Of a stretch of 64,000 bases of DNA, positions 1 to 64,000 are shown piece by piece (within the stretch, counting starts at the first letter, position 1; the number at the start of each line of letters is the position of its first letter). The DNA is from Raillietiella orientalis. Lineage: Eukaryota. The position numbers were made by a program, and so were the translations under genes. The notes under the pieces are model-generated. The model saw only the letters and a program-made list of their open reading frames with translations, made no database searches and was not told the origin of the DNA. The DNA lies in NCBI GenBank assembly GCA_036172245.1, contig JAYWIR010000038.1, forward strand, positions 1,674,001-1,738,000, written 5' to 3'.

Positions 1-11510: not shown

Positions 11511-13247
11511 TGTGTTTTTTAGTTAAACGGATAACTAGCGAATGTTGTGTTTCATATTTACTTCATGTTTTAAACATAGCCTGGAAAGAAGGCTGTAGAC
11601 TGTTGCACCCATGGTTGTTTTGTGATGTGAATTCAAAGGAATCACAGAAAGAAGGCTGTAGCATTGTTTTGCGATTTGAATTCATTTCCTACTTTATGAA
11701 CTTTTAATTTACTCTGTACTATATTTTTGAGGTAGATAATGGCGTAATCACTTTTCATAGTGTTTCTTTGTATAATGCCGTTTATTAGCTGGAAATTGGT
11801 ACAAATTTATTTTTAGATGTTATGAAGGAAGACTTTTTAAAATCACTGAAAAACTACCATGCAACGCATTGCAAATGCCAGTTTCTGAATATAAGTATTT
11901 TATATGCTGGAGAATTTAGCCATGGGTTTCTCCATATTCCGCTTTATGCATTTCCAAACGAAAGATAGGAATCATTTCAAAACGAATACGGTCAAAACAG
12001 GAATGTGATTTTTGATGATGGAGAAGTGATGTTTTTAATTCTGACTAAACTGTAATTACATTGAAAAACTAAAACATCTATATTCTCGATGTGAAATAAA
12101 TTCATTTAATCGAAGCATGCGTTGGTAGAAGAAACATTTTTGTGTATCTTTTTGTGAGGGAGTGGTACATTATTTATGTTGAAGAATTTTTGAAGATGAT
12201 CTGTATGTTTGCCTATTCCATCTCCATGTATTTTTGTTTATTTTTGGCACTTCATAATGCTTATACGTCAGTCATGGTTCGTAAATGCTTTTAGTATGCT
12301 TGATAACTGAAAATTTCCGTTCACATCGCGATAATTTGCAATTTTGACAAGTAAACTCTCAAGGAAAGTTTTCAAAGAAAGTTTTTTAAGAACACTTCTA
12401 AGTTCAGTGCATTTCCAATGAAAGTATATTCAACGAGGTATTTTGATTTTGATGTGATGCTAACAATTCCTTGATTCACTCCATGACAATCCAAACGTAA
12501 TACGAATACAAGTTCTCTTCCACTTTAGTGATCGAAGTATATAATATATGAGTGTAGTCCGTTTTATCTTATATGCTTACCTAGAAACATGCTAAGTCAT
12601 CTCTTTGTCTGAGGCAAATATGAAGAAGGGATACTTTTGTTGAGAAAATCTAGAGAAGAAAAGCGAAAAATAAATAATGGATTTGGTAATCATATTCAAT
12701 CTCCCGATTTTTATTAATGGCGTCGTATTTTATTGAAAGTGCATGTGATGAAGTTTTAACCCAATTAATTCATATCCGGAAACCTTCTTTTGGTTAAATA
12801 AGTTTTTTAAAAGATACGGACGTTTGGTACTTAGTGTTTTTTCAGTGTACAATAGGTTTCCATGACTTTCTAATTACTCCTAAAATAAGTGGTGCTGATT
12901 CAGTTGTTCATCTGATGATATTAAGCATAATTATAAAAAAGTACTATAGAATACTGGGATATGCTTGCAGTTTTAATGTGGGTAAAAAAGTATCTTGGCT
13001 CTATGTGTTCGGATTGTTGAGAAATATTTCAATGTTATAATTATGCATATAGGTATTAAGACAGCGTATTGCACGTTGGTTGTGCTGTATCCGTTATCCG
13101 TATACATTTTAGGAGAATGTAGTCTAGTGTTTATGTGAAAATCGTGCATAACATTCTAATCAAATAGCCTGTTTTGATAGGGAAAATACATAGAGTCTTA
13201 ATTTTTTCCCCATTTTTTAAATTCCTTTGTAATTAAAGAAAATAAAA

Positions 13248-16200
13248 ATGACTCAGTTTCTGCCTCCGAACTTACTGGCATTATTTGCTCCAAGAGATCC
13301 AATTCCTTACTTGCCTCCATTAGATAAACTTCCACATGAAAGAAAAAAATCGCGCATTTTAGGAGTAGCTCAGTATTTGAGTGAATTTGAAGTAAGTATT
13401 CTCCAGGATCAAAGATAGTGGCTGCAAATGTTCTTGTAGGACCCAAAGGATACCCCCCCTATCACCAGAGTAGAAACTCGTGAAGAACGAAAAGAACGGA
13501 AAAGAAAAGAGAAGGCTGAACAGACTGCATATAAGCTAGAGCAAGAGATTGCTCTTTGTATGTAATGAACAAAACTTGTTGATTGTAGTTCATTGTTTTT
13601 GTTAGGGGATCCTCACAGCAACTCCATGGCTACAACAGATGCTTTTCGAACGCTTTTTGTAGCACGCATTGTAAGCAAAGTTAATTTTGAACTATAATTT
13701 GATCTTCTTTCAGAATTATGATACGACTGAAGCTAAACTGCGTAGGGAATTTGAAGTGTATGGACCTATTAAAAAGGTGAGTGTAATTTAGACTCATGTA
13801 CCTGGGGATTTTCCCATGCTTGCTACAGTAAGGATGGTGTAAATCCAGGGAAACTATATCCTCTCTGCATTATATTTCCTATCTAGAACAGGAAATGTGG
13901 TTTGGGCACAAAACTCACACATTGTATTTTCAGATTGTTTTAGTGCACAATACTGTGTCCGGTAAACCACGTGGCTATGCCTTCATAGAATATGAACATG
14001 AAAGAGACATGCATTGTAAGTGAGGGTGTGTTTAGGGTGTGTTGCATCTCCTGAGTTGGATGGGGTATACCTCCATCTGGTTGCCGTCCACCTCAAGGGG
14101 AGGCACATTGTGCTGGGGTCCCTGTCACAAGAGCATCCAGTAACACATGTTTGTGTTCCCCCTATCAGAGTGGTGCTCTGCTTCCCACTGCTTGTAGACT
14201 TGTACAGGCTGCCCTCCTTGGTTTGTATATGGGGGCCGTACACCATGCCACAGCTGGCGTGTGAGTATGGTGGTGCGTGAGGTGTGTTTGACCAGCATAA
14301 TGATGTCCAATGTAAATATCTGTGTTGTTGGTCCAGTATGTGTACACAGATAATTGCATGATGGGCTACTCGTGTATGGGCAGCTTCATGATTATATATA
14401 TCATAATGTAAAAGTGCTCATACACAGCAGACGATGCTCCCTTAGTAGTGGGAAATAAGTACAGCAGGGTATGAGCTTCCAGTTCTGTGGTAGGCAGAGA
14501 TGGGCTACTTTTGATAGGGGAAGGGATCTTGGTAAACGTGGAAGTCCAGAAAAATCCTGTTGTAGAGTGGCTACTAGCAAGTAGCTGTACTCTTTCCCAG
14601 TGTTTCTTTTCTTGTGCCAATGATGGCATGGTAGGTATTGTAACAAGACTAGATTCATCTGGTAGGTATTGGTTAGTATAATAAAAAACATGGTAGGTAT
14701 AGTGAGTATGGAGAAACTGCAATAGCTTGGTAGGTACTTGTGTAAAATGGAGATGTGTCTACATATTAATTGGTCTTTGGTGAAATGAACAGATGTTCAC
14801 CTAGCTATTGGTATGTATTTAGAATGGGCTGTTTTGTTATGAGATGGTAGGTATTTTATAAACCACATGGTAGGTATGCTTTGGAAATCTCCTTTTGAAA
14901 ACTGATATATATCTACCCCATATCATTATTATGCAGTACATGCACTTTTAATTGTTGATGTTCCATTATAATGCTACTAAGATCTCAGTTGAAATCATGG
15001 TGATGGTAGGTATTGAGATTAGAGACACCATATCATGTTCCATATTTGATTGCATTACGAAATCCCTTCATTTCCGAACACAAATCAACAACATTTGTAA
15101 AGCTTTGATGTGCTCTTAGAGCCCCAAACAGCTAGCATAGCAATTTTTGCCAAAGGAAATCTTGAAATATAAATGGTGCCATCATACATTGTGGTTCTTT
15201 CCTATCTCTTGTCTCCAGAACAATTTTACAATTGTGTTGGAAGTTGGATCACAGAACTGATTTCTTTGGACTATTTGCTTCTACAGTTTGGTGCCATCTG
15301 CAACTCTGTGGATGAGAAAGTTTTTTGTATCTCTGTGGTTGGTATGTGGTGGGTATTATTTTGTTGTTCAGTATTTGCTTACTAAACTTCATCTTGTAAC
15401 AATAGGTTTTTTTTTGTTTTTTTGTTTTTTTGAAGACTAAATAGATGTAAATCCATTATTTTGCATAATATCAGGCAAATCATCTGTTCATTCACGATTA
15501 GTGATATTTTATAGTATTTTGCTTATTTGGCATCATTATATTTGTGATTGCCCTTGTCATCGATTTGTTTCCGTTTCTTGTCCTTTGATATGAGCAGATA
15601 GTGATTAGATAAATTCAGAATTAGATTAATGTAGCTGTCTATATGCTATGTGGCTATTGCAGACACCTACAGAACCAACTTTTGTTGAACAGTAGCTATG
15701 TCTGGTGTCCTGGCTCAGTATCCTGAAAGTTAAAAATGAGGTTGTAAGTAAGAATATGAGTTGGTGGTAGGTATATTTGGTAGGTATCGTTATTAATCGC
15801 CAACCGTATTTTACGTAATTTTGCTGTTTTAAAAGATGTCGTTAATATTGTTTCACAAAGACAATTTCAATAAACATTGAAATTAGAGTTATGTAGGTCA
15901 AAAACATCTGCTGAGAGGAATACACAAATGTTGTTTGTACACTCATGCAGAATTTTTTATGCATAAAACTACAGGAAGGCTTGTGACCATATGTGGATGG
16001 GATAAAGATAGAGGGTTTGGGATGAAGGGACCGTGAGGTATAATTTTCTGAAAATGGGTGGGATCAGGGTGGTTGATGCTTTCCGCGCTAAAGACGTAGG
16101 TAAGGGAGGAGAATGTAATGTCAGCAATTTATTTTATGCTTTGTCTTTTCAGCTGCTTACAAGCATGCAGATGGCAGGAAGATTGATGGCAAACGAGTGC

Positions 16201-16891
16201 TTGTTGATGTGGAAAGGGGTAGAACAGTTAAAGGATGGCTTCCCAGAAGACTTGGTAATGTTGCAACTCATATTTCATTACAAAACAGGTTTGTTATAAG
16301 GTGGAGGACTTGGAGGCACACGCAGAGGAGGACCTGATGTGAACATAAAGCATTCTGGACGTGAAGATAACATGCGTTATCGGGATGATAGAGATGACGG
16401 GAAAATGCGCATGGATAGAGGCATGGATGATGGCATGCTTATGGGTGGCAGTGGAAGAGGTGGGAGAGGATTCAGAGATCGCATGAGAGATCGAGAAAGG
16501 GATCGTGATAGGGAAAGACGGCGATCAAGAAGTAGGGATCGTAAACGTCGTTCCAAAAGGTTTGTCAAAGTCTCAGTAGAAACTGGGAAATAATATTTAT
16601 GTAGTCGAGAGCACCGGAGACACCGTAGTCGTTCAAAAGATAAAGAACGCCGTTATCGTAGTCGTTCAAGAGACCGCAAGAGGAAAGAGGAAAAGAAAGA
16701 GAAACCCCGAATTGAGGAACCAGAAATGCGTATCAAACAAGAACCTCAAGATGGTGAGTTTAAAGATGCAGCTTATGTGTATTTGGATTATCAACATAGA
16801 TTATGGATATGGGAATTATGGTTATGTGAAACAGGAACCAGTTGATGACCAGCAGTATGGATACACTGGCTTCAATGCCCAAGATTATTGA
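13248..16891 (+). CDS. snRNP-U1-70K: U1 small nuclear ribonucleoprotein 70 kDa (U1-70K/SNRNP70), 357 aa, 9 coding exons
   Basis: Exons 13248-13391, 13440-13557, 13606-13670, 13714-13776, 13934-14015, 16153-16254, 16301-16559, 16605-16753, 16800-16891, all GT-AG and phase-consistent. Protein [24 protein letters not shown]...[32 protein letters not shown]...[62 protein letters not shown], then an RS/RD-rich tail. Confidence 0.97.
13800..13913 (+). ncRNA. Candidate intronic box H/ACA snoRNA
   Basis: Hairpin 1 (CCTGG/CCAGG, GATTT/AAATC, CATGCTTGCT/AGTAAGGATG). H box AAACTA at 13851-13856, 14 nt after the upper stem. Hairpin 2 (TATATTTCCT/AGGAAATGTG). ACA at 13908-13910. The host intron is 157 nt versus 43-48 nt for its neighbours. 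Confidence 0.55.
14601..14630 (+). other. Candidate PTC-containing (poison) cassette exon of U1-70K
   Basis: Acceptor TCTTTCCCAG (14591-14600) and donor TG|GTAGGTAT (14631). Read in phase 1 it gives LFLFLCQ* with TGA at 14621-14623. Confidence 0.5.
14629..15787 (+). promoter_or_regulatory. Array of U1 snRNA-complementary 5' splice-site-like motifs (TGGTAGGTAT x8 plus variants)
   Basis: Exact copies at 14629, 14660, 14691, 14845, 14868, 15004, 15765, 15778. Variants at 14670, 14728, 14809, 15347. Confidence 0.8.
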
Positions 16892-17054
16892 ATTTTTATT
16901 TTATCTTATTTTTGTGCATCTTTGATTCATTACACCTTGTACATTGTATACTTAAGAAACTGATATAATTGATGATGTTATGAGCAGTGCTCTTTACTTT
17001 GTGTTCAGTTTCAGATCAGTCAAGGTAATTGTGAGATTTTATGCAGATGCTAAC

Positions 17055-17110
17055 TGAATTAGAGTAAGAGCATTAGAAGTAAGTGAATTAGAGTAAGAGA
17101 CTTAGAGGTA
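17055..17110 (+). repeat. Two-copy tandem repeat (period 29) in the U1-70K 3' region
   Basis: TGAATTAGAGTAAGAG at 17055 and 17084, each followed by a TTAGA[A/G]GTA variant. Confidence 0.85.
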
Positions 17111-20100
17111 GTATATCACGTGATAATCCATAAAATAAGGCACAGCTTTAATAGTTTAAGTTTACACCGAAAGACTATGTTGATATTTTCATGGCTTCTT
17201 GTGTTAGCAAAATCTAATTTGTTAGTGAGATGCGTCATGTTATTTATATGAGTAAATTGTGAAAAAATATTGCAAGGAATGGAAGAATGTTACTTTTGCT
17301 TAGGTAAGAGATGACTTTTCAGGTTCTGTGTGGAAATTCTTTTCTTGCGGAAATTTCTTTTTAACTTTTTTTTATGAGAAATTCTTGTGGTGTCCTTTGG
17401 GAAGTTGTAATCTGAAGCATCCTAGGGAAAGTAGATCAGGTCAGTTTTGATTTGCTGTCATGACCCATACAAAGATTCACAGTGCCTGTGAGTAACTAAC
17501 GATGACACTCTTCAGAATTAAATATGTTTATTATACATGGAACTTGTACCGAATATTGCTTATGCAAGAAGTTGTTCTTCAAGGTGTGTGCAGGGATAGT
17601 TTTGAGGCATTTGGTTGGCTCATCGAGATTTCCCGGTTGCAGGCACTTGGAATTAAGAGATTTTGTGCCAACCGAATTCGCGAAGAAAGCCAGGAGTTAC
17701 TCCCATGTAATAACAGGTTTGGTTACCTAAAGCCCATCGTGATGTAATTGGAAGCCAGAGTCGGACGGGAGAAGGTAGCAAGTGGACATTGGCCTTTTTT
17801 GATTTTCGTACGCCGAAGCGATTGATCCTTTTTGCCAGTTGGTTGTTTCGGAGTTGCCATCTCTTTGAAACATACTATACACCCATCTGCAATAATTCCG
17901 AGTCGCAACTTAACATCAGATATATCAAGAATCGTATAAAACTCATTGGGAATTCGGCACTTGCATGGCGAGCGCACGCGAAGCCGCCCTCCGGGTGTCG
18001 CATTGACCTTGTGCGTGGGTGGGTAATGTCTTGCCTCATCCCATGGGAGATGATCTGCAAGGAGATCGGTGGCTAATCGGGAGTCCCTCGGAAAGCTGAA
18101 TGATGCCGTGGGAAACTTCTGTGGATTCTGTGGGTCTCCCTACTGTGCAGCCTCGGCAATCGAAAATGCCTGAAACTCGAAATATGCAAACCACGCACAC
18201 GGTCGCATGTGCTGCCCACCATTCAGTGTACGACTTGGGAGTGTTCGGCGCGGGAACACACGTTTTGTGGCATGGGAAACTTCCTTTGGACGAGCGCCTC
18301 CAAAAGTTTTGTTCGGCCACCGGAAGGGCGGACGGAATGACTGCGACGACCTCCCAAGAATTGGGCACTGTGCTAGTCATTGAACTTTGATTTGCACTTC
18401 AGCTTGCCTGCAGCGGCGGTGGTGAAACTGCTTTGTGAAATGGCCTATTTCAACCCTACCCACCCACCTCCCTAGCTTAGTGGATTCCTCGCGGTGGTCG
18501 TGTTCGATTGTTCGGGTCCGAGATCCAAACGTTATACTCTCGTTTTCTGTTGCATCAGGACGTTGCTTTGCATGTGGTAGCAAAGAGTGTGCTTAAGTCG
18601 ATGCATGGGTTTGCGCCATGCAACCATCCTCAGCTAACTTCCGGATCAGATGCCGTACCTTTCAATCCGGCTGCAAGTGAACAGGAAGGTCGTGCACGCT
18701 CTCAGGTCTGCAGCCGAAGTTCTTACGGTAAGAGGCTGCGTACAAGATGGAAATCTGCGCCGCCTCCTGCGTAGGCATGGCGGCGTTTGCCTCATCAGTA
18801 TTGCCAAGGTAGTAATGACATTAGTGAACCTAAAAGTATGTGCCATTAACATGAAAACGAAAACCGCTTCTCATTTTGGTGAGAGCACCAAAGTTGCCTT
18901 GAGTTCGCAGTGACATACACGAAAATCTGTTGCTCCCAGTACGTGGTGCTGCTTGTGGAAACTTCATTTAAAGAAATAAGATCCTTGATTTCTTCGAGAA
19001 CAGGACTTGATTCGTGCCAGTTCTGTCATGTGTAATCTTGTCTTTCCTCCGAAGTGCTCATCTGATATGTGATGCAGAAAAAAGTGTTTGGCTTGAATCT
19101 AGTTTTCTTTTTTTTGGTTGAAGTTTATCATTACGAGATAGTTTACAAAATTCTTGGTTCTTTTCTCGGTAAATGAATGTTGCGATGGTGAATGTTACAA
19201 GCAGGAATATCTTCTGTCGAGGAAATTTTTTTTATAAGACTGGTATTGATAAGACTATTTAAAAGCACCTTTTGGATACATGGGACATGTTTGGATTGAA
19301 GACAATGCTCAGAAGGAAAGCACCTGAATGGCGCGACGTGAGATGTATCTTATCATTATAGGGAGGCTGGTGTCGAAGCTTTCACATCACAATTTTTAAC
19401 ATGTCACATGCTAATCTGATTCTTCCAATATAAAACCAGAAGCAATTTCCAAAAGTTTGAACAACATTTAATGCACATGGAGATCTTGAGAGGACGGTTA
19501 AGAAAATTGCACTGATTTCTACGATTCAGGGCTACTGCAACTGTAAATACGGTAGCAAAGTCTATTCACACAGAGAATGGGAAAGGTTCTGTCTGCAAAG
19601 GTTGTCACTCGTCCGTGCCGGAAGTGCCTAAATAACATTGCATAAACTTTCCACCGCTTCTCGTGCAAGATTCACGCTTTAATTGTAGGTCAGTTGGTTA
19701 GCATGTGTAAGTATCGTTCCAATCGAGGTTGCCGATACATTAATTTGTGTGTTCAGTGTGCCTGTATGTTTGAGATAATTGTCTCGAAATGACTCATTCG
19801 AAGGTGCAGTAAAAAATCTGCTTTATTTTCATAATCAGGTCGTTACCTCAGTTAAGAAAGGAAAAGTGAAAATGAAAGTCGTTACTGGAGGCTGCAGAAC
19901 AAAGTTCTGTCCCGCGTTTCCTAGTGAGCCCCTGCTCTCTAGATTGAAAATTCTGCAGCGAGGGAACTCGAGCCATTTATTTTTATTCAAGTATCAAAGA
20001 ACACGATTCGTCCTCGTTCAGATGTTGTTACCCTGTGCTACTGTGAGACGTCACGAAGTACGGGTGGAAAAAAGAAAGAGGGAGCGAGCAGTCCTCAGCC

Positions 20101-22176
20101 TGCAGAGACAGTTCCGATTTTACGTTTTTTAAGTGGGATTTTAGTCTTCGATAGGATTCGAACCCTAGGATAGGGTGCGAATTGAGATGTGAAAATGTGA
20201 CCATGCGTCCCCGGTTGTCTTCGTTCTTCGCACCTGGGCTATCTTAACCGCGCCGTCTTTTCAAACATCAAACGACTTGGTAGTGGAGCTTCGATCCCCT
20301 GGTCGGCAGTGCATTTGTGCCGAGCCTGGATATCAGTCTTCCGGAGGCCTTCTCGGTGGGGGAAACGCTCTGGTGCATTCCTAGAGAACAACCACACATC
20401 ATCATACACATTAAAAATAGAAACGATGAAAAATCACTTTGGAGGAGTGGTGGTGTCTTTACACTGTCCAGAAGGCCGATGGCATCCATGGATGCTGGTA
20501 GCATAATACAAGGCAGATGCTGGATGGCTTCTTCGGAAACACCGAAAGACAAAGCGAAGCGGTGCGAAGGTGGAGAGTTGCGAGAGATTTGTGGCCATTG
20601 AAATCATCCGTATATCGAAACGATCTCCAGAGAAGGTTGATCAGACCTCAAATCCTGTCAACCCGAGTCCGGAGGTGCTCTCTGATTTCGGGATGAGATG
20701 ATGAGAGGCATATGACACGAAAACTTGCCGTCATCGTCATCGCCGCTCAAAGTGTACATAGCCTTCCCTCCCCCCTCCCCAATCAGCTACTACGATGAGA
20801 CTTCAGCATGCTCCCTGAAATCTGCCTATTTGCAGATGCAGACAGATTGATCGTCAACGACGCAAAGGATGACAACGAAATCGATTCCTTGAATTGCAAA
20901 GCAAAAGGATGAGTAGATTATATCTGGGCGAACCTTGAGGCAATTAACAAGGCACTCAAATGGGAACCCAAAGCGGTACATCCGATTTTGTTTAGATCGT
21001 TTGTTCTCAATGCAGCACATTAGAAAGGAAAGCCCACTCATTAAATTTGCTTCTTTAATGCCTCAGTAGGCGGTCCTTACATAAAAGGGGGATGCACGAA
21101 ATGTGCATTGATTTTCTTTAACCTGGAGAAGACGTCTAACGGTACCGAAAGGATCGCACTTTCAAGCCAAACGGATTTGCGTTTCTAAGAACTACATCAA
21201 CGAAACGTAACAACACATTTTCCCATCAAAGTTGAGGCGAACAGAACTTCCGACAGCAGGGTCCCGGCTATTTATCCTTCGAAAGAGCAAGTCCTCTGGG
21301 ACACCTGCTGGTAAAACTCCCGCCTGGTAGTATTCTTAAGCAGCAGGTAATGTTTGATAGTGTAGTGGGTCCCTGCTTGTGACTTTTGCGCGCATATGTA
21401 ACTGCTGCACCCTCAAGCATTGCAGTACAACTTGGTGGGCATGGGTGAAAGTTTCATTTTCAGCACTCACGCTTGTCGTGCCTGCGGGCTTATGGATCCC
21501 TGTGGTCGAAGTAGGGTGTTGTAGTGGCAAACGGGAAAAACCTGCTCGAAGGTCTGGGAAAGTCGAAACCAGCGGGAAAACTTCCACCAAAGTTTCGGCT
21601 TTCCAGCGTCGACAAATCAAAATGCACATGGAATCTTTAGGTAAACTTTTTATTTTTCATAACGTGGTCTTTACTCCTCTTTTAGGTCAGCACACCTTTT
21701 TTTATGTACGATAACTCTTCTTCAGCTGCGAACGCGTTTTCCGAAACAAGACGTTCGCATGCAAAAAAAAAAAAAACAGCTCTTGTAAGAATTTCAACTA
21801 CGTAGCTAACACACTAAGAAAAACTGTGTCCGTTTCCTGTTGAAGACTAGACTTACGAGACCCCGGGATGTTGAGCTAACAAGTTCATTTCGGGGGGAAG
21901 GGGGCCTGACTGACATCATTAACGAGCGAAACAGGATTGGAAGTTGAAACTAGATTAGTTTAATGACTAGATTACAAAATGGCACTATTTGTCTAGCAAT
22001 GGCCGCTTTTGAGCTGAAACTGAACGCGTATCGATTTGCACCTGCACCACAGCGAGGGAAAACTTGGAATGATTCGCTTCGAGCTGCGACCGCGAGATGG
22101 AAGCACCGAATCACTTGAAAGAAGTGCGAAAGACTTTGACCAGTCACAGACCGCAAGCAAAAGTAAGCATTATCTG

Positions 22177-25100
22177 TCAGCCGTGGTCCTTTTTCCAGTG
22201 ATGGCTTTTGCGACGTTTCCTCCTGCTCTCCTTGACAAATATCACATTTCCGGGATCACTAACTAAGAAAGGGAATTTCTGAATGCTCTGCGCACTAACA
22301 CCAGTGTATCCGGCTACTCGGCCTGTGGTTAGCAGCTCGTTTTTCTCCTCTTCAGACCATTCCTGGTGTGAATACAGTCCCTCTCTGGCCAACAGCTTTT
22401 CCCTGGACCAAGCACTCTCGATGGATGCTTGCAGTGCACTGCGCAACAGCTTTTGCCTTTCCGATTGGATATCGTCCGAATATATCACCACAAAGATGGC
22501 ATCGCCCGACTGAATCTGCAGAGCATCCGCGCCATCTTGGCGCAACTTTGTAAAATTCATGAGACCGCCGAGGCGATGCAGGTTCTCAAGATCGTCGGCA
22601 TGGCGCCGCGCTTCACTGTTGACGAAATAAAACACTTCCTTTTCTTGAGAAACCGTGCGTATGTCCAAGAAGTGCGAACCGTTCAAAAGCGAGATGATCA
22701 CGTCTTTGAGGATAGGGTTCACGCCTTCCGTGCTGACAACAAGTGCTTTGCTGTTCACCTCGGACACTAGGATCCCCGACCCGAAACCCACGACTTTCGT
22801 GGAAATCCTGGGGATCAGGTTCCACCTTCGGAAGTCCTTGGAGATCTTGGAACGGCACAGCGAGCTTAGGTCGGCGAACTCCTCGTTCAAGGTCATCACA
22901 ACGCTCTTGAGTCCCGACTGCACCTCGAAGGGGACGCGCAGTGTATGCGGGATGGCGTGCAGCCTATCGGTCTGCAGCTGTGAAACCTGGCTCTCCAGGT
23001 ACAGGGAGCCCAGCATGTCCTTCGTATCGTATCCCCTGAGCTTCAACCAGCTCCCGATACCTGCAATTGAACCCCCCCGTTTCGAGACGGCGCGCTTCCA
23101 AGTGTGGACGAACCTGTCATGTGGGCACTTTCCGGAAGAGGGGACGTGTTGATGGGATCGTTGCCGGCGAACCTGTACAGGTGAACTCCCTGGAGCTCGT
23201 AAGGATCGTTTAGCACCTCCATCCAGTTGGGTACCAAGTACTGGACAGTGAGCGGGTCGAACACCTTCGACTTGCTGAAGTACAGAGTGGTTTGGGCATC
23301 GTAGATGAAGCCGCGGTAGCCAATGGGAAGCAGGGAGTTGGAGTCGCCGACGGGTTGACCGAAGGGAGTGTAGCGTAGATGGCTGACGACGTTTCCGTCC
23401 GCGTCGAACAGGAACAGTGGGGTGCCCAGATGGTCGCTGGCGACGGCAAGGAACTCGTTCCCCTCGTGGGCCTCCAGCAGACGCCCGTGCAAGTCGTAGA
23501 CGAGGAAGAGAGTGCGATTACTGGGCACCCAATGCACGTGGGTGACGCGGTAGGGATTCCTGGGATCGGCGTAAAAGAATTGGGTGGCATTGCCGCGGTC
23601 GTCGTTCCAATACAGCAGTCGGTTCCTGTAGTCGTACCCGAACCACTTCCTGTACTTGTTGTGCTCGTAGGCGTGTATCAACTGGTTCCTGGCGTTGTAC
23701 TGCAGCTTCGCTTCGCCCCTGCGCACGACCCGCCCGCTGGCGTCATACGCGTACAGTTCCACCTCCCCGTATGCCAGAAGGCGGTCGTACATGTAGTCGT
23801 ACCCGAGAGAGATCGGCTGGCTCCTCCCTTCCTGGATGGACGCGAGATTCCCGTTCCTGTCGTACTCGTACCTCCACGCCTGGTCGCCGTCCCGGGAGAC
23901 CGAGGCCAGCGAGGAGGACTTGGTGTACGTGAACTCCTCCAGAGTGGCTCGCGAGTGCGGAGGCGAATCCGCGTCCGACGTCGTTGCCATCCTCCGGGAA
24001 AGCAAGCGGCCGAAGGAGTCGCGCCGTAGCTGCTGGGAGAAGACGGTCCTGCCTTTGACGCTCAGCTCGGAGGAGCTCTGCCGGCCGTACGCGTCCGACA
24101 CGAGGACGAGGCTGAGCTGCCTGCGGTCGTCCTGCAGCACGGTGACGTTGGTGGCGGCGCGGACGACGCGCACGTCGGCGAGCTCCTGCAGGGAGCCCGT
24201 GATCGGGTGGTACGTGAAGTTGACGAGCCTGCCGGCGGACGACGACGACGGCGGCGGGAAGCCTTCGATGGTGACCTCGACGCTCCTGGGACGCGCGTTC
24301 CCGTCGTAGAGGTACCGGAAGGACGCGCCGCGGAGTGCAGGAGGTCCCTCGAACTGGATCCGGAAGTCGGTCAGCAGGCCCGCCGTGTGTCGGTACGCGT
24401 AGTGGCACTGCACGGGACCGCCTCCGTCGTGGGTAATGCCGCTCAGCAGGTTGGTGGCCGCGTGGTAGTTGAACTGGAGCCTCCCCGGGCCGAAGAACAC
24501 CTCTCGGACGAGGGACGCGTTGTCGTACAGCAGGCTGACGCGCTCCCCGGACTGGGTGGAGACGCCGCGCAGGAGGCCACGGTCGTCGTACCAGAGCGAG
24601 AACGGGCGCAAGTGCCCCGGGGGACAGTACAGGAACCGGTAAAGGCCCAGTGACACCTTGACGAGGAACTCATGGACGAAGCCGGCGGGCGTGGTGATGG
24701 CAGACAGCGCCCCGCTGTCGTCGTAGGTCAGCGTGTAGGACTGGCCGTCGGGTCGCGAGAACTTCTCAGCCTGGCGTGGGGGGTGGAAAGGGGGAACGAA
24801 ACGGTGAGGCGCTCCTTGGGGAAGGGGGAGGGGGTGAAATGGGAGAATCGCTCACCCTGTCGCTAGAAGGATCGCGGAACACGTACGACAGCAGGAGACC
24901 TTCGGAGAGGTTGACCTCGGTCAGCCGGCCGGACCTGTCGTAGGAGTAGGTCTCGCTGGCACTCCCGCGGCGCCACTCCGCCATCCGGCCGTAGGGGTTG
25001 TAGCTGACGACCACCTCGTGGAGTTCGTCCCCGGAGCGCCACCTCACGGGCTTGCTGGCGTCGTCGTAGGAAACGTTGAGCAGTTCGCGCCCTCCGTCGG

Positions 25101-28100
25101 CGGCGCGCGCAGCCTCCGAGGACGTGGTCAGGTCGTACTCGACATCCAGAACGTTCTCCCCGTTGACCCGCATGCTGCGGCCGACGTCCACGACGCGGCG
25201 ACCACGGCCCTTCCCTTCCTTCCTCAGGAAGTAACGCCATTCGAAACGGTTCACCAGCTCCCCGGACACCTCGGCCAGCTGTCGGCTGGGCACCGGGAAG
25301 CGCTCACTCAGCGCCGGGTGCATCTCTCCGGCGACGGCGTCCGGAACGGTCTCAATGCGCACGACCTGGCCCCAAGGCCTCTCGACGTTTGTGCTGTCGT
25401 CCTGCCTCAGGAAGGAATACGTGTGCTCGGCGGCCCCTGGAACGGAAGTGTCGGTGAGAGGGTGGGCAAGCCGGCCCTTCTCTCCCGCGAACCTCGCGTC
25501 TCCCTCACGGAGTTCCCGTCGACCAGCAGGCTGACGAAGCCCATCGACTCGGAGCCGCTCGTCACGTACGACCCCTTGGCGCTGAGGTCCCACGACAGGG
25601 CGATGGACTGACCAGTGGGCGTGACGAAGGACGTCAGCCGTCCGTTGCCGTCGTACACATATTTGTACACCGTCCCCGAGCTGTCCTTCCTCGATTCCAG
25701 CAGTCCCGAGGTCCCGTAGTAGTCGAAGTGCACGCGGTGCCTCTCCGGGGTCACCAGCTCCTGCAGCATCCGCTTGGTGCGCGACATGACCACCAGCAGC
25801 TTCTGGTTGCGGAAGTTCTCGATCGAGGTCACCTGGTTCGCGTAGTCCCGAAGGATGGACACCTTGTTGCCCGACGCGTCGGTCACCGAACTCAGTTGCC
25901 CCGAACTCGTGTTCACGGTGTACGTGAAGCGGTACAGGGGCTTCCCCGAGGTGATGTCCCTCGTGGTCACGTGCTGTCCGAAGCGGTTGAATACGTACAC
26001 CTGCTTGGCGGTCGGGTCGGGGACCTCGTACTCGGCCGGCAGGTGCAGCAGGGAGAGCCCCGACGCCACGGCGAACACGCGGTTGTTGCCCTGGTCGCAC
26101 ACGTAAAGCGTGCCGTCGGGGGTCACCGTCAGCGACGTGATGGCGCTGAACCGAGCGTCCGGTGCACGAAAGTGATTCTCCTGGAAGCACACGCAGCCGG
26201 GATCCTTCTGGCAGTTGCAGCGGTTCTCGCCGCCGGCGAAGTCCCTGATCTTGCCGTCGCTGCCGATGGCGCGCACCCGATTCGACCGTTCCCGGTCGCT
26301 CTCGGCGACGTACAGGTCGCCGCTCGGAGAGAAAGCCAGCGCCTGGGGGGAAAGCAGCGGCGCGTGGATGGCGACCTGCGGGTCCGCGGACGGCGACAGC
26401 GGACAGTGGATGGGATGGCCCGCCACCAGCTTGACCTTCTTCCGGCCCGCCACCAGCTTGAACACGTGCGCCGTGTCCAGGAAGTACAGCGCGTCTTCCA
26501 GGGGGTTCACGGCCAGGTCGGTGGGCCACCGCAGCTCGAACTGGGAACAGCGGGCGGTGCCCGGACGGCGGATGCACCCTCCGACGACTCACCTCACTGC
26601 TGTCGAACAGCGTCGCGCAGGGCATCGGCGTCCATGGGCCGCGCTGTAGGTGGTTCCCCACCACCGTCACCACGATCCCGTCACGGTCCACCACGCGGAT
26701 GTTGGTGGCGTCCGCGAAGTACAGGCTATTCGACGAGGACACCGCCATCCCCTTCGGGTAGCTCAGCTTGGCATCCCTTGCCGGGCCGCCGTCCCCGCAC
26801 GCGCCCGCGTCCCCGGGCAGGCACCGCTGCCCGCTGCCGCCCACCGCCGCCTCCAGGTTGTCCTCCGCGTCGGCCGGGTCCGTGGGGTTGCGCACGCGGA
26901 AGATGCCGGGCGCCTCGGGCATCGACACGAACACCGACCCGTCGATCGGGCTCACCGCCACGTAGTAGTGGTGCGACGTCTTGTGGTCCCTGGGACACCG
27001 CGCCAGTGCAGGGGACGGGGAAGGGGCACATGGCGTTTGCACTCACCTGAACTTTACCACCGTCCTCACCGACCCATCCACGCGGATCCTCCGGATCAGG
27101 TTGAAGTCGGCCACGTACACGCTGCCGTCCGGCGCCGCCGCCACCCCGTGCGCCGCCAACAGCTGCTGCTGGCCCGCGGACGCGCCCTCGCACGGGCCGG
27201 ACGACCGGTTGCCGGACGCCACCTTCTCCAGGCACTCCCGAGATCTCTGGTGGCCGTCGCCCATGGCCGTCAGCACGATTCGCGGCTTCTGCTTCAGGTA
27301 GATGTTTCCGCCGTCGCCTCTGTGCACGATCCCTGAGGGGGGAAAGGACGTGGGGAAAGACGACGGACCACGCGACGCCCCTTTCCGCCCACCTACACCT
27401 CCTCACTCTCCCGAGCGCCTCACCTTCGTGGAAGTTGAACCGGTGGTGGATATCCAGGTTCCAGCCTCCGATCTCCGAGATGCTCATGTCCTGGGCGCTA
27501 ACCTTGGTCGTCTGCACGTCCCACATGATGGCGCCGCACCCGTCGTACTGGTAGCCCACCTTCACGGTCGCCGTCGTGACGCCGTACACGCGCTGGCTGC
27601 AGAGGGCATTCCAGCCGACCCTTTCTTTCTCGCGTCCCTCCCCGTCCCTGACCTGTACACGTTGTAGCGGTCCCAGGCGTACGTGAACTTGAGGTTGGGG
27701 TCCGCTTCGAGGATCTTCTCGAAGAGCACCCCCTCTATGGAGACGGACAGGTGCACCTGGCGAAGAGACTCCGGGATCGCGGGAGGCGTGAGCTGCAGGC
27801 GGATCGTGGACTTGTAACCTTCCGCCCTCGAGCTGTGGTACACGATGCGTATCTCGGTTCCGGGAATCTCCAAGCTCTCTTGGACCACCTGGGACTCCAT
27901 GAGGATGCCGCTCTTGCTGGCGTCTCCCCTCTGGAAGATGTGTTTCAGAGTCGACAAGACGACGGGTTTCATGAGATCGTAATCGTGATCCGGACAGTGA
28001 TCGGCGGCTTCTTCCAGAGCTTCGTCCGACCCGGTCATGCCGATGACGACGGGATCGATGACGACCACCTGCAATTCCGCGGGGTTTGCAGGTTCGGTTG

Positions 28101-31100
28101 GCGTTCCCCTTCCCCTGCGCGCTCCACCCCGCTTTCCCGCGCGCGCTCCGCCCCGCCTCACCTCGCTCCACGGAACGAACACGGCCCGGCGCTGGTTTTT
28201 GAACGGCACTCGGCCGAAGGACAAGGTGACCACTCCGCCTCCGTTAACGAGCAGGTCGAACCAGCCATCTGATCTCGTCAGCGTGAAGCCTTCGTGACGG
28301 TTGGAGGTGCTCACTCTCACGCTGACCAGTCCGGTCTTGGAGATGCTGCTCAGGACTCTTCCTCGTATCACAGACACACGGCTAGGTGGACAAGCACGGA
28401 GAGAAGGGTGCAGGGATAAAAACAAAGAAGGAAAATAAGGGAGCGGAGACAACCCAGACTGCAGCGGAGGAGGAGGAAGAGGTCTGAATGCCATCGGCAG
28501 ACACTCTGGGAGGAAGGATACGAAAAATCCGTTGCGGATCGTATCCTTCCTCTCTGGACTGCTTGCAGACGTCCCTGACCTAGCCCCCACAACATTATGC
28601 TTGCACACGAAGGGAAACCACGCAGGCACGCTCGACAGAGAGAACACAAAGATGATCCGCTGATGCCGAGCTCAACTGCAGAGGATTCGTTACATAGAGG
28701 CCAACTTACCTTGCATTGAATGAGTTCCAGAATGTGCTGATCAGCATGAAAGAAAGTAAAGTAACACATGAGTTCATTGAATTTGACAACACGAAAAGGC
28801 ACTCTCTGGCGCACCATGCAAACACGGTAAAAAGCTTTTCTAAGGAGGAGGGAAGGAACGGACGGGTAACTGTACTCCGGCGGAGTGCAGGGGCAAGTTT
28901 CATCCCACATTTCCAGTTCTTCGAGCAGCCACCACTGCAGCAATGACATATGAAAGGCGTAGAGCTCGGATTTCGATTGAGCGCAGTTTCCGAGGGAAGC
29001 ACGGAGAACGAGAAACTGCGCTGAATGCCGATGCAAGATCACGCGTGACGGGGGCAGCAACGATCGGGTCATCCGGTTCGCCATACAAAGCAAAATACAA
29101 AAAGTAGCAATGTACACCCGTACGCAATTAGTTGCGGCGCCGTGCATCCAGAGATGCTGCTGAAATTTTCGAGTCTCTACAGCTGGTTCGTCCTTTTTAA
29201 GAGAGCTGCTGAGAAGTCATCACCTCAACTGGGCAACCGCCATGTGCTTCTCGGAAACCGTGGCATAGAAGAACAACATCCGAGCGCAACCAAACGTCGC
29301 TGAGTACCATCACCAGGTACCAGGAACCATCTCTGAGATCTATTGCTCTGCATTTCAGGCGCCGCACCTTTCGTTTTCTCAGCGAGCCATCCTCCCGTCA
29401 TATCGTTGTTTCTACAGACGACGGAAAAGTTTGTGAACGCCAGGCCTCCCTTCTCGTGAAAGGAGGTGGGGCTTTCCCGATCAAACCTGATGCTGAGGAC
29501 AAGGAAGGGAACGTAGGGGCGCGGTGCCACTTCCGAGTCCAATCGCCACGTCGCGGAAGCGACTGCAAAGAGAGGGAGCGAGCGAGCAGCAGGTGCTTTC
29601 GGACACCCTGCCGTAAGTCCCTTACGTTCTCTTGGCAACGTGTGACGGTGGGAAATTTCCGATGGAGGTCTGAGACAGAAGGGACGCAGAACAGGGATAC
29701 AAGGCTGCTTCTGTTCGCAAAGGAGTCACTTCCTGCCTGTTGACGAGCACCTCCGGAAGGCTGGACATCCTCCGCAACAAGGGTTTCGGAGGTGCCAGGG
29801 AACCGGAGAAAGCCCCACAAAGACCAGCTTCCAGCGACTCACTTCCAGAGGAAGGCGCGTTTCCTCCACTACCGGCTACCCGACTTTTCGCACGCGTTCA
29901 CCGAAGAGTTCGGCCCCGGGCTGATTCTAATGCGTACACGCAGATGCCTTTTCCAAGACCCACGGGCCGCTACAGAAGGTCCGGGAAGTTTCGAGCCAGA
30001 GCGAGACAACGTGATCCGCTACGGATTTCCATCGAGATGAACGCACCATCTTCGGTAATTCCATGGCAGACAACGGAACGCATTAATTACCGATGCTGTC
30101 ATCTCGCCGGTGACAAATCTGATCTCGATTGCATCCGTATCTGTCAGTGTGCTGCAAACACGCGGGCGCAACTGCTCGTCCTGCTCTTCCTCTTCGTCCC
30201 TGCTGTTACTCAAACACACGATGGAGTCTCTCGAGGCGGAAAGTCGCTTGTGCAAACACATCCTTCTTTCACACATTCGGAAGCTGGGAGTGGACACGCG
30301 CGGCAGTAAAAACAACAACAAAAAAAGGTCCGGCTACTCTCCGAGCCAATTGGCAGTAAAAATTACCACAGCAGTCACACACATAGAGGTCTCCAGCGGC
30401 AGCAGTGACACGCAGCGCCCAGAGGTGCCACCACCTTATTCCGTTAGTGCACAATCCTCGGTCATCGCCTTGGGCGCTTTCGAATGCTGCTTCCGAAAGG
30501 GAGGTTCCCACGCATCAAAGGGGGGCGTTTCCATCACGCATTAATTGTGATTGTACAAGCTCAGTGCATTGGCTGTACCACACCCTGCGCTCATCTGCCC
30601 CAGGGGGGACGCGTCTCCGTTGCGCACGGATCCAGTTGATGAAAACGCCGGCCGAAATCTTTCCGACAGAAGGTCGCACCGCTTCACTGAAGGGGGGCTT
30701 CATTTTTTTGCAGGTGCCAACCCGAAACCCCGCGTTCCGTTCTTGCCCTCCCTCATCTCCTCCCCCCGCGGTGAAGAAGTCTCTCCAGCTCCCCGTTCTC
30801 ATGGCGCGGCTTGGGAAGGAAATGAGAAATGAAGCCCTTACGACCACACAGACGTTGACGCAGGATGGCTGTATGCGCATGGCTGTGGAGTTTCCGGTTA
30901 CGGATCCAAAGATTCGGCAAAACCTACGCTGTCTTCATTTCATTCGCCCACTGTGTTAACATGCAGCCTGCAGTCACGTGTTTACTACAAGCAAAATACC
31001 CGTCGGAGCGAGATACGGGGTTGGGTTACAACCAATCTGGCACCTGTGCTGCTGCGGGACACGGCATTGGGACATCTGTGGAGGCGTTCCGTGCCGGCAA

Positions 31101-34100
31101 AGGCAGCACCCTCCTCCACTTCCCATCTCCTTCGAGACGCGCATGCTCGCTCACAACCTCGGCCGAGGGAACGCATCGCATCCTCCAGCACGAAATGGAG
31201 CGCTCCCTACCTATGTGCCATACACCGCCTTTGACACCTTGCGGTGGCTTTTCGTCAGTCCGTACCAGAAACGAGGGAAACTGCGTTGTCGAGGTTCTTC
31301 CCACGTGCCGAAAATCACGCGATTGAAAGACGCGACCTTTTCTTGCATCCGCAACAAGCAGCAAATTAAGAACGCTTGGTGCGCAGGCTGGAACATGGAT
31401 GGGGCACCCAACATACCCGGAGGAGTATAGAAATCCGAACAGCCGAATCCCGAATAGTTGGGGTTGGAGGAGCCAATACGCAAAGACCTGTAGGGCAAGC
31501 TGAATGAAAGAAGACCGGCGGGAGCGCCCGCTAGTGCTTGGAAGAACTCGACGTCGGTACCGAAGAGCGGCAGCAGAGCGGCACGCCTCGCGTCGCGAGG
31601 ATTCCGTTGCCGGAGTCCCGAGTGACTGCTCACTGCATGCGCTTCCCGGGAAAGCGAAGCCGAACTCTTGAGACGCCTGGAAGGCGTGCCTGAAAGCGAG
31701 ATCCCGCGTTCTCTGACTGCCTCAGATTCCCTACAACAGCTTCCAGAGCTGTGTCCCCCACCACGACTCGCAGCAGCACACGCACGGATACTCCGACTTT
31801 CGGTCGTTGCTTTGTGCGTGTGTTGCAGAAAGGAAACGTCCTTGGCTAATTGAAGGCGAAAAAACTGCTAATACTCGCACCGAGTGCATCGTACCGGAGA
31901 GGATGATGCCGAAGCTGGCGGTACAGCACGAGGGAGGAGGAGGCGTCACAGCAGAAGCTGCACCAGAAGCACATGTTTTCAATGTCTTTCCGCTGCCATG
32001 CACCGAGTGCCGCGAGGAAACGCATGCGCGGAAACGACAAGAGAAAACGAAAGCCAGCAGCAGCAGCAGCAGCCTGGCGTTCGGCTCGGCTGTTCACCGA
32101 GACGGGACGCGAAGCGCAGATGTCTCCTGGGCCCAGGGTCCAATCTGCTGCCTCCTCCCCCCGGGGCGCACGAAAACACACATGACGCATCACGCGTGCC
32201 TGCACCCGCCAGCGATCCGCGCGCGTGGTTCCGGCGCGTGCACGCACACACGCTAGCAGAGTATCCGCGCCCTCTTCCTCCTGCGCCCGCGATCCGCACC
32301 TGCGCGCGGTTTGGGTGCTCCATTGCGTTTGCGCGGCACCTCCGTGCGGCTCGCCTCATTCGTGAGGGGCAGGGGGGGGTGGCACGAAAAGAGGCACGGT
32401 GGCCGGCAGATGAAAAAGAGGGCGCTCGTGCGGGCTGACCGTCAAAGAGTGCGCGAGCTGCAGATGGCTTGCGGCGACTCGGGTCGGGTGCCTTCCTACC
32501 GGAGGGGGCGCCATTTCGGCGGAGACATCGCGATCTCAGGTCTCGCAAGGGGTGGGGCCCGACAGTAAGAAAAGGCTGAGGTTGTGAGCGAGCATGCGCG
32601 TCTCGAGGGAGATGGGAAGTGGAGGAGGGGAAGCATCGCGCGAGGCTAACCTCCTGCCTTTTTGAAGCTGCGTGGACTGCGGCAAGCAGCGAATCGCCGC
32701 AGCAGTGCCGGAGGTACCGAAGAGGGTCAGGGAGAGGAGGGCAAAATGGGGGAAGGAGGGGTAGGGATCGGTGCAACCGAAGGCGCGTTTGTATGAGACA
32801 CGTTCTGCTTTCTAGGTGAGGGAGGAGAGGCAGAGCACGATGGTGTGACAACCACGCAGACACGCACACGCACCGTCCCCATGTCGGGGACTCCCTCGAG
32901 GGACCTGCAGCTTGGTTTCCCTTCCCCCCTTACCTCTCGTTGAAGGCCTCCCCCTTGGCGTAGCTCTGCAGGCTGCCTTCCTCGATTAAGAAGTGCATCT
33001 TCTGGAAGAAGGACGCGGTAGATGCTGGAGGCTGCTTGCGCAAGAGGATGTCGATGGGGTCGGCCGACGACGCGCACAAATGGTGTCCGCGGCAGGCCGC
33101 CTCTAGACAGCACTCGGGATCCTCGCAGTCCACCAGTTTATCTGCAGACGGGGAGGGGAACGGTTTTTGGCTGAGGAACACAGACGAGGGAAGGAAAAGG
33201 CAGGAGCACTAACCGTGGTCGTTGTCCCGGTTATCCGAGCAGTCCTTCTCCAAGGCGACGGAGCAGTCCGCTCCATCCCAGGCTTTTTCGCACCGGCAAG
33301 ACCAGTCGTCCTTCTCCTGGACGCAGTGGCCGTGCGAGCTGCATCCCTGGGGGCATCCTTCCAGAGAGCAGTGTTTCCCGTTCCACCCTTTCGCGCAGAG
33401 GCAGGTTCCGTTCTTGCACTGGCCGTGCTCCGCGCACCTCCGGTCGCACAACCTTTCCTCGCACCTCGCCCCGGCCCACCCGGGCTCGCACCGGCACATC
33501 CCGTCTTCGCACCTGCCGTTAGTCCCGCAGTCGATCCGGCAGAGCTCTGGGCCACAAAGATGGGACGTCGTGCGTGTGCCTCTCCCGCCCCACCCCCCTT
33601 CCTCCCTCTCCTACCGATGGAGCAATCCGCCCCGGTCCAGCCGGGTTCGCAGACGCAAGCCGCGCTCCCGATGTCGAAACGCCCGTGTCCGGAGCACTGA
33701 GGGAGGCAGTGGAACACGTCGCCATCCGGGAGGCCGCAGTCGTCGCCTTTCCAGCCGCTCTGGCACACGCAGGAACTCTGCACGCAGAACCCATGACCGG
33801 AGCAGACGGGGTCGCTGCAATCCACTGCATCGCCCAGGAGGCACGTTTCAGTGCGAGAATCGCGCGAAGGGAGAGCCGCCTGCCTACCTTCCTCGCAGAA
33901 CTTTCCCTTGAAGCCGCGGGCGCAGTGGCACTTGCCCTGCTGGCAGGACCCGTGACCGGAGCAGCTGGGCACCTCGCATTCGTCATGGCGCAGGTTGCAC
34001 TCCTTACCCTTCCAGCCGGGGTTGCAGATGCACTCTCCGGAGGTGTACTCCCCGTTCCCGCTGCAAAGCACGGGGCACATCCCTGCGGAGGAGGAAGGCA

Positions 34101-37100
34101 CGAATGAAGCGAAAGTACTCTCTCGGATGAGATGGTGTACGAGGGGGGGGGGGAGACATACGAAAAGAATGGGGAAGGGGAGTTCGCTGACCGCGCCGAT
34201 GCCAGGCGAAGGGGCGGTGGGCAGCATCCTCACCCCAGCCCCCGCTGCGCGCGCTCGCACTCACTTTCGGAACAGTCATCCCCTCCGAAGCCGCCGTGGC
34301 AGACGCACTTTCCCTTCTCGCACTCGCCGCTGCCGCTGCAACCCTTGGGGCAGTTCTCCGTCATGTCCTCAGCGATGCGCACGACCACCGTCACCTCCTG
34401 GATGTCGCTGTCGTCGTTGAACAGGGAGAAGAACCAGTGTCCCTGCTCCATGTACAGCAGGGCTTCCTCGTTGACGGAGGGCTGTTTGGATGGCGGAAGG
34501 GACCGGCGGGGAAGGAGACAGGATTGAAGAAGGAGGACGGGGAAAGGGCGAGGTGAATCGCGCAGGATTCGAGAGCGCTCACCATGAAGCCACGTTTGAT
34601 CCTCCGGAACCCGTGGAGAACCTTCATGAAGTCGTACTTGGTGTAGGAAGGCAGGGCGTTCCGCCGGGCGTAGAAGCCGACGCTGGCGCCCCTCGGAATG
34701 CTGTAGTTGAAGTGCACGTAGGACGCATACATCTGGTAAAACTGCATGTTCCAGAAGCTGTACGGCCCCAGGGAGGAAGTCAGCCTTTGGCCGAACTCGG
34801 CCTGGACGAAGGTTGTGCCCTCGGGGGGAAGGAATTGGTGAAGGGGCACGAAACTTCCTGGAAAAGATCGCACCCTTTGGCACGGAGCGAGAGAGAGAGA
34901 GAGAGAGGGAGAGATTGAAGGGGGAAGGGAGGGGAGGGGTAAACAGCCCGTAAGACAAAGAGAAGGGCCAAAAAATACAAATGAATAAATAAAGGAATGG
35001 GGACGGGTGGAGTGCGATGGGAGCAAGCGAACCGAGATGCATGGGGAGGCAAGCAAGATGCACTGGTTATTAATTGCGTTTTTTTTTTTTTTTTTTTTTT
35101 TTCCGGGAAGAGCAGCAGCCCCCTCTCTTTCAGAAGCTGGTTAGTCACTCACTTTTCTTGCAAATTCAAAGAGCCCTCCTCTGGCTTCCAAAAAAAAGTT
35201 CTGGGAGCCCCCAAGCAACGCTCCAAAGCAAGGAATGATCGCAGCGTCCCCGCGGGATCCTGGGAAGTCGGGGAGAGACACTCGCCTAGGGGCGCAAAAA
35301 GCACGGGGAAAGCTTGGCGGGAGGAGCATGGATGATGGTGAGATCCCAGGTCGCAACCAACGTCATCGGAACCTCCTCACCTTGCATGATCAGAATGGGG
35401 CACCTTTGCACGGTAGCATCAGAAGGGAAAGGGGTGAGCGCTGTGGGAGGAGACAAGGCTGGTCCCGAAGGCGTGGTGGAAGCCGAGCGGCTCGGAGCTC
35501 TGGCATGGTCTGAACGATCTTCATCCACCGAAATCTCTCGGTGTTTCGTGGCGCTGTCCTCGGGTGGGATGGTGCTAACGCAGCAAAGCGACACGTTCGT
35601 GAGGCGGGGTGGGTGGGCGTCTGCAGCATCCGCAGAGTCGGGTTGATGTGCGGGATCGCCGCAAGAAAATTCCAGGTCGCCGTCTACCACCAACTGCGGC
35701 ATCTCGGTCGTCAGCTCGTCGGGTTCTTCCGCTTCCACTGACGATGGCCATTCGATTCCAGCCGCCGTACCGGCAGCGTTGCACGGAGGAGGTTCCTCAG
35801 TTGCCGCTGCTGTTTCCGTGAGGTCATCGGGCTGTCCTCTGGATACCGGAGCGAAGGATGTGCCACCGTGCACAGAGGGAGTCGTCGCTTCCTCTTCGCC
35901 CGTGCTGAGCTCTTCTTCCGCTCCTGGTTCGTTATGCAGTGGAACCAAAGGGTCCAGGGTGAGCAACTCGGCGTCTCCTCCAGAGCCATCGAGAAGCGAC
36001 GGGAGGAAGCTGCGAAAGTTGCCGCCCGAAAGATCAGCCAGGGAGTCAAACACATTTATCACGATGCCTCCGGGAGGGAGTGACTCGTCGTCTCCCGGTT
36101 TCTGCTCCGCGCTTTTCTCTTCCTTTCCCTTGCCCAGAGAGAAAGACAGACGCTTCGCGTAGATGGAGCGGAAGAGATTCTTCCTCTCTTCGGCGACGTG
36201 GATGCTGACGTGCACGTGATCGGGGGGGAAGGGGCAGCCGGCCGATGAATTCAGTACTCGCAACGCCCACGTGTGCTGGAAGCCATTGAGGCGACGCTGG
36301 TGATCCACAGACAAGGAAGGGGCACAGGCACTTCCACGGGGCACTCCCGTCCCCGGGAGGGGGTCAAAGGGCACAAACTCGGAGAACGCGGCTGCGAACC
36401 GACCGCCGCCGCTGTCGTGAGCTTGGAAGGAGGGAGAGGATGTGCCGTCCGGCGCGGCGTGGGCGCTGCTGCCGTGCAGCAGATGGCCAAGCAACCTTCC
36501 CAGGGCGTGCTTGTTCCTAGGGCGCGAGGGGGGAAGGAAGTGGAGGAAGTTTCTGTCCGACTGAGGTGTGACAACGTCTCTTTTGAGGCGGCGAGGGGTG
36601 CTGCCCATTTTCGACTGCCCGCCAGCCTCCTCGAAAGCACGCGTACTAGCACGCCGCGTTGTCCCATCTCTGAGGAGCAGTGCGGCGCCAAGAGGGTGGG
36701 GTGTGAGGATCAGGACGGGTTCGCCAAACGACATGGGAGAGTCCGCTTTACCTGGAGGGCTGTCGGAAAAGGAAAAGGGGCTCCTGGAGTGGGTTTCGGG
36801 ACTCCTCGGATCTATGCTCACGTCCATGTCGTCAGGCAGGATCACTGCGCAGTTCGAGCCGTCCTGGGACATTGCTGGGGGGGTGAGAACTGGAAGGAGA
36901 AACGGGAGAAAAAACGTTTACACGCGGTGACGTACGTGGTGGCGCAAGGAGCGCGTGAGCCGTAAGAAGCGCAAACGCAATGACGTGCTTAACGTACGGA
37001 GCCTGCGATGCGGGGTGTGCACGGGACGAATGCCACGAGAAGACACAATTCAGTCGTGAACGAGTGGCTTCGTGGCAACTCTTCGTTTCCTTTCTTGGCT

Positions 37101-37828
37101 GATGCACCTCCGAGCAGGGCAGCACCTGTGGTCGCTCAAAAGATTCCTGGGATGGTCATCAGCTTCTGCCTCTTAGGTGTCCGAGCTGCTTTGCTGCTAC
37201 TGCAGTCTCTCTGATCGTGGGGTGCCGCTCGAGGAGGTCCTCGTGAAACGCTTCCGCACTTCGCCGGCTACTACACGATGATGCCCGGTGTCCTCTCATA
37301 CTTACGACAGGACAGAACGCTTCGTGCACCACCACAATCCGTTTTTGCTCAAAATCGGCCTTTTAAGCAAAGGACAAAAAGAATAAAAGAAGATGAAACC
37401 CTCTCGCAAAAGGCGTGCCGGGTCATCTTTTGCTAAGAGCGAGGCTAGCAGTCCCGTCCTTTCCCTTCCAGAAGGATGAGTGAGCAGTGCAGTGGTCCAA
37501 AAAATGCGATGTTTTCCATCCCGTGCACACCCTGTGTGTCAGGCTGCAGTACGTTATTGCGCACGCGCAAATCGGGGGTTGCTGTTTTTTACTTTTTCCC
37601 CCTTTTTGCTTACGATCTCAGTTTAGAGTCCTTTCTTTCTTTTTTGGAATTTTTTTTTTTTCCTTCTTTTTGGAGAGGAGGACAAAAAGAATTCAGAGAG
37701 GATGGTCACCTGATATTGCCACCAGAGCCAGCAGTAGAAGAATACAAACGCACATCAGAAATATGGCCATGGTCTTCCACGTGCAATGCAGGCACAAGGA
37801 ATGCCTCAGCAGGTTACTGGAACTGTTC
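22177..37828 (-). CDS. Ten-m: Teneurin (Ten-m-like): TM helix, stalk, Ig-like region, 8 EGF repeats, NHL propeller, YD shell, Tox-GHH/TCAP C-terminus; N-terminus continues upstream
   Basis: Phase-consistent GT-AG exons (5'->3'): 37828-37710 (TM, CTWKTMAIFLMCVCILLLLALVAIS), 36874-35381, 34857-34583 (PYSFWNMQFYQ...YARRNALP), 34481-34265, 34082-33888, 33824-33615, 33546-33214, 33141-32934 (DKLVDCEDPECC), 28736-28710, 28381-28162, 28068-27653, 27596-27424, 27332-27047, 26989-26593, 26540-25493, 25436-24856, 24770-23114, 23060-22177. EGF2 and EGF5 have the aromatic-for-Cys change typical of teneurins. The end (DPGNVIF...RRKRRK) resembles insect Ten-m as I recall it. Teneurin identity is certain; Ten-m versus Ten-a is less so. 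Confidence 0.95.
28710..28736 (-). CDS. Ten-m: 27-nt teneurin microexon (STFWNSFNA), probably alternative
   Basis: TGATCAG|CACATTCTGGAACTCATTCAATGCAAG|GTAAGT with a pyrimidine tract. Symmetric phase 2-2, between ...FNE and SRVSVIRG. Confidence 0.8.
31109..32629. repeat. 56-bp inverted repeat pair (31109-31164 and 32574-32629), 2 mismatches
   Basis: CCCTCCTCCACTTCCCATCTCCTTCGAGACGCGCATGCTCGCTCACAACCTCGGCC and its near reverse complement 1.4 kb away. Confidence 0.92.
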
Positions 37829-38417
37829 CTGCACAAGAGGAGAAGAAGGCTTTTTGTTACAAAGGCAAGCAAAGGGTCCTCAAAGCACTGTGTACCAACT
37901 AACGAGAAAACGCGGCAAAAGGCAGAACCAGCTGAGTTCGGGCAATAGCCGTCTCACCCCCCCCCCCCCCAAATCAAAGAACGCTCACATAGCAACGAAA
38001 TGAGTCCATCCTGGTCACGGAGCCATTTCAAAGATGGGGTGGTGTGCACCGCCATTGAATCGGGGAAGCCCCGTTTCTTTTCTTTTCTTTCTTTCTTTCT
38101 TTCTTTTTTTTTTTTTTTTTTTTGGCAAGATGCCGCGCACACCGACTACCGAGTTGATTTGCAAAGATCAGTTCCACATCCCTTCCATGGTTCCCTTGGG
38201 GATAAGCAGCCAAGAAGCGGAAGGAAAAAATCTTTGCCAACCAGCCAACTTTTTGCATTCGAATTCCCACTCGCGGACGAAATGAACAAAATTCGTCTTT
38301 TGTCTACCTTGATGCTTCCCTTCCAATCAGTAGGGAGCATTTCTTGTTTTTGTTTTTGTTTTTTTAAAAAGAAAATGAAAACAACAACAACAAAAAAAAA
38401 AAGTTGATTTTCTTTAC

Positions 38418-38686
38418 CCGTCAATACACTTCCTCTGAGTTGCTATCATGGCGTCACAGAAAGACGTCTGTACATAGTCCGGAGGGATATCTGAGTACAA
38501 ATACACCATGGAAGATTCAAGTTGACACTCTGGAAGACTCACAACATTTTCGTTCGTCCGTGTTTCGTACGTAGTTGCTCAGTTCGTTGTCCTTCAGCGT
38601 ACAGTGGGCAGACCGTGGGATCACTCTGGACGAGCTCATGTTGCGGACAGAGCGACACGTCCCGTCCAAATGATCAGCCAAATCAC
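38418..38686 (-). CDS. Ten-m: Candidate teneurin intracellular-domain exons (38686-38543 and 38490-38418)
   Basis: CTAACCCGAAG acceptor, open 144-nt exon, a 52-nt GTGAGT...CTCAG intron, then a 73-nt exon ending in phase 2 that joins the TM exon in frame. No recognised homology. Confidence 0.55.
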
Positions 38687-41600
38687 CTTCGGGTTAGAAG
38701 AGAACGGGGGGAGGGGGGAGGGGAAGACAAAAATTAGCAACCAGGCACAGAAGAGTCAGCTCGAAATGTTTGCAACGTAAACACCCCAAAGCCACCCGAC
38801 GCCCGTACTCCCCGTGGCAAGCGTTAACGTCGGGCCTCCACGACCGCGGAGGCGCGTGAGCGAGCCCTACTGGCTGTGCCCTCTCTGACTTTGGGAGGTG
38901 CAGCAGCTGAATCCCCTGCACCTTTCCACCCCACCCCACCCCCAAACTGTGGAGAACGGGAGAAATCGACACATCGAAAGCATCTGCACTGGGGCACACG
39001 GGATGGCACGAAATGTGCCTGTGGTAGGAAGAGCGCAACGCCGGGCACTCCTTCAGAGCAGCTTCCAACTTCGCCTCCACCTTGACAGGGGGTTCCGGGG
39101 TTCCTGCATTCAAGCTCGGTTCTGATTGGTCAGTTGGAAACCCCGCTGCAAGACCAGTAGGGAAATTTTCAAGAGGCGCTTGTGGGAGGGGGGACGTCAC
39201 ACGCGATGGAGTGGACTCGGTGCGGGACGTATGAAAATCCCAAGAGGGAGCTCGGGTTCCCATCACTCCCCTTTCGGATTGGACTGCACCAGCGCACTTG
39301 AAAACAACGAAAAGAACGGGAAGGGGGGGAATGGTCAAGAAGAAGCACTGCAGCAAAACCACCGGGCAAAGTAAAAGGGGTGGGTGGTGGCTCGTGTAGA
39401 TCTTGGAATCTTCCTCAAGTCTTTCCATTTCCCCCTACTCTTCCCCGATCCCCCTCCCCCCTCATGGAACGGAAATCGATGGACCAAACCTCTCTTGATG
39501 AGCGTAACAAATGAGTGCGACCGCAGTCGACGGATTTCGTCATTCAGTCAGGCACACAACGCCTCACGCGCTCCTCGAAAGAGACGGCGGCAATTCAGCC
39601 CACGAGACTTCTGTCTGTCCGTCTCTCCCTCACAAGAATGATGCGCCGTTCCCCTTGGAAAGAGAGAAAGAGAACCAGGATCTTCGGGGGGGGGGGGGGT
39701 TCTCTGATCTTGTTTACCTGCCTGTCCGATCAATGAAGATACGGAAAATCCATCCGAAATAATTCACAGAGTTTTGGGAAAGAGAACACACAGAGAGAGA
39801 ACAGGAACACACAGAAAACAAATCTGCGCGTTTGTTCCTTCTCGACGATGATGCCGACCGGGAATACCCAGCTACACTACCCGGAGAATGAAAGGGGGGG
39901 GGGGAAGGAGAATCACTACTGAGCAAACAGTTCAACGCCGTGATTGTGCGAAACATCCAGGGTAAAAAAATAAAGAGTTTTTCGGAGGCGCCCCGAAAAC
40001 AGCACTGCACTTTCTATAATTCTATCTTTTCGCGAATTCGGGTATCCTAACGGGAACGTCGTGGCCGAACGATACGAATCCTCCTTCTCTCGAACTAAGG
40101 AGACATGGGATTCCCGTTTATCGTCGTCATTCTCGGCAACTTCGTCTCCCGCTTCTGAGCGGTCCACTGCATCCAGAGAAGGCGGGAAAGCATCCCAGTG
40201 ATTTGCGGGTGTTGTTGGAGAGACCTCCAAGCGAATGCTGCATCCGAGGCCCACGAGCCGGGACCCTGGGAATCATTTTTCGTGGTACGCGTCTTCCCTC
40301 CCCCTCGAAATCCTCAAACCTCGCCTTCGGACAGGAACAACGGTGCCATCTAGAGGCAGTGCGCGAAACTAACGCCAGCTGCCCCTCACCTGGTGTTGTT
40401 TACGGTGCGGGGTATCTGTTTACCTTCCTGATACCGGGTTCTCAGGACGTGACTCCTGATGCTCTTCCTCGTGTACCCAGTGCCCTAGACGAAAGCACGC
40501 ACGCAGCGTCCGTCTACCCGGACGCCAGGGATGAAAGGCATGTAGACTTCCCTCCTCTGCACTCAAACCGCTGAAGACGACGGCAGTTTCCCTCCCCCCG
40601 CCCTCCCCACTCTCCTGAATGACGATCGAGCCCTCAACAAAGAGTCGAATTTAACACATAAGTAGCTTGGAAGGGATCGTTCCAGGTTTTCCGTTCTTAC
40701 ATGGGATGGGTCGCGTACATAGCTCTGCCCCACGCGGCTTAGGAGAGGAGGAGGGAGCTTTGGTTACGCGATTCTTCCCCTGAAACCATGATAAAGGACG
40801 GATAGAGATCCTTTAAATTAATACAGTGTTACAGCACAATGGCATCTCATCGGAAAACAAGATGAATGACGAGAAAAAATGGGGAGGAAGCTGGTGACGG
40901 GAGCGTTTAAGGGGGAAGACGAATGAGACACCAGCCAGGTGCAGGGATACGGACGGATACGCTTCTCATTTCTGCAAATATGAAAAAAATTGACTGGTGA
41001 AGAGTCACTTCATCCCTCTTGTCTGACAGCTCATCAGGAGCATGCAGGATGGCTGTCTGACTGTGCCCTGTGTGCCTCGAGGCAGGGGATGGGGGGGGAG
41101 GAAGTTCAAGTGTGTGCGCGCTTCCCGGTGGGTTGCACTTGAGCGAAGAATTTCGCTTTCCCAACGGCCTGCCGTGGGAACGAAACCAGAAGAATGAAAA
41201 AGGGGGGAGGGGAGAAGGAAGAGGGGGGGGGTACACGGGAAACAACAAGCACAAGTCTGCTCAATGCGATGTAACAGCAAACTGACTGCTCGCAAGCAAT
41301 CTTCGTCGCGGGAAAGCTCTGCGTGTATCCCCGATGGACACGCTAATTTTCCTCCTCCCCCTCGCAGTCCGGTTTTCGGAACGCTTTCACCGTCCGCGGT
41401 CCCGTGTCGCTTGCTCTGCAAGGAAAAGAAAAGGGAAGACACTGCCCCTCCCCCCTCCCGAATCTTTCGTTGATGGGACTTGTGCGGACGCAAGCAAGAG
41501 AGCGACGCGCCCCGGAGGGGCACTCCACTCGGCCTCTTCCTCTCCTTCCGGAAAAACAAACTGGCACGCGTGCACAGGTGAAATGGTGCGACGAGACGCA

Positions 41601-44076
41601 TGAGGGAGAAATTACATCTCTGGAGTCAGTGTGCTCTCGGATGAGAGATGGGAGGTGCACGCGCACACGTTCCCACGTGTGTGCGCATCTCCGATCTTCG
41701 CATCCAGCGACTGCTGGAAAAATGCCGGCGCAAACCACACCGCGCATGCGCACAACGGGCAGAAGCGTCCCGGTCGACGGATTTCCCCCCCCCCCCACAC
41801 ACACACACTCTCTCTCTCTCTCTCTCTCTCTCTGCGCATCCTGAGCACGCGCATTAGGGAAGCGGTGTCTCCCTTGCCCTGGGCCCCGCTTTTCGACGCG
41901 GGCCACGCCCGCTCTCTGGTCTGCCCGCAGACTCCGCTCGCCGCTGCGGCGCGCACACTCGGTGGAGCGCCGGCCGATGATGCGCGGAGATCGAAAATCG
42001 CCTCATCAGCAGATGCTGACCACACTTGGCGTCGCTGAAACGACGCCGCAGGGAAAAACCTGCCCATGGACGCCGAGGGGGGGGGGGAAACCTTCCTTTC
42101 GGCGACTCGGGACGGCCACCTCGATGAGGAAGGGGGGGGGGGGAATGCGAACGCAGCGCCTTCATGTGAGGCGCAGACGGAATTCCGACAAGAAACGAGG
42201 GATGCCCTCCGTCGCCGCCGCCTCCAGCCTCCGAAAGTCAGCCGACGGGTTGAGATCACAAGCGGTTCGCCAACATCCGGAGGCTTTTCTTCTTTCCTTT
42301 CCCTGGTTCCTCGAAAGCAAACAACCGGGCGAGGGACAGGGGATGAGGGGGGTGAGGATGCTAATTTTTCACACCGCCGTCAATCGCCCGGAACCCCAGT
42401 GAATTCCCGTGCTCGGGAGCGAATTCCGGTTCCCCTTGCAGGAGGAGGGGACGCAGCTGTGTCGAGTCAAAGGGTGCTGCTTTCGGGGAAGATCAGGGGG
42501 GGGGGGGAGAAAAAGGAACGTCTGTCACCAGATAGGACTCGGTCTTCGGGAAAGAAACGCCGCCTTGGGATTGGCAGCACCTGCGCGGAGGAGCTCGCGA
42601 ACACCAGCCCACCTGTCCCCTACCCTGCGCTACTCCCTGCGCTGGACGCTCCCGGTTCGGGCACGGCTCGCCCCGCGAAAAGCAGCGACAAGGTGTGGAC
42701 AGCAGCAGGAAGCGGAGAAGATGAAGGAGAACGAGATACGGAAGAAGGAAGCAGGACGTGGAGAAAGCCTCGCAAGATTCAAACCCTCCGAATAGCCAAT
42801 CACCACAGCTGTCCCCGCTCTTTCGCATGATCCGATGCCCTCCCCGAGCGGAAGACGACGACGTGCCCCTCGCAGCTGCTGATGCGTTAAGAAACGGAGG
42901 AGGCGGGAGGAGGGGGGGAGGGGAGAGTCGAGCGAGCGCTCCTTTTGACCTGGACGCGATCGCTGGCTGGCGGACGACGAGCGGGCTTGATCACCAGCAC
43001 CACCACGGATGCGATACTTCACGCAGCTGACAACAGGGACCGGATGCTGTTAGCAACCGCATGTGGCCGACGCCTGATTGGATCCCTCTTCGCGCCGGTA
43101 TTGAGAAGCGCTGCGCTCGCGTGACCCTACAGAGGAGGGGCGGCTGAAAGTTAGGATGATGGAGAAGGGTTTTCGACTCCTCCCGGATCTTCCGATGACC
43201 TTCATCTTCCCGGCGTCGGTGCCGCAGCTTTCTCCGCCTCTTCTGGAGCGGAGACCTTGGGAACGGAGGCGGCGGCAGCCTCGATGCCTTTCTGACAACC
43301 CGGACCGATCCATCATCGTCCTGGAATCCCCCCTTCGGCAAGGCACGCCCCTGCTCTCGGGAAGGCAGTTATTCTTGCGGGATCGTCGCCTTCTTTGCGA
43401 GTGCGCCCTCTCAACAGCCTCTGCGCCAGCCGGCCTCCTTCGCCCTGCGCGAGTAGATTCTTTTCCCCCCTCCGCGAGGGGGGAAAATTCTTTTTTCCTC
43501 CCGGCGTGGTCCGGCTGCTGCCAGCGGAATTCCTGAGACACGCCATCCGCCGTCGCCGCCATAGCGAGCGGGCCGAAGGGAGGAGACAAAGCGGAGGCCC
43601 GTGCCTCCCCCCGCTGAGGTCTGCTCGCGCCACCGCTCTCTCCCTGTGGCTTCCTCCCTTTTTTTTCCTTGCCGGCTCTTTCCCAGAGAACTCGACTGCA
43701 CCCGCCGCTAAGCCTCCAGAAGGGTCACGAGGGAGAACGGGCTCCGGAACGGCAGCAGCAAGGAAAAGCAAGGAGATTTTTTCCCTCCCCCACGCTCTCC
43801 GGAAACGGAACGCGGCCGATGGATCCCACGTCACGCTGCTTTCCCCCTCCCTCCATGGAAGGTTCCCTTCCCTAAGGGGAGCTGGTGGTTCGGACGGGAA
43901 GACCGGGAAAGAGTCCTAAGAGGGGGAAAAGAAAGGATTGCTGCCGGGGGGGGGTTCGGCCCGAGGGCTTTTTGTGTGTTTTTTTGTGTTGCTGTTGATT
44001 TCTTCGCGTGACCGCGCGCGCGTGTGGTCCACGAGCCTGGTCGCCGCTTAATTTCAACATACCGCGGAACGAGCCT

Positions 44077-45751
44077 GAACCCGGGAGTGGCACCGCCGAG
44101 AATCCCTGCCTCAAGCCGCAAGAATTCTCCCTGTCCGTCCCTCGACCTCGCCCCGCCTATAGTGAGGGATGGCGGATACTGTCGGGTGTAAGTCCACGGA
44201 GAACAACTTTCTTCCTTCTTGCGACGACAAAAAAATGGGGGAAGGGGAAGGGAGGGGGAACACTGAGCCATTCCTCTTAGCAGGTTTTTCCCTCAACTCC
44301 AGAACATCATCCAGAGTGGGTCCCGTTCTCCTGGCTTTCCTTTCCACACAACCCGACGAACGGGCTCATCCCGAGCGGACTACTTTCGCGGAGAGCCTCA
44401 CTCCACACGCCGACAGGTTTCCGAGAGGGAGACCAGGACTCTCTCTCCCGACCGGGAGGAGAGGCCTCGTGCGTGTGGGGAGAGGGAGAGAATACAGTTC
44501 TTGCCCTTTCGCCAGTTCCTTGGCGAGGCGACAGCTTCCTCTTTCGGGAGATTTGCTCCCGAAAGAGGGAGCACGAACCGCTCCTCGTGGTCGTCGGCAA
44601 TGGTCTGGGAAGAGTCCGCTAGCACGGCGGGAAGAGTGCCCGCTGAGCCACAGCCCGTGTCCTTAGCCGTGCGGGCGAAGCGCTAAAGATGAAACCCGCG
44701 GAGGCAGAAGCGGAGAACGCGAGGGCAGGAAGGAAAAAGGCGGGACCAGAGAGGGTTCTGGAGGGGGCAAGGAGAGAGGTTGGGAGAGAAGCGTAGAGCG
44801 GCGCCTGGAGACCCATGCTAAAGGAAGCAGCGAAGCGTTAAAAAAAGGGGGGGGGGATAGGAGGGGAGAAGGGCGGGATGGAACGCTTTCGGGAAGGGGA
44901 AGGGAGGAGGAGGCGAGGGCAGGGCAGCAGCGGGCGGATTAGAACGGACGCGCCGCGGGAGAAAGGGATGGGGCGCCCGAAAGAGAAAGCTCCCTTCTTT
45001 TCAGGGGAACCAACGGAGTGACCGTCGCGGGGCATGCAAATCCTTGCGCATCGGCGGCACCCAGCCGGACGAATGCCTTCGGATGGCGCGCCGCAGTTCG
45101 TTCCAGACGCCTCTGCCTGGGAGGGAAGAGAATGTGCACAAAGCTCTGCAGACCCCGAAGGGTCCTTTTGGCTGCCCACGGGATGGCTGAGAAAGGTCGA
45201 CCCGTCTCCTCCGCACCAGCCGAAACGAGCTCAGAGCGTGAACGGGGGGAATGAGAAGAACGCCGAGGTCTTCCTGACTGATATGGCAAAAAAAAAAAAA
45301 AAAAAAAAAAAAAAACCCACCCAATTTCTTGCTGAGAAGGGTGGAAGCGCACCGCACGCACCAGCCAGAACCCGGGAGTGGCACCACCGCGAATCCTTGC
45401 CTCGAGCCACAAGAATTCTTTCTGTCCGTCCCTCGACCTCGCCCCCACCTACCTTGAGGAATGGCGGATATTGTCGGGTGTGAGTCCACAGAGAACAACT
45501 TTCTTCCTTTTTTCGACAAGAAAAAATTAGGCAAGGGGAAAAAGAGAGAGAGGATCCAGGAGCGTTGCCGGAGTCACTCTTCCCCAGTCGAGACTCCGGC
45601 AGCTCCGGGAAATCGGCGGCGGTTGCGCTGGAAGATCCGTGGAAGGGATCTCGCATTCCCGTAACGAGGGGGAAGGGAAAGGGGGGGAACACTGAACCAT
45701 TCCTCATTCCCGGTTCTTTTCGCCATTTCAAAACACCAGTCAGAGTGGGTC
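44077..45751. repeat. Diverged direct duplication (~250 bp; 44077-44322 and 45368-45751, second copy with ~130-bp insert)
   Basis: Both copies begin GAACCCGGGAGTGGCACC and share CTGTCCGTCCCTCGACCTCGCCCC, GAGAACAACTTTCTTCCTT, GGGGGAACACTGA.CCATTCCTC and CAGAGTGGGTC. Confidence 0.9.
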
Positions 45752-47126
45752 GCCTTCCTCCCACAACTCGACGCAGAGACTCGCCACGAAAGGAAGCTCA
45801 GGACATGCGCCACGCCCACGGGAAGGGAGAAGGAGGAGGACACGAGAATAGAACCTCTCCTCGGCGAAATGAGATTGTTCCCGACAGCCATGGGGACGGG
45901 AGGCATATCCAGTAGGTTCTTTCGGTGAAGAAGGAAGGGCATGCCGCGCGGAGACAAGAGGGGATGCACCTTTCTGGTCCAGCGAAACACTGCCGGGGGA
46001 TACCCGAACAGTGGCACCCACCCCGTCGATTTTCGGGGCGGAAAAGGCTAGTGAGGCAGAGGGACAGGAAAGGAGGGGAGGGAGGAGGGGAAGTAAAACT
46101 TCGCGGAACATACGAACAACGTGACGTTGCAACTGTCGCTTACGGCGGCGGGGAACGCGAGGGCCGTACCTTTATCCTTCTCGTGACCATGGAACCACAC
46201 CGCCGCTCTCCATTCTCCTTCGGAACGGTCAAGCGAACATCTCCATTCAGCGGAACAGATAAGGGAGATTCCCCTCTGATTTTTTCCCGGACCACGGATG
46301 AAGGGGAAGGGAAGCAAATAGGAAAGAGAGGCGGAAGCGGACGGATCGGTCGGCGCGGCTGCGAGAGGGGGCGCAACACGCTCCCTTCGGAATCCGCGTC
46401 CAATCCCCCGAACACACTCTCCTTCTCCCCTCCCCCCCAAACACTACGCTGAACACCCTGGACGGAGCCAGCTAGCACGGTGCAGGAGGCGGGAATCGAT
46501 CCGCAGGCGCTCGAGATGGAGGCCGATCCCCACACGAAGAGAGAGCACTCCAAATTATCCCTGACAGCTTGATAAAGGACCCTCGCCCCGTTCCTATGCA
46601 CAGATGCGAGCGGCGGCGGCGCGCGCGAGGATGAAGCCGAGCGTTTTCCAGGAACCTGGGCGTCGTGCCCTGCCACAGCACGGGAGGGCGACGATAACGT
46701 TCCCTTTCCACGTCGCTGCTGCTGCTGCTGCTGCTCGCGAGTTCAATCTCCAGAGACGATGCTGTGACCCTCGGAAACAACAACAGGAACGCAGGATGTG
46801 GCCTTTCCCCTCCCTCCCCCCGTCCCCGAACGACGGTGAGACAACCGACCTATTCGAAACGGAGGACGCACTTGCCTGAGGTCGCCCGGAGACCGAAAAC
46901 GGGGGGTCTGTCGCTCTCTTACGTGGTCTCCTAGCGTTCTGTAGGATTCGCTCCCTCCTCCGCTATTCGATTTGCGCTTCCCTTGGGCGGCAGAATCGAT
47001 AGCGGTTCCCTTAATGACGCTGGGGTCGAAAAGCCGGTCGTATTCCATCGTTTCGGAAACTCGTGAGCGCGCTTCGGGAGAGGAAGACGGGAGGGGAACG
47101 CTCCTCGCGGGCGAAGCGGAGCCTAC

Positions 47127-47387
47127 CGTTCCTCAAGAGAAATGCAGACTCCTTCTGCAGCGCTTCCGTCTCCGAGAAGGTGACGTCTGGGATGGGGAGA
47201 TTTTTCACGCCGTCGAAACCACAGTTGCCCTTGGATTGCTGATCGAACGGAAGTCGATATCCAGCGTCCATTTTCTCCCTCGGAAAAATGGAGCTGCAGT
47301 GCTGCTCTTCGGTAGGAGACACTGAAGCATAGATGTTGATGTCTTGTGTTTCCAGATTGAAGATGGGTTCCGAGTGGTTCTGGATGC
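47127..47387 (-). CDS. Candidate upstream teneurin exon (261 nt, phase 1-1)
   Basis: TTCTTTGCAG acceptor and ACG|GTAGGC donor. Open, protein-like frame GIQNHSEPIFNLETQDINIYASVSP...ESAFLLRN, phase-compatible with the 38686 exon. Confidence 0.4.
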
Positions 47388-50300
47388 CTGCAAAGAAGAC
47401 AACCATCGTCGGAAGAGTGCGACGAGCTCCGGCAGAACAGCAACAACAAACAAGCAGCGCAAAGACTTTCTTCTTTTTGAGCAGAGGAACGAATGCTGCC
47501 TGATGTATCTGCTGGTGGGAGGAGAGGGAGGAGGGAAGACTGCTCCTCGTTCCTTTTGCTTTTGTGAGCCCGACACGCGCGCGCGCGAGTGCACACCTCG
47601 CGCACACGGAAGATTCGAGATGCTGCGCTTGAGGAGCTGACCACGCAAAGGCGCCGCCCGCCCGCAGGACCTCGGCAAGTTCAGATGCAGAGCGAGTGCC
47701 CGGAGCGGCGGCTGGCTAGCAGCAAGAGGGCAGAGCAAACAATCCCGGAGCTGCGGTGGCTCGAGGAGAGGAGCAGCTGCAGGAGCGTCGTCGCACGCCG
47801 CGTAAACGAGTGGAATTTTTCGAATTCTTCCACTCCTTAATGGAAAATCCTCACGGAAAGAAGGCGACCTCTTCCAGGCGGGAGAGAGGGAGAGACACAT
47901 CGATCCCAAATGGGGAAGAGGCCGCTTTCTGAAACATCCGCCGTTGTCTCTCGGATTGCCAGAAACATGGAAACTGGGGGAAGGGGGGAGGGCGAGCGAA
48001 AAGGAAGCAAGGCATTCCAGAGACCCAAGGAACGCGGGAGAGGAGAGGAGTTTCCGATGGTGGTGTGACAGAGCCTTCCTCCCCCTCCCGCCTCTGAGAA
48101 GGGCTCGCGGAGAGCCATTTCCTGGGGACGCAAACGAGGGCTTACCAGGAGACCCCCACTCCCGCGCTCCATCAACCCGAATCCCTTGGTCCAGGATCCC
48201 ACTCACAGGAAATCGGGCGAACGGCGGAAGCGTGCCTTGAGACCATCGGTCGCACTCTCCGCCCTCGCGCTCGAACCGAGAACCCTCGCTCTTCGGGGCG
48301 AGCGACCGCCCTGACGTGTTCTCCGTGTGCGCCAATATGGCGCGCAATCTTTTCTGTTGGCCGATCGACGACACAGAAAACAGAAGAGCCTCTGGCGTGG
48401 CTCATGGTACGGCTGGAGAAACGAACGCTCCCTCCTCGCTCTTTCCAAAAGCAAAAAAAAAAAAAAAAATCTCGCAAAGGAACGTTCTCGAACGTAAGAC
48501 GCCAGGACTTTACTTTCAAGCGTCAGCCGATGAGCCGTCCTTGGACCTGTTTAGTTTCAGGAGGATTAGAAGAAGCAAGAGAGAAGCAATCCGGAGAAAT
48601 ATCAGCATGTTCGCCAGAACACTCGAGACCCTCGGTGGATCACGTGTGAAGCAGGGAATAAGGGATGATGGGGAAGCCATAGACAGAAAACAAGCAAAAA
48701 CAACACAACACAAAACAAAACAAAAAAAAAGGGGGAAACCCACACGAAGGAAACTCCTTCGCGCGTTCCTCCCTTTTTCGGGGTTATGTCGCCGACGTGT
48801 GCTGTACGCGCTGTCGCGATGCAACAGCATCCTCAAGAGAATCCCCTTTCCTTAGCTGCTGATCTGACCACTCATGCATTGCTGGGCTGCCATCGTCCCC
48901 AAGAGCTATTTTGGTAGGTGGGCGCGGAGAACGAGCGGCGCCGGTGAGTCCCGAAAAGGAGCGGGAAGCGTCGGGGAAGGACAGGCCGCCCATGGAGGCG
49001 CCTGGGTAGCTGAGCCCCTCGCCCTCTCTCGAGTTCAAAGACGCTCGATTCTGAGTCCTTATTTTCGTGGAGAGAATGGGAAAAGGTTCCGTGGAAGTGG
49101 GGAGCGACTGCTAGCACGCAACTTCTCGTTTCAGCTCGCATCCAGTGGGGGAGGGGAGGGGGAAGAGGGGGGTGTTTATGCCTCGCATCTCACTCCTGAT
49201 TGGTTGGTCTGCATCCCCGCCGGCAATTGAGGCCGAAACACACGGAATTTTCGAATTCCATGCGCAGTCTGGAAGCGAGAACAATGCGGGACAACTGCAC
49301 GAAGACCGGTCACGTGACAGCTTCCTCCAGACTGCTGCCGCGTCTCGGCCTTTTGGCTAAGATCAAAGGTTCAAGAAGATTCCAGGATGCTGCCGCTCTG
49401 AGATGCGTTCCAGACGGATGCCGAGAGCTCTCGGAGCTTCTTCTGAAGCTGACATGACTGCGGGGTGGCAGAAAGTCCGGGACACTCCTCCTTCTCATCG
49501 GGGCGCGCGTATCGACACGGAGCCCTCGCGACGACGAGACGGTCATCCGACCGCTTCCTGGAGGAGCACGCGAACACAGATCCAGGGCTTCGACGAGGCC
49601 CTCCTCCCACCAGGCAAAGTATGCAGTTCTTTGCTTCGTGAGCCTCGCAAGACCATGGCGTTTTCATTACGACGAGACGACCACACGGTGGAAGAGAACG
49701 GTTTCGCCACGTGGCCTTTGCGCACACCTGGATCGTAATCAACGGAATGAAAGGGGAATGGCGACGGGATTGACTAGGTCGGTTCATTTTCCTGGTTTTA
49801 CCTCGTCCCCAAGCGCCATCGTTCCCATGCTTTTCGTGCCTCGCCCGACATGCCGGGCGGGCGGCGCGATCTGGCGGTGGGGGCGCCCTCTCCTCCGTGG
49901 GCTTCCGATGCGACGGAGGATCGAGTTCGGCGATTCGGTTCCCTGGGACCGTGAGGCGTTGCCTGGAGGCGCTGACACCGCGAGCGGGAGCGTGGGGGGA
50001 TCTTCCGCGGCAGCCGAAACTCGATCGCCAGATCCGCTCGGGGTGGAACATCTGCGCAGAGATGTTCTCCGGCGCTACGCGTGCTCCCGCCTGCCACAAG
50101 CCTTCCAGTGGAGGGGGACCACCCCGAGCTTCGGGAGCGCAGGAAGGGAGGGAGACCTCTCGTTTCCCGGAACGGCATCTGTCCCTGAGTCTTCCTCCCA
50201 AGGGGACCCATTCAAAGCCGGGGGCGAGCAGGGGGCACCGCGGACCGCATGCTCAACGAAGCGTCTGCGAACCGCGCGCATCTAGCCCTTCCGACCGCCG

Positions 50301-53300
50301 GCGCCGCCATCAAGGGGCTTCCCGAAGGAAGACCACCTTCCCATCTTTCTCCATCTCGCCTTTCTTCCCGCTTTGATGAGGCAAACGGGGGGGGGGGGAC
50401 GGATTGACATGGTGACGAGTACCTGATCCGTAGCCGCCATGCCGCCGCAGCACGGCACACCCTGCCTCGTCGCATGGAAGGCTCCCCTTAGGGACCTCTC
50501 TTCCCAGGGATGGGAGGGGGAGGAGGCAGGGAAAGAAATGCGTTCCGTTCCAGCAAGAGGGGGGAGGAAGCGAGCCCTTTCCGTCTCTTCCTGCTGGGCC
50601 GAGCTCGCCGGGCTCTTTCTTCGCCGGCGACGACGAGCTGAGGCTGCTCTCGATTCTTTCGCGTCCCGGAGAAGAAGAAAAGCTCGCCAGGAAGTTGAGC
50701 TCTCCCTGCCCGCGGGCGCGTGCCATCCATCCGCTTCCTTCTCTTCTCCCTTCCTGCTCCTCCCCTCTGTCTCTCCCTCCTCCCCCTCCCCCTCCCCACT
50801 GACCTCCGCAGTGCGGCTGCCACTCTCTCTGTCGCTGCTCTTCCCCTCACCGTCCGGATTTCCCGGGCATCGCCCCTTTCCCTCCGTCTCCCCTCTTCCC
50901 ACTCACACCCTTCCTCCACCAACAGCCGGTCGTTTTTCCGCTCGCGGCGACCTCCCCGCGTCCCCTGCTCCGGTCGGAAATGCCATCATGGAAGGAACCG
51001 CGGAAACGGCTCCCTCCTAGAAAATCGAAGGGAACGGGGAGGAGAGGAGGAAGAGGGGAGAGCGCGAGAGGGGAAGGAGAGGGAGAGAGAAGAAAAAAAC
51101 TCCCGGTCGCCTCCATCCTCTCCGATCCCGTTAACTCGAAATGATGCTGTTAGCAGTCATCGCCGCTCTTCCCTGTTCCCGATAGGACGCCATAAATCTC
51201 TGCACGCAGGATTCCTCCAGGATGCTGCAGCGATTCGGGAAGATTCGAGGGTAAAATCGCTCCTCGCCTTCCCCCGCGCTCCTAGGAGCCGGCGAGCCGA
51301 ACGTCTCCCAATCGATCAGTGCGTTCCTCAGACGATCCTGGTCTCAGCGCGGGGCTGGCCCGCATCTTGGCAACGCCAGGACTGGGTATCTCCTGGGGAG
51401 GATCAGCATGCCGGCCGGAAGATGGTCCCCTCCTCTCCTCTCCCAGGAAAGGGAAGGAACAGCTACGTATGGCGTCCCTCCCTCCGGGGGAGGAGGCAGA
51501 GCGACGGTTTTCTAGCGCCGTTCGCGCTGGAGACAGCGGCGGACCTCTGCCAAGACCACGAGAGAAAGGGAAGGGGGGAGGGAGAGAGGTCGTCTCTCTC
51601 TTTCTCTCGTCCGGTAACAGTCAGTCACTTACAAGGATCCGCAAGAACGATCTTCTTCCCCCCGCTCTCTCGCGCACTTCACCCCCACCGGGGACTACGG
51701 CACACCAGTCGAACGATGGGCACTGGCGATTTTCGCGGATCCAGAGGCGGTCACGACTGGAGTCGCAGGCTGGGGTCAGCGTCGTGCCGGGTACAGCAGT
51801 GGGGGAGAGGAATGCCTAACAACGAGGAGGCTCACAGCAACACGCATGAGAGACGACGGGCAACTCGTGCCACCGGCTGAGCGCGATTCGTGGCGAGGAT
51901 CAATCCCAAAGAAAGTGTGGGTCACGGGCACTCTCGCCCTGAGACGGGATACGGGGGAGTCGAGGGGGGGGGAGGAGTCCCGCTTCGACGGCTAGCAGTT
52001 TCAGGGAGCAAGGGAAGGGAGAAAGAGTGGAGCGAGTGGATGCCAGGGGAGAGAGCGCGCGCACGCGTGTGCCTTGCTGATGGATGCACGCCGTCACGGT
52101 TGAAATCTTCATCGAAAGGGGCGCGCGCGGAAGCAACCGGAATCATCCTGTCGTCGTCACACGCACGCGTCTCCGTCCAACCGAACGGGGGACCCTCTGT
52201 TGGACGGAGACGTCCAACCGAGAGTTACGAAAAGAACCGGCAGCTCCTCTTCCACTCGAACTGCCCTCAGAAAACGGCTTGGGACCACGACGGAGTCCGC
52301 ACAGCCGCCTTCCCGGAGAACGCGAAGTGCCAGACGACGCTTAAGTGAAGGTCCCGACGATAGATGGAGCCATCGAGCATGTTCCGCGGAGCACGGTTGA
52401 AACCGAACGCCCAAAGTCGGGCGTAACCGTGGATACCTGACGGCGGTCGTTCTCCAGTTCGAGAATTCAAGGACTTGGAGCTGAAGGACTTCCGATTTCT
52501 TCCTCCTCTCTCCCCTCCTCACGCAAAGGAGGAAAAGGAAAGCGGAGGAGTTGGTGCGCAAATGCTTTTTTTTTTTTGTTTTCTTTTGGACGTTTTCCTT
52601 TCTTGCACCTTTAGGGCACGCCTGCAGAATCAGCATCCGTCCAAGTCACGTTCATCCGTGCCACAGCGACGGTTCCCCCGCGCAAGAAAGGGAAGGAGGG
52701 ATGGGAGGAAGGAATGCTGCCGCCGCACCCATGGGGTTGGTGTTGGCAGCTCGACCTTTGCGAGCTCATTCGCATAGCATGCGAAGCATCCGGTGCGCGC
52801 GCCACCGATGTGACCACCCTCCCTTCCTTCCTCCCTCCCCTCCCCCTTAGGCACACACCGCCGCGTCCTCAGCGCGAGTCAATGAATGGTTTCCGCCGCC
52901 TGACCCGCGGAAAACAAGGCTTGACCCCCCTCCCTCCCCTACCCCCAACATTATCCAGAAGAGCGTCGAGGGGCTTGCCGCAGCCGCAGAATGGAACTAG
53001 CAGAAAAATGGGAATATCCCGGCGGAGACCGCAAAGGCAGCAGCGCACAAAGACGGGAAAAAGGGGGAACAGAACGACGAGGAGGAGGAGCATCACGCGG
53101 AATGATAAACGAGACAGCGGGATATGCTCGTCCACATCTCGCCCCCGTCGCCTCTTGCGACCGACGGATACTGCTGCTGCTATCAGAGATTCTGCTGGAG
53201 CTAAGGGAGGGGGAAATCCCAGCTGCACCTCGTGAGGAGCAGGGCTACCAGAGTCCTGAAAAGTTCGGAGTGGGGCATGATTCCTTTTTTTTTTTTTTTT

Positions 53301-56300
53301 TTGGCACGAGAGATAAGGCGCTATCTGATGGAGTCTTTTTTGTTGTTGTCCTGGAAAAAAAAAAATCATCACAAGGTCTGGGAGATGGCAGCGAGGCCGG
53401 AGATCGCTCTGATCATCGGAAGATAAAGGCTGACACGCGAGATGTCAAGCTGCTTCTCTTCTGAGGACAACAAGCGACCCCTCCCGTTGCCTGGTGTCAT
53501 CCGGTGCACATCAGACGGATACAAGAACTGGACGGCGGGAAAGGGGAATGGTGGCAGAAGGTCAGCCGCCTTTTCCTTGAGCATGAGGGGTAGAGAGGTC
53601 GCAGGCATGTCTTGAGCACGACGTCCGAGGATCTCTGGGTTATCGGAGCGGGAAGGAAGGGGGAGGAGACGGGCGCGCGCACGGCAGAGCTGCAGCGTCC
53701 CTTCGTCCTCCTAGACGGGCGATCCTCAAACTCCGGGATATGAACGTCCCTGCACGTGGAAATCGAGATGGAAGAGCACGAAGATCGCTTGAGTGTTTCG
53801 GATGAACCCCAGAGCGGGAGGCGACGGGAACTCGGATGCTGCGCGTGACGACCACGAGGCAGTCACAAATCTGCGAGCTCGCTCTCTCGCATCCTCCGAG
53901 TGCAGTTCGGCTTCCCCGTGACGTAATAAAACAGGGAGGGGGAGAACGGCGCACGAAAGGAGGGAAATCCTCTGTCTCTAATGGTCTGCCGGCGGAGATC
54001 ATGGCTCTTTCGCGTAATCACTGCATCGTACGGAGAGGAGAGACAAAGATGGCGGCGGACTCTCGCGGACGAGGGAGAAACCGCGCGAAGGAAGCGCTCA
54101 TCTATCCATCTCGGTTGGAAAGCATAGAGGATGGAAAGGCAGCCTTGGTGGGCAGTGAAGATGCTCCGGCATGAAACACGTCCGTCCTGCAGGCGAGAGC
54201 ATCTGTGGGTACCGAACGCCCTAGGGGAGACAGCGGCGTTGTTCGAGCAGCTTCTTCCTTTGGTCCCTCGAGGGCAGGGGCTCGCGCGACGATGATTCAT
54301 GCAGGGTTCGGTGCCGAGCGAAGGCTCCGACAAAAACGTTAACGTCGAGGGCATTGCGAATCATTCGGAGTGCTGCTGCTGACTCAAGCGGCTGAGGAAA
54401 AACGCTGAAGAGGGGTAGAAGCTGCTTCTATCCCGTGACTACCACCGCGGGAAGTCACTCTTCGCGACTCTTAATGCTCAGAGATGAGCAAGGAAAGGTG
54501 GGCGCAGAAGAACGATGGGTTCGTTCCCGTGCATGCATCCAGCTACAAGAGCGCCGGGAGTCTGCATTCGCTCTCTCGCCCGCTTCGCAGACGCCAGTCA
54601 GAACGGTTCCACTGGCTGCGCTGTGCCTAACTGGAAGCAGCCACTCTCGGATAACCGCCACCAGGCGGCGATCCACCGATGGCCATGCAGGGCACGCCCG
54701 CTCGCTTTCGTCTTTGCCCCTCGGATCTTGCCAAGGGCAGGCAAAAGAAGACGGAAAAGAGAAACCTCGACGGTGGCTCTGGAGGACCCGGGTTTCCAGC
54801 CATCTCGATTGCGGGATGAAATCGGACGGAAGCCGACGCCAAGGGAGGTTTCCACGCTCGGACATCAGCTGAGAGGATCGGTTCGTCGCGATTGATGACG
54901 GACTGTCCTACGTGAGATTGTTGCGTTCGGTTGCTTGGAAGCATGCCATTCACGCTTAAGGATCGCCGGGGGAGAGGGGGGGGGGCGGAACTCATCTGCG
55001 GCTGCAGAAGGGGTTGGTGAAGGCTTTGAAGAGCGCGAGCACGTGATCGCGCTGCATCCCAGCATGGGCGAAAACATCTTCGCCACCAGTTCCTAAGGGA
55101 AGCTGCGCGATGGTGGTTTTTTTTTTTTTTTTTTTTTTGAGGAGGGGGGTGCCTCTCCAGGAGATGGCCTCGCTGGCCCCCTTGCGAGAGTCCACTTTCT
55201 GGGCGGAAGCAGCCGCCCTCTCTCAATGTCCCCCCCCCCCCCCTGTTGCGAGCACCGCCATTCCACATCCGCTGGGTCGCCTTTGTGAGGCCCCGTTTCC
55301 ATTCGAATACGCAAAACGATCTCGGCTTACCTTGCTGTTCAGGTTTCCGGTCCCTAGGGCTTGGAGCAGTACGCGACACCCAGTAGGGCGCTTTTGCCAA
55401 TTTTTCTTCTTCTTCTTCTTCTTCTTCTTCTCGGGGAACACACACACGCACGCACAGAAACACGAGCGGAGCGAACTTGTAAGCCGCAGCGCTCGGAGCC
55501 GACGCTGCCAGCGATGCGCGCCGATACGCAGCACAACGCACGCCTGGAATCCACACACTGAGATTGCAGTTCGAGCGCGGAACCCATTTGCAGGCTGGGG
55601 GGGGGACGCAGCGCCCTCGAGGCGGCGCGCGCATGCGCAGACCCTCGGCGCTCCGCTGAGGAAAAAACATTTAAAAAAAAAAAAAAAAAAAAGGAAAAGG
55701 GGGGGGGGAGGGGGAGAGAGACAGAAAGGCAGAAAAGGACGAAGGAGGAAAAAAAAAAAAAAAAACTACATCCTCCTCCTCTCCCTGCTCCCCCCGGTGT
55801 GCCTATGAGAGCACACTGCACCGTCGCTTACAGAGACAAAACTGCGATGAATTGCATTTCGCTTCCCTACAAAATGCCTTCTGAGGGAATTTTTCTTCAT
55901 CGGGTTCGGGGCCAGCAGTCTCTTTGCATTCTCGAATGGGATGAATTAAGGAGGCACGCAGTTTCGCGTGTCTCGACGGGCTGGAGGGAATTCCCAGTGC
56001 TTCCCGAGGAGACGCCGCTATTCCGGGGGGGAGAAGGGGGAGGTGTTCTCGCAACTCTCGCTGCGAACCGGAACGGCATCCCGCCCGCTCTCCTGCTGGG
56101 AAGGAGGGGGAGGGGGAATTAGGGAAGGTGGGGTGGAGGAGGAAGAGCACTCGCTGGTGTGGGGAAAGATGAGCACGGAATAAATGGTGCAGCCCGGTGG
56201 GAGCGGCTCTTGGGAAGGGAGTACTGCACCCCCGCACCCCTTTTTCTCTCCCCCCTTGAGCCTGCCCTTTCTTCCTCGCTTGCCCTGGCAGCGGATGGCG

Positions 56301-58696
56301 ACGGATGCAGGAGGGTAGGGCTGGGGAGGAAGGAAGCCATGGCCACAGCCTTCTCCCTGCCTACCATGTGGGGTGAGGGGAGGGGAGGAGAGCGAGAGGG
56401 CAGGACGGGATCAGCCCCACCACCATCCTCCCCATCTCTCTGTTCCTTTGCCATGGCAGCACAGAGGGAGGTGAAAGGAAGAAAGGAAGAAGAGAGCGGG
56501 AGACTCATCCCGCAGCCCCTCCTCCGAGACTCCCGTCAGCCAGTGAGGGCATTCGAGGCGCCTGCGGTGGGCGAAGGGTCCCGTTCTTCCAAAGTGGGAG
56601 GTAGAGCCTTCCTGAACGTCCCACTCCTCGCGCGCAGCAGATGTGCTCGGAGGGGACGTCGGGTCCGCTTCTTGGGAGTGGGGTAGGAGCCGGCGGGAAA
56701 GAGGCAAGGAGTCTTGCAGCCCGCGGAGGACGCGTGCGACCCGACCTGCGTCTGAGGAGGCGCGCTCCAGAGGAACTCCCGCAAGTGAGGTTTCCCAGAT
56801 CCCCAAGAGAGGAGCAGCAACCTCGAAGAAAGGGAGCGGAGTGGGGCGAAGTAAGGAAAGGGATCCCCATGGCGACTCGAGGAGCAGAGGGCCTCTCCGG
56901 GACCTCCTCCGTTCCTGGAAGGCGCACATCCCCATCATCTCTCCTTTGACGGAGGGTGTGGGATGCGTGCCGGCGGGGGGAGCTCGGAACCTGCAGGGGT
57001 GGCCGAGGAAAGGAAGCGAGGCGGAAGCCTTGGAAACGAGAGGGATACGAGAGGGACCCCCTCCCTTCTACCGCAGCCGGCTCCCCCGTGGACCTCGCGA
57101 GGGATCAGGACCTCCCTTCCAGGGGAAGGCCTATCGTTCCGGCGCCCAGAGGCTGCCCGAGAGGGGTCCGAGGGACCAAAAGACCCCTATCCGGCGTCTT
57201 CCCCTTTCCGGGACGAGGGACGCGCCGCGCTCTCCCGTTCCCCCGGAGCGATCTCCGGGAAGAGAGGTCGTGGTCGGCAGCTGTTCTTCTTCCTCTTCTC
57301 CCCCCCCTTCCGCTGTCCCCGAGGGTCCCGGGAGAAAGGACGGGACGGGGGGGAGGGAGGGGAAGGACCGTCTTACCTCTTCCTTTGTCTGTGACGTAGG
57401 GGCGCCTTCGGAAGGAGCGACCACTGCCCGCCGGTGGCCTGCTGGTGACGCACGAGGCCCCTCGGCTGCCTGGGCCCGGCCTCCCCCTCACCTCGGGGGT
57501 GATCCCGTAGGTCGCTTCCATCCCTGGAGGAGAGAGAGAGAGAGCATAATCGACCCCCAGCGGCGGGCGCGATCCCAGCCCACCCGAGAAGGAGGTGGGG
57601 GAACCCAGAGTTGTTCCCTACTCGGCAAGGAAAGAGGGGCCTTCCGGGAGGTGGATGGCCGCCGTCTCCCCTCAGGGATAGCCCCCTTCCATGGCCACCG
57701 CACGCCTTCCTGGAATGTCTTCCGACCTCCGGAGGTGGGAGGAGCGCAGGTTGCCGGGCAACCTTGGGCAGGGACGCGCCAGCTGCTTTCCGGGCGGCTT
57801 CCCATCCCCCCTTCCTTTGGGAGTGGGATGGAAGGGATTGCCTCGGATCCCCCCCATCGGGAGAATGAGTCCTAGGTCCTCACGCGCACCCGAGACGGAC
57901 GACGCTCCAGACGGGAGGAGCGAGAGGGCCACCCCGGGGAGGGGGCGAACGTCCCTGGGATCGATGCCCTCCTCTCGGAGGAGCCGCCGCCAGATGTATC
58001 CGCCGGGAAGTCAGCGCTTGCGTCTAGCAACCGCCGGGAACGCAGGAGGCGGTGATTTACGGCCGGTCGCCGAGAGAGGGCGGGCGGACGCTTCCCGGAT
58101 GACGCGGCGGAGCTCGTGGGGCGCGTGCGCTCGGGGTTCTTCGGGACTCCCCCCTGCGCCCATCTCTTCGTCCATCCCCCCACCCCCCCACCCTGGCGGC
58201 ATGCTCCCAGGCGGCGTTCGTGTTTCCTCCCGTCGACGACGGATTTACGCCCTTTCCTAGGGAGGATCCCCGACCTGTCCTCCTCCTTCCTCCCCCCCTT
58301 CCTTCCTTCCCTCCCGTTTCCATGCCGACACCGGAAAGGCCTCTCTCTGTGAGGGGGCGGCGACACGCAGGCGGAGTCCACAGCATTGCCCCCGACCCTT
58401 CCTTCCCGCAGGCCGCGTGAACGGGAGATCCTCTGGGGTCCCGTGACAACCAGGTGCAGCCTCTACCGGGAGGGGAGGAGGACAGAATAAGGGCGCTCGC
58501 CGGAAGCTGCGTCGCGCGGATTCTCCATGGGGGATCGGGGGTCTGGCTCCCTTCCCATTGCCGCCGCCGGAGAGCCTGTGGCGCAGGATTGGAGTTTTCC
58601 CTCGAGAAACAACGCCTTCTACTCCTCCCGGGAGCTGAGAGCCGGGCCACTCCCCGCATGGAGGGTTTCCTTCCCGGGTCCACGGGACGAGGAACC

Positions 58697-59884
58697 CCCG
58701 TGGTCTTCGGTCTGCAGGAGGGACACTCCAAGTTCTTCTTTCCCGGTTGCCGTGTCAATGGGAAGCGATAGGGGAAGGTAGCGGCGGCGGTCGCAAGCGA
58801 GTCTCCCTCTCCCGTCTGCGTTCCCGCTGGGGGAGACGAAGAATTGGTCCAGGCCAGGAACATGAAGAATTGCAGCCGGACCGTAAAAGCGCTCGGCCCG
58901 CATCCCTCCTCCCAGAGGCTGCCCAGCAACCCGCGCTTCTCCCGCCTCCGCGGGTCTCCCTGCAGGGTGGGACCTGGTGTGCCCTTTTCTTCCCGCGCTG
59001 TCCAGGATCCTGCCTCGGGAGCGTCCCTCCGGCGTCGTGTGGGGAGGAGAAACGGCTCGCAGGCGAGTGTCCTACCCCTCCCCACCCGACCACCTCTACC
59101 CTCCTCCTTCCCGCCGCGAGAAGGAGCGGTCTGCAGGAGGGTTCAGAGGCAGGACACTCCTCCCGGCTCGTTCCCCGTTGCTAGGTACGCGCCCTCGCGC
59201 CTCCTGTGCCCGTCGTCGTCGTCATCGTCTTCGTCCCTCTCCGACCCGCTCGGCTGCGCTCTTCCCGGAGCCGCCCCTCTCCCGTCTGCATTCCCCGCGG
59301 GCGATAAATCTTCCGTGTTTACGACTCGGGGATTCCGGAACTCCCCGCCGCCTCGCTCCTCCCACGACGTCTTCCTCCTCCCGGCTTGCCGTCCCGCGGG
59401 CACGGGGGAGCACAGCATCCCACAGGGAAGATGCGGTGCCACATGCGGACGTCTGTGCCTCTTTGGCTGTTTGCAGGGGGGCTTACGCGGTTTCCTGGAA
59501 GAGGGGGGCAGCAAAAGGGGAGGTGGAGTGAAGCCCGCATCTGTCTACGGGGAGTTGGCGGCGCGGTAGTCCGTGGCGACGCCGCATGGGAGAAGTGGGG
59601 AAGCCCGTCTACGGGATGTTAGCGTACCTCTGGGGAGAAAGGGAGGGGGGAGGTCCAGGGAGTCTGGATGCGGAGATCGTCGTGACGAAGGTGAGTAGCC
59701 TGAGGAGGAGGAGGGCGAGGTTTGACCTCGTGACCGCCCAAGGGAACGAAGAGATCGCGGCCCACAGGACCCACGAGAATCCCGTGGACTTCGGTTGGAG
59801 GGAGGGGCACGCCAAGTTCCTCTTTCTCCGTTGACGCGACAACGGGAAGAGGAAGAGAAGATCGCGGCGGCGGTCGCAAGCGAG
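58697..59884. repeat. Diverged ~105-bp direct repeat (58697-58801 and 59781-59884)
   Basis: Shared CCCGTGG.CTTCGGT...CCAAGTTC...GGGAAG...GCGGCGGCGGTCGCAAGCGAG. Confidence 0.8.
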
Positions 59885-62800
59885 GCGCGAGGGTGAGAGA
59901 GCGGACAACTCCAAACGGGAGGTAGTCAGATTGACCAGGTGATCTCCTCCCCTACTAGGGAGGCGGTGCCCCCTCGGAGGCAGGGAAGGGAACGGCCCCT
60001 TGCTCTCGGGTGAAGGTTCCTCTTCGTCCCGGGCTAGCCCCCTTCCCAAGCCGAAGGGGCGGGGGTTGGTCACGCGCCAAGCGCCCCATCCTCGTCGCTT
60101 CCCGTTCATCGGTTACCCCGGAGAGAGGAGGGGGCGGGGGACTTACCCCAAGGAGCATTGTCCTTTCCATCCCAACCCTCGTTGCTGTACCTGAGAACTC
60201 CTTCCTTCCTTCCTCTTTCTCCCGCAAGGTCCCTGACGCGATTCTCTGGAAGAGGACGAGGAGGAAGGAAGGGGAGCAAAGGACCTCAGAAGAGCGCGTT
60301 CGTCCGCTGAGAGAGGGCTGACCGAAAGTCCTTCTCGCCTCCTCCTCCCGGGACCCGAGGGCGAAGAGACGGAAGGGTCGTCCCGTGCCACTTCACCTAC
60401 TCGACGCCCGCCGGAAAAGAGTCATCTCCGCCCTCCCGGGGGTCCTCTGGCCAAGAGCGGCGGATAAAGATCTGTTGTGACATTTTTTACGGCTCAATAC
60501 GCGGGGGGGGGAGAAGAGGACGCGAAGAATTCTGGCCGGACCATAAAATGCGCGCGCGCGGCCCGCACGTGTGACGCGCGCGGGGAGGAGGGCGGCGGCC
60601 CCATGGTGAAACGCTGCTGCTGACTTTACGACCCACAACAAGGCTCAGTCGCGGGACCGCCGCCGCCTCTCCCCCTTTCGGCGCGGAAGGCTGCGGGGGG
60701 ACCACCACCTGCCCCCACTTCCCTTTCCCCGTTACGGAGGCGCCGCCGGCGGAGAGGTTGTAAATCAGGACCTCCTCTCCGTCCCTCCCGGACGCCGCCG
60801 TCCAGTGACGTCCGCCAAGCAACGCGATGGCGGTTTCCACGCTCCTCACGTCGGGGGAGGAAGAAAGGAGGCGACGCGCTAGACGCGTCGCCGGGGGACG
60901 GCCCGAAGAAAGGGAAAGAAAAGGACGGAGGGAAGTCGGGAAAGGGAAAGCGACCGCGCCGCGCGTGCCCCTGGACCCTGCTCGCCGTCAGGCTAGCAGG
61001 GCGCGGGCGTTGGTAGCACGCGCGCGCCATGCGATGCGCGCGTGCGAGGACCGTTGCGGGCGCATGCGCGCGCAAGCCCGGAGGAACATGTTCCTCCGCA
61101 GCGCCGCTCCCTTCGCAGAGCTCCCCATCCGAGCAGTCCCTCTCGTTCCTCTCCTGGCAGGCGACTGCTCGTCTCTTGACCTCCTGGAAACCCGGATCGG
61201 TCGTGGCGGAAAGATAGGGGTGATGATGATGATGACGATGATGGTGATCCCGTCTTCTTCGTCCCCTTACCCCGTTCGAGCGCAATCCCGATATCTCTTC
61301 CTGCCTTTTCCCCAGCGGATACCGGAGAGCAGGAAAGGGAGGTGGGACGAGCAGGAAGACGGGCAGCCTAAGGACGCGGGGAGTCGTGCGTCGTGCGTCG
61401 GGTGCTGTGGAGAGCGAGGGACGCCGTCCATCCTCCCTCGCCGGATGCAGCAGCAGCCCGGTTCTGAAAGGCCGCCCCGGAGTCAGACCTTTCCTAAAAG
61501 CATTCGAGACCTTCCAGGCAATATCAGCCACCTACTTCGGCCCGCAGCTCCTTGAGAGCAGGCAGCTGCCGCCGTTCGACTGTGGCGCCACTCGCGGAGT
61601 CGACGCGATGCAATCCCTGCCCCGCGAACACCGCCCGGGAAAGCGCTCGCTCCCTCCACCAGCTTCTTCCCGCAGGAGGAAATGGGAGAGGGGAGTGGGC
61701 GAATCATCCTGCCTCGTGCTTCCCTCTGATGCCATTCTGGCTTCTCTCAGGATCCCCCATCGGGCTGCGCGGGTGGGCCTGTCCCGGAGGACGGGGCCCA
61801 GGTGGACGGGATGGTCGCTCCCCACCCTGGGAGACAGGAACGAGGAAGTCGGAGGGCGAAGGGATGGTCGAGTCGAAACTTCGCGCAGGGCAGGTGTGGA
61901 CCCCGGAGCGAACTTTCCCCACCGGAGGTTTGGGGAAGGCGGGTGAGCAAGCAGTCCGCCTTCCCCAAAGTGGCGCGCGACCCGCTCTGGTTCTCCTCCG
62001 GGCAGCCGCCTGCGGATGCCAGCCCTTTCGCTTGAATCCAGAAAGCACGTCCCTCGGCAACTCGGTGCTGCTTCCGAAGTGGGAGCGGCGAATCAGAGGG
62101 GCAAGAGCGCCCACCCCTTGCCCTCGTCCGGTGGCTCGAGGATCTTCGCCGTCCAGTCGACCAGTCGAAGAAGGCAGGGAAAACCCGCCGAATCCCAGCG
62201 GAAGGGACGGGAAAGTAGATGGGCAGTCTTGCGCAGCCAGCGCCCCGACGAGGAAGAGAAGGAGGAGAAAGAGGAGCAGGAAGAAGAGGTAAAGGGTGTG
62301 TGCGTGATAAGCACGCGTTCCCGCCTCCCCTCCGTGGGGAGGAAGACTGAGGGAGCGTCGAGTCCGCTTCGCCGAAACGCGCTCTTCGGCTCTTTCCGGC
62401 CGCACTTGAAGCAGATTGAATTCTTTCACAGCCCATTGGTTTCAGCATGGAGAGGGGGGAAGAAGGGATTCCTTCCCCTCCTATGCACAGGGACTTACTC
62501 TATCTGAGTTAGGGAGCGTCTTCCTAGTCTTCGGAGGGAGAGGAAGCTCTTTGCATTCGCCGCCGCCGCCCCACTGGAGGAGCCTGCTTGACCGAAAAGG
62601 CGGTTACTGGCGCATGCGCGCGTTTTCCCGTCCGGCGACAGCGCTTCTCCCTTCTTCCTCGTTCTCTTCAGAGCGCAGGCAGGCAAGAGCTGGAGTGAAG
62701 GTGAGTACCAGGGATCGCTTTGCTGCGGCAGCCCGTCGGAAGCCCTCACGGAAAGCTGCGAGCCAAGGCGCCGGGAGCCTCGTGCGCGTGCGCGTGCATG

Positions 62801-64000
62801 CGTTCTTCCCGCCAGAGCCCACACACGAGCGAACGCGCGGATTCCCGCCGGAAGTCTGGGAAAACCGCGGCTGCGCGGGGCCTCCTCTCCCTCCTCCACG
62901 CAAGCTGAAGGGAGAGTCACTGCCGTTCGTTTCCACGGCAGTGATGCGCCGGAGGCAGCCGCGTACGGGTCGTGTGTGGGAGAGTGTTGATGCCGGCGCT
63001 CGCGGGAGGGAACTAAAATCCCTGGGCGCGTCCCGGCGACCCTCCCGCCTCTCAAGAACGGAGGAGGAGCAACAAAAGAGTGGGCGAACCTCCGGAGGGG
63101 GCGGGTAAGCAATCACTGCCGGTCACCCTCTGGAGCCCATGACGCATAGGGGGGGAAACCGAAATCGACCGGCTGGAAAGGGAAAGGGAAAGAGCGTAGG
63201 GGAACGGCGCTTGGGGCAAGCGAAGGGAGCAGCCCGGTGAACCTGCGAAAGGTTTTCGGAGTTCGAAACAGAAGCACGCCGTTGTCCGGAGACCGGAAGA
63301 ACGGGAGATGTGGGATATGGGCTCTGGGAAAGACGCGCTGATTCCGGGAACGTTGTTGTCACTCCTTTCGTGGTCTTCACAGGCTCCGGGTGAACTCGGG
63401 GTTTGGGGCTCTGAGTGGGCGGGGCCGGCCCTTCGAGAAACGGCGTTCCTCGCAAGTCTTCCAGGGACCTCCTTTTCGACCTTTGGCTCCTCACGAGAGA
63501 ACTTGGTTCCTCCTCCTCGCGCGGACCGAGGGACGACCTCCCGCCGTTGCCGAGAGGCGCGCAGCAGCGGAGCAAGTTCTTTCGCAGGTCACCCAGGGCC
63601 AGGGACGCTCTCGATTTCTTTTCAGAGCGTCTCATGAAGCTCCCAGGAAACTCCTCTTCCAAGTCGAGTGCGATCAGGGCGGACGCGACGGCCACGGCTT
63701 CACGCCCCTCGGCGTGGTGGTCGCGAACATAGAGCGGTCTTCGAACGGGCCTCGCACCCTGGCTTCCCACAGGGCTGCAGGACAGCCGAGCTCTGGGAAC
63801 GCGGATCCCGTTCTGAAGTGTCTGACCCTTTCGTGCGCCGGGCACAGGAAAGGGCAGCAGCTCCCATGCTCCTCTGGAGGCCCCATTGTCTCTGATCCGC
63901 CCCTTCGTTCCCGCTATGTACACCTGAGCGCGTGCAACTCGGACTCTTGCAGCTTCCGCGTCGTGCTGGTGCTCTTCGCCTCCCCAGGCGGCCGCCCGGT

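Follow-up and report, generated by a model that had tools for sequence, protein, structure and literature searches.

An array of U1-complementary decamers in intron 5 of an invertebrate U1-70K gene: a probable counterpart of the vertebrate SNRNP70 exon-7a feedback element

The closest described system lies in intron 7 of vertebrate SNRNP70, where, in the parts of the primary report on which we draw, an alternative exon, 7a, along with cryptic 5' splice sites (A-D), takes part in the cross-regulation of U1C and U1-70K (Rosel-Hillgartner et al. 2013, PMC3798272). According to the same text, U1 snRNP binds these cryptic sites additively; a block of the sites or of the U1 5' end abolishes the use of the alternative acceptor; and the alternative product is a target of nonsense-mediated decay (NMD) (PMC3798272). 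An earlier note on the locus described below had invoked this precedent as an exon with a premature termination codon, activated through cryptic 5' splice sites in a U1C-dependent way, and its account agrees with the consulted sections of PMC3798272. The human morpholinos given in the excerpts of two studies are reverse-complementary to a stretch with TGGTTGGTAT, GGTTTGTAT and GGGTAAGA (PMC3798272, PMC7373989). A related class is formed by decoy exons, which favour the retention of introns (Parra et al. 2018, PMC6097662, as excerpted); the SNRNP70 intron-7 exon (60/72 nt) is among the decoys tested, with mainly the downstream intron being retained, and decoy conservation is stated in the text at hand as 'from fish to mammals' (Parra et al. 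2020, PMC7373989). A third system, the USSE (U11-dependent splicing enhancer), comprises tandem U12-type 5' splice sites bound by the U11 snRNP in the genes for U11-48K and U11/U12-65K (Verbeeren et al. 2010, as related in the accessible part of PMC3798272).

A further set of precedents consists of single motifs that other genes carry in their 3' UTRs or terminal exons, as against an intronic array in U1-70K here. Such 5' splice-site motifs can be polyadenylation-inhibiting signals, and work by Lee et al. from 2022 reportedly presents them as nuclear-retention signals acting through U1-70K. The likeness to our locus would lie in unused U1 sites that lead to RNA being retained or lost. Neither PMC11162794 nor PMC12179342 holds a statement on a U1-70K intron.

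The window, by which we mean the whole 64-kb stretch of DNA that was analysed, encodes U1-70K in a spliced reading frame that is open from ATG to TAA and in which all introns are of the GT..AG type. The gene is laid out as follows (a slash marks a splice junction throughout):

13248..16892, + strand: U1-70K coding region, 9 exons
13248-13391, 13440-13557, 13606-13670, 13714-13776, 13934-14015, + strand: U1-70K exons 1-5
14016..16152, + strand: intron 5, 2137 nt, phase 1, host of the array
14016..14023, + strand: authentic intron 5 donor, ATT/GTAAGTGA, 7 contiguous pairs to the U1 5' end
16153-16254, 16301-16559, 16605-16753, 16800-16892, + strand: U1-70K exons 6-9

The assignment of the host gene to U1-70K, made in the earlier note, is borne out by this gene model and by Pfam matches of single exons (U1snRNP70_N with 65.2 and 24.1 bits; RRM_1 with 22.7 bits). 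Over 215 residues the protein has ~83% identity with its counterparts from tick, beetle and scorpion; with a range of ~80-84% it is equally distant from ticks, beetles and the scorpion, and no closer match was found. A search with a teneurin ORF, made as a further pointer to the lineage, had Chordata as its commonest group, on the strength of a few records. Intron 5 is located inside the RRM, right behind the residues ...EYEHERDMH, and its retention would bring the frame to a stop after 2 codons. Its length, earlier put at 2.1 kb, is confirmed by measurement; as for its neighbours, said to span 43-48 nt, six do so (48, 48 and 43 nt before intron 5; 46, 45 and 46 nt after it), whereas the seventh, also before intron 5, measures 157 nt. 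A long intron at the same place is likewise seen in the genomic relatives L069, L076, L059 and L074. In a sequencing run (X1), the kind of which we guessed to be RNA, contigs join across 16254/5-16300 and 16753/4-16799; over positions 13000-17400 its coverage amounts to exons 6-9 and one foreign U1-70K mRNA, and with no contig over intron 5 the run is uninformative on expression or retention.

Within intron 5 the decamer TGGTAGGTAT occurs eight times. These are its only copies on either strand of the 64-kb window, they are all on the + strand and within 14629-15787, and they compare with a mean of 0.02 copies in shuffled sequence, where none of 100 shuffles reaches eight. The copies and their near relatives are:

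14629..14638, + strand: decamer copy 1
14660..14669, + strand: decamer copy 2, adjoined at 14670-14679 by the 2-mismatch variant TGGTTAGTAT
14691..14700, + strand: decamer copy 3, followed by donor-like GTGAGTAT at 14702-14709
14728..14737, + strand: variant TGGTAGGTAC; preceding T included, an 11-mer that recurs in L054 and L066
14809..14818, + strand: variant TGGTATGTAT
14845..14854, + strand: decamer copy 4
14868..14877, + strand: decamer copy 5
15004..15013, + strand: decamer copy 6
15336..15356, + strand: variant pair TGGTTGGTAT and TGGTGGGTAT, 11 nt apart
15742..15752, + strand: donor-like TTGTAAGTAAG, 21 nt upstream of copy 7
15765..15774, + strand: decamer copy 7
15778..15787, + strand: decamer copy 8

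Our search thus reproduces the eight coordinates of the earlier note, the restriction to the sense strand, the absence of the decamer elsewhere in the window, and the spacing of exactly 31 nt between the first three copies. Its list of variants needs amendment: 14728, 14809 and 15347 do carry one mismatch, whereas 14670 (TGGTTAGTAT) carries two, and a further copy at 15336 (TGGTTGGTAT) as well as the donor-like GTGAGTAT at 14702 and at 14261 had been left out. If at most one mismatch is allowed, there are 13 matches, 12 of which are in the intron and one outside it (10931, TGGTAAGTAT); the octamer GGTAGGTA has 9 matches against 0.40 expected, every one of them on the + strand and within 14630-15786. 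Beyond a conserved core of exactly 10 nt, the columns are mixed. The 15+15-nt flanks of the eight copies have a pairwise identity of 29.3%, as against 26.9 +/- 1.8% at random intron positions; neither a tandem repeat nor a larger repeat unit was found across the array, in keeping with the spacers having been described as non-repetitive. Since the flanks resemble one another no more than random stretches of the intron do, the decamers are not a duplicated unit, and the combination of random-level flanks with a sharp 10-nt core suggests selection on the motif rather than duplication. Nor is the decamer a dispersed repeat, a possibility raised in the earlier note, in either the window or the 76 related loci searched: the only exact copy among the latter lies in the same intron, in L060.

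The canonical 5' end of U1 snRNA is ATACTTACCTG. Each decamer pairs with it at 9 contiguous positions, -1 to +8, of which +4 is a G-U wobble, exactly as had been proposed. The anti-U1 oligonucleotide CAGGTAAGTAT, given in the consulted part of PMC3798272, confirms this canonical end. Under a scorer and threshold of our own, set after the motif had been seen, by which a U1 site counts as strong if 9 or more of its 11 positions pair with the 5' end of U1 and 8 or more of these are contiguous, intron 5 contains 12 strong sites against 1.35 by dinucleotide shuffle (0/200 shuffles reach 12). Its antisense strand has one such site, and the intron accounts for 12 of the 36 strong sites on the + strand of the window. 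Intron 5 hence holds a cluster of the kind expected of an exon-7a/decoy module (at least three intronic U1-complementary sites). Two features of the pairing bear on its interpretation. First, the decamers without exception have T at -2 and G at +4, where maximal U1 pairing would take A at both; as these are not the optimal letters for pairing, more than pairing strength constrains the motif. Second, the authentic donor, with 7 contiguous pairs, falls short of the 9 of each decamer. Because the decamers out-pair it, simple competition between donors would predict constant mis-splicing, and the feedback model set out below therefore needs an extra assumption, namely exon definition or sites that are poor for the later steps of splicing. 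A search of the 64-kb window against Rfam gave no match.

Upstream of the array and, in the case of the last entry, within its span lies a second set of features, bearing on where the intron might be diverted:

14169..14260, + strand: candidate ancestral poison/decoy exon, 92 nt (prediction)
14220..14228, + strand: GGTTTGTAT, core of a conserved element, sole copy on both strands of the window
14261..14282, + strand: tandem donor-like stretch GTGAGTATGGTGGTGCGTGAGG, with GTATGGTGGT at 14265-14274
15198..15218, + strand: strongest intronic acceptor-like site, ...ctccag/, 16/18 pyrimidines (prediction)

The stretch 14220-14282, which is absent from the earlier note, looks like an ancestral poison-exon element, with the array downstream of it. 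An alignment with 12 related loci identifies it as the donor-cluster element, the window copy being split by 36 nt and without GGTAAGA: GGTTTGTAT and the element's second half, GTATGGTGGT (unique in the window, 0.01 expected), are 45 nt apart at the expected depth of the intron. At 14261, the donor-like GTGAGTAT makes 10 of 11 U1 pairs. The predicted exon would begin behind the acceptor ...ccccctatcag/, which ends at 14168 with 14/18 pyrimidines and where the carried-over T plus AG would form an immediate TAG; its position agrees with the relatives, in which the element lies 42-84 nt behind an alternative junction. A second candidate acceptor ends at 14197. The acceptor-like site at 15218 is 119 nt upstream of the 15336/15347 pair, and there the carried-over T plus AA would make an immediate TAA. 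As predicted from sequence, two of the three alternative 3' splice-site candidates (14168, 14197 and 15218) would consequently yield an immediate stop.

The same intron was then compared across other animals. A search with an alignment of 31 homologues found 76 related loci, 24 of which hold sequence between exons 5 and 6; one of these is empty and three are near-identical to others, leaving a test set of 20 non-duplicate regions >100 nt, which stand for fewer than 20 independent lineages since there is kinship among the loci (the exon is shared in L052/L067, L063/L066 and L045/L054/L055). The 24 regions, 21,876 nt in all, contain 50 sense and 4 antisense strong U1 sites. The set of 20 has 46 strong sites, where shuffles give 5.7 on average (sd 2.3, max 12), with up to 7 in a single intron; 12 regions have at least two sites and 7 beat all 200 of their own shuffles. 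Six have no strong site (L045, L053, L055, L062, L065, L074), several of them being partial. Site density is 2.42/kb in the intron, against 0.21/kb in spliced mRNA contigs and 0.33/kb in the rest of the same contigs. An unbiased ranking of k-mers puts TGGTAAG first (16/20 loci; 33 sense, 2 antisense), with GTAAGTA, TAAGTAT and GGTTTGTA also high. The motifs common to the relatives, TGGTAAG, TGTAAGTAT and GGTGGGTAT, all keep GT and complementarity to U1 up to +8, and sites of the GGTAGGTA type recur in L054, L060 (exact ATGGTAGGTAT), L066, L067, L071 and L076.

These introns can be aligned with each other over just 19-98 nt, at the conserved element or the poison exon. The expectation that orthologous introns would keep the motif and diverge in the spacers is thus realized at the level of U1-type motifs between unalignable spacers. 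The companion idea of this lineage having expanded the vertebrate scheme into a multi-site array fares less well, as multi-site clusters are also found in the related introns; the present intron stands out by how many copies it has and by their being identical. The element itself, AG/GTTTGTATGGTGGTAAGA, is present in 12/20 loci, and its core 9-mer GGTTTGTAT is common to 12/20 related introns and the human 5' splice-site cluster of exon 7a. Six related contigs show exon 5 joined by splicing to an alternative exon, and in four of the six the element follows the junction at the distance noted above; such contigs carry a spliced poison exon with in-frame stops. Five loci (L054, L055, L060, L063, L066) have exon 5 joined to a short exon with the remainder of the intron kept. 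Likewise, among the 120 homologues listed, 14 end at most 35 residues after E[RK]DMH, including records named tick, beetle, horsefly and millipede by their source.

Set beside the described systems, the locus is most like SNRNP70 exon 7a. Both concern the U1-70K gene, the intron here interrupting its RRM, and, as far as the excerpted human data go, they share the same intronic GGTTTGTAT, an intronic cluster of U1-complementary sites and, in the relatives of our locus, stop-containing isoforms at the same junction. The decamer of human site A, TGGTTGGTAT (morpholino AB in the text of PMC3798272 at hand), is found letter for letter at window position 15336. Judging by the shared intronic element, the codon at which exon 5 ends here would also be the last of human exon 7. 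The human sites of the available sections are three to four in number, heterogeneous, mostly weak and contained within about 40 nt; unlike them, the window has eight identical and about six near-identical sites over 1.16 kb, downstream of the relic, with 9 contiguous pairs in each decamer. In the parts consulted, conservation of exon 7a is described among vertebrates only. The decoy exons, in turn, resemble the form with downstream-intron retention of the five loci just listed; in the accessible text, however, that model requires an exon with both splice sites, so that a donor-only array far from an acceptor falls outside it. With the USSE the locus shares the principle of an snRNP's own 5' splice-site motif being repeated in the gene for one of its proteins, where it would activate an upstream acceptor, together with paired sites 10-13 nt apart, which occur both in the window intron and in its relatives. 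As excerpted, the USSE differs in belonging to the minor spliceosome, in its U12-type motif and in having two copies against eight here. The motif RTATCCTT, which we take to be the U12-type 5' splice-site consensus, has 5 matches in the window and none in 14016-16152; intron 5 is hence not a USSE.

Taken together, we consider it probable that this intron is an invertebrate counterpart of the vertebrate SNRNP70 exon-7a/decoy-exon feedback, in which the downstream cluster of U1 sites has been multiplied into a homogeneous array. From the conserved sites and isoforms we infer U1 binding, acceptor choice, RNA fate and dosage sensing along the following lines. Intron 5 would correspond to SNRNP70 intron 7 and be the element through which a negative feedback on U1 snRNP acts in cis, with the TGGTAGGTAT copies serving as docking sites for the 5' end of U1 snRNA downstream of the relic of a poison-exon donor cluster. 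When assembled U1 snRNP is plentiful, the decamers would be occupied, and their occupancy would activate an upstream intronic acceptor by exon definition (the candidates being 14168 and 15218, both with an immediate in-frame stop); it may also prevent the splicing of the intron's downstream part. RNA made in this way would have a premature stop and be degraded or kept in the nucleus, and less U1-70K would be made. When U1 is scarce, the sites would stay empty and the weak authentic donor would pair with the acceptor at 16152 to give productive mRNA. With eight identical and about six near copies, each transcript would give a stronger occupancy signal. A more elaborate version, which we regard as rather unlikely, takes the partly spliced RNA, with the downstream intron and its about 14 high-affinity sites, as a nuclear sponge or counter that buffers free U1 in trans as well as shutting off the host mRNA. 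T(-2) and G(+4) would then mark dead-end decoys that bind U1 tightly without handing on to U6, and the two-part layout of poison-exon donor cluster and U1-site field would extend across animals, from these invertebrates to human.

Several other explanations compete with the feedback reading. The decamers could be sites of another RNA-binding protein, of the hnRNP A1 type or a GGU-rich binder, that silences or enhances splicing of the long intron without U1 as the reader. hnRNP A1 prefers UAGG, a tetramer present in every decamer, and such a protein would account for the invariant T(-2) and G(+4), which U1 pairing does not need. However, most of the relatives' motifs are without UAGG (it is missing from TGGTAAG and TGTAAGTAT) and all of them keep GT with complementarity to U1, while the host gene and the vertebrate precedent favour U1; we hold this alternative to be quite improbable, and the array does not classify as an hnRNP A1-type UAGG cluster. 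Equally to be weighed is telescripting, by which U1 protects transcripts from premature cleavage and polyadenylation; in this case it would shield a long AT-rich intron, and U1-70K would depend positively on U1. The array region has a GC content of 34-36%, the gene's other introns span 43-157 nt, and AATAAA occurs twice, between copies 2 and 3 (14680) and 82 nt behind copy 8 (15869). Yet the intron's two poly(A) hexamers compare with 2.4 expected, so there is no excess to suppress; of the 10 related contigs flagged as stopping short of VDVER, the marker of exon 6 (an exon that two of them, L060 and L071, nonetheless reach), none has a poly(A) run at its end; and the spliced poison exon with in-frame stops in related contigs fits negative feedback. 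This makes telescripting a distinctly unlikely account.

It is very unlikely that the decamers are working splice sites without a role in sensing, be they recursive (ratchet) sites or alternative donors that produce harmless isoform noise. Each of them does contain AG/GT (TGGTAG/GTAT), and the gene's acceptors are pyrimidine-poor and often end in TAG, which makes TAG/ possible as an acceptor. Nevertheless, the AG/GT register would regenerate the donor GTATNN, which has no G at +5, and strong pairing to U1 belongs to the other register; the 12 nt upstream of the copies have 40 pyrimidines in 96 positions (42%); and TGGTAAG, the commonest motif of the relatives, is without AG/GT. We accordingly do not class the decamers as ratchet sites. 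A short neutral repeat of recent amplification, or a cluster of transcription-factor sites at the DNA level, devoid of RNA function, of which the 31-nt spacing of the first three copies could be a tandem-duplication trace, is highly improbable given spacers at random identity around a 10-mer exact in eight copies, copies and variants that are all on the sense strand, and the same strand-specific excess in the unalignable introns of other animals. RNA structure was also considered and set aside, the segment 14600-15040 being no more stable than its shuffles (z = -0.07).

How cells measure U1 snRNP and keep it in balance is understood in outline only, and in vertebrates only, where the sensing sites are few, weak and overlapping and hence hard to dissect. 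With eight identical, well-separated and near-perfect sites, intron 5 of this U1-70K gene amounts to a natural construct, in which varying the copy number one by one could tell an additive from a cooperative response. In the papers found by our literature search (supplements of two key papers aside), neither an older origin of the donor cluster nor a general field of U1 sites is stated. In evolutionary terms, the shared elements suggest that the human exon-7a donor cluster may be far older than 'fish to mammals', and that animal U1-70K genes may in general have a field of additional U1 sites downstream of this cluster.

The U1-70K gene comprises nine exons on the + strand (13248-16892), with a frame open from ATG to TAA, introns of the GT..AG form and single exons that pass the Pfam cut-offs for U1snRNP70_N and RRM_1. 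The first 215 residues of its protein are ~83% identical to tick, beetle and scorpion U1-70K, and the protein comparison found no closer homologue. Its introns measure, in order, 48, 48, 43, 157, 2137, 46, 45 and 46 nt; the large one (14016-16152), in phase 1 after ...EYEHERDMH within the RRM, brings a stop two codons on if kept in the mRNA. One public sequencing run sharing words with U1-70K (X1, presumably RNA) gives contigs that span the junctions 16254/5-16300 and 16753/4-16799; its exon-6 contig (record 2, depth 4) begins two bases before the exon, with AG (window 16151-16153), a depth too thin to tell intron retention or an alternative junction from it.

The gene lies in the 10-22 kb part of a two-toned window, with a GC content of 34-46% there versus 52-66% elsewhere; in the GC-rich parts, many frames of either strand are open. 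Downstream of the U1-70K stop codon (16890-16892), the + strand carries tandem 14/29-nt repeats (17024-17110) with the donor-like words GTAAGTGA, AGTAAGAG, GGTAAT and GGTAGTAT, and a strong site at 17304 by the U1-pairing scorer described below; these are U1-type motifs in the likely terminal exon of the gene, probably its 3' UTR. A teneurin gene is represented by its C-terminal part (22177-28243, - strand; Pfam TEN_NHL, TEN_YD-shell, RHS repeat, Tox-GHH and a faint FN-plug), which occupies four long, mutually overlapping ORFs in different frames, implying that these are separated by short introns or frame shifts. An ORF of 479 residues at 2031-3467 (+ strand), just below the Pfam cut-off for RVT_1 (29.2 versus 29.6 bits), is probably a retroelement remnant.

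The 64-kb window has eight copies of the decamer TGGTAGGTAT, all on the + strand and at the very coordinates listed in an earlier note, with no further copy on either strand; dinucleotide shuffles yield a mean of 0.02 and never reach eight. The octamer GGTAGGTA has nine copies, all within 14630-15786, and allowing one mismatch in the decamer gives 13 matches, 12 of them inside the intron. One of these, 15336 (TGGTTGGTAT), was missing from that note's list of variants; the 31-nt pitch that it reported for the first three copies is exact, with unrelated spacers between them. The copies are not fragments of a longer repeat: a repeat finder and TRF returned the motif alone and no longer repeat around it, the columns beyond its ten have mixed base counts, and the 15+15-nt flanks share 29.3% pairwise identity versus 26.9 +/- 1.8% at random positions of the same intron.

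Layout of intron 5 (position, strand, feature, basis)
14016, +, authentic donor, weak; U1 pairing
14168, +, candidate acceptor with an immediate TAG; acceptor-like sequence
14197, +, candidate acceptor; acceptor-like sequence
14220-14282, +, putative relic element, including a 10-of-11 U1 site at 14261
14629-14709, +, three decamers at 31-nt pitch plus two extra donor-like sites; motif search
14728, 14809, +, decamer variants; motif search
14845, 14868, +, decamer pair; motif search
15004, +, lone decamer; motif search
15218, +, candidate acceptor, the strongest internal acceptor-like site, with an immediate TAA; sequence
15336/15347, +, variant pair, 119 nt past the 15218 site; motif search
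15742, +, TTGTAAGTAAG; sequence
15765, 15778, +, last decamer pair, 365 nt ahead of the 3' splice site; motif search

GC content is 48% in the first 600 nt of this intron and 34-36% thereafter. Since the known acceptors of the gene are themselves pyrimidine-poor, the sequence does not tell which acceptor is used.

Against the U1 5' end, to which CAGGTAAGTAT is printed as an antisense oligonucleotide (PMC3798272), the decamer is paired at nine consecutive positions (-1 to +8), one of them, +4, as a G-U, which bears out the pairing earlier proposed for it. The authentic donor, ATT|GTAAGTGA, forms seven contiguous pairs and no more. With a scorer for which GT is obligatory, at least 9 of 11 positions are paired and at least 8 of them contiguous, intron 5 has 12 sense sites and one antisense site, versus a mean of 1.35 and a maximum of 5 in its shuffles; the whole window has 36 sites on the + and 16 on the - strand. 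The U1-site array is a real feature. Pairing strength does not account for two invariant bases of the decamer, T at -2 and G at +4.

An alignment of 31 U1-70K proteins, used as the query against a metagenome collection, gave 76 loci, chiefly spliced metatranscript contigs, of which 24 have a sequence intervening between exons 5 and 6 (one empty, three near-identical). Pooled (21,876 nt), these contain 50 strong U1-type sites in sense versus 4 in antisense. With the duplicates L049 and L050 and two rows no longer than 100 nt (L047, L073) removed, the remaining 20 regions contain 46 strong sites, whereas their shuffles average 5.7 (sd 2.3, max 12); seven regions exceed every one of their own 200 shuffles, 12 have at least two sites and six have none. 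These regions have 2.42 sites per kb, the remainder of the same contigs 0.33 and spliced mRNA contigs (80 kb) 0.21. A k-mer ranking blind to U1 places TGGTAAG at the top (16/20 loci; 33 sense, 2 antisense), followed by GTAAGTA, TAAGTAT and GGTTTGTA. Individual introns have their own series: six TGTAAGTAT-type sites in L063, three at 26-nt spacing; four sites in L060, one an exact ATGGTAGGTAT; and three copies of GGTGGGTAT in L069. Further, TTGGTAGGTAC, in L054 and L066, is an 11-mer identical to window 14727-14737. Duplicates aside, these introns align with each other over only 19-98 nt, so that the motif conservation with spacer divergence anticipated earlier is what we observed. The same intron is the long one in genomic contigs L069, L076, L059 and L074. 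Two other long contigs, L044 and L075, have the U1-70K coding sequence without an intron at the ERDMH position, and their lineages are without the intronic module.

The alignable piece of the related introns is AG|GTTTGTATGGTGGTAAGA, found in 12 of the 20 regions. In six contigs (L047, L054, L055, L060, L063, L066) exon 5 is joined to a sequence not starting with GT, every reading of which meets an in-frame stop; in four of them the element follows 42-84 nt past the alternative junction, and it is therefore the cluster of donors belonging to a short alternative exon. Human cryptic sites have been targeted by morpholinos AB and 'AC' (PMC3798272) and by a decoy morpholino (PMC7373989), whose reverse complement is a stretch with TGGTTGGTAT, GGTTTGTAT and GGGTAAGA, with exon|intron marks after AAGG and after GTTT. 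Judging by their sequence, this stretch and the relatives' AG|GTTTGTATGGTGGTAAGA are the same element. In our window, GGTTTGTAT (14220) and GTATGGTGGT (14265) are each single and in sense orientation; they lie 45 nt from each other at a depth of 205-250 nt in the intron, within the range of the relatives' element (164-580 nt). The human site-A decamer, TGGTTGGTAT, is window 15336-15345. From the shared element we infer that intron 5 and SNRNP70 intron 7 are homologues. In three related loci the element sits in a perfect 9-bp hairpin (TTTGTATGT ... ACATACAAA) with a GGTAAG donor in the loop, which could be a structural gate on a poison-exon donor. In a second recurring element, strong donors stand in twos or threes at intervals of 10-12 nt (TTGTAAGTAT..TTGGTAAGT); 19 nt of it are 100% identical between L063 and L067, whose introns are otherwise unalignable.

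Recurring elements in related U1-70K loci
L045:914-945, L054:685-716, L055:645-676, hairpin around the element
L052:1015-1034, L060:991-1024, L063:1396-1414, L066:826-856, L067:1060-1078, second recurring element

Stop-containing products are also found among homologues: 14 of the 120 best exon-1 homologues (among longer proteins) end 35 residues or less past E[RK]DMH, five reading CKY..., which is unspliced GTAAGTA, and nine having other tails, with FRAAGN common to two different proteins. Their source names include millipede, beetle, horsefly and tick. As predicted proteins, they are evidence for the existence of transcripts or gene models of this kind, but not for their regulation.

That a cluster of U1 sites within the U1-70K gene serves for feedback is a known principle, as is the U11 analogue, the USSE (PMC3798272). 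PMC3798272 states conservation 'among different vertebrates', PMC7373989 conservation 'from fish to mammals'. The literature search made here found no report of eight identical, near-perfect U1 sites in one homogeneous array, of extra U1 sites forming a field behind the poison exon as a general feature, or of the donor-cluster element conserved beyond vertebrates.

Of the alternative explanations, namely that another RNA-binding protein reads the decamers, that the array protects against premature polyadenylation, that the decamers are recursive or ordinary alternative donors, or that the array is a neutral or DNA-level element, none has support beyond a detail. The best-supported reading, which we regard as fairly probable, is a vertebrate-type U1 feedback strengthened by the array. 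As in the vertebrate mechanism, in which U1 snRNP on intronic donor-like sites defines an exon (PMC3798272, PMC7373989), U1 snRNP bound to such sites would direct exon definition and activate an upstream acceptor; the stop-containing product would be lost by NMD, and the downstream intron would be prone to stay unspliced. The decamer array would then add many strong sites to this U1 signal.
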